Assembly (NCBI GenBank): GCA_964560475.1
Contig: CAZLMZ010000002.1
Span: 1 to 62,111, forward strand
Direction of reading: 5' to 3'
Length of the DNA stretch: 62,111 nt
DNA from: an uncultured Anaerolineae bacterium
GTDB lineage: Bacteria > Chloroflexota > Anaerolineae > JAFGEY01
Shown: positions 1-62,111 of the stretch, piece by piece
How the letters are laid out: the number at the start of each line of letters is the position of its first letter
Numbering within the stretch: the first letter of the stretch is position 1
Made by a program: the position numbers and the translations under genes
Notes under the pieces: model-generated
What the model was told of the DNA's origin: nothing
The model's input: the letters and a program-made list of their open reading frames with translations, nothing else
The model's database searches: none

Positions 1-1853
1 CTATCTTGCCGTACGCGCTGATCCTCACGCTGATTCTGTGCACGCTGGCGTACGACTATGTATCCAACAACGAAGCCCGGCTCCGTTCGCCCATCGCTGT
101 AGTCGTTGCCTCTCTAGCCAAGCGTCCACAAGGGGATGGGCTCGTGCCCTCGTATGGCATACTAGGTGTGGTCGGTATCACCTGGTTGCTCGGGGGTGCC
201 GTCGTGGTCGCTGAATGGCGGCGCAGGAGCCGAGAGGGCGCATGGCCAGCAGTGCTGGCGACGGGTCTGGCTGTTCCTTTGATCGTGTGCTTTATCTTTG
301 CGCTGACGATGGCCACGCGCCTGGTCAGCACGATCCAGCAGACACAGTTGCTGAACCAGACCGACCTGGTGACGGGCATGTTGGCAGTGTATTGTGTGAT
401 GCTGTTTGGCTTGATCCTGGCTCTTGCTTTCAGCCTTGGACCGTCTGCACTTGCTGCCGGTACGTTTTGGGAACCTCGGCGCGCGTGGGCCTATCCTTTC
501 CTGGCGATTGGAGCGATCTGGGCCGTATTGCAGACGAACGTGCGGGTCGTGGAAGCGGATATGATCTACAAGCAGGCGCAGCCGTACGAGCAGCAGGGCA
601 TGTGGGACTATTCCATCATTCTGCACCAAGAGGCGATCAGGCGTATGCCCAACGAGGACTATTACGACCTCTTCCTGGGACGCGCCTTTCTGGAAAAGGC
701 CAAGACCGCATCACCTGCCGGTCGGGCGCCGCAGCACTATACCATGGCGGACATTCTGGATATGACGCCAGAGAAGCTGGCGGGCCTCAGCCGCGAGGAT
801 GCAATGAATTGCAGCGAGACCGCCCTCGTTCGTGCGCGCCAGATTAATCCCCTCAACACAGACCACTCGGCGAACCTCGCCCGCCTGTACAGGACACGGG
901 CCGAGTCCACCTCCGATCCGGCACAGCGCTACGAATATCTGCAGGATGCGCTAGGATACTATGCACAGGCAACGTCACTGTCTCCACACGCGGCCCATCT
1001 GTTCGACGAGTGGGGCATCGTATACGTGGCGATGGATGAACCAGAGGAGGCATTGGCCAAGTACGAGCACGCTCTAGCACTCGATGACCGATACGAGGTG
1101 ACGTACATGTCACTCGGCGATCTGTACATGCGCGAGAATGATCTCGAGAAAGCCAAGGAGGCATACCTGCAGGCGGCAGAGGTTGCGCCTCGGTCAGCCA
1201 ACGTCCACAGTGTACTTGCGTATATTTACGGTACGCAAGAGGACTATGGCTCTGCTATCGAGGAAACGCTCGAGGTCCTCGATCTGAGTAGGGACGATCA
1301 GCAGAGGTACTCGGGCTACAAGAATCTCGCTATCTACTATCGCGAGGTAGGCCAATCGGACGATGCGATCGAGGCGGCTCAGAATGCACTCGCCCTGGCG
1401 CCGGCCGGAGAACGTGCCAGCCTGGAGGCCCTGATCGCGCAACTGGGCGGTACCGCCATCGAGCCACAGGCAGAAACTCAGGTAGAACAGTTCCTGTCAG
1501 AAGGCCAGGTTGCTTTGAACAAGGGCGAGTGGGAGAAAGCTGCGCAGGCCTACCAAAAAGTCGTGACGCTCGACCCCCACTCGATTGCTGCACACAGTGC
1601 GCTCTCTTATGTGTACGCACAGCAGGGCAAGCTAGAGCAGGCAGAGGCCGAGAACCTGATCGTGCTCGAGATGGTCCCCACCGACCTGGCGACGCTCAGG
1701 AACCTGGCGATCATCTACCGCCAGATGGGCCAGTACGACAACGCACTGGCGTATGCACAGCGAGCGCTCGCATCTCCACAGGTGGAAGCATCAGATAAGC
1801 AGCAGCTCGAGGCGTTCATCGAGGAACTACGTGCTATGGGTAGCCCGGGATAG
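1..1853 (+). CDS. Membrane-anchored TPR-repeat protein; 5' end probably lies outside the window
   Basis: ORF 6..1853 stays open to the window edge. The N-terminal ~180 aa are hydrophobic helices. The rest is tandem TPR-like units (ALAKYEHALALDDRY, AKEAYLQAAEVAP, AAQAYQKVVTLDP). Confidence 0.7.
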   Translation, partial: ILPYALILTLILCTLAYDYVSNNEARLRSPIAVVVASLAKRPQGDGLVPSYGILGVVGITWLLGGAVVVAEWRRRSREGAWPAVLATGLAVPLIVCFIFALTMATRLVSTIQQTQLLNQTDLVTGMLAVYCVMLFGLILALAFSLGPSALAAGTFWEPRRAWAYPFLAIGAIWAVLQTNVRVVEADMIYKQAQPYEQQGMWDYSIILHQEAIRRMPNEDYYDLFLGRAFLEKAKTASPAGRAPQHYTMADILDMTPEKLAGLSREDAMNCSETALVRARQINPLNTDHSANLARLYRTRAESTSDPAQRYEYLQDALGYYAQATSLSPHAAHLFDEWGIVYVAMDEPEEALAKYEHALALDDRYEVTYMSLGDLYMRENDLEKAKEAYLQAAEVAPRSANVHSVLAYIYGTQEDYGSAIEETLEVLDLSRDDQQRYSGYKNLAIYYREVGQSDDAIEAAQNALALAPAGERASLEALIAQLGGTAIEPQAETQVEQFLSEGQVALNKGEWEKAAQAYQKVVTLDPHSIAAHSALSYVYAQQGKLEQAEAENLIVLEMVPTDLATLRNLAIIYRQMGQYDNALAYAQRALASPQVEASDKQQLEAFIEELRAMGSPG

Positions 1854-1889
1854 CGTCTCGACCTGGCACATCAACAGGGAGGAGGGCGG

Positions 1890-3131
1890 ATGAACGTCGG
1901 ATTCGTTTCAGGTCGTCTGGCCGGGACCGATGGCGTGTCGCTGGAGACGGCCAAGTGGGCAGAGGTCCTCCGGCGCATGGGACACCAAGTGTTCTATTGC
2001 GCGGGCGAGCTGGAAAAGGATGGGCCGCCGGGCCTCCTCGTGCCTGAGATGTACTTTCACACCGAGGATGCTGATTGGATCGTCGACCACGCTTACGGGA
2101 CGACGGAGGCTCATCCCGATTTGCTTCCCAAGATCGGCCACTATGCGGCACTGTTTAGGGAGTGCTTGTACCAGTTCATCGCAGCCTTTGACATCGATGT
2201 GCTGATCCCAGAGAACGCGTTGACCATCCCAATCCAGATTGCACTGGGTGTCGCGCTAGCAGACGTGATAGCCGACACTGGCATGCCCACGATAGCACAC
2301 CACCACGATTTCTACTGGGAGCGTGAGGTATACAAGACGAACTGCATTCCAGATATCCTGGAACGCTGCTTCCCGCCCGCGCTTCCCTCCATCCATCACG
2401 TGGTGATCAACTCGTTGGCACAGCGGGACCTCAAGGCAAAGCGAGGCCTGGACGCGGTGGTTGTGCCCAACGTCTTTGACTTCGATACGCCAGCGCCCAC
2501 GGTGGACAGCTATAGTGCTGACCTGCGTACAGCGATCGGTCTCGGTGAAGAGGACGTGCTCATCCTGCAGCCTACCCGGATCATCCGGCGCAAGGGGATC
2601 GAGATGGCAGTCGAGCTGGTAGGACGGCTCGATGATGCGCGCTACAAGCTGGTGTTTTCGCATGCCACGGATGTCGATACAGAGTACCTGTCCGAGCTAC
2701 GTGCCCTGGCAGAGGAGTGGGGAACCGATCTGCGCGTGCCAATCGACCAGATCGACAGTGTGCGTGGCACGCACGATGGTAGCAAGGTATACGGACTGTG
2801 GGACGTGTACCCGCACGCAGATTTTGTCACCTACCCCAGCCTGTACGAAGGCTTTGGGAACGCGCTGATCGAGGCCATATACTTTAGGCTGCCCGCGCTC
2901 GTGAACCGGTACTCGGTGTACGAAGCTGACATCCGGCCGCTGGGCTTTGACTTTGTGGAGCTCAATGGCACAGTCACGAACGAGGCTGTAGAGGCGGTAC
3001 GCAGCGTGCTTGGGAACAAGCAGCGCCGGGAGTCCATGGTCGATCGAAACTATCGGCTGGCCGCGCGCCATTTCTCTTACGAGACTGTGAAAGAGCGCTT
3101 GCGACCGCTCCTCGCCGTCGCTGCCGTCTAG
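1890..3131 (+). CDS. GT-B fold glycosyltransferase (GT4-like)
   Basis: 413-aa ORF with ATG preceded by GGGAGGAGGG. C-terminal E-x7-E type motif YPSLYEGFGNALIEAIY. Confidence 0.75.
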   Translation: MNVGFVSGRLAGTDGVSLETAKWAEVLRRMGHQVFYCAGELEKDGPPGLLVPEMYFHTEDADWIVDHAYGTTEAHPDLLPKIGHYAALFRECLYQFIAAFDIDVLIPENALTIPIQIALGVALADVIADTGMPTIAHHHDFYWEREVYKTNCIPDILERCFPPALPSIHHVVINSLAQRDLKAKRGLDAVVVPNVFDFDTPAPTVDSYSADLRTAIGLGEEDVLILQPTRIIRRKGIEMAVELVGRLDDARYKLVFSHATDVDTEYLSELRALAEEWGTDLRVPIDQIDSVRGTHDGSKVYGLWDVYPHADFVTYPSLYEGFGNALIEAIYFRLPALVNRYSVYEADIRPLGFDFVELNGTVTNEAVEAVRSVLGNKQRRESMVDRNYRLAARHFSYETVKERLRPLLAVAAV

Positions 3132-3588
3132 TCCGATGGCGCGGTTTGGCCACGGGAGACGTGGTGCATCACGCTGATGATCGAGAGGATCTCCTTGGCC
3201 AATGGATCGGGGTAATCGTCGAGGTACACGACGCGGGCGATGCCCGCGTTGACGATGGATTTGGCGCACCAGGAGCAGGGTAGGTCGTCGTATAGAGCGT
3301 TGCGCCCTCGATTGGGATGCCAAAGCGTGCCGCAAAGTTGATCGCATTCTGCTCGGCGTGGGCGGCGTGACAGAGCTCGGAGCGTTCACCGGATGGAACG
3401 TTCTGGCGCGCGCATCCTACCTCCAGGCAGTGCGGGTGGCCAGCGGGCGCTCCGTTGTAACCTGTGGACACGATCTGCTTGCCCTTGACCAGCACTGCGC
3501 CGATCTGTCGGTGCAGGCATGTGGAGCGGCTGGCTACCACGCGCGAGATCTCCATAAAGTAGCTGTCAACATCTAGCCGTTCGGTCAC
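3128..3588 (-). pseudogene. dCMP deaminase (ComEB/Dctd type) interrupted by a 1-nt frameshift near 3277..3281
   Basis: The N-terminal part (ORF 3169..3588) has HAEQNAI and LYTTTYP, then runs into Pro/Ser/Arg-rich nonsense. The expected continuation PCSWCAKSIVNAGIARVVYLDDYPDPLAKEIL is intact in the -1 frame and ends at a TAG at 3128..3130. The GTG start overlaps the thyX stop (GTGA). Confidence 0.8.
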
Positions 3589-4268
3589 GTTGCAGCTCCC
3601 GTCTGCCCGTCTGCGCGGGCAAAAAAAGCAGGATAGTCGGCGCGCAGTTGATCTCGTATGGCCTGGAACACGCTTGGCGCATGCGGGTAGATTGCCTCTA
3701 GCATTTCTACGCAGACCTCACGTATCTCCCACTGTGCGTGGGGCGAGATGCGCAGGCGAAAGATGTGCAGCAGCTCACGATAGTTCGCGGTCATCACGAG
3801 ACGCGTCGCAGTTGCATTGGGCAGGAGAAAGCGCGCATCTTCTTTCTTGATGCCGAGCGCGCGCAGGCGATGGTAGGCCCTCGTGGCCACCTGGGCGAAA
3901 TCGCTCCAGAGGCGCATGGCCTCGGCATTCTCGGCGATCTGTGGAGGGATGACCCACTCGGGGTTAGACATATCGACGTAGCGCTGTGATTCCTGCGAAT
4001 AGCTAGCCAGGCGGTGCCGTACGAGTTGGTGGCTGCACGCCCGGCTGATCCCGCTGATTTCAAAGGATGCGCAAGCGTGCTCGATGATCGACTCGTGACC
4101 CTCCTCGACGCGCCGCGCGACAAAGCGGGCCGTGATTTCTGGTGTTCCTCCGGCCGTACTGCGGTAGCAGATCCGGCCGGCATGCTCCAGCAGCGCTTCG
4201 CTGTCTGCAGTTGAGCTCGTGGCACCGTCATCGAGATAGTGGGTGATGGCAATCAGCTTGACCTGCAT
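3585..4268 (-). CDS. thyX: FAD-dependent thymidylate synthase ThyX
   Basis: ThyX signature RHRLASYSQESQR (RHRxxSxxxxSxR). Start taken at MQVKLIAITHY (ATG 4268), preceded by AGGAGG, not at the longer ORF start 4343. Confidence 0.9.
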   Translation of the reverse strand: MQVKLIAITHYLDDGATSSTADSEALLEHAGRICYRSTAGGTPEITARFVARRVEEGHESIIEHACASFEISGISRACSHQLVRHRLASYSQESQRYVDMSNPEWVIPPQIAENAEAMRLWSDFAQVATRAYHRLRALGIKKEDARFLLPNATATRLVMTANYRELLHIFRLRISPHAQWEIREVCVEMLEAIYPHAPSVFQAIRDQLRADYPAFFARADGQTGAAT

Positions 4269-4301
4269 GCGGGGCCCTCCTGCGTTTCCCTTTGGCCGAC
4301 G

Positions 4302-4330
4302 AGTATAACACGCAGAGATGAGGTTGTCAA
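4302..4330 (-). promoter_or_regulatory. Sigma70-type promoter for thyX operon (TTGACA-17-TATACT)
   Basis: -35 at 4325..4330 and -10 at 4302..4307 on the minus strand, ~30 nt upstream of ATG 4268. Confidence 0.65.
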
Positions 4331-4336
4331 AGCCAG

Positions 4337-4366
4337 TTGACACGTGCTCCAGGCTTGCAGTATACT
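4337..4366 (+). promoter_or_regulatory. Sigma70-type promoter for fadD (TTGACA-18-TATACT)
   Basis: -35 at 4337..4342 and -10 at 4361..4366. Back-to-back with the thyX promoter. Confidence 0.6.
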
Positions 4367-4496
4367 CGGTGCGGACCGCGTGCCTGGGCTCAAAGAGCGG
4401 CGCACGCTGCCTTTGGCAATGCTGCCTCCGGCAGTGCTACCGGAGGCGCTTTGTTGCCTGTCAACGTAACCGTAGTTGGATCGGAAGGAGATCCAT

Positions 4497-6182
4497 ATGG
4501 AAAGGCCTTGGTTACAGCACTATGATGTGGGTGTCCCCGCCCACCTCGACTACCCGCAGCGGACGATAGAGCAGATTCTCGCCGAGTCGGCTGGCCGTGC
4601 CCCTGGTGCGGTTCTCACGGTATTCAAGGGCGCGCGGTTGACCTACGGGCAGATCGATCGCCTGGTCGATCGCATGGCGGCCGGGCTGCAGGCGCTCGGC
4701 CTCCAGCACGGTGACCGCGTGGCGATCCATCTACCCAACTGCCCCCAGTTTGTCGTTGCGTACTATGCCATACTCCGTGCGGGAGGGATCGCTGTGCCCT
4801 GCAACCCGACGTACGTGGGGCGGGAGATAGAGCATCAACTGAACGACTCTGGCGCCGAGATCGCTGTGACAATGACGTCGTTCTACGCCACCATCCGCGG
4901 CGCATGCGCGCATACGCCGCTTCGCCACGTAATCGTGGCCAAGCTCAAGAACTACCTGCCGATGCCACTGCGGTTCCTCTTTGCCCTGTTCCGCGAGCGA
5001 CGCGACGGGCACGCCCTGCGCATCTCCGGAGAAGCGAACACGTACTGGTTCAGCGATGTGCTCGAGTCTGCATCATCGCAGCCGCAGCGAACGGCTGTCG
5101 ATCTCGACGAGACCGCGGTACTCATGTACACAGGCGGCACGACAGGCATTCCCAAGGGGGCACAGCTCACGCATCGAAACCTGGTCGTCAATGCCGCGCA
5201 GTGCGCCTTCTGGCTGCGGACCACCGAAAAGGGCGCCTCGTTGCTGACGGCGCTTCCCCTGTTTCACAGCTATGCGATGACGACGTGCATGAACCATGCG
5301 GTCTTTGTGGGAGGAACCATGATCTTGGTCCCGGACCCACGCGATCTGAGCGACGTGCTGGGCACCATTCACAAGCATCGCCCTACCGTCTATCCGGGGG
5401 TACCGGCGATGTACGTGGCGATCAACAATAGCAAGGATGCTGCCTCGGGCAAGTATGACCTTGGCTCGATCGAGGCGTGCATCAGCGGCGCGGCCGGGCT
5501 TCCTGCTGAGGTCCAGGAGCGGTTCCAGCAGATCTCCGGAGCTCATCTCGTGGAGGGATACGGTCTGAGCGAAGCTTCTCCCGTGACACACATCAACCCT
5601 GTGTTCGATCACACCCCGGACGGATTCATCGGGCTTCCGGTGCCCGACACGGATGCCAAGATCGTCGATCTCGAGACAGGGACTCAGGAGTTGCCCCCTG
5701 GTGAGATCGGGGAGCTCTGTATCAGAGGGCCGCAGGTCATGAAGGGGTACTGGAACGTCCCTTCCGAGACCGCGGACGTGCTGCGTGACGGGTGGCTCTA
5801 TACGGGTGACATTGCGACCATGACGGAAGACGGGTATTTCCGGCTGGTGGATCGCAAGAAAGACATCATTCTCGGGGCAGGGGGGTACAATATCTACCCG
5901 CGTGAGATCGAGGACGTGCTCTATGAGCATCCGAAGGTCAAGGAAGCGGTCGCTGCCGGGATCCCGTGGGGAGACAAGGGAGAGCGGGTGAAGGTCTGGG
6001 TCGTGCTCAAGGAGGGGCAGGAGGCCACAGCCGAAGAGATCCTGCACTTTTGCGCGGGCAAGCTTGCGCCGTACAAGCGACCGAAAGCAGTCGAGTTCAG
6101 GGACGACATTCCCAAGACGCTCGTAGGCAAGATGCTTCGTCGACTGCTGGTGGAGGAGGAGGCTCAGGCGGCCAGGGGCTAG
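4497..6182 (+). CDS. fadD: Long-chain fatty-acid--CoA ligase (AMP-binding family)
   Basis: AMP-binding motif MYTGGTTGIPKGAQLTHRN plus GYGLSEASP and a C-terminal KTLVGKMLRR. ATG 4497 follows GGAAGGAG. Confidence 0.85.
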   Translation: MERPWLQHYDVGVPAHLDYPQRTIEQILAESAGRAPGAVLTVFKGARLTYGQIDRLVDRMAAGLQALGLQHGDRVAIHLPNCPQFVVAYYAILRAGGIAVPCNPTYVGREIEHQLNDSGAEIAVTMTSFYATIRGACAHTPLRHVIVAKLKNYLPMPLRFLFALFRERRDGHALRISGEANTYWFSDVLESASSQPQRTAVDLDETAVLMYTGGTTGIPKGAQLTHRNLVVNAAQCAFWLRTTEKGASLLTALPLFHSYAMTTCMNHAVFVGGTMILVPDPRDLSDVLGTIHKHRPTVYPGVPAMYVAINNSKDAASGKYDLGSIEACISGAAGLPAEVQERFQQISGAHLVEGYGLSEASPVTHINPVFDHTPDGFIGLPVPDTDAKIVDLETGTQELPPGEIGELCIRGPQVMKGYWNVPSETADVLRDGWLYTGDIATMTEDGYFRLVDRKKDIILGAGGYNIYPREIEDVLYEHPKVKEAVAAGIPWGDKGERVKVWVVLKEGQEATAEEILHFCAGKLAPYKRPKAVEFRDDIPKTLVGKMLRRLLVEEEAQAARG

Positions 6183-6200
6183 TGAGCGAGACCAAACGCA

Positions 6201-6239
6201 GCAGCCCCGCGCACCACATACACCGGTGCACGGGGCTGC
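6201..6239. terminator. Hairpin between convergent fadD and ftsH
   Basis: GCAGCCCCG...CGGGGCTGC outer stem with inner GCACC/GGTGC pairing. The flanking TGCGTTTGG on the minus-strand side gives a weak U tract. Confidence 0.55.
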
Positions 6240-6263
6240 CAGAGGTTGAGGCTGCAAGAGCAG

Positions 6264-8093
6264 CTAGGCCGGTACGCCCTGCATGATTGCCTCAAACTCG
6301 TCACTATCCAGCGTCTCTATCTCGATGAGGCGCGTAGCCACTGCAACGAGCTTGTCACGCTGCTCGGTCAACACCTTCTCAGCGCGCTCGTAGGCCTCGT
6401 TGATCAGTTCGCGCACTTCTTCGTCGATATCGCGTGCGACTGCTTCACTATAGTCGCGCTGCTCAGATATCTCTCGCCCGAGGAATATCAGCTCTTCCTT
6501 CTGGCCAAAGGTCATTGCGCCCAACTTCTCGCTCATCCCATAGCGCTTGACCATCTTGCGTGCCAGATCGGTGACGCGCTCCAGGTCATTGCTTGCGCCG
6601 GTCGTGATATCACCGAACATGATCTGTTCAGCCACACGCCCGCCGAGCATACCTGCCATCTGGTCCCGGAAGCGATTCCGACTCTGCAGCAGGTGATCGT
6701 CTTCGGGCAGTGCCATCGTATACCCGAGTGCCATGCCGCGTGAGACGATGGTGATCTTGCGCACCGGGTCGCACTTGGGCAGGGTGGTCTGTACCACGGC
6801 ATGTCCTGCCTCGTGATAGGCAATGATCTCTTTTTCTTCCTCGCTGATCAGGCGGCTCTTGCGCTCTGGTCCCGCGATGACGCGTTCGATCGCCTCCTGA
6901 AACTCTTCCATGGCGATCGTCCTTCTGTTGCGCCGCGCAGCCAGGATCGCTGCTTCGTTCACCAGGTTCTCGATATCTGCGCCAACGAACCCCGGCGTCA
7001 ACCTGGCCAGCGTCTGCAGTTCGACGTCCTCGTGCAGAGGTTTGCCCTTGACATGCACGGCCAGGATCGCCTCTCGGCCCTTGACGTCGGGCCTGTCCAG
7101 CACAACACGGCGATCGAACCGTCCCGGCCGAAGCAAGGCAGGGTCGAGGATGTCGGGCCTATTCGTGGCCGCGATGATGATCACGTTCGTGTCTGTGTCG
7201 AACCCGTCCATCTCGACTAGTATCTGGTTGAGCGTCTGTTCGCGCTCGTCGTGACTGCCGCCCAACCCAGCACCCCTGTGACGCCCTACGGCATCGATCT
7301 CGTCCACGAAGACGATACACGGCGAGTGCCGCTTGGCTTGATCGAACAGGTCACGCACACGCGACGCGCCGACACCGACGAACATCTCTACGAACTCGGA
7401 CCCGCTGATACTAAAGAACGGGACGCCGGCTTCACCGGACACGGCCTTTGCCATCAGCGTCTTGCCTGTGCCAGGCGCACCGACGAGCAGAACGCCCTTG
7501 GGAATGCGCGCGCCGAGCGCAAGGAATTTCTCTGGCTCCTTCAGGAACTCGACGACCTCCTGGAGCTCTTCCTTGGCCTCCTCGACGCCGGCAACATCGC
7601 TAAACGTCACCGTCGGTTGGTCACCAGTGAACATCCGCGCTCGGCTCTTGCCAAAGGAAAGCGCCTGGTTGTTCGTGCCTTGCGCCTGGCGCAGCATGAA
7701 ATAGATCATGCCCACGATGATCAGCGTAGGCAGGATCGTACCCAACGCAGTCACGATATTTAGCCAGTCGGGCGGGGGAACCGCTTCGATCGTCACATTC
7801 TGCAGATCCGCCTCAGTGACGCCAAGGCCCTGCAAGGTCTCCAGCAGTCCAACGCCCATCTCTTTGTAGGCTACCGCATGAACCTGCTTGCCGTTCCTCG
7901 TGAACGTGACGTCTATCTTTTCGTCAGTGGTACTGATCTGCTGTACGTGCCCCTCTTTGACGAGCTGTGCCAGCTCGGTTATTGTTATCTTTTCAGGCGC
8001 ATTGGCTCGGCCCATGACCTGCCATAGCAGCAGCGCGATGGCTGCAAGAATAAGCAGGTAGACCAAGCCATTCCGCCAGTAGCCAGATCTCAC
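6264..8093 (-). CDS. ftsH: ATP-dependent zinc metalloprotease FtsH
   Basis: N-terminal TM, Walker A GAPGTGKT, second region of homology, zinc motif HEAGHAV. Start placed at GTG 8093 after GGAGGA; the ORF extends to 8132. Confidence 0.92.
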
Positions 8094-8164
8094 TCTAGTC
8101 CTCCATATTGCATCTGAGTCTGCACGCCCCAATTATACCAGATATCCGGACTTAATGCCAGCGC

Positions 8165-10129
8165 TTATTGCCTTTCGACATGTATCTGACGCAAGACGAC
8201 TGCGTTTCCTTTCGTCTCGGCGAATCCTGGATCGGTTACTGGTAGGCGGTGGTCCCCGCGGTAAAAGCCCACGCGGACCCAATAGTCCGCCTCGGGTGCA
8301 TCGGACGGTATTGTCAGGACGTAGGGATCCAGGAGACGCTCACCTGGCTGCCAGGTGGATGTGGGGCGGCTTCCACCCAATGGCGGAAGGTCGCGCTGTG
8401 TGAGGATGTGCCCATCCTCGTCGACAATGTGGATGAAAACAGTATAGTCCTCGCCGAGGCTCTCCTCGACTTGCCAGGTGATGAGCAATTGCACTGTGCT
8501 GCCAGGACGCACCACGACGTCGGTGAATTCACAGCTCGCGAGCAGGACCTTGTCAGCAAAGTTGGCCCGCACTTCTCCTTCAGGCCCACTGCTCACCGTC
8601 AGCGTGATGGTCTGCCCAACCGTGACCGTCGTGCCGGCCTCAAGGGTCTGCGATATGATCAGATCCTTGGGTTCGAGGCTCCACGTCTCGGTCACCGAGA
8701 CGACGAGGCCGATGTCCTCCAGATCGAGCCGCTTTACCGCCACCGGAAAGCCCACTACGTCTGGCACTGTCACCATCTCGGGACCCAGGCTGACGGTGAC
8801 GGCGATCTGCATGCCGGGAGGCACCTCAGCACCGGGCGCAGGAGATTGGTCGATGACGTGCGACACGGGTACCTCGCCGCTATGCTGCTGCGACGCGATT
8901 GCCACGCCCAACTTTGCATCGCGTGCTAGCTGCCGTGCCGTTTCTAGCTCCTCGCCAACCAGCCGGGGGACGGCGACATCCGGCTCTGGCGTAGCAGTAT
9001 CGACACTCGGCGTGTCAATACTGCTCAGATCCTGCGTCGGCGTGGGCCCGAACACGGGTCCAGGCGTCGCGTTTTCAGAGACGGGAGGCAGCGGAGTCAG
9101 CGCCCTGGTCAGAATCGTGCCCCACAGCGGCAACAAGCCCATCACAGAGAGGAATGCAAGGCCCGCAAGGAGCAGCATCACCCAGTCTGCACGCCGCCGG
9201 CGCTCTGCAGGCTGTGCCTCGCCTGGAGAAGGGGACTGGGTAGCCGGGGACGAGTGCGTGCTGCCGGGAGCGGCGGCCGCGACCTCGATGGGCTCCAGGG
9301 GTTGCGTGGAGCTTGCTCCATGCTGCCGATAGGCACGTAGTACCTTGCCCAGCTCTGCTGCATTGCGGTAGCGCTGCGACGGGTCCTTGGCTAACGCCCG
9401 ATCGATGACCTGGCGGAGGTAGCGGGGGATGCGAGGATTGTACTGCTCGATCGGGGGAGGGGCGTTCAGCACGTGCTGCCGCCCGATCTCGGCGGCCGAT
9501 TGGCCCTCGAATGGCCGCTTGCCGCAGAGCATCTCGTAGAGAAGCACTCCGACGGCATACACATCGGAGGCTGGTGTTAGCTTGTTGCCTAGAAGCAGCT
9601 CTGGTGCGGCATAATAGGGCGTACCCCAGAGTTTTCCCTGTGGCCCTGATACGTCTGGCTGCAGGGCGCGGGCGATACCAAAGTCGGTTACCTTGACTTT
9701 GCCGTCTTGCTGGACGAGGATATTGCGTGGCTTGACGTCACAGTGCAAGATGCCCTTTTCGTGCGCAAAGCCCAACGCATCACAGACCTGGACGGTAATG
9801 TCAAGCGCTCGTGCGGGGCGAAATGGGGCTTCCGGTTGCAGCAGTTCCCGCAGGCTCTCACCCTCGGCATACTCCATCACGATGTAGCGTGAGGCTTCAT
9901 CCTGGCATACGTCGTGTACCATGACGATATTCGGATGCGGGAGCTTGGCGATCGCCCGCGCTTCGCGCTCGAACGCGTCTCCGGCGTCGTACTCTGGACG
10001 CAGGATCTTGATCGCCACAGTCCGGTCCAGCGTCAGATCCTGCGCTTTGTATACGTCCGCCATACCGCCTTCGCCCTCGAGCGAGAGCAGACGGTAGCGA
10101 CCGTTCAGCACATCTCCTTTGGTAACCAC
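8165..10129 (-). CDS. Ser/Thr protein kinase with TM, two PASTA domains and an extra C-terminal beta-rich domain
   Basis: GEGGMADVYKA, VAIKIL, HCDVKPRNIL, DFGIARA and YYAAPE are all intact. A TM segment WVMLLLAGLAFLSVMGLLPLW is followed by PASTA-like units (VPRLVGEELETARQL..., VPDVVGFPVAVKRL...). The start is uncertain (10129 GTG or 10150 TTG). Confidence 0.88.
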   Translation of the reverse strand: MVTKGDVLNGRYRLLSLEGEGGMADVYKAQDLTLDRTVAIKILRPEYDAGDAFEREARAIAKLPHPNIVMVHDVCQDEASRYIVMEYAEGESLRELLQPEAPFRPARALDITVQVCDALGFAHEKGILHCDVKPRNILVQQDGKVKVTDFGIARALQPDVSGPQGKLWGTPYYAAPELLLGNKLTPASDVYAVGVLLYEMLCGKRPFEGQSAAEIGRQHVLNAPPPIEQYNPRIPRYLRQVIDRALAKDPSQRYRNAAELGKVLRAYRQHGASSTQPLEPIEVAAAAPGSTHSSPATQSPSPGEAQPAERRRRADWVMLLLAGLAFLSVMGLLPLWGTILTRALTPLPPVSENATPGPVFGPTPTQDLSSIDTPSVDTATPEPDVAVPRLVGEELETARQLARDAKLGVAIASQQHSGEVPVSHVIDQSPAPGAEVPPGMQIAVTVSLGPEMVTVPDVVGFPVAVKRLDLEDIGLVVSVTETWSLEPKDLIISQTLEAGTTVTVGQTITLTVSSGPEGEVRANFADKVLLASCEFTDVVVRPGSTVQLLITWQVEESLGEDYTVFIHIVDEDGHILTQRDLPPLGGSRPTSTWQPGERLLDPYVLTIPSDAPEADYWVRVGFYRGDHRLPVTDPGFAETKGNAVVLRQIHVERQ

Positions 10130-10176
10130 CTCATCGCTCCAACAAGGCAACGGGCAAGTGCCACATAGATCTCACC

Positions 10177-10803
10177 CTACGATCCGAACAAGGGCAGAAC
10201 GCGCAGTAGGGATTGCCCGGCAAAGGCAAAGACCGTCGTCTTGACCGTCTTGCCAACCCAGCAGACCAGCAGGAAATGCCATACAGGCACGCGCAGCGCA
10301 CCGGCTGCGATCCCGGCAAGGTCAAACAGTGGGTTCGGCACGATCGACAAGACAAGAATCACCCACAGCCCATAGCGGCGAGTCCAGGTGACCATTCGCT
10401 GGTAGCGAACCTGATCCGCGACGATCGCGCGCCCGCTGTAGCCAGCCGCATACCCGGTCAGCTCGCCCAACGCCTCTCCGGCTCCTGCTGCCAGGCCAAT
10501 GCCGATGGGATTGAGCACCGCACCCATCACTGACACTACAGCCAGGCTCGGTGCGGGGAGCACGATGGTCGCACTCGACAGCAGGCTGAGGACAAACACG
10601 CCCGGGTAGCCGTAGCGGCCAAAGGCAGCGACGCGATCGCTGATCAGGAACACAGAGACAGAGACGATCATCGTCAGGAGCAGCGTGGTAAGCGGTCGTA
10701 TCAGGCGCTTCCAGGAGCGACCGCTGTGTGCTGCACGCGGCTCGGCGCCGCTCAATTGTGCTGAACAGTCCGGTAAAGGCCCGTTTGCTGCGTCTTGGCC
10801 CAA
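10177..10803 (-). CDS. DedA/VTT (SNARE-associated) family membrane protein
   Basis: 208-aa polytopic membrane ORF with YGYPGVFVLSLLSSATIVLPAP and LVCWVGKTVKT segments typical of the family. Confidence 0.6.
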   Translation of the reverse strand: MGQDAANGPLPDCSAQLSGAEPRAAHSGRSWKRLIRPLTTLLLTMIVSVSVFLISDRVAAFGRYGYPGVFVLSLLSSATIVLPAPSLAVVSVMGAVLNPIGIGLAAGAGEALGELTGYAAGYSGRAIVADQVRYQRMVTWTRRYGLWVILVLSIVPNPLFDLAGIAAGALRVPVWHFLLVCWVGKTVKTTVFAFAGQSLLRVLPLFGS

Positions 10804-10816
10804 GCCTGCCTGCCCT

Positions 10817-11575
10817 CTACCTCTCGGCGATGCGGATCCGCTGGATCACATCGCCAATAGCGATCGATTCGACGACAGACATGCCGCTGATTACCTGGCC
10901 AAAGACGGTGTAACCGCCGTCGAGGTGCGGCGTCTTGTCCAACGTAATATAGAACTGGCTGCCGCTGGATGCACGCTCTGGATTGACCTGGTCGGAGAGC
11001 CGCGCAGTAGCCAGCGCGCCTTTTTCGTGCGACAAACCGATCTCCGCCGGTATTGTGTAACCAGGACCACCGTTTCCTTTTCCGAGCGGGTCGCCGCCCT
11101 GGATCACAAACCCAGGTACCACGCGGTGGAACGTCAGGCCGTCATAGAAGCCAGCGCGGGCCAGGTAGACAAAGTTGTTCACCGTCTGCGGAGCTTCCGC
11201 AGCATAGAGCTCGCACACAATGTCCCCTTTGGCTGTCTCGATCGTCGCCGTATACGATTTGGCGGGATCAATGATCATCGGCGGTGGTGCATCGAACATA
11301 TTGTTTCGCTGCGCCGGCTTGGACGGCATATCCGGAAACTGGGTGTCAGTCAATGATAACTCCTCGTTGCTCTCGTTGATCGTTGTCGGCGTGTTGCCCG
11401 TTTGGGCGACAGTACCGGCGCTCTCGGCATCCTCCGGGCTGGGCGTCAGGGTCGGCCACGGCGTGAACGTGGGCCCAGGAGCAGTCCACGTACACGCAGC
11501 AGTGAAAAGCAGGACGCAGATCACCGCGAACTGCCGGCAGTGCCGCATGGGCAAGGCTTTCCATCGTAAGCTCAT
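10817..11575 (-). CDS. Cyclophilin-type peptidyl-prolyl isomerase, probable lipoprotein
   Basis: FHRVVPGFVIQGGDP and SQFYITL motifs. N-terminal signal with lipobox LFTAAC. Start uncertain (11575 ATG within ORF 10817..11587). Confidence 0.85.
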   Translation of the reverse strand: MSLRWKALPMRHCRQFAVICVLLFTAACTWTAPGPTFTPWPTLTPSPEDAESAGTVAQTGNTPTTINESNEELSLTDTQFPDMPSKPAQRNNMFDAPPPMIIDPAKSYTATIETAKGDIVCELYAAEAPQTVNNFVYLARAGFYDGLTFHRVVPGFVIQGGDPLGKGNGGPGYTIPAEIGLSHEKGALATARLSDQVNPERASSGSQFYITLDKTPHLDGGYTVFGQVISGMSVVESIAIGDVIQRIRIAER

Positions 11576-11593
11576 CACGTCGCTCAAGCAAGC

Positions 11594-11621
11594 ATTATAG
11601 CACGTTCGACATTGGGTGCAA
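11594..11621 (-). promoter_or_regulatory. Promoter for PPIase gene (TTGCAC-16-TATAAT, extended TGC)
   Basis: Minus strand reads TTGCACccaatgtcgaacgtgcTATAAT. Confidence 0.55.
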
Positions 11622-11767
11622 AACCCCCCGCCACTGGCTGTTTCCTACTGTACCTCCCATGACGTCACCGCGCGCCGCCTGGTTCCGTAGGCACTCGACA
11701 TTAGCTGACGGGATGCCGGAGGGACGATATCTACACCATTATAGACGGGTTGGCGGCAAACCTCAAG

Positions 11768-11796
11768 TTGGTCATCCATCGGGCGCATGGTATAAT
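11768..11796 (+). promoter_or_regulatory. Promoter for gatB (TTGGTC-17-TATAAT, TGG extended -10)
   Basis: ttggtcatccatcgggcgcatggtataat; about 80-nt leader to ATG 11881. Confidence 0.6.
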
Positions 11797-11880
11797 GATC
11801 TGGGCATGACAATGCAGATACGCACGCCGCACAACACTCGCGATGCGGCGGCTCGTATAGAACGAGCAGGGGAGCCCCGG

Positions 11881-13341
11881 ATGGATTACGAAGCCGTGAT
11901 CGGCATAGAGGTACACGTAGAACTTGCGACTCTGTCCAAGATGTTCTGCGGCTGCAGCGCCCACTTTTTTGGTCAAGAACCAAATACGAACGTCTGTCCC
12001 ATCTGCATGGGCTATCCAGGGACACTGCCGGTGATCAACGAGCAGGCAGTGACGTACGCGATGCGAGTCGGCCTGGCTTTGCATTGCGAGATCGCACAGT
12101 TCAGCAAGTTCGATCGGAAGAACTATACCTATCCAGATCTCCCCAAAGGGTACCAGATCTCGCAGTACGACCTCCCCTTGTGTAGGAATGGCTGGATCGA
12201 CATCGAGGTCGATGGACATGGCCGGCGCATTGGCATCCGGCGCGCGCACCTGGAGGAGGACACAGCAAAAGAGGCGCACGTCGGTCCCTCGAGCCTCGTG
12301 GACTTTAATCGCAGCGGCGTGCCGCTGCTGGAGATCGTCACCGAGCCAGACCTGCACAGCGGCGAGGAAGCGAGGCAGTTGCTCACCAAGCTGCGCTCGA
12401 TCCTGCGCTCACTCGGCGTGAGCAGCGCGGACATGGAAAAGGGCGCGATGCGATGCGAGCCGAACGTCTCCGTCCGGCCAGTTGGAGATCCGGCACTGGG
12501 CGTCAAGACCGAAATCAAGAACCTCAACTCGTTCCGCTCGGCCAAGTTGGCGATCGAGTTCGAGATCGAACGCCAGAGCCAGGCACTGAGGCGAGGGGAC
12601 GAGATCGAGCAAGTGACGATGGGCTGGAACGAGCGAGAGAATCGTACCGTCGTCCAGCGCAGCAAAGAATACGCGGACGACTATCGCTACTTTCCCGAGC
12701 CCGATCTGCCTCCACTCGAGCTGAGCCCGGAACGCGTTGCAGAGATTGCGGCGAGCCTGCCAGAACTGCCGGATGCAAGGAGTGATCGCTTTGTCGACCA
12801 GTACGGGCTGCGCCAGTCAGATGCCAGAGTGCTCGCCTCCGACAACGATGTGGCCGACTATTTCGAAGAGGCGATTGCCGCGGCACGTCCACACGGCATT
12901 GATCCGGTGACCGTGAGCAACTGGATAGTTGGTGAGCTCTTTCGTTTGCTGAACGACGGGGGCATAGAGATCGCGAGCTCGCTCGTTGCGCCGGAGGCGC
13001 TGGTGGGGTTGCTGCGCAACGTGGAGCGAAACATGGTCAATGCGAACACGGCGAAAGCCGTGCTGGCAGAGATGTTTGAGACAGGGCGTTCAGCAGAGGC
13101 GATCATCGCCGCCCGGGGACTAGCCCAGATCAGCGATGCGAACGAGATCGAGTCGCTGGTCCAAAGGGCGGTCGAGGAGAATCCCGGGCCGCTGGAGCAG
13201 TATCTATCGGGCAAGGATGCCATCCTTGGCTTTTTCATCGGGCAGGTCATGCGCGCTTCGAGGGGAAGGGCCAACCCGCAAGTCGTTCGAGAAGTACTTA
13301 CGGCTTACCTCGATGAGCTGAGAGGCAGCTCGTCGAGTTAG
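11881..13341 (+). CDS. gatB: Asp/Glu-tRNA amidotransferase subunit B
   Basis: Canonical N-terminus MDYEAVIGIEVHVEL from ATG 11881 after AGGGGAG. Also PGTLPV, DRKNYTYPDLPKGYQISQ and a C-terminal YqeY-like tail. The upstream 74 codons of the ORF are rejected. Confidence 0.92.
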   Translation: MDYEAVIGIEVHVELATLSKMFCGCSAHFFGQEPNTNVCPICMGYPGTLPVINEQAVTYAMRVGLALHCEIAQFSKFDRKNYTYPDLPKGYQISQYDLPLCRNGWIDIEVDGHGRRIGIRRAHLEEDTAKEAHVGPSSLVDFNRSGVPLLEIVTEPDLHSGEEARQLLTKLRSILRSLGVSSADMEKGAMRCEPNVSVRPVGDPALGVKTEIKNLNSFRSAKLAIEFEIERQSQALRRGDEIEQVTMGWNERENRTVVQRSKEYADDYRYFPEPDLPPLELSPERVAEIAASLPELPDARSDRFVDQYGLRQSDARVLASDNDVADYFEEAIAAARPHGIDPVTVSNWIVGELFRLLNDGGIEIASSLVAPEALVGLLRNVERNMVNANTAKAVLAEMFETGRSAEAIIAARGLAQISDANEIESLVQRAVEENPGPLEQYLSGKDAILGFFIGQVMRASRGRANPQVVREVLTAYLDELRGSSSS

Positions 13342-13391
13342 CTGCGGCAGCGTGCTCCCTCCCTCTCGCTTGAGGCTCTTGGCGGAGGAAC

Positions 13392-13991
13392 ATGGCGATG
13401 ACCGGAATCATCCTGCGCGTCGTTCTCCTGTTCATCCTGATATTGGGTGCCGGCTGTGCTGCAGCGACCTCCAGTCCTCACGAGGTACTAACAGCCTTGC
13501 CAGAGATCCGTCATCGGGACGCTCTGCCGCTCATGCTCCAGGCACAGGACCTGGGGCCAAGCTACGTAATAGCAGAGACGCATCGCCTGGCACAGGGGAG
13601 AGGGTGGGGCGAAGACACGACGCGCCTGTCAGGTTACCGGACTGTCTTCCGAGGCGAGGGAGACGTCTTCTCGGAAGTGACGTGCCAGGTCGAGTGCTAC
13701 CTCACGGTGAAGGACGCTCAAGATGCCTATCGGACCTACCGGCAGGAGATCGCGGCAGCGCTACGAGACGAGGCATCCTTTGACTCGGTGACGGATGCGG
13801 AGGAACGGGTCCTGGGGGAGTGGAACCACGTCTACGTGGCACAATCTCGCGACGTGATGCATATTGAGTACGTGTTCCTGCGCGACAACGCCCTCGTCTT
13901 CCTGTCTTTCGCGGGGCCGCAGGCAGCGAGCGCTGCCGACAAAGCGGCAGAACAAGCCAGACTGCTCGATGAGCGGATCTTTCGCCACTGA
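13392..13991 (+). CDS. Hypothetical secreted lipoprotein
   Basis: Signal peptide with lipobox LILGAGC. No recognisable catalytic motif. Confidence 0.5.
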   Translation: MAMTGIILRVVLLFILILGAGCAAATSSPHEVLTALPEIRHRDALPLMLQAQDLGPSYVIAETHRLAQGRGWGEDTTRLSGYRTVFRGEGDVFSEVTCQVECYLTVKDAQDAYRTYRQEIAAALRDEASFDSVTDAEERVLGEWNHVYVAQSRDVMHIEYVFLRDNALVFLSFAGPQAASAADKAAEQARLLDERIFRH

Positions 13992-14009
13992 TCCGGGCAG
14001 GCGGCGTCT

Positions 14010-14639
14010 CTAGGAGTTGGGCTGGCGGCGCCGACTCGGCCTGCCCCTCCGCTTGCGGACAAAGACATAGACGACGGTCAGAGCTAGGAGGGCGAGCACT
14101 GCCTTTAACACGATCCCCTGGACGCCCCGGCCCAGGAACGTGGTCCCCAACAGGGCGGCGTGGATGCTGGCCAGGAAGAACGCGATGTAGTTGAGGTAGT
14201 GAACGGTGCGCCAATAGTTCCGGAATCGCATGCGGAACAGCGCTACCAGAGAAGCAACACCGATGAAATACCATGCGAGACGGCCGCCGAGTGTAAAGAA
14301 GATGAGGAGCGAGTCAAAGCGCGGGACGAACACAGCGGCACTCGACGTGTTGATCGCCACCGCCACCGGATGAAGGACGAGGAGGCCGAGTCCGGTCACG
14401 GATGCGACGTGGTGGACCTTGACAAAGGAGCGGCCAAAGAACCGCACGAGCGTGCGTAGATACGCGGACGAGAGGATGGACAGAAACACAGCACTATACC
14501 CAGAGAGGGCAGCGCCACGAGCTAACCACGTCAGCCAGCTCTGCTGAGGTTGCAGCGGGTTCAGGCTGAGCAGGCCGATGACGATGGCAAGCAAGATCAC
14601 CCCTGCCAGGATCAAATAGCGCGTGTTCTTGGGCTTCAC
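14010..14639 (-). CDS. Ferric-reductase-like (MsrQ/FRD-type) di-heme transmembrane protein
   Basis: Six hydrophobic helices with paired His residues (VHHVASVTGLGLLVLHP and HYLNYIAFFLASIHA), as in b-type heme membrane domains. Confidence 0.5.
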   Translation of the reverse strand: MKPKNTRYLILAGVILLAIVIGLLSLNPLQPQQSWLTWLARGAALSGYSAVFLSILSSAYLRTLVRFFGRSFVKVHHVASVTGLGLLVLHPVAVAINTSSAAVFVPRFDSLLIFFTLGGRLAWYFIGVASLVALFRMRFRNYWRTVHYLNYIAFFLASIHAALLGTTFLGRGVQGIVLKAVLALLALTVVYVFVRKRRGRPSRRRQPNS

Positions 14640-14702
14640 AGGATCCTCCCGCCTATGTGCAAATCAGTCTCCGCCACGGCGCACGCTACCTGCATCTGAA
14701 AG

Positions 14703-14730
14703 ATTATAGCACGTTGCCGGACCAGGGCAA
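14703..14730 (-). promoter_or_regulatory. Promoter for ferric-reductase-like membrane gene (TTGCCC-16-TATAAT)
   Basis: Minus strand reads TTGCCCtggtccggcaacgtgcTATAAT. Confidence 0.5.
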
Positions 14731-14771
14731 ATTCTGCTGCGGCCGCGCCGTGGCAAGAAGGTCGGCTGGGC

Positions 14772-17090
14772 TTATTTGAGATAACCCAGCGCTTTTTCCT
14801 GCTCACCATCCATCACGATCTCCAGGTGGCGTCCGCCCGTGACCTCGGGAATGTCGATGACCTTGACTGTATCATCGCCGGCGTGCCCGGGCAGGATCCT
14901 CGTGAGGACGTTGGGCGCACGGTCAAAGAAGGACCAGGCAAAGACCGTCTGCGGGTCGTCCGGGTAGATGGGTAATGGATAGATCCTCGACTCGACCAGA
15001 TCCTGGAAGAAATGGGTGCCGTACGAGGCTTCCGGGGCGTGTTCGCCGTGGGCCAGGGCGACCTCGATGAGTACGCTCGCGTGATCAATGTCCGCATAGC
15101 TGACCTTGACGCCAAGACTGACATTCGAGCTTCCCCAGCGCCCAGGCCCCATCAGGACGAACTTTTCCCCCTCAAGAGCCTGGTTCAACTGGCCGACGGT
15201 GCGTGCGACCTGGGTCTTGCGGACTGGATCAGGGACCCGATCGTAGGCAGAGGGATCGACCCACACGATGTACTTGACTCCAGAGACGACCCCATGCGGT
15301 ACAAGACGGTTGGCCGTGAACAGCACGTCCTCGCGCGGTACCTGCTCGGGGATCTCGACCGCCTGGCCGTTCTGTTGCAGGCTCAGCGGGCGACATTGGA
15401 GCAGCGACAGTGTCAGCTTTTTGCTGTTTGGCCCGCCCAAGCGCTCCACGGCGAACTCGATGTCCACCGGTCGCTGGTAGTGTTGTTCCAGGGTAGTCAG
15501 CACGAACTTTATCAGGGGCACAAAGTTCGTGTTCGCGATCAGGTTGTCGAAGGTGAGCACGAGCGTGTGGGGATCCGGTTCGTCGAGCAACGAAAAGAGC
15601 GGCTGGACATAATCGCCCTTGTTGACCGAAGCGATCAGGTGGAGGCCCGGGTAGCTGGAGGAGAGCAATTCATAGGTGGGCAGCGTCTCCACTTGGTTGC
15701 CCTGCAGATCCAGGACATCGACCAGGTGCTGTGAGTATTTGCTGACTTCCTGGACGCCCATTTCGGGCCGTAGCGTCGGGTGGCTGAGCGCGATCATGCG
15801 AGGGTACTCTTTCGAGACACGATCGACGGCACGCGTGCCGAGCCCCCACACCAGGCGAACCAGCCCCTCCTCGTGGCGGATCCGCGCGTTCCAGCGGAAC
15901 GGGTTGTGGCTAAAAGCCACTCCTGCAAGCGCAGGAAGGTAGTAGCGCTTGTATCGCGAGCCAACTACCTTCTGGATCAACACCGCCATGCGCTCGTCAT
16001 AATCGAGCAAGCCCATACGCCGCCGGTACTCCAGCGCGTCAGGGCTGAGGGCACTGGCATAGACCTCGGAAATGGCGCGCATGAGCGACTTGAGGTTCTC
16101 TTTGGGCGTTCCCTGGTTCGGCAGGAAAAAGCTGTCGTACTTGCCTGCGAAGGAATAGCCAAAGTTATCTTCGAGCAAACTGGACGAGCGGACGACGATC
16201 GGCGAGTCGCCAACCCCGACGAGCAGCGCCCGGAACGCCTCTTTGGTGTCTTCGGGAAACTCACCCCCAATATACCTGCGGCGCAGCTCGGGATATTCGG
16301 CACGAATAGCATCGAGCTTCTTGTACTTCTGATTCATAAAGCGGACGAGGTCGTTGATCGCCTGAAAGTCATAGAACACGTCGGCGCCGACAAAGAACGA
16401 CTCGGGGATGACCACGTGTTGTGCGAGTTCAGGATCGAGCTCCGCGCCATAGCGCTGTATGATCTTCCAAGCAAGCATCATTCCGGCTGCTTTGCCGCCG
16501 ATCTTGCCCCGGCCGATCCGCCTCTGCCGGATTGCCTTGAGGTCGCCGATCGTGAGAAACTCTCGTGCCAGCCCCACAAAGTCGAGCTGATCGCTGAGCA
16601 TGCCCTTGGTCAGGACGACCACCATCTCTTTCAGGTGGTGCTGCACCCTGGCTTTCTGCTCGGGAGAGTAGCCTTCGTACTCTTCGCCGCGCGCAAACAG
16701 CATGGCCCATGGCGCCAACTCGGGGTTGAAGCTCAAGACGAAATCCTCGTCCGGAGTGCGCGGGTTGACAACTTCTTGTACGATCTGCTCCAGCAACGAC
16801 GGAGGGCAGTTGTGGGCAAAGTAGAAATCGGTCAGGTCGTCGCGGATCACCGAGATCCGCTGTTCCCAGACGTCCACTCGTTCCTCCACGAGCGGGTCGT
16901 GCAGACCTTCCCGGATCTGCGATTCCCTCGCTTTCTTGCGCAACTCCCGCTCAAAGTCAGCAGGCGTGATGATGCCTCGGCGAAAGATCTCGTCGCGCAT
17001 TCTCTGTCGGATCTCGCGTGACAGGATGGGATACTGCTTGAGCTTGAGCACGAGCTCGAGTACCTTTGGTGTGCCGAGGTCGAGACTCAT
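14772..17090 (-). CDS. PEP/pyruvate-binding (PPDK N-terminal, ATP-grasp-like) domain protein
   Basis: GRGKIGGKAAGMMLAWKI and VVRSSSLLEDN motifs of the PPDK_N family. I saw no GGxTSHAAI phosphohistidine motif. Start at ATG 17090 (MSLDLGTPK) after GGAGG, 11 nt after the upstream stop. Confidence 0.7.
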   Translation of the reverse strand: MSLDLGTPKVLELVLKLKQYPILSREIRQRMRDEIFRRGIITPADFERELRKKARESQIREGLHDPLVEERVDVWEQRISVIRDDLTDFYFAHNCPPSLLEQIVQEVVNPRTPDEDFVLSFNPELAPWAMLFARGEEYEGYSPEQKARVQHHLKEMVVVLTKGMLSDQLDFVGLAREFLTIGDLKAIRQRRIGRGKIGGKAAGMMLAWKIIQRYGAELDPELAQHVVIPESFFVGADVFYDFQAINDLVRFMNQKYKKLDAIRAEYPELRRRYIGGEFPEDTKEAFRALLVGVGDSPIVVRSSSLLEDNFGYSFAGKYDSFFLPNQGTPKENLKSLMRAISEVYASALSPDALEYRRRMGLLDYDERMAVLIQKVVGSRYKRYYLPALAGVAFSHNPFRWNARIRHEEGLVRLVWGLGTRAVDRVSKEYPRMIALSHPTLRPEMGVQEVSKYSQHLVDVLDLQGNQVETLPTYELLSSSYPGLHLIASVNKGDYVQPLFSLLDEPDPHTLVLTFDNLIANTNFVPLIKFVLTTLEQHYQRPVDIEFAVERLGGPNSKKLTLSLLQCRPLSLQQNGQAVEIPEQVPREDVLFTANRLVPHGVVSGVKYIVWVDPSAYDRVPDPVRKTQVARTVGQLNQALEGEKFVLMGPGRWGSSNVSLGVKVSYADIDHASVLIEVALAHGEHAPEASYGTHFFQDLVESRIYPLPIYPDDPQTVFAWSFFDRAPNVLTRILPGHAGDDTVKVIDIPEVTGGRHLEIVMDGEQEKALGYLK

Positions 17091-17100
17091 CGCTGTTCTC

Positions 17101-17904
17101 CTAGCCTCCCGTGTACCAGGCCATGAACTCGGACCCAAAGAACAGCATAGCAGCTCCTCCCAGGACAAGAAACGGGCCATAGGGCATGAAAGTGGCAAAG
17201 GCTCGATGCGTGCGCTGGACAGCACCGCGCACCAGGAGCAGGATGACCGCGCCCACGAATCCTGCCAGCATGCCAATCACCAAGGCAAAGATGATCTCAG
17301 GCACGCCTACGATCAGGCCGAGGAAGGTGCTGAGCGTAACGTCGCCAAAGCCGAGAGCCGGCCCTGGCAGTGCTTCCCGTCGCAGCCGACCTAACAGCCA
17401 GGAAAAGAGCGCGCCAAAGAAGTACAGGCAGAGTGCTGCGAGGAGCCCGACAGCGCCCCCGAGCAGGGCGCGCTTGGGGTCATCGAACGCAGGGTTCACA
17501 TAGGCTCCGATCAGTGCCAGCAGAATGGAGGGCAGGATGACCGCGTGCAGGATCAGCCGGTGTTCGATGTCCGTTACTAGGATCAGGACCAGCAAAGCAG
17601 CATAGAACGCGTTGAGAAACGTGGTCGTGCTGGCGCCCGTCCGCGCTCCAGAGAAGACGAAGAGCAGGGGCAGTGCCAGCTCAACGAGCAGGTGACGGTA
17701 AGGCAAGAGAGCAGCACATCGCGGGCAGCGCCTGTGCCCAGAAACGAAAGCAAGTATGCCGCTCCACGCAATGGGCGGCCTTGACTGGCCGCAGCCGCGG
17801 CAAGCGGGTAGCTGCACACGACGGGCCGTCGGCAGGCTGTCTGCGAGCAGGTTGACGAGCACGCCGGCGCCAAGACCGCAGATGCCCAGGATCCAGAGCA
17901 TCAC
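17101..17904 (-). CDS. Prepilin (type IV leader) peptidase, A24 family
   Basis: N-terminal Cys pairs CRGC...CPRC. Catalytic-region motifs GFGDVTL and MPYGPFLVLG. Polytopic membrane protein. Confidence 0.85.
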   Translation of the reverse strand: MMLWILGICGLGAGVLVNLLADSLPTARRVQLPACRGCGQSRPPIAWSGILAFVSGHRRCPRCAALLPYRHLLVELALPLLFVFSGARTGASTTTFLNAFYAALLVLILVTDIEHRLILHAVILPSILLALIGAYVNPAFDDPKRALLGGAVGLLAALCLYFFGALFSWLLGRLRREALPGPALGFGDVTLSTFLGLIVGVPEIIFALVIGMLAGFVGAVILLLVRGAVQRTHRAFATFMPYGPFLVLGGAAMLFFGSEFMAWYTGG

Positions 17905-17984
17905 ACCTCCTTGTCTGGTCGGATGAATGTATGGCTATTATACCATGATTTGGCCTGGCCCGTGGTCGCTCGCGGCGGTGCATC

Positions 17985-18013
17985 TTGACAAGAGCGCGCA
18001 CGTGGGCTAAGAT
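17985..18013 (+). promoter_or_regulatory. Promoter for xseA operon (TTGACA-17-TAAGAT)
   Basis: ttgacaagagcgcgcacgtgggctaagat, 30 nt upstream of ATG 18044. Confidence 0.55.
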
Positions 18014-18043
18014 TGAGGCACCACTTACGCGACGGGGTGCAGG

Positions 18044-19240
18044 ATGTATCAGCAGGCCCATTCAGTTACCGAGATCACTGCGCTCATCAAGCGCATGCTC
18101 GATCGGGATGAGCTGCTCCAGGATCTGTGGCTTGAGGGCGAGATCTCGAACTGGTCTCGCTCACGATCCGGTCACTGCTACTTCACGATCAAGGACGCAG
18201 GCGCTTCCATGCGTGCCGTCGTCTGGCGCTCACTCGCCAGCCGGCTGAGTTTCGAGCCGCAGGACGGCCAGGCGGTCCTCGCCCACGGCCGGGTATCACT
18301 GTACGAGCCACAGGGTCAATACCAGTTCTACGTAGAGTACATCGAGCCGAGAGGACGCGGCGCACTTTATGCGCAGTTCGAGGCGCTCAAGGCACGCCTT
18401 GCCCAAGAGGGCCTCTTTGCTGTGGAACGAAAACGGGCGCTACCACCGTTCCCGCAGCGAATCGGCGTTGTCACATCACCAACCGGTGCGGCGCTGCGCG
18501 ACATCCTCAACGTCATAGCTCGCCGGTGGCCTCTAGCAGAAGTCATCCTGTCGCCGACGCTGGTGCAGGGAGAGCAAGCTCCAGCACAGATTGTCGCCGC
18601 ACTGGAGTCTCTCTACCGCGGCGCCGACGCGGACCTGATCATCCTGGGGCGCGGTGGGGGCTCGATCGAGGACCTGTGGGCGTTCAACGACGAACAGGTC
18701 GCGCGGGTCGTGTATCGCTCACCGGTGCCCGTGGTAACCGGAGTGGGGCACGAGACCGACTATACTATCGCCGACCTGGTGGCCGACGTCAGGGCTCCGA
18801 CGCCTTCGGCGGCCGCCGAGCTGGCAGTGCCCGACCAGGCGGAACTCAAGATGTGGATCGCCGGCAGCGTGACAGCAACGACGGAAGCGGCCCTGACGCG
18901 GATCCGGGAAACGCGGATGGCGGTCGATCACGTCCGGCGAGCGTTCGAGCGGCTCACGCCGATGGCGCGCCTGGTGCAAGACCGGCAGCGCGTGGACGGG
19001 CTGCAGCAGCGCATCGAACGCGCGTCATTGCATCGCCTGACGCTGCTGCGTGAGAGGGCGTCGGGCCTGGCCGTACGCCTGGCTGGCCTGGATCCGGAAG
19101 CGACGCTGCGGCGCGGGTACGCGATCGCCCGCACAGCGAGAGGAGCGATCGTGCGCAGCACGTCGCAGGTAGCAAGCGGCGATCGCGTTACGATCCGGGT
19201 CGCGGATGGGAGCTTTGGGGCCCGTGTCGAGAATCGGTGA
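18044..19240 (+). CDS. xseA: Exodeoxyribonuclease VII large subunit
   Basis: N-terminal OB-fold region (SVTEITALIKRMLD...GEISNWSRSRSGHCYFTIKD), GVVTSPTGAALRDI and a long coiled C-terminus. Confidence 0.9.
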   Translation: MYQQAHSVTEITALIKRMLDRDELLQDLWLEGEISNWSRSRSGHCYFTIKDAGASMRAVVWRSLASRLSFEPQDGQAVLAHGRVSLYEPQGQYQFYVEYIEPRGRGALYAQFEALKARLAQEGLFAVERKRALPPFPQRIGVVTSPTGAALRDILNVIARRWPLAEVILSPTLVQGEQAPAQIVAALESLYRGADADLIILGRGGGSIEDLWAFNDEQVARVVYRSPVPVVTGVGHETDYTIADLVADVRAPTPSAAAELAVPDQAELKMWIAGSVTATTEAALTRIRETRMAVDHVRRAFERLTPMARLVQDRQRVDGLQQRIERASLHRLTLLRERASGLAVRLAGLDPEATLRRGYAIARTARGAIVRSTSQVASGDRVTIRVADGSFGARVENR

Positions 19241-19253
19241 GGAGGTTGGCGCT

Positions 19254-19460
19254 GTGACCGTGGAGGAGATGACGTTCGAGCAGTCGTTTACCGCCTTGCA
19301 GGAGACGGTAGAGCGCCTCGAGACGGGCGAGCTTGCACTTGAGGACACGATCCTGCTCTACGAGCGTGGCCAGGCGTTAGCGCGGCACTGCCAGGAGCTG
19401 CTAGATCGAGCCGAGCTGCGCGTGACGCAGCTCGGAGGAGATGCCGTAGGACTCACATGA
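19254..19460 (+). CDS. xseB: Exodeoxyribonuclease VII small subunit
   Basis: FEQSFTALQETVERLETGELALEDTILLYERG matches the XseB helical hairpin. GTG 19254 lies 8 nt after GAGGAGG, immediately downstream of xseA. Confidence 0.85.
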   Translation: MTVEEMTFEQSFTALQETVERLETGELALEDTILLYERGQALARHCQELLDRAELRVTQLGGDAVGLT

Positions 19461-19912
19461 ACGAGGTTCTGCAGAACCCCGCACTTGTCTATGGGTTGAT
19501 CTGTTGGGGCATGGCGCAGGTGCTCAAGGTTGCGACGTCGTCCGTCCGCGAGCATCGACTCAACTGGCGCATGTTGTTCTCAGCAGGTGGGATGCCCAGC
19601 TCACACACGGCGATCATCAGCTCCATCACCGTCGGGATCGCGATCAGGGAAGGGATCGACTCACCACTCTTTGCCCTGGCTGTTGGCATCGCAGGGGTAG
19701 TTATGTACGACGCAGCCGGCGTGCGCCGCGCAGCAGGTCACCAGGCCGCAGTCCTGAACCAGATCGTCGACGAGCTTTTCCAGGGGCATCCGATCAGTGA
19801 AGAGCGGCTGAGAGAGCTGCTGGGACACACTCCACTGCAAGTATTGGCCGGGGCGATCCTGGGAGTGGCTGTGACGTTGATTGGGATGAAGCTCGTCTGG
19901 AGTGGCTCGTGA
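19457..19912 (+). CDS. Divergent PAP2 / acid-phosphatase-vanadium-haloperoxidase-related membrane protein (DUF212, YuiD-like)
   Basis: GGMPSSHTAIISS and GHTPLQVLAGAILG motifs. The ATG overlaps the xseB stop (ATGA). Confidence 0.75.
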   Translation: MNEVLQNPALVYGLICWGMAQVLKVATSSVREHRLNWRMLFSAGGMPSSHTAIISSITVGIAIREGIDSPLFALAVGIAGVVMYDAAGVRRAAGHQAAVLNQIVDELFQGHPISEERLRELLGHTPLQVLAGAILGVAVTLIGMKLVWSGS

Positions 19913-22376
19913 GCAGAGAAAGTATGTCCGGGTGCTAGGGTTGCCGGGCCTGGCAGTCGTCCTGCTGGCCGGAGCGACGCTCTATACCGTGTTGGCGCTG
20001 CTCCACAGACAGGGCAGACTGGCGCACGATTGGCACCGTGACCTCCTCGCCATTGGCGCGATCCTTGGATGCGTCATTGCGTTCTACTGGCCACTCCTGT
20101 TCACCGAGAGTTGGATCCCAAAGGGCGGCGGGGATCTCGCCTCCTTTATCTACCCTATCTATACCTTTGCGGCGCGATGGATCCGCCGCGGCATCGTGCC
20201 GTTGTGGAACCCACATCTCTACCTCGGCATGCCCTTCGTGGCCGACAACCAATCCGGACTCTTTTACCCGATCAACCTGCTCTTTTTCGCGCTCGTGCCA
20301 GAGCTGACCTACCAGGCCGTAGAGCTCATGTCGGTATTCCACGTGTTCCTGGCAGGCGTGCTGGCTTACCTGCTGTTGCGCGACCTGCCTTCACTTCGTG
20401 TAGCTGCAGAACGCGAGGCCATTGCCGGCGACACGACGCGCAAGGTAGGGCGCATCCCGGCAGCGGTGGGAGCGATCGCCTACATGCTCAGCGACCTGTT
20501 CGTCGTCCACCCGGGCAACCTGAACATCGTCGCCACCGCTGCGTGGCTGCCGCTCGCCTTGCTCTGCTTCAGGCGCGCGTTGGTGCACAAGAGCGCCGGG
20601 TGGTCGGTTGGGACAGGGATCGTCCTCGGTACAGCGGCGCTTGCCGGTCACGCGCAGATGACATTGTACGTAGGCCTCGCGATCAGCCTGCTCGCGGCCT
20701 ATGACGCAGCGATCCATGCTGGCGGGTGGCGCGCGCGCTTGCGCCCGATTGGCCAGCTCTTCCTGGCGAGCGCCGTTGGATTTGGCATCGCTGCCCTGGC
20801 GCTGATCCCGGCGCTCGACATGAACAAGTATACGGTGCGTGCCTCGATGAGCTACCCTGAGGCGGCTGCGTTCTCTATCCCTCCGGCCGGGCTGGTCGGC
20901 ATATTGGCGCCAGGGTTCTTTGGGCGCGGTACCGGAACCTTCTGGGGACCGTGGTCCCGCACAGAAGTGGGCTACGTGGGCGTGGTACCGCTGCTGTTGG
21001 CTTGTGTAGGCATAGTGCTCGGGTGGAAGCGTTCGCCAATGGCACGTTTCTGGGTCTTGCTCGGTACCTTTGGATTGCTGATGGCGCTGGGCCCGAACAC
21101 GATCGTGCACGGGTTGAGCTATGCCCTCGTCCCACTCTTCCGCCAGTTGCGCGTACCAGCACGTGCCATCTTTCTATTCGACCTGTCCATATCCATCCTG
21201 GCTGCGCAGGGCCTGGATCTGCTGCTTTGCCCCCTCCGCAGGAGCGAACGGCGTACGCTCCGCGCCTTGAGAGCGGGGGGACAATGGGTCGCCCTGGCGC
21301 TCGCGCTGTTCGCCCTTCCGGTTCTCGGGCATGCAGTGCTCGCGTCGCGCATGCAGGTGCCTGAGGACGTGTTTGCGCAGCAGATTGCGTCGTTGGCAAG
21401 TGTGATCGTGTTTCTGCTATTGCTAAGCGCAGGGGTCGTGATCCTTTTTATGCGCGAGCGGCGAGCTGTGCCCACAGGGATGCTGGGCATCATGACGGGG
21501 GCTGTGATTGCCCTCGACTTGATCAGCATGGGGGCTTACGTGGAGGTCGAGCCGAACGATCCATTGACCGGCTACCGGCACGAGGAGGCGATCGCGTACC
21601 TGAGCGCCGATCCAGAAGTATTTCGTGTAGAAGTAGCAGCCGAGGCCACAGGTCGTTGGGCACCGGACTGGGCGCTGCTCTACGAAATGGATGATCTGGG
21701 CGGCATCTGGAATCCCCTTCGCCTGGGCGCCTACGACGTGCTCACGTGGGTCGGTATCCAACGCACGGATCCGTTCTATGACCTGTACAATGTCAAGTAC
21801 TTGATTGCGAACCAGGATACTGCTGTTCCTGACTACTTTCAACTGGCGTTCGAACAGGGAGAAGATCTCATCTACCTCAACACGAGGTACCTGCCGCGGG
21901 CGTATATGGTGTATGACGTCGTCCGCGCGGGAGGGGATATCAGCGCACTGAACAAGGCGAGGGCTGAGGGGTTTGACCCACGCACTGAGATCGTTCTCAA
22001 GCAGGAGAGCACCACGGCGGCGCCGCAGAGTGCCTCCGGGGCACAAGAGGGTGAGGTGGTAGTGACGGATCGCGGCCCGAACGATTGGACTTTCCGCGTT
22101 TCGACGACTTCTGCAGGGTACCTCTTTGTCAGCGAGATGTGGATGCCGGGTTGGAGAGCCTACGTAGATGGGGAGGCACGGCCCGTCCTGCAGGCGAACT
22201 ATACCTTTCGAGCCGTGGCCGTTCCGGCAGGTGACCACCAGGTGAGAATGGTGTACCGGCCGCTCTCGTGGCAGCTCGGGCTTGTCGTCACGCTCATCAC
22301 CGTGGCAGCGCTCGCTGTCTGGGCGGGCTGCTCATCCTGGCAAGGGTGCAGGAAGGTAGGTCGGGGCACAAGGTAG
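19902..22376 (+). CDS. YfhO-family polytopic membrane glycosyltransferase-like protein
   Basis: 824 aa, many TM helices, early motif GGGDLASFIYPIY..LWNPHLYLGMPFVADNQSGLFYP. C-terminal region FVSEMWMPGWRAYVDG followed by a terminal TM. Confidence 0.7.
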   Translation: MAREQRKYVRVLGLPGLAVVLLAGATLYTVLALLHRQGRLAHDWHRDLLAIGAILGCVIAFYWPLLFTESWIPKGGGDLASFIYPIYTFAARWIRRGIVPLWNPHLYLGMPFVADNQSGLFYPINLLFFALVPELTYQAVELMSVFHVFLAGVLAYLLLRDLPSLRVAAEREAIAGDTTRKVGRIPAAVGAIAYMLSDLFVVHPGNLNIVATAAWLPLALLCFRRALVHKSAGWSVGTGIVLGTAALAGHAQMTLYVGLAISLLAAYDAAIHAGGWRARLRPIGQLFLASAVGFGIAALALIPALDMNKYTVRASMSYPEAAAFSIPPAGLVGILAPGFFGRGTGTFWGPWSRTEVGYVGVVPLLLACVGIVLGWKRSPMARFWVLLGTFGLLMALGPNTIVHGLSYALVPLFRQLRVPARAIFLFDLSISILAAQGLDLLLCPLRRSERRTLRALRAGGQWVALALALFALPVLGHAVLASRMQVPEDVFAQQIASLASVIVFLLLLSAGVVILFMRERRAVPTGMLGIMTGAVIALDLISMGAYVEVEPNDPLTGYRHEEAIAYLSADPEVFRVEVAAEATGRWAPDWALLYEMDDLGGIWNPLRLGAYDVLTWVGIQRTDPFYDLYNVKYLIANQDTAVPDYFQLAFEQGEDLIYLNTRYLPRAYMVYDVVRAGGDISALNKARAEGFDPRTEIVLKQESTTAAPQSASGAQEGEVVVTDRGPNDWTFRVSTTSAGYLFVSEMWMPGWRAYVDGEARPVLQANYTFRAVAVPAGDHQVRMVYRPLSWQLGLVVTLITVAALAVWAGCSSWQGCRKVGRGTR

Positions 22377-22393
22377 GGCGCTGGTAGAGCCTG

Positions 22394-22410
22394 ACCTGCC
22401 GGCGGCAGGT
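22394..22410. terminator. Short GC hairpin between convergent yfhO-like gene and arfB
   Basis: ACCTGCC-GGC-GGCAGGT. Confidence 0.4.
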
Positions 22411-22412
22411 AT

Positions 22413-22844
22413 CTACTCGTCGTCGCGCCTCACAGGGCGCCGCGATTTCTTGATTTGTGCGCGATGCCGCTTGTTTTCGAGCCGACGGCGTCGGGAGGTG
22501 GCTGTGGGCTTGGTCCTGCGGCGGCGCTTGGGTTTACGTGCCGCCTGGCGAATCAGCTCGACCAGGCGTGCGAGCGCGTCGCGACGGTTGCGTTCCTGGC
22601 TGCGGAAGCGCTGCGCATTCAGAATGAGGACGCCGTCCTGCGTCAGCCGGCTGCCTGCCAGATGTTCCAGTCTCTCCCGTACATCGGGGGGAAGCGAAGG
22701 CGACTGCCGCACGTCAAAGCGCAGTTGTACTGCCGTGGCTACCTTGTTGACGTTCTGTCCCCCGGGACCTGATGCCTGTACAAAGTCGTAGGCGATCTCG
22801 TTCTCGTCGATCGCGATCGTGTCTGTAACCTTGATCGCCGCCAT
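22413..22844 (-). CDS. arfB: Alternative ribosome-rescue factor ArfB (peptidyl-tRNA hydrolase, YaeJ family)
   Basis: GGQ motif GPGGQNVNKV and a highly basic C-terminal tail KPKRRRRTKP... Confidence 0.88.
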   Translation of the reverse strand: MAAIKVTDTIAIDENEIAYDFVQASGPGGQNVNKVATAVQLRFDVRQSPSLPPDVRERLEHLAGSRLTQDGVLILNAQRFRSQERNRRDALARLVELIRQAARKPKRRRRTKPTATSRRRRLENKRHRAQIKKSRRPVRRDDE

Positions 22845-22897
22845 CTCTACGTACTCCGAACATCGGCTGCAGGCCGCGGCCCGAGTACATCCACCAT

Positions 22898-23620
22898 CTA
22901 TTCGTCCCCGAGTATCTCGGGAGAGGCGGGTTTCATCCCCCGGACCAGCTTGTCGATGCCGCGCTTGAGCTCGGTGAACACGGTATGTACGCTGCGGTTA
23001 GCATCGACGAGATGGAAACCATACTCGCTCGACATCGCGTCGAACTGATCGAGGATCCGTGACTGGTACTCGACATAGCTGTCATAGTAGTCACGCTGTG
23101 GCAAGAAATCCATGCCGGCTTCCCAGTAGTTGAAACCGCGCGCGTTGAGCACGCGCGGAATCAGGTGATCGAGGCCCGCGCGCAGGTAAAAGACCTTGTC
23201 CGGCACGAGCGCAAAACCGTACACACTGCGGACCCACTTGCGGTTTACTCCCCTGACGAGCGCCCGCGCCAGGAGCGAGTAGATGTAGCGATCGGTCAAG
23301 ACGACGAATCCTGCTCGCAGTGCCGGGATGATCTCTCGCTCCAGGCGGTCCGCCAGGTCGGAAGCATAGAACAGGCAACTGGTCAGATCGCCAAGGTAGT
23401 GGCCCTCTTGGGCGAGCGAGATCCCCTTTCCTGCCAGGCCAGAGCGCTTGAGCCCGCTCGATGCGACCGCATAGCCGCTCGATTCGAGCCATTCGCGCAG
23501 CAGGGCCACCTGTGTCGATCGCCCTACGCCGTCTGTGCCCTCCAGGACGATCAGCTTGCCCGGCAGGTCGCCCTTATGGACGTTCGGAAGCCCGTGCCCA
23601 TAGAACGCGACCTTGGTCAT
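22898..23620 (-). CDS. Thymidylate-kinase-like protein with degenerate P-loop (GVGRS)
   Basis: LIVLEGTDGVGRSTQ (Arg where the Walker A Lys is expected) and DRYIYS. The ATG overlaps the stop of the upstream paralogue (ATGA at 23617..23620). The ORF N-terminal extension to 23695 is rejected. Confidence 0.7.
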   Translation of the reverse strand: MTKVAFYGHGLPNVHKGDLPGKLIVLEGTDGVGRSTQVALLREWLESSGYAVASSGLKRSGLAGKGISLAQEGHYLGDLTSCLFYASDLADRLEREIIPALRAGFVVLTDRYIYSLLARALVRGVNRKWVRSVYGFALVPDKVFYLRAGLDHLIPRVLNARGFNYWEAGMDFLPQRDYYDSYVEYQSRILDQFDAMSSEYGFHLVDANRSVHTVFTELKRGIDKLVRGMKPASPEILGDE

Positions 23621-24384
23621 TTCTGCCTCTGTTCTAGACCAATCTCGGGCAGGTAGCGCCCATAGAGCTGCTCCTTGCCCAGCACCTCGCGCCACGCGCT
23701 ACGTTCCGCCTTGAGCACGCCCTGAAGGTGAGGCGCGACGATCTCACGGACCATCTCTTGCTGCTCGGTCAGTGGTAGTGTGGCATCGATCACGGTCAGA
23801 CCGAACTCGTCGATCATCTTTTCGTATTCGGAGACGATCCGCTCCTGAAAAAGCTCAAAGCTGCGAAGCGGATCGCCGCTCAAGCCGAGATCGAGCCCCG
23901 CTTCATAGTACTTGAGCCTGGGCCTCCCACTCATGATGCGCCGGATCGATTCCTCGAGTGGTACACGGAAGTAGAGGGCAACCGTTGGTCGGGGGGCAAA
24001 GGCATAGTTGCCTCGAACCCAATCGGGATTCACGCCGCGAGCGATGTCGCGCGCAAAGGCCGTATAGATGTAGCGGTCGGCGAGCACGATCGCCCCGGCC
24101 TTGAGTGCGGGGAGCATTTGTCTCTCCACGCGGTCCGCGAGATCGGCAGCGTGGATCAGGCTGAAGGTGGTCGGTGAGAGCAGTTTTTTCTTTTTGCCAC
24201 GGCGGGTCGTGGAACCAACGATGGGAGAAGAGTTCCACTCGCTGAAGGCGACACAGTATCCTTCGCCAACCAGCCACTTGCGAAGCAGGTCAAGTTGTGT
24301 GCTCTTGCCCGAGCCATCGATGCCCTCAACAACAAGGAGCTTCCCCGGCAGTTTTCGTCCCGTTGGCAGCTTTGCCATGTTCAC
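23617..24384 (-). CDS. Thymidylate-kinase-like protein (canonical P-loop)
   Basis: LLVVEGIDGSGKSTQ and LADRYIYTAF. About 255 aa, longer than a typical ~210-aa Tmk. Confidence 0.75.
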   Translation of the reverse strand: MNMAKLPTGRKLPGKLLVVEGIDGSGKSTQLDLLRKWLVGEGYCVAFSEWNSSPIVGSTTRRGKKKKLLSPTTFSLIHAADLADRVERQMLPALKAGAIVLADRYIYTAFARDIARGVNPDWVRGNYAFAPRPTVALYFRVPLEESIRRIMSGRPRLKYYEAGLDLGLSGDPLRSFELFQERIVSEYEKMIDEFGLTVIDATLPLTEQQEMVREIVAPHLQGVLKAERSAWREVLGKEQLYGRYLPEIGLEQRQK

Positions 24385-24526
24385 CTCGCACGGAGTCGAG
24401 CACGCTGATTGGGATCAACCAACCATGTCGCCCGCATCGCGCTTCCCGGCGTGCCTCCTGGGTGAGGCATCGTAGCGGACAAACGACGCCGACGGCGCGC
24501 ATCCTGGGGCGAGTGATGGTAACCAC

Positions 24527-24555
24527 AATGTACTGTAGAACGGTCCCAATGTCAA
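24527..24555 (-). promoter_or_regulatory. Promoter for the Tmk-like gene pair (TTGACA-17-TACATT)
   Basis: Minus strand reads TTGACAttgggaccgttctacagTACATT. Predicts a ~135-nt leader to ATG 24384. Confidence 0.55.
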
Positions 24556-24604
24556 GTCGAGTCCCTGGTTAGTTCAACGATGTCGCACGATACTGCCATG
24601 TTGA

Positions 24605-24633
24605 TTGGACATGCAAGTGGAAGCGCATATAAT
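24605..24633 (+). promoter_or_regulatory. Promoter for trkH-trkA (TTGGAC-17-TATAAT)
   Basis: ttggacatgcaagtggaagcgcatataat. ATG 24647 lies only ~14 nt after the -10 box, so the mRNA is near-leaderless. Confidence 0.55.
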
Positions 24634-24646
24634 TAGGACACACACT

Positions 24647-26068
24647 ATGCGCAAACGCGACGCAACGATTATCATACGGCTCGTCGCCGATGTCCTGCAG
24701 GCGTATGGATTCTACCTGCTGGTTCCACTTACCGTCGCATTGGTCGCGGCAGAGTCCAGCCAGGCGACCGCCTTTGGCATCGAGGCCGTTGTGCTTCTTC
24801 CGGCCTCGTGGCTCATACAGCGCCGAACGACCTCTGAGGGCGTGCAGAAGCGTCACGCAGCGATGGCTCTTGCGTTGATATGGATAGCGGTATCGCTGTT
24901 GTCCGCGGTGCCGTTCCTTGCGCACCGTATGGGCGTGGTCGATGCCTTGTTTGAGTCTTTCTCAGGATGGACGGACACTGGCCTCTCGATGGTCCCAGAA
25001 CCGCAAGCACTGCCGCTTTCCCTGGGGATCTTTCGCGTCCTGATGCAGTGGGCAAGCGGCCTGGGGATCGTGATCCTGATGCTCTTTCTCTATGGCCCTT
25101 CCTCTCGCGCTGCCCAGAGCCTCTTTCAGGCAGAGGGGCGGTTTGAGGACTTTACTGCCAATGTCTGGAGACTGGGTCGCACGATCATCCTGATCTATGT
25201 GGGCTATACCGTGGCAGGTTTCCTTGCGCTGTGGGCGTCTGGGCTCCCACCTTTCGACGCGTTCATGCAAGCGATCACGTTCCTGTCGACGGGCGGGTTC
25301 TCTACGAACAGCGTTGGTGTGGGGTGGTATGGTGTGCTTCCGTCGGTAGCAGCGATGGTGCTAATGCTGTTTGGCGGAATCAGCTTTAGCAGTCATCAGG
25401 CGTTGTTGAGCGGTGATGTGCGCAAGTTCTTCCGCAACCCAGAGGTACGTGCACTGCTCGTCATCGTCCCGGTCGTGTCTGGCCTCCTGGTTCTGGAGCA
25501 GTGGCTCACCGAGGGATCTGTGGCAGGCGGGGCACTGCCCAGTGTGTTCTACACGATCTCTGCCATCTCGACGTGCGGCGCCGGCACGACGCTATCACTA
25601 AGCCAGGCGCCCGACGTCTGGGTGTTTACCCTCATGTTCCTGATGATCAGTGGCGCGGCGTACGGCTCAACTACGGGTGCGCTGAAACTATGGCGCCTGA
25701 TGATCATCGGCCAGGTCATTGGACGTGAGATCAGGCGGCCGTTCTACCCAGCACAAGCAGTGCTGCCGATCATGATGGGCAATAATCGAATCCACGGGCG
25801 GACGGTGATCGAAGTCACGGCGTATGCCCTGCTCTACCTGGCCCTGGGACTAGCTGGTAGCCTGACCTTCATGCTGTTTGGGCATCGTACGCTGCATGCG
25901 CTCTTTACCGTGTTCTCTGCCCAGGGAAACGTCGGCCTGAATGTGATACCCGAAGCATCGTTCTATGGTATGCACCCGTTGCTCAAGCTGCAGCTTATCG
26001 GTCACATGCTCATCGGGCGGATGGAGATTTTCCCGCTGCTATACCTGATCCGGGGACTGCGAGAGTAG
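24647..26068 (+). CDS. trkH: TrkH/KtrB-family K+ transporter membrane subunit
   Basis: Polytopic protein with repeated pore-loop-like segments (WTDTGLS, STGGFST, STCGAGT, AQGNVGL). Start taken at ATG 24647, only ~7 nt downstream of the predicted TSS. Confidence 0.8.
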   Translation: MRKRDATIIIRLVADVLQAYGFYLLVPLTVALVAAESSQATAFGIEAVVLLPASWLIQRRTTSEGVQKRHAAMALALIWIAVSLLSAVPFLAHRMGVVDALFESFSGWTDTGLSMVPEPQALPLSLGIFRVLMQWASGLGIVILMLFLYGPSSRAAQSLFQAEGRFEDFTANVWRLGRTIILIYVGYTVAGFLALWASGLPPFDAFMQAITFLSTGGFSTNSVGVGWYGVLPSVAAMVLMLFGGISFSSHQALLSGDVRKFFRNPEVRALLVIVPVVSGLLVLEQWLTEGSVAGGALPSVFYTISAISTCGAGTTLSLSQAPDVWVFTLMFLMISGAAYGSTTGALKLWRLMIIGQVIGREIRRPFYPAQAVLPIMMGNNRIHGRTVIEVTAYALLYLALGLAGSLTFMLFGHRTLHALFTVFSAQGNVGLNVIPEASFYGMHPLLKLQLIGHMLIGRMEIFPLLYLIRGLRE

Positions 26069-26079
26069 GAGGGACGGCT

Positions 26080-26763
26080 ATGAACGCCGTAATCGCCGGT
26101 TACAGTGCCTTCTCTTGGGAGCTTGCCGAACTGCTCAAGAAGGAAGTAGACGGGCGGTTGTATTTCGTGCTATCGGATCCGGAGCAAGCCATGGAAGCCA
26201 GCCTGGGCGGAGACATTATCGCGATTGAGGGCGATCTTACGGATACGGGCATTCTTGACCAACTGGACTTGGACCGCTGTCACACGTTTGTCGCCGGGTC
26301 ACGCGAGACGGAGGCCAACGTACTGAGTGCGCTGTATGCCAAGACCAAGGGAGCACAGCACGTGTACGCTCGTGTGTTTGAGGCCAAGTTCATGCCTCTG
26401 CTTGACTCGCTGGGGATTATCCCGATCCAGACATCGCATACGGCAGCGGCTTTTGTTGCACTGCGCGTGCGCAAACCTGCGGTATCAGAGCTCGTGAGCT
26501 TGCCTCGGGGCCGGTTCGAGCTAGACGAGCTCGACGTGCGCGAGTTCCCAGAGCTCGTCGGACTGAGGCTGGGTAATCTGCAGGGCGAGCACCTGCACAT
26601 CATCGCGATCGCGCAGGGCGGCCAGACGCTTCTGAGCTATGGCGCCGTTGTGGAGCGGGACGCCAAGTTGATCCTGATCTACGACCATGCGATCAAGCGA
26701 CAGCTCCGGCAGGAGATACGCAAGGTCGCCGCGCAGGCGGTAGAGCACACCAGAACAGGCTGA
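26080..26763 (+). CDS. trkA: TrkA/KtrA-like regulatory subunit (RCK N and C domains)
   Basis: Immediately follows trkH. Has the RCK_C-like segment ELDELDVREFPELVGLRLGNL. The usual GxGxxG is degenerate (VIAGYSAFS). Confidence 0.65.
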   Translation: MNAVIAGYSAFSWELAELLKKEVDGRLYFVLSDPEQAMEASLGGDIIAIEGDLTDTGILDQLDLDRCHTFVAGSRETEANVLSALYAKTKGAQHVYARVFEAKFMPLLDSLGIIPIQTSHTAAAFVALRVRKPAVSELVSLPRGRFELDELDVREFPELVGLRLGNLQGEHLHIIAIAQGGQTLLSYGAVVERDAKLILIYDHAIKRQLRQEIRKVAAQAVEHTRTG

Positions 26764-26787
26764 AGATACGGCTGAGGGAGCGCGAGA

Positions 26788-26817
26788 AGAGAGCACAGGC
26801 CTGCGCCTGTACCCTCT
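26788..26817. terminator. Imperfect hairpin between convergent trkA and TIM-barrel gene
   Basis: AGAGAGCACAGGC-CTGC-GCCTGTACCCTCT, 13-nt arms with two mismatches. Confidence 0.35.
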
Positions 26818-26835
26818 TCCCGGTGGGCTGCCCAG

Positions 26836-27654
26836 TCACTCGTATGCGATGTCCAGATCGTCCAGGATCGCGCACAGGGCATTGCGTGCCACGGCAAAGA
26901 GCTCCGGCCCGCTGAAACCAGACGAGTGACCTGCTACTCGAAGGTGCGGCTCCAGCGAAAGGTAGCCGTCGTACGACATCTCTTGTGCCGCCGCCATCAA
27001 CTCCCGAACCTGTCCATTCCCCTTTCCTGCAGGGACCACGTGCCCATCTGCCATGACCGCGTCCTTGATGTGGAAATAGGCAATGTAGGGTTTGAGCAGG
27101 GGGAAGGCTTCATCGTAAGGCTTGACGCCAGCTTGAACAAAGTTCGCGGGGTCGAACGTAGCACGGAAGCTGTCCCCCTGAACGGTCTCGTGCAGATCCA
27201 GGCAGCGGTCCGGCTGCTCACCATAGATCCCCTTTTCGTTCTCGTGGAGCATCACGACGCCACCCGCTGCCGCCATGTCCACCATGGCCTGCATACGACG
27301 CATCACCTCGTCGCGGTCTGCGTCGCGGTCCTCGCAGTAGAAGGAGAACATGCGGATGTACGGTGACTCGAGCTGGTTCGCCACATCGATCGCTCGCTGT
27401 ACCCGCGAGCGGTACGCTTGAAAGTCCGACTGAATGTCTACCTTGCCGATTGGCGAGCCGATGGCCGAGACGCCGATCCCGCGCTGGCGGAGCTCGGACT
27501 GAACTTTGCCCAGCTCCTCGTCATCCAGGTCGAGCACGTTCTTACCCCATACACCACGCAGTTCTAGAAAGCGGATCTGCAGTTCATCCAGCGTGTCGAG
27601 CTGAACCTCGAGATCGGGAGAGATCTCGTCAGCGAATCCAGACAACTTGACCAT
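26836..27654 (-). CDS. Xylose-isomerase-like TIM-barrel protein (sugar phosphate isomerase/epimerase family)
   Basis: Start at MVKLSGFADEIS (ATG 27654 after GGAGGA). Conserved HENE-like (VMLHENEKG) and FDPANF motifs. Confidence 0.75.
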   Translation of the reverse strand: MVKLSGFADEISPDLEVQLDTLDELQIRFLELRGVWGKNVLDLDDEELGKVQSELRQRGIGVSAIGSPIGKVDIQSDFQAYRSRVQRAIDVANQLESPYIRMFSFYCEDRDADRDEVMRRMQAMVDMAAAGGVVMLHENEKGIYGEQPDRCLDLHETVQGDSFRATFDPANFVQAGVKPYDEAFPLLKPYIAYFHIKDAVMADGHVVPAGKGNGQVRELMAAAQEMSYDGYLSLEPHLRVAGHSSGFSGPELFAVARNALCAILDDLDIAYE

Positions 27655-27671
27655 GCTTCCTCCGTATCTCC

Positions 27672-28397
27672 TCAACTGTATTGCACGCGTCCCAGGCCAA
27701 GCAGGGCCAGTACTCGCTCCACCGTCAGGAGCAGCAAGGCAAAGAGTAGATCGACGGCGACTGTCGCAGCAAAAGCATAGCTGAGCAAGCTCGCCGTACC
27801 GGCTGCCCAGCGGGCGATCGTCGCGAATACACCTTCCAGCAGGCCCGAGAAATAGAGCGCCGCGCCGATGAAACCCACGAACGCGAGTGCTACGCCCCAC
27901 GAGCTGCGGTCTGCTGCGCTAGGCAGCATGGCATTGCCGATCGCGAGGAGCAGGTATACCCACAGCCAAAAGTCGGGCGTGCGATATGCGAGCCGGACCT
28001 GGCGCCAGAGGCCCGGGCTGCCGAACAGGGGGAGCGACTCGACATTGGCGATGTGCCGGCCAATGAGCAAGGTGATGCCACACCCAGCGATCAGTGGCGC
28101 CAGGCCGATCAGGCTGGAGCGGAGCGCATCGGTGTCGGCAATGTCTACCGAGCCCAGCGACACCTGACCGCTTTTGCCCTTGGAGCGAAGGCCGATCGAG
28201 AAGCGCCGCACGGGAACCCACAAGAGCAATGCAGCGACGGCATGGCTCAACTCGTGTACGAGGACCCCGGGCAAGATGACCAGGAAGTACAGCACGAGGG
28301 CAACGCGGCCATCGCCTGACAGCAGGTATCCCAGGCCCTGTATGTGGCGCGTGATCCACTTTGAGAGCAGCAGTAACGCCGCAAAGAGGACCACCAT
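27672..28397 (-). CDS. Polytopic membrane protein with HExxH motif (putative intramembrane zinc peptidase-like)
   Basis: VLVHELSHAV lies within a TM helix. Six or more hydrophobic helices. No further motif recognised. Confidence 0.45.
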   Translation of the reverse strand: MVVLFAALLLLSKWITRHIQGLGYLLSGDGRVALVLYFLVILPGVLVHELSHAVAALLLWVPVRRFSIGLRSKGKSGQVSLGSVDIADTDALRSSLIGLAPLIAGCGITLLIGRHIANVESLPLFGSPGLWRQVRLAYRTPDFWLWVYLLLAIGNAMLPSAADRSSWGVALAFVGFIGAALYFSGLLEGVFATIARWAAGTASLLSYAFAATVAVDLLFALLLLTVERVLALLGLGRVQYS

Positions 28398-28437
28398 ATA
28401 GAGGTAGGCCAGCCGTTTCCTCCTTGCCTACGTGTAC

Positions 28438-29205
28438 TCAGGCCTTGCTCTGCTGAGTCAGGCGGACGATCTCGGCAAAGTCGTCCGCGTTGAGGCTCGC
28501 TCCTCCGACGAGGCCACCGTCGATATCGGGCATGCTCATCAACTCTGCGGCGTTACCGGGCTTGACACTGCCACCGTACTGGATGCGAACCGCCTCGGAC
28601 ACCCTTGTGTCGTATAGCTCGGCGATTGCAGGCCGGATGACGTCGCCAATGACCTCCTGGGCGTCCTGGCTGGTTGCTGGCACGCCGGTACCAATCGCCC
28701 AGATAGGCTCGTAGGCAACGATCATGCCCGCTACCTGGGTTGCGCTGAGACCTTCCAGCGCGGCGACGACCTGCTTCCGAACCCAGGGGGCCGTCTCGCC
28801 CGCTTTGCGAAGCTGCAGCGTCTCACCGACGCAGACGATGGGGATCAGGTCGTGCGCAAGCGCAGCCTTGATCTTTTTGTTCACCATCTGGTCGGTCTCG
28901 TCAAAGTAGCCGCGACGTTCCGAGTGCCCGATAATGACGTACTGGCAGAGCCCCTGCAGCATGCGAGGAGAGATCTCACCCGTGTAGGCGCCCTCCTCCT
29001 CAAAGTATACGTTCTGTGCGCCGAGACCAATCTCAGCATCGCCGATCGCCTGCTTGACTGCCGAGAGGCAGACTGCCGTCGGGCAGACGACCTTGTCGAC
29101 GGCATCGATCTCTGCGAGCGATCCCTTGAGCGCGTTGACGAGTGCAACCGCTTCCGGGATGGTCTTGTGCATCTTCCAGTTGCCGGCAATAATGGGCGTA
29201 CGCAT
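28438..29205 (-). CDS. tpiA: Triosephosphate isomerase
   Basis: IIAGNWKMHK, IIGHSERR, AYEPIWAIGTG and YGGSVKP motifs. Confidence 0.95.
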   Translation of the reverse strand: MRTPIIAGNWKMHKTIPEAVALVNALKGSLAEIDAVDKVVCPTAVCLSAVKQAIGDAEIGLGAQNVYFEEEGAYTGEISPRMLQGLCQYVIIGHSERRGYFDETDQMVNKKIKAALAHDLIPIVCVGETLQLRKAGETAPWVRKQVVAALEGLSATQVAGMIVAYEPIWAIGTGVPATSQDAQEVIGDVIRPAIAELYDTRVSEAVRIQYGGSVKPGNAAELMSMPDIDGGLVGGASLNADDFAEIVRLTQQSKA

Positions 29206-29274
29206 GTGCTTTGTCTCCTTGTTGATACTTTGCGATCTGCTCGTTCACGATGATTACCCGCAGGAGGTCCGGTG

Positions 29275-32200
29275 CTACCCGCCGCCCACGAGCAGTTGCC
29301 TGATCTCGGTTGGTGTGCGAAGCTCTACGCCGCTCGTGCCCTCGGCGGGAACGTCGGAAACAGTGACCCGAACACGGGCCTTTTTTCCTGCCTTGATTGT
29401 CCAGTCTCGACGGTTCACGGCGATCCAGTCCTGCAGGGGTACTACTTCTACTCGCAGCGTACCTTCGCCTACGTTCTCGATCTCGAAAGTAGATTTTCCG
29501 GACTCGTCGATCTGCAGATCTTCGGTCGACACCTTGAGCCTCGGCGTGAGCTCGAGGGTCAGGGTGGCCTCAACCGACTCTGCGCCGGCATTGCTGGTGA
29601 CCTGCAATGCGTCGAGGGCGTGGTGGGTACCTTCGCGTAGTTCTTCCGGAACGGCCTCCACCTCGATAGGGGCCGACACCCCCGTCTGGCACAAAAACGA
29701 CATAGGGCGACACGTAAGCCAAGGGACTCGGGACTCGATGGTGCCCTCCAGGTTTCCTACGCCTCTGTTCGAGACGCGCAATACCTGGGAAGCCGGGGCA
29801 TGGTTCTCGCTGTGCAGCTCGAGCGAGAGCGGTTCGACCACCAGCATGGGTGAAGAGAGCGCCACGCTGGCGGGCAGGTCCACGCGCCCTCCGTTGCTGT
29901 GAACTGTCAGCCACGCCTGCCCGCTCTCGCTGCCCACTGCGAGCGCATAGGCGTTCACCTTTACTGTGGAGGTTTCGCCGGCTTTGCACGTCCCGGATGA
30001 TGGGATCACCTCGATCCAGGTTCCCTGGACCGTGATCTCCCATGCCAGCTCGCCCGTGCCGCGGTTCACGATCTCGAGTGGGACGCTTGCGATGTCTGTC
30101 CGGCCGATGAGGCCCAGATCCAGGCTGTGCCGCCCGATCCCCAGTTCTGGGCGCAGCAGGCGAGCGTGGATGCCGACGGCACGTTGCGCTCCAGCTCCCT
30201 CAATCTGGATCGCACTGCCCACGGCATAGTCGCCACCCGATTCGATCGCTTCCGTCCGCAGCATCACTGTGACCGGGATATAGTGTCCCGGCTCGCAACG
30301 TACGTGGGTGGGCTCTACGGCCAGCCACGGCAGGTCGGAGCGAACGGCGCCTTCCCAGGCCATGGAGCCCTGGTTGCCGACGACGATCGTCTCTTCGACC
30401 TGGTCCCCGTCATGCACATCGCCCAGATCTATGAACTCGGGCCGAATCACGAGCTGAGGCGCAAGAACCTCGACCGAGGCAGAGATGGTCTGGGTGCCTG
30501 CATTGGCCTCGATCGTGACCGCTGCTGGCTCTACTGTGCTCCCACCCGGCAACTCAGCCGTGTCACAAGCAATAGAGAGCGTGAGCGACTCACCGGGTGC
30601 GCAGACGAACTGAGCCGGGCGGACGCTTAACCACGGCACCTCGCTGCGACCGTGCGCCTCGAGGTCGGCCGTCCCGCTGTTCGACAGGATCAGCGTTCGT
30701 TCCACGCGCTCGCCTCGCTGCACCGAACCAAAATCGATGCCGGTCGAATCCAATTCGAGCGCGGGCCGCGCCCAGCTCCACTGCACGTCGAGCTGCACCT
30801 GCCCGCTATCGCTATCCACCGCTAGGGCACGCCGGATCCGCACAGCGCCCTTGGGCAGTTCGGCGCTGAGCAATTCGACCGCGATCTGAGCTGACGCCCC
30901 TGCAGGGCAACTGAACGCCGGGTGCCGTACCCGCAACCACGGCGCACGGCTGGTCACACGCCCGTTCAGGCGCCCCCCACCGATGTTGTGGACGATGAGC
31001 TCTCGCACGCGTGAGGCCCCGCGCGTTGTCGGCCCAAAGTCGAGCACGCGCTGCTCGACGCTCATCAATGGTGGAGAGGAGGATGCTGACGCGCCGATCC
31101 ACGCCTCGCCTCCATTGCTGGAGATCCGGATCGCCTGGGCTAGCGTCGAGTCACCCGTCGGCAGGCGGCGACCGAGAGCCTCTATCGGTACCTCAGAGGT
31201 CTGGCCGGCGCGGCAGCCGAACTCTGGCTCTGAAACCACGATCCACGGGACGCGGCTTTCCACGTGCCCGGCGAGATACCCCTGTCCCTTGTTGCGGACC
31301 TGGATCGCGGTCTTGGCCTTGATGTGGGCGGCGATGACTCCGAAGTCAAAACGGCCAGGCCGCGCATCGAGGCTAGGTTGGATGCCTATTGCGCCCAGAT
31401 CGTGCAGCCAGGAAGCGTATGCGGCATTGTGCACGATCTCGCGGGCAGCGGACGTGATTCCCGGGCGCGCTGTGCGGTGATCGATCTCTTCACGTGCGAG
31501 CAGCGTCCGCTTGGCAGACTGTTCCACGAGGGCTGCGTCGTCCTCTCGTCCCTCGGCATGCAGGGCCGCCGCACCCGCCGCCAGCCATTCCGTGATGCGA
31601 TCGGTCATGAGCGCGAGTAGCCCGTCGTCCCAGTGTGCTGTACAGAGCTGAGCCAACTCGGGCACGGTACTCGCCACCAGTCCTTCGGCAAGTTGGAAGA
31701 GAGGCAGACGCACCTCGGCTTCGCTCACGCTGCCAAGCAGCGCCTGGCGCATCTCTGCTGCCGAGCTGTAGCGCTTGTCTGGGTCGCGTCGCTGCGCTTG
31801 TCCCACCACGTCCACGAGTTCGTCCGAGAAGTCGTGCGCGTACTTGTGCAAGGGTGGCAGGGGGCGCCGGCGCGGGTCCTGCCGCGTCATGAGCTCGTAC
31901 AGGATCATGCCGAGCGCATAGATGTCCGAGTGCGGCGAGACCTGGCCCTCGCGCTGCTCCGGCGCGGCGTACCCACGGACGCCACGGGCTGGTCCAAGGA
32001 GATCGGACTGCTTGTACCGGATCAGGCCGACCTCGATCAACTGCAACTGCCCAGACTCGTCGACGTGGATCGATGCCGGCGAGAGGCAGCCGACGACGAG
32101 CGGCGGCTGCCTGTTGTGCAAATAGTCGAGCAGATCACACAACTGTCCAGCCCAGCGGAGCAATGTCTGCTCGGCGATGTCCTGCTGCCGGTCGCGGATG

Positions 32201-32610
32201 ATAGAGCGCAGCGAGATGCCCACGATCGGGTCCGTGATGAGATAGAGCCGATGATGCTGCACGTCGGCATCGAGGATCCGCAGGAGGTTCGGGTGCTGGC
32301 ATTCTTGCCAGGCGGCGGCCTTTTCGAGAAACCGGTACTCGACGCGATCGCGATCGTATGGCGCAAGGGAAGTTAGCGCTACCTGGTGCACGAGACAGGG
32401 CGCGTTCTTGTTGCGCGTGTCTACGGCGCGATAGATCGAGATGCTTCTGCCCACCTTGACCGGGCGCTGCACCACATATCGTGACCTGAGTCGTTGAGGT
32501 GGGCCGAACATCCCAGAGTAGAGGGCAAGCTCAAGCTCGGCTCCACAGACGGCGCACGTGCTTCTGCCTGGCTGGTTGGCAGCACCGCATTTTGGACAGA
32601 CTTCGGACAT
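29275..32610 (-). CDS. Zinc-ribbon + predicted pseudokinase (STK fold) + helical linker + seven Ig-like beta-sandwich repeats
   Basis: The N-terminus has CPKC..CAVC. The kinase fold is recognisable (HPNLLRILD, GYAAPEQ, DIYALGMILYEL), but the beta3 Lys, HRD Asp, catalytic Asn and DFG Asp positions read CLVHQV, VVGCLSPAS and EVG. The C-terminal 702 aa form seven ~102-aa repeats, each with a ..PW[LI].V.P..F.C..G.. core. Confidence 0.8.
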   Translation of the reverse strand: MSEVCPKCGAANQPGRSTCAVCGAELELALYSGMFGPPQRLRSRYVVQRPVKVGRSISIYRAVDTRNKNAPCLVHQVALTSLAPYDRDRVEYRFLEKAAAWQECQHPNLLRILDADVQHHRLYLITDPIVGISLRSIIRDRQQDIAEQTLLRWAGQLCDLLDYLHNRQPPLVVGCLSPASIHVDESGQLQLIEVGLIRYKQSDLLGPARGVRGYAAPEQREGQVSPHSDIYALGMILYELMTRQDPRRRPLPPLHKYAHDFSDELVDVVGQAQRRDPDKRYSSAAEMRQALLGSVSEAEVRLPLFQLAEGLVASTVPELAQLCTAHWDDGLLALMTDRITEWLAAGAAALHAEGREDDAALVEQSAKRTLLAREEIDHRTARPGITSAAREIVHNAAYASWLHDLGAIGIQPSLDARPGRFDFGVIAAHIKAKTAIQVRNKGQGYLAGHVESRVPWIVVSEPEFGCRAGQTSEVPIEALGRRLPTGDSTLAQAIRISSNGGEAWIGASASSSPPLMSVEQRVLDFGPTTRGASRVRELIVHNIGGGRLNGRVTSRAPWLRVRHPAFSCPAGASAQIAVELLSAELPKGAVRIRRALAVDSDSGQVQLDVQWSWARPALELDSTGIDFGSVQRGERVERTLILSNSGTADLEAHGRSEVPWLSVRPAQFVCAPGESLTLSIACDTAELPGGSTVEPAAVTIEANAGTQTISASVEVLAPQLVIRPEFIDLGDVHDGDQVEETIVVGNQGSMAWEGAVRSDLPWLAVEPTHVRCEPGHYIPVTVMLRTEAIESGGDYAVGSAIQIEGAGAQRAVGIHARLLRPELGIGRHSLDLGLIGRTDIASVPLEIVNRGTGELAWEITVQGTWIEVIPSSGTCKAGETSTVKVNAYALAVGSESGQAWLTVHSNGGRVDLPASVALSSPMLVVEPLSLELHSENHAPASQVLRVSNRGVGNLEGTIESRVPWLTCRPMSFLCQTGVSAPIEVEAVPEELREGTHHALDALQVTSNAGAESVEATLTLELTPRLKVSTEDLQIDESGKSTFEIENVGEGTLRVEVVPLQDWIAVNRRDWTIKAGKKARVRVTVSDVPAEGTSGVELRTPTEIRQLLVGGG
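29278..31383 (-). repeat. Seven tandem protein-level repeats (~100-103 aa, last one 89 aa) inside the pseudokinase gene
   Basis: Units counted by hand: 103, 102, 103, 103, 100, 102 and 89 aa. Recurring cores are SRVPWIVVSEPEFGCRAGQ, SRAPWLRVRHPAFSCPAGA, SEVPWLSVRPAQFVCAPGE, SDLPWLAVEPTHVRCEPGH, GTWIEVIPSSGTCKAGE, SRVPWLTCRPMSFLCQTGV and LQDWIAVNRRDWTIKAGK. Confidence 0.8.
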
Positions 32611-32656
32611 TGGCTAGCTTTCTTGGAGGTAACGCGTATTTCGAGCCGCGGTTCTC

Positions 32657-32685
32657 ATTCTACAGTCGATCGGGCATCCTGTCAA
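32657..32685 (-). promoter_or_regulatory. Promoter for the pseudokinase gene (TTGACA-17-TAGAAT)
   Basis: Minus strand reads TTGACAggatgcccgatcgactgTAGAAT. The -35 overlaps the 3' end of tlyA. Confidence 0.6.
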
Positions 32686-33476
32686 TCGCCGAGCGCAGAG
32701 GCGATGGCCCGATCGGGGTCGAGGGTGGCCGGCGGTGGCGTGAGTTTGAACCAGGCCAGAAACTCAATATTGCCTGCTGGTCCTTGCAGTGGAGAGCGGG
32801 TCAGTCCCCAGACAAAGAGGCCGTTGGCCTGTGCCCAGCTCAGCAGTTCATCGAGTACTTGGCGATGCACGGCCGGATCGCGCACCACGCCTCCCTTGCC
32901 CACCTGGCGCCTGCCAGCTTCGAACTGCGGCTTGATCAGGGGGACGATGGTGCCGTCGGGCTTGAGCCAGTCGCGGACGCGTGGCAAGATGAGCTTGAGG
33001 GAGATAAAGGACGCGTCGATGCTGGCGAAATCGACCGGCTCGGGCAGCGCCGCCAGGTAGCGGGCGTTCGTGCGTTCCATCACCACCACCCGCGGATCCT
33101 GGCGAAGCTTCCAGGCAAGTTGGCCATAGCCGACGTCGATGGCGTAGACGCGGTGCGCGCCACGCTGCAGCAGGCAGTCTGTGAACCCGCCCGTCGACGC
33201 TCCTACGTCGGCGGCGACCAGACCGTCGACGACCAGGCCAAAGGCCTCCAGCGCGGCCTCTAGCTTGAGCCCACCTCGGCTCACGTAGGGCAATCCCTGC
33301 TCCACGACGATGTCAGCGTCCGTTCGGACCCGGGTCCCGGGCTTGACGACCTTTTCGCCGTCGACCGACACCTCGTTCGCCATGATCAGGCGCTGGGCAC
33401 GCGCGCGGCTCTCGGCAAGGCCGCGCTGGACCAGCAATAGATCGAGGCGCTGCTTGGGGACACGTGCGGCGGACAC
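32682..33476 (-). CDS. tlyA: TlyA-family rRNA 2'-O-methyltransferase (hemolysin A family)
   Basis: S4-like [22 protein letters not shown] and SAM motif [18 protein letters not shown]. Start at GTG 33476 after AAGGAG; the ORF extends to 33578. Confidence 0.85.
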
Positions 33477-33582
33477 AGAGCACTCCTTGGTACCGCGCTC
33501 CGCCCGCCTTGACCCGCAGGGGAGACTGCGATGTATGGACGACGGCTGCAGTATAGCATGGGGCATCATCACCCGCAACTTT

Positions 33583-33612
33583 TTGCAGCGTTGGCTGATC
33601 CTGTGCTATACT
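33583..33612 (+). promoter_or_regulatory. Promoter for dehydrogenase / radical SAM / OB-fold block (TTGCAG-18-TATACT)
   Basis: ttgcagcgttggctgatcctgtgctatact, ~28 nt upstream of ATG 33641. Confidence 0.55.
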
Positions 33613-33640
33613 GTGACCATCTGCATGAGGGAGGATATAT

Positions 33641-34678
33641 ATGAAGGCAGCACGACTATATGGTCCGCGCGACATGCGCGTCGACGATGTCCCTGTACCA
33701 ACGCCAGCACCCGGGCAGGTACTGCTGCAGGTCCTGTCGGTGGGCGTATGTGGTTCTGGTGTGCACTATTACATTGACGGCGGGATCGGCGACGACAAGG
33801 TGACAGAGCCTTTTGTCATCGGCCACGAGTTCTCGGCCCGTATCGCAGCGTTGGGCCCAGGAGTGGAGGGGCCGCCCGTTGGGACGCGTGTCGCCGTCGA
33901 GCCGGCCATCGCGTGTGGCAAGTGCGAGCTCTGTGAAGAGGGGCACCCAAACCTGTGCGAGAACATTCTCTTTTGCAGCACGCCGCCCACGCCAGGGGCG
34001 CTGCAAGAGTACATAGTGCACCCTGCGGAGTTGTGCTTTCCGCTGCCTGATGGCGTAAGCAATGACCAGGGGGCGATGTTGGAGCCGCTAGGCATTGCAC
34101 TGCACGCTGTGCGCCTAGCCAAGCTTCGACCTGGCGACACGGTCGCGGTCCTGGGGAGCGGCCCTGTCGGCTTGCTCACGCTGCAGGTGGCGCTCATCTC
34201 GGGCGCGCGCGCAGCGTGGGCCACGGACCTGATTCCGGAACGGTTGGCCATGGCAGAACAGCTCGGCGCCGAGGGTACGCTCAGGGCCGACAAGGCGGAT
34301 CCGGTGGCCTGGATCATGGAGCAAACCGGGGGCCGAGGCGTCGACGTGGCATTTGAGGCAGCATGGGCGGAGGAGACGGTCGCTCAGGCTGCCTACATGG
34401 TACGCAAGGGCGCCAAATTGCTCATGATTGGGATCCCTCGCGAGGATCAGGCCCTCTTTCCAGGGCACACTGTGCGCCGCAAAGGCCTCACGATCAAGTA
34501 CGTGCGGCGGATGAAGCACACCTATCCGCGCGCCATCGCCATGGTCAACGACGGCCTGATTGATGTGGACAGCCTCGTGACGCACCACTACCCGCTCGAG
34601 CGAGTGGCAGAGGCGTACGATCTCGTCGCTTCGCGGGAGGACGGTGTGATGAAGGTGATCGTCGAGGTCGGGAAGTGA
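33641..34678 (+). CDS. Zinc-dependent medium-chain dehydrogenase (sorbitol/threonine dehydrogenase-like)
   Basis: GHEFSARI, structural zinc CGKCELCEEGHPNLC, Rossmann motif VLGSGPVGL. Confidence 0.85.
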   Translation: MKAARLYGPRDMRVDDVPVPTPAPGQVLLQVLSVGVCGSGVHYYIDGGIGDDKVTEPFVIGHEFSARIAALGPGVEGPPVGTRVAVEPAIACGKCELCEEGHPNLCENILFCSTPPTPGALQEYIVHPAELCFPLPDGVSNDQGAMLEPLGIALHAVRLAKLRPGDTVAVLGSGPVGLLTLQVALISGARAAWATDLIPERLAMAEQLGAEGTLRADKADPVAWIMEQTGGRGVDVAFEAAWAEETVAQAAYMVRKGAKLLMIGIPREDQALFPGHTVRRKGLTIKYVRRMKHTYPRAIAMVNDGLIDVDSLVTHHYPLERVAEAYDLVASREDGVMKVIVEVGK

Positions 34679-35634
34679 TGTCTGTGCAGCTCCCCGGCTA
34701 CCTTGCGCTCTATCGGAGCGGGGAGCTCGAACGGCGTACGGAAGAGGCGTGGCGTTCGCTGTCGCACTGCGAGCTGTGCCCGCACCGCTGCGGCGTCGAT
34801 CGGCTGCACGGCGACCGAGGGCGCTGCCGTTCGCCAGCTATGCCTGTGGTAGCCAGCGCAAACCTGCATGCGTGGGAAGAGCCGCCGATCAGCGGCGCGC
34901 GCGGCTCGGGGACGATCTTTTTCAGCGGGTGCACGGGGCGCTGTCGCTTTTGCCAGAATTATCCGATCAGCCAGCTTGGTGTCGGGAGAGAGGTAAGCCT
35001 GGAGCAGTTGGCACAGATGATGGTCAGACTCCAGGACCGAGGCGCCCACAACATCAATTTCGTGACGCCGACGCACTATGTGGCAGCGATCCTTGCTGCG
35101 CTTCCGATCGCGGTCGAGCGTGGCCTCTGCATTCCGCTGCTCTACAACAGCAGCGGGTTCGAGCGAGTAGATACGCTCCGGTTGCTGGAGGGCGTGATCG
35201 ATATCTGGCTGCCAGATGCCAAGTATGCGAGCGAGAAGGTTGGGCGCTCGCTCTCTGGCTTTCCGGACTATCCGTCGCACAACCAACTGGCGCTGCGCGA
35301 GATGGTTCGCCAGGTTGGCGATCGCCTGGAGAGGGACCGGGAGGGCATTGCGCGGCGCGGGATGATCGTCCGGCACATGGTGCTGCCGCACGGGCTGGCC
35401 GGCAGCCGCGAGGTCTTGATCTGGATCGCGGCAAACCTGTCTCCGGAGGTGCACGTCAGCCTGATGTCGCAGTATTTCCCGGCGTATCGGTGCGTCAACG
35501 ACGATACCCTGGGGCGCAAGGTCACGGCTGAGGAATACGAGGAAGCGATCGCTGCCCTGGACGAGGCTGGGCTCGTGAACGGCTGGATCCAGGAGCAGGA
35601 CGAATGGGAAGTGGACGCGGAAACGGTCTTCTGA
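34678..35634 (+). CDS. Radical SAM protein (PflX-type putative activating enzyme)
   Basis: CxxxCxxC cluster GCTGRCRFCQN preceded by CELCPHRC. The start overlaps the dehydrogenase stop (GTGATG). Confidence 0.8.
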   Translation: MSVQLPGYLALYRSGELERRTEEAWRSLSHCELCPHRCGVDRLHGDRGRCRSPAMPVVASANLHAWEEPPISGARGSGTIFFSGCTGRCRFCQNYPISQLGVGREVSLEQLAQMMVRLQDRGAHNINFVTPTHYVAAILAALPIAVERGLCIPLLYNSSGFERVDTLRLLEGVIDIWLPDAKYASEKVGRSLSGFPDYPSHNQLALREMVRQVGDRLERDREGIARRGMIVRHMVLPHGLAGSREVLIWIAANLSPEVHVSLMSQYFPAYRCVNDDTLGRKVTAEEYEEAIAALDEAGLVNGWIQEQDEWEVDAETVF

Positions 35635-35678
35635 GGGCCACGCGGGTGGCCCCAGAGCGCGCGATGTGAGCGTGTGGG

Positions 35679-37844
35679 GTGCTCGTGTCCCAGCATAGTA
35701 CTGTCGATCCGGCATCGGGTGCGCGCTGCCCTAGCTGTGGGCGGCCAATGGCGGCACAGCGACACTGCCCGCACTGCGGAGCAGAGACGTACAGGCGCTT
35801 GAGCCTGCGGGCAGTACGCTATGTCTCGTTGCTCACTGCGTTGGCCGGTACCGCGCTCGTGTGGATAGTTGCGCGGGGCACCGATGTGCTCACCGTCCGG
35901 GTCGCTGACATCGGCAGCGACATGGATTGGGCGTACGTCAGGATGCTCGGAGTCATCACTAGGCACCCATCGTACGATCCATCATCCGGGCAGTTTGCCT
36001 TCTGGCTCGACGATGGCACGGGTGAGATCAGAGCGGTGGCATACCGGCCAGTGAGCGATCGCCTGGTCGAGGCGCCACAGGTTCCAGTGTTGGGGGATAG
36101 GGTGGGTGTCGAGGGGACGCTTCGGTTCCGCACTGATTTCAGCCAGCTTGTTATCTCGCTGCCGTCTGCCCTGCAGATCGAGCGCCCTGTACCGGTTGTC
36201 TCTGCCATTGCCGAGCTGACCGAGGAGCATCTGTACCGGCGGATATGCCTGCGCGGGCAGGTGCGGAGCGTGCGCGTTCCGTATGAGGGGCTGGTCGTCT
36301 TGTTGCTCCGTGATCGGACGGGCCAGATGGATGTGGTGGCGGATCGAGCGTTCGCCGCTGTACACAGTGCGGTGCTGTCGCTCGAGCCTGGGGATCAGGT
36401 CGAGTTGTGCGGTGCAGTAGCCAGCTACCAGGACGAGCTGCAGCTCGCTCTGGATGCCACTGCAACCATCGAGCGCCTCCCTGTGCCGGTGGAGGTCGCG
36501 CCGCACAGGCGGATTGCCGAGATCGAGCGCCAGGACCTGGGCCAGCTAGTGCGGCTCCAGGCAGAGATCGTTGCAGTGACGTCTCTGCAGTCGGGGCTGA
36601 AGCTGTTGGTCGACGATGGCAGTGGCAGGTTGGTCGTCATTCTGTGGCAGGACGTCATCGCCGAGCGAGAGGACGTTGGGCACCTGGAGGAGGGGGCACT
36701 GCTGGACGTCTATGGGCGCGTAGCCGAGTATCGCGGGCAGTTGGAGGTCGTGCCAGAGATTCCAGGCGACTTGGTTCGGGTGGGTCAAGCCACGGAGGCA
36801 GTGCCGCTGCTGCGTCTCGGCCAGATCGACAGGACGCATCTGGGCGAGACAGTGAGGGTGAAGGCGCAGATCGTGTACAGCGTTCCCTCTCCATCGGGAG
36901 TTCGCTTTCGGCTGCGCGACGAGGGCGCGGAGGGCTATCTGTTGGCGTGGAGCGGTTGGCTCGAGGCGTGCCCGGCTGCGGCGCAACTCGTGCCAGGCGC
37001 CTGGGTCTCGGTGAGCGGCACCGTCAACCTGTACGAAGGCACGATCGAGCTCGTGCCGCAGCACGCCGATGACGTGGTCGTGACCGGGGTGGAGGTGCTC
37101 GCGCAAGCAGAGCCGACGGCGTCGGTGAAAGAGCCGGCGCTGGTAGTCACGAGCACCCAAGCGGTGCCTACGCAGACGTCTGCTGGGGCAGAGACGCCTG
37201 CCAGGGCAGAGACGCCTGCCAGAGCAGAGACGCCTGCTCTGCCAGCACAGACTGTCCTCCAGACAGGCGCCGTCTTGCCGGGTTTGTCTGGGAGGCAGGT
37301 GACGATCGAGGGCACGCTGACCGATCTCGTCCTGTACGATTCGGGCCAGCGGTGCCTGGTTGACGATGGGTCGGGTTCGCTGGCGCTGTGGCTGCCCAAG
37401 GAGCCGTTTGCAGCAGCCTATGGCGACGCAAGCTGGCAGTTTGGTAGCGTCGTGCGCGCGACAGGGCTGGTCGAGATGTACAAAGAAGCGGTTGAGCTGG
37501 TGCCCGGGGTGCTGAGCGACGTAAGAGTGGTGCGGATGGCGCCGCCACAGGCCACGCCGCCGACGCGTATGGGCGACCTTCGCGAGAAGCACGTCGGGCA
37601 GCGGATCGTGGTTGAGGGCCAAGTCATCGAGGTGTGGCCGTTTTCACAAGGGACCAAGTACCTGCTCGATGATGGGAGTGGGCGGCTAACCCTGCTGCTC
37701 TGGCAGAGCGTGCTCGATGATTTTCCCGGACGAGACTGCCTCGCTCTCGACACCACTGTACGGGCCGCCGGCAGGGTGAGCGCCTACCAGGGCGCTCTCG
37801 AGCTCGCGCCCGGCGTTGGACGGGATGTGGTGTGCCTACCATAG
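35679..37844 (+). CDS. Membrane-anchored protein: N-terminal zinc ribbon, one TM, six tandem OB-fold (tRNA_anti-like) domains
   Basis: CPSCG...CPHCG, then TM YVSLLTALAGTALVWIVA. Six units each carry a core like LLVDDGSGRLVVILWQ / YLLDDGSGRLTLLLWQ / FWLDDGTGEIRAVAY and end in Y.g.lEl.P. Confidence 0.7.
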   Translation: MLVSQHSTVDPASGARCPSCGRPMAAQRHCPHCGAETYRRLSLRAVRYVSLLTALAGTALVWIVARGTDVLTVRVADIGSDMDWAYVRMLGVITRHPSYDPSSGQFAFWLDDGTGEIRAVAYRPVSDRLVEAPQVPVLGDRVGVEGTLRFRTDFSQLVISLPSALQIERPVPVVSAIAELTEEHLYRRICLRGQVRSVRVPYEGLVVLLLRDRTGQMDVVADRAFAAVHSAVLSLEPGDQVELCGAVASYQDELQLALDATATIERLPVPVEVAPHRRIAEIERQDLGQLVRLQAEIVAVTSLQSGLKLLVDDGSGRLVVILWQDVIAEREDVGHLEEGALLDVYGRVAEYRGQLEVVPEIPGDLVRVGQATEAVPLLRLGQIDRTHLGETVRVKAQIVYSVPSPSGVRFRLRDEGAEGYLLAWSGWLEACPAAAQLVPGAWVSVSGTVNLYEGTIELVPQHADDVVVTGVEVLAQAEPTASVKEPALVVTSTQAVPTQTSAGAETPARAETPARAETPALPAQTVLQTGAVLPGLSGRQVTIEGTLTDLVLYDSGQRCLVDDGSGSLALWLPKEPFAAAYGDASWQFGSVVRATGLVEMYKEAVELVPGVLSDVRVVRMAPPQATPPTRMGDLREKHVGQRIVVEGQVIEVWPFSQGTKYLLDDGSGRLTLLLWQSVLDDFPGRDCLALDTTVRAAGRVSAYQGALELAPGVGRDVVCLP
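37188..37241 (+). repeat. Three tandem 18-nt units (GCAGAGACGCCTGCCAGG) encoding AETPAR in the linker of the OB-fold protein
   Basis: Direct reading: gcagagacgcctgccagg / gcagagacgcctgccaga / gcagagacgcctgctctg. Confidence 0.9.
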
Positions 37845-37904
37845 CGTGTGGGCAGCAGCGGAGGCGCGGGCTTGCTTGCAGAGGATACGGGAGAGGACAG
37901 AGAG

Positions 37905-38381
37905 ATGAACAGGTACCCGCGATGGTGGCTGCTCTTGATCCCGATCGCCGGGGTGGTGCTTTTTGTCATCTGGTGGCGGCGCTGCCAGGCGCAGCGCGAA
38001 CGCGCTGCCAATACGCCGGTCGAGTTCACGATCCCGATCGATGACAACGAGACCGAGGTGACGACCCACTTTTCGAGGCACGAGGGTGAGGCCGATGCAG
38101 AAACGCCGGCAGCCCCGTGCGAGGAGAATACGCCCGACGATATGACCGAGATCGAGGGCATTGGTCCCAAGATCAGCAGAGTGTTGGCGGAGGAGGGAAT
38201 CACGACCTTCGCTCAACTGGCTGCAACCGAGGTAGGTGAGCTGGAACGAATCCTACGGGCGGCAGGGATCCGTCTGGCCTATCCGGAGACGTGGCCCGAG
38301 CAAGCGGAACTGGCCGCCCAGGGGCAATGGGAGTTGCTCGCCGCACTGCAGGCTCAGCTATACAGGGGGAGGCGCATCTAG
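37905..38381 (+). CDS. Membrane-anchored helix-hairpin-helix domain protein
   Basis: TM WWLLLIPIAGVVLFVIWW, an acidic linker, then DDMTEIEGIGPKISRVLAEEGITTFAQLAA (HhH). ATG 37905 within ORF 37848..38381. Confidence 0.65.
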   Translation: MNRYPRWWLLLIPIAGVVLFVIWWRRCQAQRERAANTPVEFTIPIDDNETEVTTHFSRHEGEADAETPAAPCEENTPDDMTEIEGIGPKISRVLAEEGITTFAQLAATEVGELERILRAAGIRLAYPETWPEQAELAAQGQWELLAALQAQLYRGRRI

Positions 38382-38417
38382 GGCGCGCCAACCATCATTC
38401 ACACAGTAAGGAGGCTC

Positions 38418-39572
38418 ATGAACAACAGAGACCGCGCTCTCGCTGTGCTGCACTACGAACCATACGACCGGCTGCCATTGGTCCACTTTGGGTATTGGAA
38501 CGAGACCCTGGTAAAGTGGGCCAATGAGGGACACATTACCGTAGAGGAGGCGGCCAGTTGGTCCGATGGCAACCCGACGGATGCCGCAATCGCGGCGGAA
38601 CTGGGCTTTGATCTCAATTGGAACAACTGCTTCAGTCCCCATACGCGCCTCTGGCCTCCGATCGAGCCAAAGGTGGTGGAGGAGCTGCCCGATGGCTCGC
38701 GGAAGGTCTTGGGCGGAGATGGCGTTGTCATCCTCCAGAAAGAGGGGGCGACCGGCATTCCAACAGAGATCGACCACCTGCTGAAGGACCGGAAGAGCTG
38801 GGAAGAGATCTATCTCCCTCGCCTGCAGTATTCCGAGGACCGGCTCTTGGATGCGCGCGTCAATACCGGTACGGAGCTGATTCCCTTCCGCGAGGGGGGG
38901 CTGGAGTATTTGCAGGCGGGCGAGTGGGACGTTCCGCTTGGACTGCATTGTGGCAGCCTGTACGGCGTGATCCGCAACTGGCTGGGGCTCGTGGGCTCGG
39001 CATATCTGCTGGTCGATGACGAGCCCTTGTTCGACGAGATCATCGACACAGTGGGCAAGCTGTGCTACCGCTGCACCAAAGCCGCACTGGAGACGGGCGT
39101 CCAGTTCGATTTCGCCCACTTTTGGGAGGACATCTCGTTCAAGAGCGGCCCACTGATCAACCCGGCAGTGTTTCGGCGCAAGGTCGGGCCGCACTATAAG
39201 CGCATCACGGATCTGGTTCGTAACGCAGGGATCGACGTGATCTCCCTGGACAGCGACGGCCGGATCGACGAGCTGATCCCGGTGTGGTTTGAGAATGGCG
39301 TGAACACAATGTTCCCGATCGAGGTTGGCACGTGGGAGGCCAACATCGCGCCGTGGCGGGAGCAGTACGGGAAAGGGTTGCTGGGCGTCGGCGGGGTGAA
39401 CAAGAAGGTCTTTGCCTACGACCGCGCGGCAGTTGACAAAGAGGTGGAGCGCCTCGTCCCGTTGGTCGAGCTGGGCGGCTATTTGCCATGCCCCGACCAC
39501 CGTATCGCCCCCGATGCCAAGTGGGACAATGTGCGCTACTTCTGCCAGCGGATGAGAGAGGTGTTTGGCTAG
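38418..39572 (+). CDS. Uroporphyrinogen-decarboxylase (URO-D) family protein, methyltransferase-like
   Basis: 384 aa. N-terminus NRDRALAVLHYEPYDRLPLVHFGYW and C-terminus GGYLPCPDHRI resemble URO-D/MtaA-like TIM-barrel proteins. Call from overall resemblance only. Confidence 0.55.
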   Translation: MNNRDRALAVLHYEPYDRLPLVHFGYWNETLVKWANEGHITVEEAASWSDGNPTDAAIAAELGFDLNWNNCFSPHTRLWPPIEPKVVEELPDGSRKVLGGDGVVILQKEGATGIPTEIDHLLKDRKSWEEIYLPRLQYSEDRLLDARVNTGTELIPFREGGLEYLQAGEWDVPLGLHCGSLYGVIRNWLGLVGSAYLLVDDEPLFDEIIDTVGKLCYRCTKAALETGVQFDFAHFWEDISFKSGPLINPAVFRRKVGPHYKRITDLVRNAGIDVISLDSDGRIDELIPVWFENGVNTMFPIEVGTWEANIAPWREQYGKGLLGVGGVNKKVFAYDRAAVDKEVERLVPLVELGGYLPCPDHRIAPDAKWDNVRYFCQRMREVFG

Positions 39573-39596
39573 GTAGCCGGCGACAGGAGGGCCGCT

Positions 39597-40916
39597 GTGC
39601 AGGTGCTTGCGTGCCTTCTCTATGCGGTTGTAGGGACGTGCGTCGCGTGTGTGGCTGCTTGTCTCCCTGGGCTCCACGTGTACAACGTCGCGGCGCTGAT
39701 CCTGCTGGTGATGCGAGCACGGACCTCGGGAAGCATGACTGAGCCGTGGCTGATGCTTTTCGTCGGCATGGTTGTGGGCTATGCAATGGCCAGCGGCATC
39801 CCGGCGATCCTGATCTCGGCGCCCGACGATAGCTCGGCATGGATCGTCTCGCCTGGCCACAGCTACCTGCTGCAGGGGCGGGGCTACGAAGCGCTTGCTC
39901 TCACTGTGATTGGCTGCCTCGGTGGCTTGTGGGCGCTGGTCGGGCTCGCGCCGCTGGCGGGCCGGGTCACGAGCATGCTGCTCCACGTGCTACAGCCTCA
40001 CTTGCACTGGCTCGTTGGCGCACTGGTGCTTTTCGTCCTTTTGTCAGAGTGGCCAAGAGATCCAGAGCACGGTTCGGCACCACTCGCACGCCTGCTCGTG
40101 GCCTGGGTGCCGCTCGCGGCCGGACTAGCGACCTTTGCCCTCTCTGGCCTGCTTGGGCTGGCGCTCAGCTATCGGCCGATGATACCGCGCGCGCTGTCGT
40201 ACCAGGGGTTGGTGCCAGCTTTCGTCGGCCTCTTTGCCGTGCCCTGGCTCTTACAGAACTTGATCGCGGGAGGACGGATTCCCAGGCAGCACGTACCGCG
40301 CTCTGTAGACGCCGATCTGTCGCTGGCGCTGGGCGGCGTCGCAGCCGGTACGCTGGGAGGACTCGTGGCTACCTACCTGCCGGCGGTCACAGGCAGCCTA
40401 GGTGGACTCATCGCCGGGCACGCGACCGCCCAGCGCGATGAGCGAGCGTTCCTGATCGCGCAGGGCGCAACAAAGATGGTGTACTATGCCGGCGCGCTCT
40501 TGTTGTTCCTGGCGCCCGGCCCGCCCTTGACGAGGGGGGGGATGGCGTCCATGCTGGCACCGGGATACACGCCGGGTTCAGAGCGGACCTACTGGCTGTC
40601 TGTCGCCGCGATGGCCATCTGTGGCGCGGTCGCCTCTTTGCTGACGTTGGCATTCGGTCGCTGGGCCAGCAGGCTGGTTGGATCGCGTTCCTTGCGGTGG
40701 CTTGCTGTTGCAGCGCTGGTGGCGTTCACCGGCACGATCGGCGGCCTCACGGGCGGGCGCGGCATCCTGGTGATGCTGGCCGGATCCGGCATCGGCCTCA
40801 TCGCTCCTTGCTTTGGGTCGCGAAGGGCAAACTGCCTGGGCATACTGCTCCTCCCGATGCTGCTCGATGCAGCGGGGGCAACGCCTGCAGTTGTAGGTTG
40901 GCTCGGGCTGGGCTAG
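39597..40916 (+). CDS. Polytopic membrane protein, possibly TctA/DUF112-like
   Basis: 439 aa, ~10 hydrophobic helices. GTG 39597 lies 6 nt after AGGAGG. Family assignment is tentative. Confidence 0.4.
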   Translation: MQVLACLLYAVVGTCVACVAACLPGLHVYNVAALILLVMRARTSGSMTEPWLMLFVGMVVGYAMASGIPAILISAPDDSSAWIVSPGHSYLLQGRGYEALALTVIGCLGGLWALVGLAPLAGRVTSMLLHVLQPHLHWLVGALVLFVLLSEWPRDPEHGSAPLARLLVAWVPLAAGLATFALSGLLGLALSYRPMIPRALSYQGLVPAFVGLFAVPWLLQNLIAGGRIPRQHVPRSVDADLSLALGGVAAGTLGGLVATYLPAVTGSLGGLIAGHATAQRDERAFLIAQGATKMVYYAGALLLFLAPGPPLTRGGMASMLAPGYTPGSERTYWLSVAAMAICGAVASLLTLAFGRWASRLVGSRSLRWLAVAALVAFTGTIGGLTGGRGILVMLAGSGIGLIAPCFGSRRANCLGILLLPMLLDAAGATPAVVGWLGLG

Positions 40917-41034
40917 CCGGTTTCGTGGGTGAGCGCTTGCGTGGGGCATTCTTTTGTTGTAGAATTGCAAAGATCGGTGCAGTCCGCTGGTGTAAGCTTA
41001 CGAGGATCGACACAGGGAGAGGAAAGGGCTTCTC

Positions 41035-41622
41035 ATGTCTGAAGAAGATCGGGTGGCGCCAGAAGCACTTCTGGATCTGATGCGATCGAGGCGCAGCGTG
41101 CGGCGCTATCTACCCAAGCCTGTTCCGGACGAGGCGCTGCAGCAGATCCTCGAGGCTGGGCGGTGGGCGCCGTCTGCCAATAACCAGCAGCCCTGGGCAT
41201 TCATCGTGGTCCAGGAAGAGGAGATGCGGCAAAAGGTGGCTCGACACGCGACCTACTACCTGGCTCGGCACGCGCGCGTCGAGGAGGCGCCGCTACTGAT
41301 CGTGCTCTGCGGCCAAGTCGGCAGCCGGATGGGCCAGCGTTTCCTCCGAGGAGAGGTAGGGATGGCTGGGATGCAGATGATGCTGCAGGCCCACGCCCTG
41401 GGGCTGGGGACATGCTGGGTCGATGGTCTCGACCGGGACGCGATATCCGATGTGCTCCAGATCCCAGAGCCTATGCAGATCGTCGGGCTGCTGACCGTTG
41501 GCTATCCAGCAGAGACGCCGCCAGTTACGCCGCGGAAACCGCTGTTCGAAATCGTGCATTACGATATGTATGAGAGCCTGACGTTTGGGGCTAGCGCAGG
41601 AGACCGGGGCGAGAATCCCTGA
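41035..41622 (+). CDS. Nitroreductase family protein
   Basis: RRSVRRYLPKPVPDEALQQILEAGRWAPSANNQQPWAFIVV is a classic nitroreductase N-terminus. Confidence 0.88.
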   Translation: MSEEDRVAPEALLDLMRSRRSVRRYLPKPVPDEALQQILEAGRWAPSANNQQPWAFIVVQEEEMRQKVARHATYYLARHARVEEAPLLIVLCGQVGSRMGQRFLRGEVGMAGMQMMLQAHALGLGTCWVDGLDRDAISDVLQIPEPMQIVGLLTVGYPAETPPVTPRKPLFEIVHYDMYESLTFGASAGDRGENP

Positions 41623-41697
41623 TGTCAGCCGGGGCCGTCTGCTCGTGTCGAGAGGCTGTCCAGCTTGTGCCAGCGTGGCTAGAACGCGGAAAGTAGC

Positions 41698-42159
41698 ATG
41701 GACCCAAGGTCTATCGTGTTGGAGGCCTCGACGGGCATCCATGTCTCGCCCGACCAGGTACGTGAATGGTTCTTGTCGCTCGGCGAGCATCCCGAGCGGT
41801 ACACGTTCGGAACGCACGGCGGATTCACGTTCACTGAGGGATCGTTCGCTGAGGAGGGGGCGCTGTTCGAGACGCGAGAGCAGTTTGCCGGCGTCCATAT
41901 TGGGCTGCACTTTCGGCTGACAGAGGTCGGCCAAGATCATTTTGGGTTTGCGTTGGTGCAGCCTCCCCTCGGGGTGGAGGGTACCTTCGAGATGACCTCT
42001 GCAGAGGAGGGCGGATCCAGGCTCTCGCTGCTGATCGGCAGCAGGAGCGGCTGGGCAAGGGGCTTCCTTCGCTTGCCACTACTCCACGGCGCAGTGCTGG
42101 GCCAGATCCAACGAGAAGTGAGACACATAAAAGAATCAGTGGAGCGCCTGTATGCGTAG
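41698..42159 (+). CDS. Hypothetical protein, SRPBCC/START-like by size and pattern
   Basis: 153-aa ORF with good coding look. Weak resemblance to polyketide-cyclase/SRPBCC fold proteins. Confidence 0.4.
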   Translation: MDPRSIVLEASTGIHVSPDQVREWFLSLGEHPERYTFGTHGGFTFTEGSFAEEGALFETREQFAGVHIGLHFRLTEVGQDHFGFALVQPPLGVEGTFEMTSAEEGGSRLSLLIGSRSGWARGFLRLPLLHGAVLGQIQREVRHIKESVERLYA

Positions 42160-42229
42160 CGAGCGATTCAGTATTGCTCACGAAAGATGCTACAGAGAAA
42201 GCGGATCTGACTAGAAATAGAAGTAAGGA

Positions 42230-43813
42230 ATGACAAATAGAAAACCAGATATCCTACTGATCGTGCTAGACACGTTGCGTGCGGATCGACTGTCGTCATA
42301 TGGCTATGACCGCGAGACGTCACCACACCTCGATACGTTCGCGGGGACGGGCGTGCTGTTCGAGCGCGCCATCTCGCCCGCACAGTGGACGATCCCAGCG
42401 CATGCGTCGTTCTTTACCGGTGAGTACCCCACGACGCACGGCACGACCCAGATCTATGACAAGCACAGCGAGCAGTATCCGACGTTGGCCGAGATTCTTC
42501 GCCGCGAAGGGTACGATACCGTGGGTTTCTGCAACAATCCTCTCCTGGGAGTGGTGGACAATAACCTGGATCGGGGCTTTGAGGCGTTCTATAACTATGG
42601 GGGAGCCTTTCCATCGCGGCCCCCGATCGCCGATTCGCGACCGCGCACGTGGGGACGGATCATGCAGCGTGTCGTGCGGCTCCTTCGACGGGTCACTTCC
42701 CCCATCCAGGACAGTTTCGCGCACAGCAACTTCATGCTGCGTATCGCCCTCCACCCATGGATCGTGCCGCTGTGGCGCCGGTATGCGAATTTCAAGGGCA
42801 ACACGATCCAGTCTATGCGCGATTTGCTGGGATACCTGCGGGCCCGCCACGACAAGGGGTCACAGCGGCCGCTGTTCGCGTTCGTGAACCTGATGGAAAC
42901 GCACCTTCCCTACGGTCCAAGGCCGCGCTTTATCCGCAAATTCGCACCGTGGTATCGCCACGACCACGAGGCACGCGCGTTCATGGACCGCTATAACCAC
43001 GAGCACTATCGCTGGATGGTCCCGCTCAGGGAACCGCTCACCGAGATGCAGGACCGGGCAATCAACGACCTCTACGACGCCGAGGTTGCCTACGAAGACC
43101 ATTTGCTTCGCCGCTTGTACCACTACCTGGATGATCCCGAGATACGGGACAACACGATGGTGATCGTCACTTCCGATCACGGCGAGGGACTGAACCACCA
43201 CCATTTCGTGGGACACTCGCTCGTGGCCTACGACGACCTGGTGCGTGTGCCGCTGGTCGTGCGCTACCCCAAGCTGTACCCGGCAGGCAAGCGGGTCACA
43301 CAGCCCGTGTCCGCGCGGCGCATCTTTCACACTGCACTCGAGGCCGCGGGTGTAGAGTCTGTGTACGGCGATGCGGAGGATAGAGCACCGATCGACATCC
43401 ACGGCCTCAGCCTGGCGACGGCTGCCAGCGGATCGGATCCAGAGGCGGGCGTCGTGTTCAGCGACGCCTTTACCCCGGATACCCTGATCGTGCTGATGCA
43501 GAATGCGGACCCAGAGGCGATCGATCTCTACCGTTGCCGGTCGATGAGGCGTGCGATCTATCGCGGAGCACACAAACTGATCACGGTTGGTGATCAGCCG
43601 GACGAGTTGTTCGACGTTGTCCGCGATCCTGGCGAGCTTGCAAACCTGATCGACCAGGAGCGGCCTCTGTCCGAGGAGCTGGACGGACTCTTGCAGAGCT
43701 TTGTCTCCGAGGCACAGGGACGTGTCCCGGAAGCATGGAGGGCCGCTCGCCTCCAGCTCAAAGACGATGAAGAGCTCAAGGAACGGCTTCGGGGGTTGGG
43801 CTACCTGAACTGA
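42230..43813 (+). CDS. Alkaline-phosphatase-superfamily hydrolase (sulfatase-like) with Thr nucleophile motif
   Basis: DILLIVLDTLRADR metal-site motif. Nucleophile region WTIPAHASFFTGEYPTTHG (T-x-P-x-H) replaces the sulfatase C/S-x-P-x-R. Later SDHGEGL. Confidence 0.75.
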   Translation: MTNRKPDILLIVLDTLRADRLSSYGYDRETSPHLDTFAGTGVLFERAISPAQWTIPAHASFFTGEYPTTHGTTQIYDKHSEQYPTLAEILRREGYDTVGFCNNPLLGVVDNNLDRGFEAFYNYGGAFPSRPPIADSRPRTWGRIMQRVVRLLRRVTSPIQDSFAHSNFMLRIALHPWIVPLWRRYANFKGNTIQSMRDLLGYLRARHDKGSQRPLFAFVNLMETHLPYGPRPRFIRKFAPWYRHDHEARAFMDRYNHEHYRWMVPLREPLTEMQDRAINDLYDAEVAYEDHLLRRLYHYLDDPEIRDNTMVIVTSDHGEGLNHHHFVGHSLVAYDDLVRVPLVVRYPKLYPAGKRVTQPVSARRIFHTALEAAGVESVYGDAEDRAPIDIHGLSLATAASGSDPEAGVVFSDAFTPDTLIVLMQNADPEAIDLYRCRSMRRAIYRGAHKLITVGDQPDELFDVVRDPGELANLIDQERPLSEELDGLLQSFVSEAQGRVPEAWRAARLQLKDDEELKERLRGLGYLN

Positions 43814-43891
43814 GCGGGTTGTGTGCGGCCAGGCAGGATGGAGACCTGTCGGGAGCCAGGATCGCTGCTATCTGACACGTGGGCGGCGAGC

Positions 43892-46477
43892 TCAGTGCCC
43901 CGTACCGTAGAGCTGTGTATAGACATCATAGTGACGGTAGATTTCACGCACATAGCGCTGCGGCTCGTCTCGATCGATGATCTCGACAAACAGATCGGGG
44001 TCTCCCTTTGCCGCTTCGAGCCAGTGCAGCGCGTTGCCCGGCCCGCCGTTGTAGCCAGCTAGCGCCGCAGCAACGTTGCCTTCGGTCATGTCGAGAATGC
44101 GTGACATGAACCATGCGCCGAACTTGGCGTTCAGGTAGGCGCGCTCGAGGTCACGCTCTGTATATGCGGGCCAGGGCATCATCTCTGCGATCCATTGACC
44201 TGTACTCGGCATGATCTGGGTCAAGCCAACAGCTCCCGCCCACGATGCGATCTGGTCATCGAAGAGACTCTCCTGGCGGATCAGTGCGAACATCAGCAGC
44301 GGGTCAAGGTCATAAGCGCGGCTCTCTTCTGCTACCAGGTCGGGGAAGTAGGTAGGGTAGAGAAGCTGCTGGATGAAAAGAGGCATCTCGAACACGGACT
44401 CCTCTGGGGCCAGGAGCGTCACGCCCATCGCTGCTCGTATTGCGGGTGCATAGAGTCCCAAGTCACGGCTCACCAGCGCGATCTGGTAGAGGGCAACCGG
44501 GTCCTGGCCATACTCGGCGCGCAGCGTCTCGATTTCATCTCCCGCCTCGCCGCGCCTTTCCAGAGCCGCAAACGCTATCGCCCTGCGAAAGTGGAGGTCT
44601 GCGGATAGATCCTCACGCACGGCAGCCAGGTCCGCTCCTGGCTCCGTACCACTCCATTCGTGCAACCACGCCTCGGCCTCTTCCTGCAAAGCCGTTCCCT
44701 CCGCGGTAAGGTGGAGGCCCTGAGGGGATCCCGGCCAATCCGGTGGCCGGCCGCTACTCGCCAACAGTTGTGCGGCGCGAAGCCCATAGTAGTCGTAGGG
44801 GTGCTCGTCTGCCAGGAGCTGGAGTGTTTCTCGTGCCTGCTGCTCGTTTCCCTCGGCCCATAACACCTTACCGATCCAGTAGCGCCCGCCCAGAGCCTGT
44901 GCATTGCTGGGGTAGCCATTGGTCAGCTCACGCCATGCCACGAGCGCGCCATCGAGGTCGTCGACTCGATAACGGGCGATCCCGGCGCGGAACCGGGCCG
45001 TCGGGGCGCGCTGGTCATTGACGTGACGGTCGGCAAGCGAGGTATAGACGTCGGCCGCCTCTGCAAGCTGTGCATCTTTTTCCAAAAGCTTTGCCGCTTC
45101 CCAGAGAGCATCGGGAGCTTGGACGTGATCGCGGTTCTCGTCGGCAAAGGCAAGATAGGCGGCGACAGCGTCGGAGGTGCGGCCCTGAGCGGCAAAGGCA
45201 CGGGCGCGGGTCAGCCACAGGTCTCCCCAATGCGGGATGGTCTCGGGAAAGGCGCCCAGTGCCTCGTCACACTCTTGCACGGCCCGCTCAGGGTAGCCGT
45301 CCGCCAAGTAGGATAAGGCGATATAGTAGAGTGCATCGCTGTCGTATTCGGGTGTATCCTCAATGTAGCTGCCAAAAGCCGCCGCTGCAGCAGCGTAACT
45401 GCCAGCATAGTAGTCGATCAGGCCGCGCTGGAACTCGTCCACCTCGACGAGGGACTCTACCAGTGCCACCAAGGCCGCGTGCGCATAGCCGGCCTGCGGA
45501 TCGCCATACACGGCCTGCGAAAACGCATCAATCGCTTCGCTCTCGCGGCCGGCTTGGCGGTCGATCTGGCCGATCAGATACCAGATGCGGGCCAGACGGA
45601 ACGTGTTCTGCGAGTCGTCAGTGATGCTTTGCAGCGATTCTACCGCTTGGTCGTAGCGACCCCAGTTCGCGTAGGCAAGCCCCAGTTTCTCGCGCAGGTC
45701 ATACTGCTGGGAAAGATCAGGCGCTGATTCCACGGCCCGTCCGTACGCTTCTGTCGCCGTTTGGTAGTTGCCTTCCAGCACCGCATCTTCCGCGATCTGC
45801 GTATAAACGACGTCGGTAAGCACGTCCTGTTGCTCCAGATAGGCAAGGTAGCGCTCGCGTGCTTCTCCGTGCCGTCCCAGTCCGTCGAGCGCCCGAGCGA
45901 GATGGTACTTGGCGGCTACCGCCCTGGGATCACTTTCGTTCTCGGTGAGGAATTGCCCGAGGAGGGCCTCGGCAGCCGCATATTCCTGATCGAGCAGCGC
46001 ACATACCCCAAGCTGATAGAGCGCTTCCTGCTGCGTCTCTTCGTCCTCGGAAGTATCCAGCACGGAGCGAAACTCGGTCCGGGCAAGGCGATAGTCGCCG
46101 TATCGCTTGGCAAGATACGCGTCGGCGAGCTGCGCTGCAGGTAGCGGGGAGGGCGTCGAGCTGGGTGTCAGGCCGAATGGCGGGCTTGGCGTCAGGCTCG
46201 AGGTAGGCGTCGGCGCGGCCGTCACCACCGGTGAAGGGGTAGGTGGCGGCGTTTCAGTTCGGGTAGGCGTCACCAAGGCGGGAAGTGGCTCGAGGGTCGG
46301 GGATGCCTGGCCATCTGGCGTCGCGGGGAAGGTCACCTGTATCCCCTCGGCGGCTGTGGGTACCTGTACCACGGTGGGCTGCCGCCAGACGTACACGTAG
46401 AATAGCACGGCCGCACCTACCACGGCAGAAAGGATGCAGAGCAAGAGCGTGAGGATCAGGACCTCGCGTGGTCTCAT
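43892..46477 (-). CDS. Lytic transglycosylase (SLT domain) with N-terminal TM, Pro/Thr linker and TPR region
   Basis: C-terminal LMFALIRQESLFDDQI...AVGLTQIMPSTG...YNGGPGN. Long TPR-like middle region. The ATG overlaps the upstream stop (ATGA 46474..46477). Confidence 0.85.
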   Translation of the reverse strand: MRPREVLILTLLLCILSAVVGAAVLFYVYVWRQPTVVQVPTAAEGIQVTFPATPDGQASPTLEPLPALVTPTRTETPPPTPSPVVTAAPTPTSSLTPSPPFGLTPSSTPSPLPAAQLADAYLAKRYGDYRLARTEFRSVLDTSEDEETQQEALYQLGVCALLDQEYAAAEALLGQFLTENESDPRAVAAKYHLARALDGLGRHGEARERYLAYLEQQDVLTDVVYTQIAEDAVLEGNYQTATEAYGRAVESAPDLSQQYDLREKLGLAYANWGRYDQAVESLQSITDDSQNTFRLARIWYLIGQIDRQAGRESEAIDAFSQAVYGDPQAGYAHAALVALVESLVEVDEFQRGLIDYYAGSYAAAAAAFGSYIEDTPEYDSDALYYIALSYLADGYPERAVQECDEALGAFPETIPHWGDLWLTRARAFAAQGRTSDAVAAYLAFADENRDHVQAPDALWEAAKLLEKDAQLAEAADVYTSLADRHVNDQRAPTARFRAGIARYRVDDLDGALVAWRELTNGYPSNAQALGGRYWIGKVLWAEGNEQQARETLQLLADEHPYDYYGLRAAQLLASSGRPPDWPGSPQGLHLTAEGTALQEEAEAWLHEWSGTEPGADLAAVREDLSADLHFRRAIAFAALERRGEAGDEIETLRAEYGQDPVALYQIALVSRDLGLYAPAIRAAMGVTLLAPEESVFEMPLFIQQLLYPTYFPDLVAEESRAYDLDPLLMFALIRQESLFDDQIASWAGAVGLTQIMPSTGQWIAEMMPWPAYTERDLERAYLNAKFGAWFMSRILDMTEGNVAAALAGYNGGPGNALHWLEAAKGDPDLFVEIIDRDEPQRYVREIYRHYDVYTQLYGTGH

Positions 46478-47751
46478 CTGGGGTGCCTTTCCGCGTTAGC
46501 TGCGACCGCGGGCCATAGGCCAGTGATGGCTGCTTCGACGCATTGCTCAAGGTTCCCGAACCGCACTTGCACGCCAGAGTGTGAGGGGGCATAGGTCGCC
46601 ATCTTGGCCGAATTCGTCGCCAGCACCCGGAACCCGAGCTCCTCTATCGGCGCGACGATCATGCAGGTGTCCGCAACGACCTGTCCGCCAGCATCCTCGA
46701 TGGCAAACACCGCGTGCGGCATGCGCTCCCGCGTCTCACGGGCCGTCGTCACCCACAGGGCGGCTTGCAGGTGCTGGCCCGACACGGCACGAGCGATCTG
46801 CTCGAGTTCCCGCGGGGAGGCGTGCGGGCAGCCCACACTGACCAGATCCACACGGCAGGTCCCGCGATTGAGCGCCTGATAGCCATCCGCGAGATCGTCA
46901 ACAACGAGCCGCTGTGCATCGTCAGCCAGCACGTCTCCTTGCCGCGCCTCCGGCGTGACGCCGCGCACGTGATAGAGAGCCACCGCGCCACTGGCTGCCA
47001 GACCTGCTCCCAGCGCCTTGAGCTGGTCGGCACAGAGATCGCTGCCGAGCGTATCCGGTTCGGGAGGGGCGCACCGTTGGTCGCCCAGATCAAAATAGGG
47101 CACGGCGTTACGCACCTGGCGTCCGACGATGTAGCCCAGTACTCCCCAGTCGGAAAGCGTGTGCAGCGGGCACCTAACGTCCACGTGAAATCGAGCGCGC
47201 CGACCCGGGTCGAGGTGAAAGCCGTAGGCTGCGGTGCGACCGCAGATGGCTGCCGCCAACGCGCTGGGCCCGCCCTCGCGGTTCGTGCGCGCACCCAGCA
47301 CCGAGTTGGCGAAACAGACCGCCGATGACTCGGCCCAGGCGATGTGCTCGCCAAAGGAGGGTAGGTTTCCTACCAGATAGGGCGTGCAGGTACACGTTGT
47401 CTGGATACCCATTCGAGCATAGGCCTCGATGACGCGGCCTTGTTGGCGCGCGAACCGCTCGTCGAAGCCGAGGATGCTCCAGCGCACGGTATCGATCCCT
47501 GCCGGGTTCAGTGTGGTAGGTACACGTACCTGTGCGCCCTGGTCGGCCCACTCCTGCAGGAAGGCCAGACCGGCCTCGCCGAGGTTCTTGAAGCTTACGC
47601 CCGATACCTGGACGCTTCCCACAAGCACGAGGTGCGGTGCGCCATAGATCTTGCCGAGGGCCACCACGATTTCCATGGCTCGTTTCACGGCGGGACCCTG
47701 CGCGCCGTGAAGCATACCTTTTTCTTCGCGCGTTAGTCTTGGCTGATCCAC
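46474..47751 (-). CDS. Aconitase X catalytic (large) subunit-like protein, DUF521
   Basis: LTREEKGMLHGAQGPAVKRAMEIVVALGKIYGA...VQVSGVSFKNLGEAGLAFL matches the DUF521 N-terminus. Start placed at GTG 47751 after GGGAGGGGG, because the predicted -10 box covers 47778. Confidence 0.7.
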   Translation of the reverse strand: MDQPRLTREEKGMLHGAQGPAVKRAMEIVVALGKIYGAPHLVLVGSVQVSGVSFKNLGEAGLAFLQEWADQGAQVRVPTTLNPAGIDTVRWSILGFDERFARQQGRVIEAYARMGIQTTCTCTPYLVGNLPSFGEHIAWAESSAVCFANSVLGARTNREGGPSALAAAICGRTAAYGFHLDPGRRARFHVDVRCPLHTLSDWGVLGYIVGRQVRNAVPYFDLGDQRCAPPEPDTLGSDLCADQLKALGAGLAASGAVALYHVRGVTPEARQGDVLADDAQRLVVDDLADGYQALNRGTCRVDLVSVGCPHASPRELEQIARAVSGQHLQAALWVTTARETRERMPHAVFAIEDAGGQVVADTCMIVAPIEELGFRVLATNSAKMATYAPSHSGVQVRFGNLEQCVEAAITGLWPAVAANAERHPR

Positions 47752-47777
47752 GACCCCCTCCCGGACCGGTGCGGCCA

Positions 47778-47806
47778 AGTGTACGAGGCACGCGCCCGGT
47801 TGTCAA
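47778..47806 (-). promoter_or_regulatory. Promoter for AcnX-like/SLT genes (TTGACA-17-TACACT)
   Basis: Minus strand reads TTGACAaccgggcgcgtgcctcgTACACT. Confidence 0.55.
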
Positions 47807-47842
47807 ATTGCGCCAGTCGCCGCACGTGAGGCATACGAAAGC

Positions 47843-47864
47843 GGCCCGCCAGAGCAGGCGGGCC
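47843..47864 (-). terminator. Hairpin downstream of the MBL-fold gene
   Basis: GGCCCGCC-6 nt loop-GGCGGGCC, followed on the minus strand by GCUUUCG. Confidence 0.45.
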
Positions 47865-47887
47865 ACTCAGTATTCGCTGGACAGGGA

Positions 47888-48778
47888 TCACTCGCTCAGG
47901 ATCGCTGCACCATTCAGAGTCTGTTGTGCCTGGCCGAGCACGACGTCGTAGAGATGCGCGAGGTTCGCCTGATGCAACTCCTCAGCAAGGCCGTTCAGCG
48001 GGATACGTGACTTGTGGCAGCGCTCGATGGACAATCGGCGCAGATTACCCTTGGGGATCCCCCGCTCGACGCGCCTCCACACCTCTTTTTCGATCGTGTC
48101 GAGGTAGCGAATGCTGGTGTCGATGGCTTCGGGAATCTCGCCACGCAAGAGAACGTCTCCGTGGCCCTGCACGATGTTATCCAACTGCAGCTCTTGAATC
48201 TTGCGCAGCGATTGGCGCATGACCTCGTGGTCACCGTTGACGATAAAGGGGACCGGCATCACCAGATCGCCTGCAAAGAGAACCTTGTCTTCCTTGACAT
48301 ACGCAGAGACGCCATCGCTGGTGTTGCCCGGTGTGTGCATCAGCGTGATGGTCTTTTGGCCGACGTGGAGCGTCAGGCTGCCCCGGTCGAATACCATTTC
48401 GGGAAGGCGAATGCTCACCTCACACAGTTCGGGGTTCTGCAGCCGGTCCTCTTCGAGGAGCTGATCGCCGTGCTTCTCGAGGATGCGACGGCATCGCTCG
48501 TGGGCCACCAGTTCGCCATCGATCAGGCAGGCGCCATAGCTATGATCGGGCTGAAAGTGGGTAAGGACAAGATAGCGAATTGGGGCCTGGCTGCGTCTGT
48601 TGACGAAACGCAGCATTTCCCTTGTCTCCTGGGGGAAGGGCAGTGTATCGATGATCACCGACCCTTCGGGGGTCAAGATAGCGCTTGCAGTTGCTTGCAG
48701 GTACAGCTCGCTCGTAAAGACATAGATGTCTTCGGCTACCCGCTCTCGCAGCATACAACCTCCTGCTTGGACCGGCAC
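47888..48778 (-). CDS. Metallo-beta-lactamase-fold hydrolase
   Basis: VIIDTLP...LVLTHFQPDHSYGA (THxQxDH variant of HxHxDH), later HTPGNTSD and GDL. ATG follows AGGAGG. Confidence 0.7.
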   Translation of the reverse strand: MPVQAGGCMLRERVAEDIYVFTSELYLQATASAILTPEGSVIIDTLPFPQETREMLRFVNRRSQAPIRYLVLTHFQPDHSYGACLIDGELVAHERCRRILEKHGDQLLEEDRLQNPELCEVSIRLPEMVFDRGSLTLHVGQKTITLMHTPGNTSDGVSAYVKEDKVLFAGDLVMPVPFIVNGDHEVMRQSLRKIQELQLDNIVQGHGDVLLRGEIPEAIDTSIRYLDTIEKEVWRRVERGIPKGNLRRLSIERCHKSRIPLNGLAEELHQANLAHLYDVVLGQAQQTLNGAAILSE

Positions 48779-48796
48779 GTGGCATACTCGTGGGAG

Positions 48797-48825
48797 AGGA
48801 TACCATATGCGAGATCGCTTGTCAA
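48797..48825 (-). promoter_or_regulatory. Proximal promoter for the MBL-fold gene (TTGACA-17-TATCCT)
   Basis: Minus strand reads TTGACAagcgatctcgcatatggTATCCT, ~20 nt upstream of ATG 48778. Confidence 0.5.
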
Positions 48826-48933
48826 GGAAAAACTAGGATTTTCGGTCAAAGAGGGGGACGAGTTTTCGCCATTGTGGCTGAGGACGGGATACAGAGGCGA
48901 ATACCATGGCAATGAACAGGGCAGGCTGGAGTG

Positions 48934-49066
48934 AAAAAGGCGGGTGGGACACGTAGGGAGCCCTACCATGCCGTGTGCGGATTGGTTTTGAACCTGCTTT
49001 CGCAGGTGGGGGCTTGCCTGTAGAACCAGCGGCCCGAAGGACCACTGTGTTCCCTAAAAGAGCGCA
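48934..49066 (-). ncRNA. Candidate structured RNA or long leader upstream of the MBL-fold gene
   Basis: Lies downstream of a TTGACG-18-TATCAT promoter. Contains a 9-bp hairpin CAGUGGUCC-UUC-GGGCCGCUG, a GNRA hairpin ACCUGC-GAAA-GCAGGU and GUAGG-GCUC-CCUAC, and ends at a U5 tract. No family recognised and no canonical terminator stem. Confidence 0.25.
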
Positions 49067-49072
49067 GCCCCC

Positions 49073-49102
49073 ATGATAGTAGGTGTTGGCTCAAAACGTC
49101 AA
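49073..49102 (-). promoter_or_regulatory. Distal minus-strand promoter (TTGACG-18-TATCAT) with GC-rich discriminator GGGGGC
   Basis: Minus strand reads TTGACGttttgagccaacacctacTATCATgggggc. Drives the candidate RNA/leader at 48934..49066. Confidence 0.5.
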
Positions 49103-49216
49103 TAGCGCATCACTAACACAGTAGGGCACGTAGCTATGGTAGCACGAAACGCCAGAAAGCGCAAATCGCATTGCGCCCTGTCCAAGGGTAGTTCGGAGCG
49201 CTGGCGTGCCCGGTGA

Positions 49217-49245
49217 TTGTCTTTTCCCATAGGACGTGGTACAAT
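49217..49245 (+). promoter_or_regulatory. Promoter for flavin-reductase/GNAT/rtcA/rnz block (TTGTCT-17-TACAAT)
   Basis: ttgtcttttcccataggacgtggtacaat. Confidence 0.55.
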
Positions 49246-49299
49246 CCGTGCGCAGCGCTGGCTGCGCCGTTTGTCCTTACCCCTCAGGAGGGAGAGCGC

Positions 49300-49803
49300 A
49301 TGGCATTCAGGGAAGTGCCCTATACCCATCAACTCGACACAACGCTAGAGATGCTGGCCAATGGTGGGATACTGCTGGCCTCGACGCGCGAGGATGGCTC
49401 ATCGAACGTGATGACGATCGGCTGGGCGAGCGTCGGCGTCATCTGGGGCCTGCCGGTGATGGTCGTGTTGGTGCGCCCGTCACGCTACACCTACCAGTTC
49501 ATCGAGGCATCGCAGGCATTCACGGTCAACGTGCCCACGCGGGAGATGAGATCCTACGTGAACATGTGCGGGACCAAGAGCGGGCGGGATGTGAACAAGC
49601 TGGCAGAGGTCCCAACCTCAATGGGGCAGAAGGTAGAGGCGCTGGTTCTCGACGAGTGCCCGCTAGTGTACGAATGCAAGGTGGTGCACAGCAACGACGT
49701 GATCCCGGCGAATCTCGTGCCGGACGTCGCGCGTCGCTCGTATCCGCGGGGGGACTATCACCGCCTGTACTATGGGCACATCCTGGGTACATTCGCCAAG
49801 TGA
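49300..49803 (+). CDS. Flavin-reductase-like FMN-binding domain protein
   Basis: NVMTIGWASVGVIWGLPVMVVLVRPSRYTYQFI pattern. ATG 49300 follows AGGAGGGAG. Confidence 0.75.
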   Translation: MAFREVPYTHQLDTTLEMLANGGILLASTREDGSSNVMTIGWASVGVIWGLPVMVVLVRPSRYTYQFIEASQAFTVNVPTREMRSYVNMCGTKSGRDVNKLAEVPTSMGQKVEALVLDECPLVYECKVVHSNDVIPANLVPDVARRSYPRGDYHRLYYGHILGTFAK

Positions 49804-50555
49804 GCGATCCTTCAGCCGGGAAGGCCCAGCACGAGGGCCCGTCGTCGGGAGCCATCTCCTACAAGCGAGAGCTGATCCGCTCGCTTCTCGCTCCGGCAGA
49901 TCCTGCGGATGCAATGACGGCCTACTATGCGCTGTGGCACGATGCGCGACGGGTAAAGCTCACGCTGCATCGTGGCCCCACGGGCACGACAGACGGCTTT
50001 GTTGCGGTATGCCAGACCGGGCGGGATCTATTTGTGCCGCTGGTGGTCCTGCGAGCGCTGCCAGACGATGTGGGTGGCCTCTTGAAGAGCGCGCTGATAG
50101 CGGGGCGACCGTACACACTCGTCACCTCACCGGGCCTGCAGGACGCGGTCGAGGCGGCTCTGGTGCTGTCCAGCAGGCAGCGCAACGCAGTCTATGAGCT
50201 GGAGCCCGAGGTCTACCGGCCTGTGATCAACGTGATGGTACAGCCCGGAAAGGGCGCATTCCGGCACGAGATCCGCGTGCAGGACCAGGTCGTCGCGGCT
50301 GCCGGCGTGAACTGGCAGACGGACCGCTTTGCCGATATGTACGTGTATACCGATCCCGAGGTGCGAGGCAGGGGATGGGGCAAGGCGGTGGGTGCCGCAT
50401 GCGTACAGGATATCCTGTCTGCCAGGCTCCTGCCGCTGTATACGGTCGGAGAGGACAATGTGCCGTCGCAGCGTCTTGCCGAGTCGCTGGGGTTCAGGGA
50501 CAAGGGAGCCAGGGAGTTCGAGTGCCAGGGATACCTGTCGCCGGGGGACGAGTAG
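49800..50555 (+). CDS. GNAT-family N-acetyltransferase
   Basis: C-terminal acetyl-CoA motif VRGRGWGKAVGAACV and SQRLAESLGF. The start is uncertain: GTG 49800 overlapping the upstream stop, or ATG 49914. The upstream part of ORF 49236..50555 is rejected. Confidence 0.7.
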   Translation: MSDPSAGKAQHEGPSSGAISYKRELIRSLLAPADPADAMTAYYALWHDARRVKLTLHRGPTGTTDGFVAVCQTGRDLFVPLVVLRALPDDVGGLLKSALIAGRPYTLVTSPGLQDAVEAALVLSSRQRNAVYELEPEVYRPVINVMVQPGKGAFRHEIRVQDQVVAAAGVNWQTDRFADMYVYTDPEVRGRGWGKAVGAACVQDILSARLLPLYTVGEDNVPSQRLAESLGFRDKGAREFECQGYLSPGDE

Positions 50556-50561
50556 AAGCGA

Positions 50562-51596
50562 GTGATTGAGATTGACGGCGCATATGGTGAGGGCGGCGGG
50601 CAGCTCCTGAGAACGGCACTGTCCCTGGCGGCGGTGACCGGACAGGGATTCCATATCGAGCACCTACGCGCGCGGAGGCCCAAACCGGGACTGCGTCCCC
50701 AGCATCTTGCTGCTGTCCATGCCGTGGCGGAGCTGTGCGATGCTGAGGTAGAGGGCGCGGTGCTGAATTCGAGGACGCTCACGTTCGTGCCGCAATGCGC
50801 ACCGCGCACGGGGAGCTATCGATGGGATGTGGGGACGGCAGGGGCGACCACGCTCATCTTTCAAACGGTGCTGTGGCCACTCGCGCTGTCGGGCGAGCCC
50901 TCGTTCGTCGAGCTGATCGGTGGGACTCACGTAGCGTGGAGCCCGCCGGTCGACTATGTGCGGGAGGTGTATCTGCGGACACTGTCGGCCATCGCGAGCG
51001 GGGCAGTGGCGGAGGTCGACGCCGAGAGGTGGGGGTGGTACCCACGCGGAGGCGGGCTGCTGCGAGGTCAGATCCACGGCGGCGCCGCGCTCGACGGTCT
51101 CTCTCTGATGGAGCGTGGGTCACTGCGCGAGGTGTCGGTTCTCTCGGCTGCATCGAACCTCCCGCAGCACATTGTCGATCGCCAGGCGGCCCAGGCCGAT
51201 TTCTACCTGCGCAAGCAGGGGATCGTGGCGCGCATAGAGAAGGACGCGCCGCTGTCCCCAGGCCAGGGCACGGTGGTGTTCGTCCTGGCCGAGTATGAGC
51301 ACGCGCGGGCCGGCTTTGTTGCTTATGGCCGGATCCGCAGACCGGCCGAGGAAGTGGCCGAAGAAGCGTGTCGCGCCTTCGTGCGCTATCACAGGCACCG
51401 CCAGCCGGTAGACGAGCACCTGGCAGATCAGCTCCTCTTACCCCTGGCGCTGGCCCAAGGGGCGAGCGCGTACGCCGTCTCGGGTATCACGCAGCACCTC
51501 CTCACTAACGCGTGGCTGATCGGTCAGTTCCTGCCGGTCGAGATCCTGATCTCGGGCAAGGAGCGCAAGGCAGGAACTGTTGCGATCCAGGTCTAG
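50562..51596 (+). CDS. rtcA: RNA 3'-terminal phosphate cyclase
   Basis: IEIDGAYGEGGGQLLRTALSLAAVTGQGFHIEHLRARRPKPGLRPQHL closely parallels the RtcA N-terminus. Confidence 0.9.
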   Translation: MIEIDGAYGEGGGQLLRTALSLAAVTGQGFHIEHLRARRPKPGLRPQHLAAVHAVAELCDAEVEGAVLNSRTLTFVPQCAPRTGSYRWDVGTAGATTLIFQTVLWPLALSGEPSFVELIGGTHVAWSPPVDYVREVYLRTLSAIASGAVAEVDAERWGWYPRGGGLLRGQIHGGAALDGLSLMERGSLREVSVLSAASNLPQHIVDRQAAQADFYLRKQGIVARIEKDAPLSPGQGTVVFVLAEYEHARAGFVAYGRIRRPAEEVAEEACRAFVRYHRHRQPVDEHLADQLLLPLALAQGASAYAVSGITQHLLTNAWLIGQFLPVEILISGKERKAGTVAIQV

Positions 51597-51629
51597 CTGT
51601 GGCGACGAGCAAGGCAATAGGCAGGGTTG

Positions 51630-52574
51630 ATGTTTGAACTCGTTTTCCTGGGCACATCTGCATCCGCTCCATCGGTCCATCGCGGCCTCTCGTCGGCGAT
51701 GGTGTTGTACAAGGAGTACCGTTTTCTCGTGGACTGCGGCGAGGGCACCCAGCGGCAGTTGCTGTGCAGCGGGCTGGGCTTTCGTCGGCTAGACCGCATC
51801 CTGCTCACGCACGGGCACCTGGATCACATCCTTGGGTTGGGCGGGATCATGTCCACCTTTGGCCGGTGGGAGGCGATCGATCGGGTCGAGATCTGGGGCG
51901 GGCGATGGGCGCTGGATCGGGTCGAGAGGTTGATGGAGGTTGTTTTCGGGCCGAACCGGCGCCCGCTGGAGATCGAGCTGTACGACGTGGCGCCCGGCAC
52001 GTTGATGGAGGACGAGACCTTTACGCTGAGCGCCTTTCCAGTGGTGCACCGCGGCCCTGGTTGCTTCGGCTATACGTTCGAGGAAAAGTCACACCGGCCG
52101 TTCCTAGCAGAGAAAGCGGAGGCGATCGGCGTTCCTCGCGGCCCAGAGCGCGCGCTGCTGGTGCAGGGCGAGTCGGTCGTGCTGGCGGACGGGACGGTCG
52201 TACATCCAGATCAGGTGCTGGGGCCGGAGCAGGCGGGGGCGCGGCTCGTCTTTGTCGGGGACGCGGGCAGCACGGAGAGTCTGCACGATCTGGCGCGTGG
52301 TGCGGATGCATTGGTGATCGAAGCGACGTACCTGGAGCGAGAGCGCGATCTGGCGCGCAATTTCGGGCACCTGACCGCGCAGCAGTCAGCCGAGCTGGCG
52401 CGGGGCGCAGGCGTGGACGCGCTGATCCTGACCCACCTCTCGCGGCGCTATTTCGAGCGTGAGGTGCTCGAGGAGGCACAACGCGTGTTCGAGCGCACAT
52501 TCGTTGCGCGTGATTTCGACCGGTTCCAGGTGGCGAAAGGGGGCGAGGTAAGGCTAGTGCGCGAGCCAGGATAG
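51630..52574 (+). CDS. rnz: Ribonuclease Z (tRNA 3' endonuclease)
   Basis: [40 protein letters not shown] (HxHxDH), C-terminal [10 protein letters not shown]. Confidence 0.88.
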
Positions 52575-52601
52575 GCCCTGCTCGTGCGCTAGCAGCGGCA
52601 C

Positions 52602-54650
52602 ATGCAAGAGCGGAAGCGAATGCCGGCCAAGAAACAGAGACGTATTGCAGTGCAGAGTGCGGCAGCGGTGCAGGCTGGACGCGAGCGAGCTGCGCGGATC
52701 CGTGCCTGGCGCGGATGGGCCTTCGTGGCGGGGGTCCTCGTGCTCGCGCTCGTGCTGCGGGCAGCGAACCTGACCGCGCAGAGCCTGTGGGCTGACGAGG
52801 GGAACAGCGTGCGGGTGACGGAGCGGCCACTGGAGTTGGTCATTGACGCGGCACGCGCTGACGTGCACCCCCCTGGGTATTACGTGCTCCTATGGGGATG
52901 GGTTAAGGTCTTTGGCCAGAGCGAGGCTGCCGTCCGTGCCTTGTCCGTCGTGGTGGGCGTAGCCCTGGTGGGCCTGGTCTATCTGCTTGGGGGCCGGATC
53001 TGGGGAGCACGTGCGGGCTGGTTGGCGGCGTTCTGTGCGGCTGTATCGCCGTTCCAGGTGCAGTACTCGCAAGAAGTGCGCATGTATATCCTGGTCGCGT
53101 TCCTCGGTGCACTGGCGGTCTATGCCTTAGTGCGGTGGATAGATGCGTTTGTGCGTGAGGATCACCCGAGCCTGGCCTGGTCCGGCACCTATGTCGTGGC
53201 GAGCGCCGCCGGACTGTGGGTGCATTATATGTTCCCGATCGTCATTGCCTCGGTCAGCGTGGCCTGGCTGGCGTGGTGGCTCGGACGAGGGCCGGAGCGC
53301 AAGAAGACTCGCATCGCACTGTGGTGGGTCGGCATGCATGCGGCCATCCTCGTGTTGTATCTGCCCTGGCTGCCGGTGGCCTGGCATAGGATCACCGCCT
53401 ACGGCCCAATCAGCGGGGCGTACACGGTGGGGTTCGTGGTCGAGCAGTGGCTGCGGATGCTCAGCGTCGGAGAGACCGCGCCGAGCGGTGACTTGACGCG
53501 GTGGATCGTGCTCGGCTGCACAGTCCTGGCGATCCTGGGCGCGTGGGCCGGGCTTGTGGGTTTTGGCGAACGAGCGGCCAACCGCAGGCGCGGTGCGGCG
53601 ACGCTTGGCCTCGTCGCGCTCGCCCTCGCCCCGGCAGTCACGATGGCTGCGCTGGCCGCTACCGGGCGCCCTGCCTACAGGCCCAAGTTCTACCTCGTCG
53701 CCAGCCCTGCATTCGCACTGCTGATGGGGGGCGGCATTGCACGCCTTGAGCGATCGAGCGGGATGCAGAGAAGCCTCGCGAACCGCCTGTGGCTGCTGCT
53801 CTGCCTAGGCCTGGTTGCCGTTGGGGCTGTACGTTCACTGCGGAACTACTATCTAGATCCTGCCTATGCGCGCAGTGATTATCGCGCGATCGCCGCCGAT
53901 ATCGCCGCCGCGGCGCAAGAGGACGATGTCATCTTGTTGAATGCGCCGAATCAGTGGGAAGTGTTCACCTACTACTACCGCGATGGCGTCCCAGTGTACC
54001 CCCTTCCTCGCTCGCGTCCGCCAGTCGAGGCGGAGCTGGTGACCGAGCTTCAGTCGATCGCAGCGCAGCACGACCTGCTGTACGCAGTGTTGTGGGCGGA
54101 GCAGGAGAGCGATCCAGAGCGGATCGTGGAGCGGTGGCTCGCGTCGAATGCATACAAGGCCAGTGAGACGTGGTACGGCGATGTACGGTTGGCCGTGTAT
54201 GGTCTGCCGGTTGCGGAAGAGACGCCCGCGCTAACACGTGCGCTCGACGACGTGCGCTTTGGCGAGGAGATTGCACTGCGAGGCTATCTCATCGAGCCGG
54301 CACAGGTGCAGGCGGGCGACGTCATTCGTGTAGCATTATCCTGGGAGGCTCTGGCAACGCCCAGCGGGCGCTACAAGGTTTTCCTTCACCTGGTTGGGCC
54401 AGATGGCGAGATCGCTGCCCAGGTGGATACCGAGCCGGGAGACGGGATGGACCTGACGACCGCGTGGCAGCCCGGTCGGGGCGTGATCGAGGACCGCTAC
54501 GGCCTGCTCGTGCCGCTCGGGGCGCCCAGGGGAACTTATCAGATCCTGGTGGGCCTGTACGACGTGAGTGGCGCGCCACGTTTGCCCTTGAGCGTAGATG
54601 GTCAGCCTGCGGGCGATGCGCTGACGCTCGGCACGGTGACGGTCGGGTGA
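52602..54650 (+). CDS. GT39/ArnT-like membrane glycosyltransferase with C-terminal ~132-aa beta-rich domain
   Basis: SLWADEGNSV and HPPGYYVLLW motifs, ~12 TM helices. The C-terminal soluble domain is colinear with the C-terminus of the kinase at 8165..10129. Confidence 0.8.
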   Translation: MQERKRMPAKKQRRIAVQSAAAVQAGRERAARIRAWRGWAFVAGVLVLALVLRAANLTAQSLWADEGNSVRVTERPLELVIDAARADVHPPGYYVLLWGWVKVFGQSEAAVRALSVVVGVALVGLVYLLGGRIWGARAGWLAAFCAAVSPFQVQYSQEVRMYILVAFLGALAVYALVRWIDAFVREDHPSLAWSGTYVVASAAGLWVHYMFPIVIASVSVAWLAWWLGRGPERKKTRIALWWVGMHAAILVLYLPWLPVAWHRITAYGPISGAYTVGFVVEQWLRMLSVGETAPSGDLTRWIVLGCTVLAILGAWAGLVGFGERAANRRRGAATLGLVALALAPAVTMAALAATGRPAYRPKFYLVASPAFALLMGGGIARLERSSGMQRSLANRLWLLLCLGLVAVGAVRSLRNYYLDPAYARSDYRAIAADIAAAAQEDDVILLNAPNQWEVFTYYYRDGVPVYPLPRSRPPVEAELVTELQSIAAQHDLLYAVLWAEQESDPERIVERWLASNAYKASETWYGDVRLAVYGLPVAEETPALTRALDDVRFGEEIALRGYLIEPAQVQAGDVIRVALSWEALATPSGRYKVFLHLVGPDGEIAAQVDTEPGDGMDLTTAWQPGRGVIEDRYGLLVPLGAPRGTYQILVGLYDVSGAPRLPLSVDGQPAGDALTLGTVTVG

Positions 54651-54684
54651 TGGCGGCAGGCAGGGCAGTGAGGAGGGAGTCGGG

Positions 54685-55041
54685 ATGATCACGCCTGCTG
54701 GCAAAGAGTGCAAATTCTACTACGAGGACTTTAACCGGGGCCGAGAGGTGCAAGAGTGCCGCTTGATCGCCCAGAACCCGCACTCGGCGCCGTGGCGTCC
54801 TCGCCTGTGCAATACGTGTCCCGTGCCGGACATCCTCCGGGCCAATGCCTGCCCGAATATGGTGCTGGAGGGCTGGGTCGCGCGGCAGTGGCTCGTGGTG
54901 AGGCAGGTCAAAGTGCGTGCCTACTGCACAGAGACGCGCCAGTACGTCGAGGACCCGTATACTGGCTGCGGAGAGTGCCACGGGACACAGTGGCGCGAGA
55001 CGGTGGGTGGATCCACCCAGGGACCCGATTTAGGAGGCTGA
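54685..55041 (+). CDS. Small Cys-rich hypothetical protein (8 Cys)
   Basis: 118 aa with Cys pairs CNTC and CGEC plus four more Cys. Good spacing to neighbours. No family recognised. Confidence 0.5.
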   Translation: MITPAGKECKFYYEDFNRGREVQECRLIAQNPHSAPWRPRLCNTCPVPDILRANACPNMVLEGWVARQWLVVRQVKVRAYCTETRQYVEDPYTGCGECHGTQWRETVGGSTQGPDLGG

Positions 55042-55131
55042 ATCCGTGACGATTTGCCTCAAACAGGGTTTCAATATGTGGAGCAATCTGGTAGCCCGGG
55101 GTACGAACGAACTCTTGTAGGGGAAAGCAAA

Positions 55132-55965
55132 ATGGCCTTCTCGGGGAAATACGCGATCGTGACCGGCGGCTCGAGCGGCATCGGGCGGGCGACGGCACAT
55201 CTCCTGGCTCAGCGAGGAGCGCACGTCTCGATCATTGCGCGCTCACAGGCTCCTCTCGACGAGACGCTCGGTGAGCTCGATGCGCTGCGCGTCAATGCGG
55301 AGCAGCAATTCCGCGCCGTGTCTGCCGATCTGGGGGACTGGCCGGAGGCGCGTGACGCGATCGCGGCGTTGAGTTCGAATGGTCGCGTGCCCGACTTGCT
55401 GATCAACGCGGCCGGATACTGTCATCCGGGCTATTTCGAGGAACTTGCTGTTGACGTGTTCCACGATTCGATGCGGGTCGACTTTTTCGGGACGCTTCAC
55501 CCGACCAAGGCGGTGACGCCGCTGATGATCGCGCGGGGCCAGGGGCATATCGTCAACTTTTCCTCGATCGCAGGCTTTTTTGGACTATATGGCTTCGCAG
55601 CGTACAGCGCAGCCAAGTACGCGATCACAGGTTTCTCCGAGGTTCTACGGCAGGAGCTCAAACCGTATGGCATCGATGTTTCGATCGTGTTTCCCCCGAC
55701 GACCCGTACGCCAGGGCTAGAGCGCGAGAACCGGCTCAAACCACTGGAAACGACGCTCCTCGAAGGGCAGAGCAAGGAGCGCTCGCCAGAGGAAGTGGCA
55801 GAAGCCGTGCTGCGTGGAGTCGAGCGCAGGAACAGGTATATCTTGCCGGGGGCGGATACCAAGCTGTACTTTCTCTTCGCCCATCTACCTCCCCGGCTCA
55901 TGCGCGTCTTTGAGTACTGGTTAGTCGACCGTGTGATCGCCAAAGCACAACGGATACAGCAGTAG
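55132..55965 (+). CDS. SDR-family 3-ketodihydrosphingosine-reductase-like protein
   Basis: TGGSSGIGRA. FSSIAGFFGLYGFAAYSAAKYAITGF (S...YxxxK). FPPTTRTPGLERENRLKPLET closely parallels my recollection of KDSR/FVT1 ([21 protein letters not shown]). Hydrophobic C-terminal tail. Confidence 0.75.
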   Translation: MAFSGKYAIVTGGSSGIGRATAHLLAQRGAHVSIIARSQAPLDETLGELDALRVNAEQQFRAVSADLGDWPEARDAIAALSSNGRVPDLLINAAGYCHPGYFEELAVDVFHDSMRVDFFGTLHPTKAVTPLMIARGQGHIVNFSSIAGFFGLYGFAAYSAAKYAITGFSEVLRQELKPYGIDVSIVFPPTTRTPGLERENRLKPLETTLLEGQSKERSPEEVAEAVLRGVERRNRYILPGADTKLYFLFAHLPPRLMRVFEYWLVDRVIAKAQRIQQ

Positions 55966-56037
55966 CCGTCCTCACTCGTACTCCCCTGGGCAATACAGGG
56001 GCGATGTCAACCAGAGAAAGGTGGGTGGATAGGAATC

Positions 56038-57219
56038 GTGGAACTCTTTCAAAAGTGCTACAAGTTTACGCGGGCCCGGGAAGCGATGGAGACAGGCGAC
56101 TATCCGTATTTCATCCCGCTTTCCGACACCGAGGGTACAGAAGTCACAATCGATGGTCGAAAGCTGATCATGATCGGCTCGAACAACTACCTGGGGCTGA
56201 CCACCCATCCCAAGGTGCGGGAGGCGGCGATCGAAGCAGTACGCCAGTATGGTACGAGCTGTACGGGGTCTCGTTTTCTCAACGGCTCGCTGCGACTCCA
56301 CAACCAGTTGGAGGAGGAACTGGCAGATTTCGTCGGCAAGGAAGCAGCCGTAGTGTTCAGCACCGGGTACCAGGTGAACGTGGGCACGATCTCGGCGCTC
56401 GTGGGGCGGGGCGACGTGGTGATCACCGACAAGGAGGACCACGCCAGCATCATCGATGGTTGCCAGATGGCTCTCGGCGAAATGCTCCGCTTCCGGCACA
56501 GCGATATGAATAGCCTGGAGCGGGCGCTCTCGCGGTGCGAGCCAGATCAGGGCAAGCTGGTGGTGATAGATGGTGTGTACAGCATGGGCGGCGACATTGC
56601 GCCGCTGCCGGATATTGTCCCGCTGTGCCAAAAGTATGGCGCCCGGTTGATGGTGGACGACGCCCATGCTGTCGGTGTGCTCGGAGACTGCGGGCGGGGG
56701 ACGCCCGACTACTATGGGGTAACCGATGGCGTCGATCTAATCATGGGCACCTTTTCCAAGTCGTTTGCGTCGTTGGGAGGGTTTCTAGCAGGCGACGACG
56801 CGGTGATCCACTATGTGCAGCACCATGCCCGCTCCTTGATCTTTAGTGCCTCGATGCCTGCGGCGAACGTGGCGGCCTGCCTGGCCGCGCTCGACATCAT
56901 GCGCAGTGATCCGGGGCTCTCGCAGCGGGTGTGCGACATCGCGGCGCGTATGCGCGAGGGCTATCAGGCGCTGGGCTACAACACCGGTGCGAGCGAGACG
57001 CCGGTGGTGCCAATCATTATCGGGGACGACGACAAGACGTTCATGATGTGGCGTGCGCTCTTTGACGCCGGGGTATACACCAACCCCGTGATCCCGCCTG
57101 CCGTTCCGCCGAGCAAGTCGCTGCTGCGGACGAGTTATATGGCGACGCACACGGATGAGCAGATGGAACGGGTGCTCGGCCTGTTCGAGCAGGTGGGCAA
57201 GCAGGTCGGGGCGATCTAG
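56038..57219 (+). CDS. PLP-dependent alpha-oxoamine synthase, serine-palmitoyltransferase-like
   Basis: GSNNYLGL, GSRFLNGS, VFSTGYQVNVG, DHASIIDG, RFRHSDMNSLERAL, VVIDGVYSMGGDIAPL, DDAHAVG, GTFSKS (PLP Lys), LLRTSYMATHT. Confidence 0.8.
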   Translation: MELFQKCYKFTRAREAMETGDYPYFIPLSDTEGTEVTIDGRKLIMIGSNNYLGLTTHPKVREAAIEAVRQYGTSCTGSRFLNGSLRLHNQLEEELADFVGKEAAVVFSTGYQVNVGTISALVGRGDVVITDKEDHASIIDGCQMALGEMLRFRHSDMNSLERALSRCEPDQGKLVVIDGVYSMGGDIAPLPDIVPLCQKYGARLMVDDAHAVGVLGDCGRGTPDYYGVTDGVDLIMGTFSKSFASLGGFLAGDDAVIHYVQHHARSLIFSASMPAANVAACLAALDIMRSDPGLSQRVCDIAARMREGYQALGYNTGASETPVVPIIIGDDDKTFMMWRALFDAGVYTNPVIPPAVPPSKSLLRTSYMATHTDEQMERVLGLFEQVGKQVGAI

Positions 57220-57235
57220 CCGATACGAGCTCATT

Positions 57236-57267
57236 ACAGGGCCGCCAAAGCTTCTTGGCGGCCCTGT
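57236..57267 (+). terminator. Intrinsic terminator after the SPT-like gene
   Basis: Perfect 13-bp stem ACAGGGCCGCCAA / TTGGCGGCCCTGT with a 6-nt loop, followed by GTTTTA. Confidence 0.75.
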
Positions 57268-57270
57268 GTT

Positions 57271-58593
57271 TTACTGTCCTACCTTGGGCATGTCCCGGAG
57301 GGCTTCATAGGCTGGCTTGAGGCTGGCTTCCGGGTAGCCGGGGTAGGTGATCGCCCACCAGTATTCCTCTCGCTCCTCCGTCCAGTCCGAGTCAGCGATA
57401 TAGATCGTGCTCATCAAGGCAATCCAGGGCTGCCAGTGCTGCGCGGCATACTGGTAGGCACGCACCAAGTAGTCGGCCTGCTGTTCCAGTGTCACGGCGT
57501 GCCAGGAATAGCTGGGGTGGATGGTGTCTGTGGTCCAACCGAACTCGAGCAGCACCACGCGGCGCGCGCCATCGCCGTGCTGTTCCATGATCGCGCGCAG
57601 GTCCTCGACGTGGCGGAAGCAGAAGGTCCGATCCCCTCCATAGTCTTCATTTGCGGCGACTTCGTCGGGTGAGATCTCGGGCGGAGCCTTGTAGCCGGCG
57701 GCGTGCATGCCGACCATGTCGGCATAGTTCTGGAACCCTGCCTGGTACATGCGCTGCAAATAGTCCGCGTCGGGCATGACCTCGTCGTTCCAAATGCCTG
57801 TCGGGCTGAGACCTGCGCTGACCACGATCGCATCGGGGTCCGCCTCCTTGATGCGGCGGTAGGCGATGCTGAGCAGACGGGTGTACTCTTCCGGGCTAGG
57901 AGGCTGACCGCCCCATTCGCGCGCCAGATTAGGCTCGTTCCAGATCTGGTATGCGGCAATGCGTCCACGATAGCGCTCTGCCATAGCATAGCAAAAGTCC
58001 CCAAAGTCGTCATAGTTCTGCGGCGGCCCGTTCGGCGCGCCTGCACCGGTCCAGGCCGGCGCGCGGTCCAGGCGCGCGATGAGCTTGATCCCGGCCTCCT
58101 GGGCGTGCTGGACGACGCCGTCCGCTTGCGTCCAGTTAAAATGGTCCTTGGCTGCGCCCTCGATGTCGGACCAGGCAAAGACCTGCTTGACCCAGCGAAA
58201 GCCCATATCGCGGATTAGCCCCAGGTCGCGCGACGCCACTTCGGGCCGCCACCATAGGAAGGCCTGGATGCCATAGTCCGGAGAGGTCATCGCGACCGGG
58301 CCCTGCTCTGCTGTCGGCGTAGGCGTCGGGCTGGGCAGCTCCGTTGGCGAAGGGGCTGGAGTTGGCGTGCTGGTCGCGTCCGGTGTGAACGTCGGGACGA
58401 CGGGCGTCGCCGTGGACGTCGCCGTCGGTACCGTCTGTGGCTGAGCTGTCGACGTCGCTTGCTGGTTCCACGGGACGGGCGTCGGTACGCTGGGTTCCTG
58501 GCGCTGGCAGGCTGCGCCCGCGAGGACGATTGCGATCAGGCAGGTAGCCAGCAGTGCGTAGCGGCAGTGAGCCGCATTGCGCAATGGATTCAT
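57271..58593 (-). CDS. Secreted/lipoprotein glycoside hydrolase, clan GH-A (GH5-like)
   Basis: Signal with LAGAAC lipobox and a Pro/Thr linker. Acid/base region YQIWNEPN and nucleophile region LLEFGW. Paralogous to the C-terminus of the next gene. Confidence 0.7.
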   Translation of the reverse strand: MNPLRNAAHCRYALLATCLIAIVLAGAACQRQEPSVPTPVPWNQQATSTAQPQTVPTATSTATPVVPTFTPDATSTPTPAPSPTELPSPTPTPTAEQGPVAMTSPDYGIQAFLWWRPEVASRDLGLIRDMGFRWVKQVFAWSDIEGAAKDHFNWTQADGVVQHAQEAGIKLIARLDRAPAWTGAGAPNGPPQNYDDFGDFCYAMAERYRGRIAAYQIWNEPNLAREWGGQPPSPEEYTRLLSIAYRRIKEADPDAIVVSAGLSPTGIWNDEVMPDADYLQRMYQAGFQNYADMVGMHAAGYKAPPEISPDEVAANEDYGGDRTFCFRHVEDLRAIMEQHGDGARRVVLLEFGWTTDTIHPSYSWHAVTLEQQADYLVRAYQYAAQHWQPWIALMSTIYIADSDWTEEREEYWWAITYPGYPEASLKPAYEALRDMPKVGQ

Positions 58594-58674
58594 GTTTCCG
58601 TATCCCCCGTATGTCGTCAAGCAAAGGAGCACGGACCAGTGTCCGTGCTCCTCACCTGCAGCCATGATATGGCC

Positions 58675-61600
58675 CTACTTGGGCATATTACGCAGCGCGG
58701 TATAGGCAGGGCGCGGCGACCAGTCGCCACGCACGATGCTGTACTTGGCCATCTCGTTCTCGGCGCCCGCTGCGGGCCAGAAGTTGAGGTTCCAGAGGAA
58801 CATCACCCCGGCATGGCCCCAGTTGCGCGACCAGGTGTAGGCGCGGACGAGATAGTCCGCCTGTTGCTGCTCGTTGATGTCGTTGGCAAACTCGTAGCCT
58901 GGGCTGGCCGACACGCCCATGCCATCTGTCGTCGGCCATCCGAACTCGGTCGCCCAGATGCGCTTGCCGCCGTCACCGTTGGCGGCCATGATCCGATAGT
59001 AATCTTCCATGGTGTTGCGGAAGAAAAAGCTCGGGTGGTCATCAAAGCCACGGCTGGGATCAAAGTTCCCTCCGGTGTAGCGAACGTCGGGCGGGTTTGC
59101 ATAGCCACTGGGATGCGCGCCGACCGCGTCGCAGTAGTAGCGCAGACCAGCATTGTACATCTGCTGCAGGTAAGCACGGTCGTCGATCGCCCACACGCCA
59201 TCGCTGATGCCGGTAGGCGTCGGCGCACCGCTGACCACGATCGCGTTGGGGTCGGCGGCCTTGATCGCCTGGTAGGCACCTTTCAAGAGCCGTACATAGT
59301 CGGCCGCACTCAACGGGGCGCCTTCCCACTCGCGACTGAGGTTCTGCTCGTTCCAGATCTCATAGGCCTGCACCCGCCCCTTAAAGTGGGCAGCCATCGC
59401 CCCCATAAAGTTGTAGAAATCCTGATAGTTGTCGGGCGGGCCAACGCCCGATTTGCCACCGCGTGCCCATGCGGGCGCAGCCACCACGCTGAACAGCACC
59501 TTTACCCCGCTGGCGCTCGCAGTGTCGGCCAACGCATCGAGGCCGCCCCATCCGCGGTTTCCCCTGTCATACTCGATCTCTTGCCAGCGCACCTGCTGCT
59601 TGATCCAGCCAAAGCCCATGTCACGCACCGCAGTGGCAACGCGTGCCGTATCCAGGTGGGCTTGTACGCCGTAGCCAAAGCCGGTACCACGTGGCGCGGG
59701 CGCCGCTGGTGCGCTCGGCTGGGCCGCCTGCGGGGCCGGCGTCGGCGCTGGAGGTGCCTCGACGACCGGGAGGTCGCTCACCGAGACATTGACGCTCACG
59801 TAGGTCAAGATGACCCACGCCTCGTCCCCATCAGGGGTGACGACGACGACCCAGGTCCCTTCCTTGTTTCGGCCGACGACCTCAAGCGTGGTACCCTGGC
59901 GTACCTGGGTCACGCGCGCATAGTTGGTGCCGGGCCCGGCGCGGACGTTGAGAAGGCTGTTCGAGACCACCGCCTCAGGCTTGGCCTCTGCTACTTGCTG
60001 GGTTGGAGTCGGGGTCGGCGTAGGCGTCGCCTTTGTCGCTTCCTTCGTGGGTGTAGGGGTCGGCGTCGCTGTAGCCACGGGTTCGTCCACTTGGATCAGC
60101 GCCTGGCCTTGGACGGTTGCGCTCTGACCGTTGTCGGACGAGAGTCCGGCGATCACCGTGTAGCGGCCTGCCTCTTCTGGCGCAACCCACACGAGCCGTG
60201 GGTCGTTCAAGGGGGCCGTGAGCGACTCGACCTGGCCGCCGTCGGCGTCGGTGACTGTCCAGACCACGGCAAAGGGATCGCGCATCTCGGGAATCGTGCG
60301 GGTGTGATACTCGCGCACTACCTGCCAAACCAAGGGATCGTTGCCGTCTTCGAGGAGATAGGCGAAGGCCGCCCCGCCAAGGTTGTACTTGGCCAGTTGC
60401 TGCAGCTTGTGAGCAATGCTGGCGGCGTTCTCCAGCCATACGGTATGCTCTTCGCCACGCGCGTCATGGTAGCGGAACCAGTAGGCATGCGCTCCTTCGT
60501 CGTACATGATGCTGGTGCTGCCCTCACCGGCGCTCAGCTCAAAGACCACCTGCTCCTCCGGGCGGACCGCGTCGCGCTGGCCCTGTACCTGCACCTGGGT
60601 AAAGGGGGTCATTGCCTGCTCATAGGGCAGGTAGAGAGGATTGCCGCCGCGCATGTCGATGCTGCGCGTGGACAGCACGAACTGCAACCGCTGGCGGTTG
60701 ACCTGGCCAACTGCCCAGCGGATCAACTGCTCCATCTTGCCGTCTGCGACGTAGGCTTGCGGGTCAAGGATGGCCGGCACTTTGAGCGTGTCCGCCGACT
60801 GCCCAAGGCGCCGCCAGTCATAGACGCCTGTATCCCATTCGTCGTACGAGATTTGCCGTGGCAGGTCGACGCGCAGGCTGAGCGTTTTGCCAGCGTCGTG
60901 CAGAGCCTGAGACAGTTGACCGGCAAACTCGGCCAAGGCGTCGCGTAAGCCAGGGTTGATCGCACGATAGTCCAGTTCTATGCCTTGATAGCCCTGTCCT
61001 TCTACGAGCTGGACGATCTGCTCCACGTGCGTCTGCCTTGAGGCCTCATCAACCAGCATATTGTCGACCAAGTCGTTACGGATGGTGCCATCGGGATTGA
61101 CGTTAGAGAGAACGGGGCAGATGGCGTACCCGGACGCCGGGTCGACCTGCAGAGCCACCTGACCTGCGATCTGCCCTGCGTCGGCAATGGTCAGCCCTCG
61201 TGGGTTCAGTTCCACCAGGATGGCATTCGCCGATTCGGGCACTGCACCGACCGTGGTCTCGGCGGAGATGATGGGCGGGAGGGGGCGTGTCTGTGCTACG
61301 ACGAAATCGAGCTGCTCTGGAAGCTGATCCATCGTGCAGAGAACGACATCCTCGCTCGCGATCACCTGGCACGGCAGCCAGGCCCACGTCTCCCCGTTCC
61401 AGCCATATCCATCCAGCGTCTCGTAGGGAAGTGAGTCGTTCGGGATGGGTGCCGTGAGCAGCGCTTCGCCAGAGGACGCGCCACGCAGCGCGAGACGGTA
61501 GAGAGGGCTCTTGACGTCTAGGAAGCTGGGAAGGCTCTCTACGGCGGTGAGCAATTCATCACCGGCGGTGCCATCGAGGAACTCTGAGCGAGGGACTGAG

Positions 61601-61878
61601 GATAGCTTGGCCTTCACGCTTCCGTTCAGGGTGTCTGGCAGCACGGTGAACTCGGTGCCATCCGGATCGGCAATCGACCACGTTCCCTCGCCCAGTGTGG
61701 CAAAGCCGCCCTGTGTCAGGCGCTTGCCCAGGGACAGAGGAGGCAACCAAAGGACGCTGAGTACGATCGCCACAGCCAACACGACGTTGATCACCACCCC
61801 TCTAACCAATGGGCTTTGCCCGGTATCGTTGGGGGGTGGCGGATCGGAAACAGTCGGTTCGGGTTCGTATGCACTCAT
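58675..61878 (-). CDS. Large membrane-anchored multidomain protein: GH18-like (degenerate) + SH3b-like + clan GH-A domain
   Basis: N-terminal TM VVINVVLAVAIVLSVLWL. Central YQGIELDYR sits where GH18 has DGxDxDxE. Then a PT-rich linker and an SH3b-like segment LNVRAGPGTNYARVTQVRQGTTLEVVG. C-terminal YEIWNEQN and ATEFGW. Confidence 0.7.
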   Translation of the reverse strand: MSAYEPEPTVSDPPPPNDTGQSPLVRGVVINVVLAVAIVLSVLWLPPLSLGKRLTQGGFATLGEGTWSIADPDGTEFTVLPDTLNGSVKAKLSSVPRSEFLDGTAGDELLTAVESLPSFLDVKSPLYRLALRGASSGEALLTAPIPNDSLPYETLDGYGWNGETWAWLPCQVIASEDVVLCTMDQLPEQLDFVVAQTRPLPPIISAETTVGAVPESANAILVELNPRGLTIADAGQIAGQVALQVDPASGYAICPVLSNVNPDGTIRNDLVDNMLVDEASRQTHVEQIVQLVEGQGYQGIELDYRAINPGLRDALAEFAGQLSQALHDAGKTLSLRVDLPRQISYDEWDTGVYDWRRLGQSADTLKVPAILDPQAYVADGKMEQLIRWAVGQVNRQRLQFVLSTRSIDMRGGNPLYLPYEQAMTPFTQVQVQGQRDAVRPEEQVVFELSAGEGSTSIMYDEGAHAYWFRYHDARGEEHTVWLENAASIAHKLQQLAKYNLGGAAFAYLLEDGNDPLVWQVVREYHTRTIPEMRDPFAVVWTVTDADGGQVESLTAPLNDPRLVWVAPEEAGRYTVIAGLSSDNGQSATVQGQALIQVDEPVATATPTPTPTKEATKATPTPTPTPTQQVAEAKPEAVVSNSLLNVRAGPGTNYARVTQVRQGTTLEVVGRNKEGTWVVVVTPDGDEAWVILTYVSVNVSVSDLPVVEAPPAPTPAPQAAQPSAPAAPAPRGTGFGYGVQAHLDTARVATAVRDMGFGWIKQQVRWQEIEYDRGNRGWGGLDALADTASASGVKVLFSVVAAPAWARGGKSGVGPPDNYQDFYNFMGAMAAHFKGRVQAYEIWNEQNLSREWEGAPLSAADYVRLLKGAYQAIKAADPNAIVVSGAPTPTGISDGVWAIDDRAYLQQMYNAGLRYYCDAVGAHPSGYANPPDVRYTGGNFDPSRGFDDHPSFFFRNTMEDYYRIMAANGDGGKRIWATEFGWPTTDGMGVSASPGYEFANDINEQQQADYLVRAYTWSRNWGHAGVMFLWNLNFWPAAGAENEMAKYSIVRGDWSPRPAYTALRNMPK

Positions 61879-62020
61879 TTGTCCGTCTCTACTCCTTTTC
61901 TGCTTGCAGGGACGACAACAGCACTATGTAGGTTGGATGATGTGGGTAACAGAAGGCCGTCGTGGGTCATCTCCCCCGATGCCGAATGCCACGACGCCTC
62001 TTCCGCGGTGAACGCGGCGT

Positions 62021-62048
62021 ATTGTAACACGGTTCAGCCAAATGTCAA
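62021..62048 (-). promoter_or_regulatory. Promoter for the 1067-aa GH-domain gene (TTGACA-16-TACAAT, TGT extended -10)
   Basis: Minus strand reads TTGACAtttggctgaaccgtgtTACAAT; ~140-nt leader. Confidence 0.55.
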
Positions 62049-62059
62049 AAACCGGAATG

Positions 62060-62088
62060 TTGACCCTGCGTGGTGGCTGTGCTATCAT
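62060..62088 (+). promoter_or_regulatory. Rightward promoter (TTGACC-17-TATCAT) for a gene beyond the window end
   Basis: ttgaccctgcgtggtggctgtgctatcat. Its target is not visible. Confidence 0.5.
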
Positions 62089-62111
62089 AGAAGCCGTGGG
62101 TACAGGGGGGT

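Follow-up and report, generated by a model that had tools for sequence, protein, structure and literature searches.

Two adjoining genes on the plus strand of a 62-kb stretch of DNA, here called the window, encode a short-chain dehydrogenase/reductase (SDR) and a PLP-dependent alpha-oxoamine synthase (AOS). They raise the question of whether Anaerolineae-type Chloroflexota carry their own enzymes for the first steps of sphingolipid synthesis. The comparisons described here, of sequence anatomy, family placement and conserved linkage, suggest that the pair is probably a two-gene module for a sphingoid long-chain base, made up of a serine palmitoyltransferase (SPT) and a 3-ketodihydrosphingosine reductase (KDSR); all catalytic steps and products named below are predictions. 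A search of the literature yielded no biochemical or lipid report for the window protein, the source organism or cultured Chloroflexota. The features of the locus are as follows.

52602-54650: PMT_2/GT39-like membrane protein, upstream neighbour of the gene pair.
54685-55041: 8-Cys ORF, 118 aa, upstream neighbour of the gene pair.
55132..55965, plus strand: SDR ORF, ATG start, 277 aa; KDSR-like classical SDR, predicted NADPH-dependent 3-ketosphinganine (3-ketodihydrosphingosine) reductase.
55966..56037, plus strand: spacer of 72 nt between the SDR and synthase genes, with Shine-Dalgarno-like AAAGGTGG at 56017-56024.
56038..57219, plus strand: synthase ORF, GTG start, 393 aa; SPT-like PLP-dependent AOS, predicted serine palmitoyltransferase making 3-ketosphinganine.
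57235..57268, plus strand: intrinsic-terminator-like hairpin, 3' of the gene pair and also 3' of the convergent gene 57271-58665.

Both ORFs, their strand and the 72-nt gap were found where a preliminary description of this DNA had placed them, and the same holds for the two upstream neighbours. The GTG of the synthase is the first start codon past the upstream in-frame stop and lies 13 nt from AAAGGTGG (read off the sequence); the alignment of the S. multivorum SPT (SmSPT) to the window synthase starts at residue 3-4. A terminator-like site was sought in the spacer (55966..56037) and none was found, the folding of this segment was no better than that of shuffles (z = 0.02), and it matched no Rfam family. 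Since no terminator lies between the two genes, they are likely to be co-transcribed. The perfect 13-bp stem of the terminator that had been proposed downstream of the pair is indeed present: the hairpin has 14 pairs (13 perfect Watson-Crick and one G-T; 9 are G-C) and a 6-nt loop, with a GTTTTAC tail directly 3' of the stem, and its folding energy of −29 kcal/mol (z = −5.6) was equalled by none of 200 shuffles. Since the convergent gene ends 3 nt away, the hairpin could serve as a terminator on both sides and may be bidirectional in action.

The family of the synthase was assessed with profile models, structures, pairwise identities and a tree. Pfam model PF00155 (Aminotran_1_2) matched residues 42-380 with 195 bits. 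With the NCBIfam models, the SPT-CFB model scored 521 bits, which is 134-166 bits above the bioF (387 bits) and KBL (355 bits) models; the alpha-proteobacterial SPT model scored 348 bits. The window synthase stayed below the curated equivalog cut-offs for SPT (NF047600, NF047599 and NF047603; 521 vs 640, 422 vs 500 and 348 vs 670, respectively), for bioF (387 vs 426) and for KBL (355 and 298 vs 460 and 493). The SPT-CFB cut-off of 640 was also missed by all clade members tested, including those in ceramide-type clusters (536 for locus L009 and 567 for locus L061). Because the NCBIfam SPT models are lineage-specific, we read these scores as placing the proteins outside the curated lineages and not as a sign of another function.

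In a search of the PDB, SPT structures occupied all of the top 10 places; SmSPT scored 397 bits, as compared to 250 for KBL, 246 for cysteate acyltransferase and 229 for BioF. The identities were 46.5% to SmSPT, 33.8% to E. coli Kbl and 32.2% to E. coli BioF. In a neighbour-joining tree (60 replicates, with Kbl and BioF as the only two non-SPT outgroups), the window synthase formed a clade with SmSPT that left the alpha-proteobacterial SPT, Kbl and BioF outside in 58/60 bootstraps, and all SPTs were apart from Kbl and BioF in 53/60. The motifs GSRFLNGS, VFSTGYQVNVG, GTFSKS and LLRTSYMATHT, on which a closer relation to SPT than to BioF or KBL had been argued, are all present in the translation, and models, structures, identities and active-site positions (see below) agree with that argument. 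Among the alpha-oxoamine synthases, the best models and structures are those of SPT and not those of BioF, KBL, ALAS, CqsA or cysteate acyltransferase. A Nostoc protein annotated as SPT has been found inactive, but it groups with BioF (PMC8895605).

The catalytic residues K241, H135, D207 and H210 align with K244, H138, D210 and H213 of SmSPT and likewise with those of Kbl and BioF. Residue roles in SPT are known from PMC10196870, and 20 of the 20 SmSPT active-site positions are compatible in the window synthase, including the four just mentioned, G77-S78-R79-F80-L81-N82, S240 and A271. Eighteen of the 20 are identical, and the other two (F114 to Y and M271 to I) carry the residue of S. paucimobilis SPT. 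Three validated SPTs differ from both Kbl and BioF in the GSRxLN loop, in the Ser that precedes the catalytic Lys and in Ala274. At these positions the window synthase has the SPT state throughout (GSRFLN, S240 and A271), as opposed to SVRFIC, G and N in Kbl and GSGHVS, G and T in BioF. The loop residues G, S, R and N as well as the Ser and Ala are invariant in 82/82 relatives; the loop Leu varies in two, and x is free. The residues of the serine-hydroxyl network of SmSPT (Asn52, Gly80 and Ser243) are kept as N49, G77 and S240.

The SDR matched Pfam adh_short with 161 bits. Aligned with human KDSR, it shows 37% identity across 243 aa and 1 gap (174 bits, E = 5e-57; the reference sequence was authenticated by exact look-up), which bears out the near-colinearity described earlier; E. 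coli FabG scored 82 bits. Among 382 PDB SDR matches, Cryptococcus TSC10 (8jat) scored narrowly best (101 vs 95 bits), with 30% identity and a match over residues 8-237 of the solved chain (275 residues). Residues T11-G12-G13-S14-S15-G16-I17-G18, R37, N92, S144, Y158 and K162 align with human KDSR and are invariant in 30 family members. In the loop after beta-6 (PPxTxTPG...ENRxKPxET), the window has FPPTTRTPGLERENRLKPLET, a motif already pointed out in the preliminary description and present in the translation; TSC10 has PGFDAENRTKPAVT, and the human counterpart aligns too. P188, P189, T191, T193, P194, E199, P204 and E206 of this loop are invariant in the family. Human and fungal KDSR are nested within the clade formed by bacterial SDRs that adjoin a synthase, with moderate support (45/60 bootstraps), so the proposed relation to KDSR/Tsc10 is reproduced in the tree. 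SDR phylogeny alone is a weak predictor, however, because several unrelated SDRs of Bacteroidota are capable of the 3-keto reduction (PMC11211663). JGI names the homologs 3-dehydrosphinganine reductase.

The C-terminus of the SDR had been called a hydrophobic tail. It does consist of two moderately hydrophobic/amphipathic helices, but these do not amount to a membrane anchor: the maximal 19-residue Kyte-Doolittle mean is 0.77, and the hydropathy scan predicted neither a transmembrane anchor nor an N-terminal membrane segment (the N-terminus of human KDSR reaches 2.87). Transmembrane anchoring is a trait of the eukaryotic ER enzyme and is not required for catalysis. An AF2 model of the SDR (pLDDT 88) gave HSD17B13, actKR, FabG and 11beta-HSD1 as top matches in Foldseek with 8jat outside the top 50; SDR folds are too alike to discriminate at this level.

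The association of the two genes was examined in related loci. The Chloroflexota synthase clade comprises 30 loci, of which 28 bear the name of Chloroflexota or of a class within it. In 7/30 the SDR is the direct upstream neighbour of the synthase, and in another 2 it is found some 2 kb upstream. The order is the same in L086 and L089, whose synthases are 95% and 79% identical to that of the window and whose flanks are unrelated, and the SDR-synthase loci are split over two Chloroflexota subclades of the synthase tree. In a metagenome sample seeded with the SDR, a synthase adjoins 8/32 KDSR-like SDRs and 0/42 other SDRs (Fisher p = 7e-4). The pair occurs without an acyltransferase between or beside the two genes in the window, L089 and 7 other loci. 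In L009 and L025 the SDR, a GNAT, an epimerase-like gene and the synthase form a single same-strand cluster, with the GNAT between SDR and synthase, and in L001 and L004, the nearest relatives in the genome set, the epimerase-like gene takes the place of the SDR beside the synthase. Taken over 82 related loci, a GNAT of about 370 aa lies directly 3' of the synthase in 47, an epimerase/NDUFA9-type extended SDR adjoins it in 27, and in 11 it is accompanied by a PAP2_3 protein that weakly matches phosphoinositol dihydroceramide synthase. In other phyla, members of the synthase clade are seated in ceramide-type gene clusters. Ding et al. defined an Spt-like clade B through the co-localisation of Spt, bCerS and CerR, and the synthase, GNAT and epimerase layout of the relatives matches it when likened by layout and family type.

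None of these partner families has a relative in the window: GNAT, epimerase-like and PAP2 queries gave no match in the 62 kb (tblastn, E ≤ 1e-3), and the window holds no ceramide synthase-like, CerR-like, ACP, PAP2 or acyl-ACP synthetase gene; for ceramide synthase, ACP and acyl-ACP synthetase, this had been noted for the surroundings of the pair.

The frequency of GNAT and epimerase/NDUFA9-type genes, the most common partners of the synthase clade, bears on the order of the steps. As in Caulobacter, N-acylation of the synthase product could precede reduction, and the SDR would then work on 3-oxo-ceramide; or the SDR could share the reduction with an epimerase-like reductase encoded elsewhere. 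The clusters of L009 and L025, where all four genes are together, and of L001 and L004, where the epimerase-like gene is present beside the synthase but not the SDR, are in line with this, as is the build-up of oxidised ceramide upon deletion of CerR in Caulobacter (PMC11087976). We consider it unlikely for the window pair, however, since human KDSR and TSC10, to which the SDR is close, use the free 3-keto base as substrate and the pair recurs without an adjoining acyltransferase. The acylate-first route of Caulobacter, given in the preliminary description as the bacterial one, is one bacterial route but not the sole one; Bacteroides BT_0972 reduces before acylation, which provides a bacterial precedent (PMC9278070). 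The chemistry could also start from another amino acid. With alanine, glycine or cysteate, the pair would make 1-deoxy-sphingoid or capnine-type sulfonolipid bases, and the SDR would be a 3-keto-deoxysphinganine or 3-ketocapnine reductase. KDSR-type SDRs including Tsc10p also reduce 3-ketocapnine (PMC11211663), SPT accepts Ala and Gly with low efficiency (PMC10196870), anoxic waters are rich in 1-deoxyceramides and sulfated forms (PMC11334938), and cysteate acyltransferases are recognisable as relatives. Their score of 246 bits compares with 397 for SPT, all the serine-hydroxyl contacts are kept (N49, G77 and S240), no cysteate synthase gene lies near the pair, and Ding et al. tied Anaerolineae to ordinary ceramides and not to 1-deoxy forms (PMC11334938), which together make a substrate other than serine decidedly unlikely.

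Most of the synthase homologs are labelled 8-amino-7-oxononanoate synthase by JGI, and the bioF score is not far under the cut-off. It is nonetheless hardly credible that the synthase is a housekeeping BioF (biotin) or KBL (threonine breakdown) next to an unrelated SDR. Both cut-offs were missed while the SPT model scored far higher, Kbl and BioF lie outside in the tree at 32-34% identity, and the substrate loop and the Ser before the catalytic Lys are not theirs. Across the 82 related loci no bioB, convincing bioA, ACP or genuine tdh is linked, and the window itself has no bioB or convincing bioA and no tdh adjoining the synthase. In L002 a Zn-ADH overlaps the synthase in an order as in kbl-tdh, but this protein (130 bits) and the Zn-ADH of the window, 21 kb off (210 bits), stay below the TDH cut-offs of 380-458 (458 for the comparison made with the window protein). 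The specific statistical association of SDR and synthase also argues against a chance neighbour. Instead of a membrane sphingolipid, the pair might make a specialised metabolite of the long-chain amino-alcohol type, acting as a signal or toxin. Fumonisin synthesis, with its Fum8/Fum13 logic, offers a parallel for an AOS and ketoreductase pair, and PKS-derived sphingolipids in Pseudomonas are reportedly the subject of one study. The missing ceramide synthase-like gene fits such a product, and in L093 an ACP-AOS fusion is followed by a KDSR-like SDR, an arrangement nearer to assembly-line chemistry. We regard this as very improbable, given that the window has no PKS, NRPS, ACP or tailoring gene, that synthase identity among many Anaerolineae MAGs is 75-99%, as expected of core lipid metabolism and not of an accessory cluster, and that the same genes in relatives are linked to GNAT and head-group-type enzymes.

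For the sphingoid-base module that we favour, the following scheme can be proposed. By homology, the synthase would hold PLP on Lys241, with His135 stacking on the ring, Asp207 at ring N1 and His210 at O3', and it would join L-serine and a long-chain acyl-thioester to 3-ketosphinganine with loss of CO2. Since the pair has no dedicated ACP or acyl-ACP synthetase linked to it, the acyl donor is probably acyl-CoA, as with the Sphingobacterium-type enzyme; the amino-acid and acyl-chain specificity of the predicted SPT is not readable from sequence. Homology and gene linkage suggest that the SDR would reduce the C3 keto group with NADPH to yield sphinganine. Like human KDSR, it has the tetrad (N92-S144-Y158-K162) and an arginine following strand beta-2 (Arg37), and its amphipathic C-terminal helices probably let it act on the membrane surface. 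Reduction would thus come first, as in eukaryotes and Bacteroides. More speculatively, an N-acyltransferase encoded outside the window, for which the GNAT type found between the SDR and synthase types in L009 and L025 is a candidate, could convert sphinganine to dihydroceramide, and head groups may follow N-acylation.

Field data speak for the module as well: in the deep Black Sea, ceramides, glycosyl-ceramides and lysine-ceramides correlate with Anaerolineae carrying Spt-like genes (PMC11334938). The earlier statement that sphingolipid synthesis is not an established trait of Chloroflexota-like lineages has been overtaken by Ding et al. (2024), who found Spt-like genes in 218 Chloroflexota MAGs and named the class Anaerolineae as potential sphingolipid producers (PMC11334938). 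Because of these genes, the known KDSR of Bacteroides and the JGI label of the SDR family, the novelty of the gene pair is modest; a two-gene module that links a eukaryote-like KDSR to an SPT seems not to have been described so far.

Kbl and BioF have the same fold and PLP chemistry as the window synthase and the same catalytic residues (Lys, His and Asp), but differ in sequence (32-34% identity), clade and substrate loop and have Gly before the catalytic Lys; the window lacks linked tdh or bio genes. The sulfonolipid pathway (cysteate fatty-acyltransferase and 3-ketocapnine reductase) relies on the same pair of enzyme families for an equivalent two-step scheme; its known reductases are scattered in the genome and 21-27% identical to Tsc10p (PMC11211663), and cysteate acyltransferase structures match the window synthase less well than SPT (246 vs 397 bits). 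Of the Caulobacter genes, Spt, bCerS (N-acyltransferase), CerR (NDUFA9-like reductase), AcpR and AasR, only the first enzyme family is common with the window. L009, L025 and relatives in other phyla show the Caulobacter-type layout, with GNAT and epimerase/NDUFA9-type genes beside the synthase; a GNAT of that type, an epimerase-like reductase, an ACP and an acyl-ACP synthetase are all missing from the window. The window reductase is a classical KDSR-type SDR, and therefore reduction before acylation is implied, unlike in Caulobacter.

The best solved relative of the window synthase is the S. multivorum SPT (3a2b, 8guh), a CFB-type soluble homodimer. The two proteins (397 bits, 46.5% identity) are equal in length and align collinearly over residues 3 to 389, the first 300 residues being free of internal gaps, and neither has a membrane domain. 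They belong to different phyla, the window protein reaches 521 vs 640 on the model of the SmSPT lineage, and its function is predicted. The SPT and reductase genes lie apart in Sphingobacterium and Bacteroides (PMC9278070), whereas their predicted counterparts adjoin in the window. Human KDSR/FVT1 and fungal Tsc10 (8jat) resemble the SDR in TGGSSGIG, the Arg after beta-2 (NADPH type), the N-S-Y-K tetrad and, beyond the generic SDR core, the PPxTxTPG...ENRxKPLET loop, and they are in the same clade. Eukaryotic KDSR has transmembrane segments; the window SDR has none at either terminus and is a bacterial, cytoplasmic-type protein encoded beside its predicted SPT. The proven reduce-first route of Bacteroides thetaiotaomicron, BT_0870 (SPT) and BT_0972 (KDSR, NADPH) (PMC9278070), comprises the same two predicted steps and the same enzyme families (CFB-type SPT and SDR reductase). 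BT_0972 is unlinked to the SPT gene and, by the figures of that paper, about 16-30% identical to yeast and human KDSR (PMC9278070), whereas the window SDR is linked to its synthase and 37% identical to human KDSR.

On its forward strand the window, which stems from an Anaerolineae-type Chloroflexota bacterium, carries a KDSR-like gene (KDSR, 3-ketodihydrosphingosine reductase; the gene is referred to here as the SDR), followed after 72 nt by an alpha-oxoamine synthase (AOS) resembling serine palmitoyltransferase (SPT). The pair, its coordinates, the spacing and the closing hairpin were read from the sequence exactly as the preliminary description had them.

Features of the gene pair and its surroundings (positions in the window, strand in brackets)
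33641-35634 (+): Zn-dependent dehydrogenase (345 aa), then a radical-SAM gene, with a 4-nt overlap
49236-50555 (+): small FR47/GNAT acetyltransferase (C-terminal part of the ORF), first of a seven-gene run
54685-55041 (+): 8-Cys ORF, 118 aa, with Cys at 9, 25, 42, 45, 56, 81, 95 and 98
55120-55127 (+): Shine-Dalgarno-like purine-rich GGGGAAAG, ahead of the SDR
55132-55965 (+): SDR, ATG start, 277 aa
56017-56024 (+): Shine-Dalgarno-like purine-rich AAAGGTGG, ahead of the synthase
56038-57219 (+): synthase, GTG start, 393 aa
57235-57268 (+): hairpin, 13 perfect pairs plus one G-T, 6-nt loop, then GTTTTAC

The hairpin begins fifteen bases past the synthase stop codon and has a predicted energy of -29 kcal/mol (z = -5.6 versus shuffled sequences). 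Because only 3 nt separate it from where the convergent gene at 57271-58665 ends, it may terminate both this gene and the synthase. The SDR and the synthase are probably co-transcribed, since the two spacers hold neither a terminator nor a promoter-like site; the spacers also lack any Rfam family or unusual structure, and their folding was no better than that of shuffled sequences. A sigma-70-type promoter, which is a weak guide for Chloroflexota, was not found. The sole Rfam hit was a sub-threshold match to the nhaA-I riboswitch motif (57170-57246, +; 24.5 bits where the gathering score is 37, E = 0.05), which overlaps the 3' end of the synthase and the terminator stem and is most likely a chance match owing to the GC-rich hairpin. 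The pair closes a run of seven consecutive forward-strand genes (49236-57219) with gaps of only 7-91 nt, in the order small GNAT, RtcA RNA cyclase, metallo-beta-lactamase-fold protein, PMT_2 glycosyltransferase, 8-Cys ORF, SDR and synthase; the upstream genes may be co-transcribed with the pair as well. The seven-gene order recurs in the related locus L086 (95% synthase identity), and not in L089. The 8-Cys ORF matched no Pfam or NCBIfam model, is found between the PMT_2 gene and the SDR in L086 and L087 (83% identity, all eight Cys conserved), and was not found in any more distant SDR-synthase locus; it is probably a genuine small protein that binds metal. Neither it nor the PMT_2 glycosyltransferase was counted as part of the module, because both are limited to relatives with 95% synthase identity and are missing from L089 and every other locus.

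The synthase has a class I/II aminotransferase domain over its full length (Pfam). Its best NCBIfam model was the SPT of the Cytophaga-Flavobacteria-Bacteroides type (SPT-CFB, 521 bits), followed by beta-proteobacterial SPT (422), bioF (387), a BioF/Kbl-related subfamily (384), KBL (355), alpha-proteobacterial SPT (348), ALAS (253) and CqsA (210). The synthase reached no curated NCBIfam cut-off, and the synthases of two ceramide-type clusters, in L009 (536 bits) and L061 (567 bits), which show the same HMM profile, likewise stayed under that of the SPT-CFB model. The ten top PDB matches were all SPTs, with that of Sphingobacterium multivorum (SmSPT) first at 397 bits, versus 273 for the Thermus dual BioF/KBL enzyme, 250 for KBL, 246 for cysteate acyltransferase and 229 for BioF. 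An exact look-up of the window synthase in the contig index gave no match, and the comparisons rest on relatives; its closest named homolog is from an 'Anaerolineae bacterium' MAG (97% identity). The synthase was aligned with three validated SPTs and 82 relatives, using E. coli Kbl and BioF as outgroups. Identity was 46.5% to SmSPT, about 40% to two Sphingomonas SPTs, 33.8% to Kbl and 32.2% to BioF. In the neighbour-joining tree the synthase belongs to a 30-locus clade, in which 28 loci bear the name Chloroflexota or that of one of its classes; this clade nests within a larger one containing SmSPT. In 58/60 bootstrap replicates the alpha-proteobacterial SPTs, Kbl and BioF fall outside the larger clade, and in 53/60 Kbl and BioF fall outside the SPTs as a whole.

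Crystallography of SmSPT names the residues that surround PLP and L-serine (PMC10196870). When these were mapped onto the synthase, 20/20 were compatible and 18/20 identical. At three features the validated SPTs differ from both Kbl and BioF, and the synthase has the SPT state in each: the G-S-R-x-L-N loop (SVRFIC in Kbl, GSGHVS in BioF), Ser ahead of the catalytic Lys (Gly in Kbl and BioF), and Ala at the position of SmSPT Ala274 (Asn in Kbl, Thr in BioF). The loop G, S, R and N together with this Ser and Ala are invariant in the 82 relatives; the loop Leu varies in two. The proposal that the synthase is closer to SPT than to BioF or KBL is thus borne out by HMM and PDB scores, tree and active-site residues alike. 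A Nostoc protein annotated as SPT yields no 3-ketosphinganine (PMC8895605), but it groups with BioF, which the window synthase does not.

That the synthase is a housekeeping BioF or KBL is hardly credible. The idea was raised by Zn-dependent alcohol dehydrogenases (Zn-ADHs), in particular by L002, where synthase and Zn-ADH overlap in kbl-tdh gene order, but it is contradicted by the tree, the residues and the scores, no bio or tdh genes are linked, and the Zn-ADHs are not threonine dehydrogenases (TDH): the L002 enzyme scored 130 bits versus cut-offs of 380-458, and that of the window (33641) 210 bits versus 458. A downstream neighbour in 47 loci, suspected of being the same gene, proved on clustering to be a GNAT protein, and no bioA, bioB or ACP gene was present in any locus. 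The window Zn-ADH shares 31% identity with E. coli Tdh and, by the NCBI threshold, does not qualify as a genuine threonine dehydrogenase. In L002 (3679-16061) a synthase 74% identical to that of the window closes a cluster for fatty-acid synthesis (biotin carboxylase, BCCP, NMO/FabK-like, FabG, FabF and FabH) and overlaps by 4 nt the gene of a 406-aa Zn-dependent dehydrogenase, after which come two ABC exporter genes; the dehydrogenase may serve as reductase in this lineage.

The SDR is a classical SDR (Pfam adh_short, 161 bits) and reached no NCBIfam cut-off. Of 382 SDR hits to solved structures, TSC10, the fungal form of KDSR (Cryptococcus), scored highest, with 101 bits versus 95 for the second, and the alignment extends beyond the generic core into the loop PGLERENRLKPLET of the SDR (PGFDAENRTKPAVT in TSC10). 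The human reference was identified by exact look-up as KDSR_HUMAN (NP_002026.1). Against this authentic sequence the colinearity noticed earlier holds: BLASTP aligned 243 residues at 37% identity with just one gap, of one residue (174 bits, E = 5e-57), versus 82 bits for E. coli FabG. The JGI pipeline already labels many members of the family '3-dehydrosphinganine reductase'. Thirty family members share without exception the TGGSSGIG cofactor motif, N92, S144, Y158 and K162, the loop positions P188, P189, T191, T193, P194, E199, P204 and E206, and Arg37 after beta-2, an NADPH-type position that is Arg in human KDSR too. A tree of 85 SDRs included as an extra eukaryotic reference L119 (5809-6912), a metagenome SDR that is extended at the N-terminus (367 aa in all) and shares 46% identity with human KDSR; its contig is evidently eukaryotic, and the neighbours have JmjC, DUF3752 and PRPP synthetase domains. 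Human KDSR, TSC10 and L119 fall inside the clade spanned by SPT-adjacent bacterial SDRs, with FabG-type sequences outside; at 45/60 replicates this placement has moderate support. Foldseek with the AlphaFold (AF2) model of the SDR (pLDDT 88) ranked HSD17B13, ketoreductases and 11beta-HSD1 first, and not TSC10. The hydrophobic tail noted earlier at the C-terminus is not a membrane anchor, with a maximum 19-residue hydropathy of 0.77, and the SDR has no counterpart of the membrane segment at the N-terminus of human KDSR (2.87). We infer that the SDR binds the membrane peripherally through two amphipathic C-terminal helices. Overall, membership of the two proteins in the SPT and KDSR families is well supported by sequence, with the sub-cut-off HMM scores and the missing transmembrane anchor of the SDR on the other side.

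Linkage of the two genes was assessed in two samples. In the synthase-seeded sample (82 loci, one genome per species) 7/30 loci in the Chloroflexota clade have a KDSR-like SDR directly upstream and 2 others have one at a distance of about 2 kb on the upstream side, versus none adjacent in the 52 loci of other phyla. The pair-bearing loci occupy two separate Chloroflexota subclades of the synthase tree. L086, L087 and L088 (95% synthase identity) have the pair with the neighbours seen in the window; in L089 (79%) the pair is kept and every flanking gene is different. The second sample was an independent metagenome draw by SDR motifs, split at 140 bits versus human KDSR. An SPT-like gene was found within about 200 nt of 8/32 SDRs with at least 140 bits, versus 0/42 with lower scores (Fisher p = 7e-4); many of the 32 had no flanking sequence at all. 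In both samples every synthase-adjacent SDR scored 145-215 bits versus human KDSR, about twice its own FabG score. As all adjacent SDRs are KDSR-like and the flanks differ, the coupling is specific to the KDSR-like subfamily and persists through rearranged surroundings.

The ORFs found up to 6 kb away from each of the 82 synthases were all clustered. A protein of ~370 aa with a C-terminal GNAT domain is encoded directly downstream on the same strand in 47 loci, and an extended SDR of ~330 aa (epimerase / 3-beta-HSD / NAD_binding type) directly adjacent in 27. In 11 Thermodesulfobacteriota loci (L049, L054, L056, L057, L060-L062, L065, L074, L078 and L080) a PAP2_3 membrane protein that weakly matches phosphoinositol dihydroceramide synthase (NF052609, 28 bits) is encoded convergently, about 1.0-1.2 kb downstream on the opposite strand; it is a candidate ceramide head-group transferase. 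The gene order in Thermodesulfobacteriota is epimerase-like, synthase, GNAT and then convergent PAP2_3. The known bacterial ceramide genes are Spt, the N-acyltransferase bCerS and the NDUFA9-like reductase CerR (PMC11087976, PMC11324152), a layout that delimits 'Spt-like' clade B (Ding et al., PMC11334938) and is matched by these partners. By the description of Ding et al., the GNAT protein would correspond to bCerS and the epimerase-like protein to CerR. No NCBIfam model matched the GNAT partner, and the best for the epimerase-like one was HpnA-like (151 versus 368 bits); in the PDB the former had no relative and the latter only generic epimerases. Two Anaerolineae loci, L009 (5009-9179) and L025 (5022-9179), have a tight one-strand cluster of four genes in the order KDSR-like SDR, ~377-aa GNAT, epimerase/NDUFA9-type extended SDR and SPT-like synthase, where two reductase types share a putative ceramide cluster.

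The 62-kb window itself has no relative of the GNAT partner, the epimerase-like protein or the PAP2 protein, and no ACP, bioA or bioB gene, in agreement with the earlier remark that neither a ceramide synthase-type partner nor an ACP is near the pair. Its small GNAT had no BLAST relation to the ~370-aa family, and from 18 to 50 kb the annotated genes are either housekeeping ones or unrelated. Other arrangements were seen among the relatives. In L093 (21-2683) a phosphopantetheine-binding (ACP) domain is fused to an AOS (589 aa; bioF model best with 357 bits, SPT-CFB 325), and a KDSR-like SDR 43.6% identical to human KDSR follows 71 nt past the stop codon of the fusion, with DUF1802 and DUF561 genes as neighbours; this is a different long-chain-base architecture, possibly carrier-protein-dependent. 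Eight loci, named Anaerolineales or uncultured Chloroflexia (L014, L016, L017, L019, L020, L027, L028 and L034), have a gene for an AlaXM-like alanyl-tRNA editing protein downstream of the synthase on the same strand, and 7/8 also an MFS transporter.

The pair probably provides the SPT and KDSR steps to sphinganine, and the interpretation as a sphingoid-base module appears correct overall. The steps are assigned from the observed family placement and linkage, and the chemistry is predicted throughout. The synthase would make 3-ketosphinganine by condensing L-serine and a long-chain acyl-thioester; acyl-CoA is the probable donor, because no dedicated ACP system is linked. The SDR would then reduce 3-ketosphinganine with NADPH to sphinganine, in the order found in eukaryotes and Bacteroides, and N-acylation and head-group addition, if they occur, would be encoded elsewhere. 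The frequent GNAT and epimerase partners would fit a route in which acylation precedes reduction and the SDR acts on oxo-ceramide, but the close homology of the SDR to free-base enzymes and the many loci with the pair alone make this unlikely. Use of another amino acid, giving 1-deoxy or capnine-type bases, is quite unlikely as well: KDSR-type SDRs do reduce 3-ketocapnine too (PMC11211663), but the SPT scores are well above those of cysteate acyltransferase, and the residues of the serine-hydroxyl network are retained. A specialised amino-alcohol metabolite as the product is very improbable, given that PKS, NRPS and tailoring genes are absent from the window and that many Anaerolineae MAGs have the synthase at 75-99% identity.

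Sphingolipids have long been considered rare in bacteria. Metagenomics predicts them in about 40 phyla, almost wholly from the first enzyme. Chloroflexota, which are not known to have a classical LPS outer membrane, are among the most abundant phyla of anoxic sediments. For this phylum the locus offers a concrete, testable answer on 3-keto reduction outside Caulobacter and Bacteroides. If the assignment is confirmed, KDSR would become a second genetic marker besides Spt for tying environmental ceramides to their producers, and the SDR a soluble, readily expressed KDSR homolog for structural studies. The four-gene clusters of some relatives would likewise be a natural system for asking why some bacteria retain both reductase types, and the locus a data point on the origin of the eukaryotic KDSR step. 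A bolder and more doubtful proposal is that the bacterial SDRs are true KDSR orthologs and that Chloroflexota run a core, eukaryote-style SPT-KDSR operon in which reduction comes before N-acylation, because human and fungal KDSR nest inside the clade of SPT-linked bacterial SDRs. The eukaryotic KDSR step would then have originated among such bacteria, sphingolipids would be a bulk membrane lipid of Chloroflexota, and the KDSR-type and CerR-type reductases of L009 and L025 would have distinct roles.

Neither the enzymes nor the pathway nor the prediction for the phylum is new. Spt-like genes were reported in 218 Chloroflexota MAGs from the Black Sea, where Anaerolineae correlate with ceramides, glycosyl-ceramides and lysine-ceramides; the phylum had not been identified earlier as a potential sphingolipid producer (Ding et al. 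2024, PMC11334938). A 2025 follow-up restates these findings and urges culture work (PMC12619533). The novelty seen in a sphingolipid-producing Chloroflexota lineage was therefore anticipated, but the linked eukaryote-like pair is apparently new. KDSR is not mentioned in either of these papers, and nothing was found on an SPT-KDSR gene pair for this phylum in the literature searched. Two points appear new: the two genes form a conserved, linked module whose KDSR is eukaryote-like, and in some lineages this module occurs together with CerR-like and GNAT genes. The proven KDSR of Bacteroides, with its SPT gene unlinked, is distant from the eukaryotic enzyme (PMC9278070), and is reported to be far less like human KDSR than the window SDR is.
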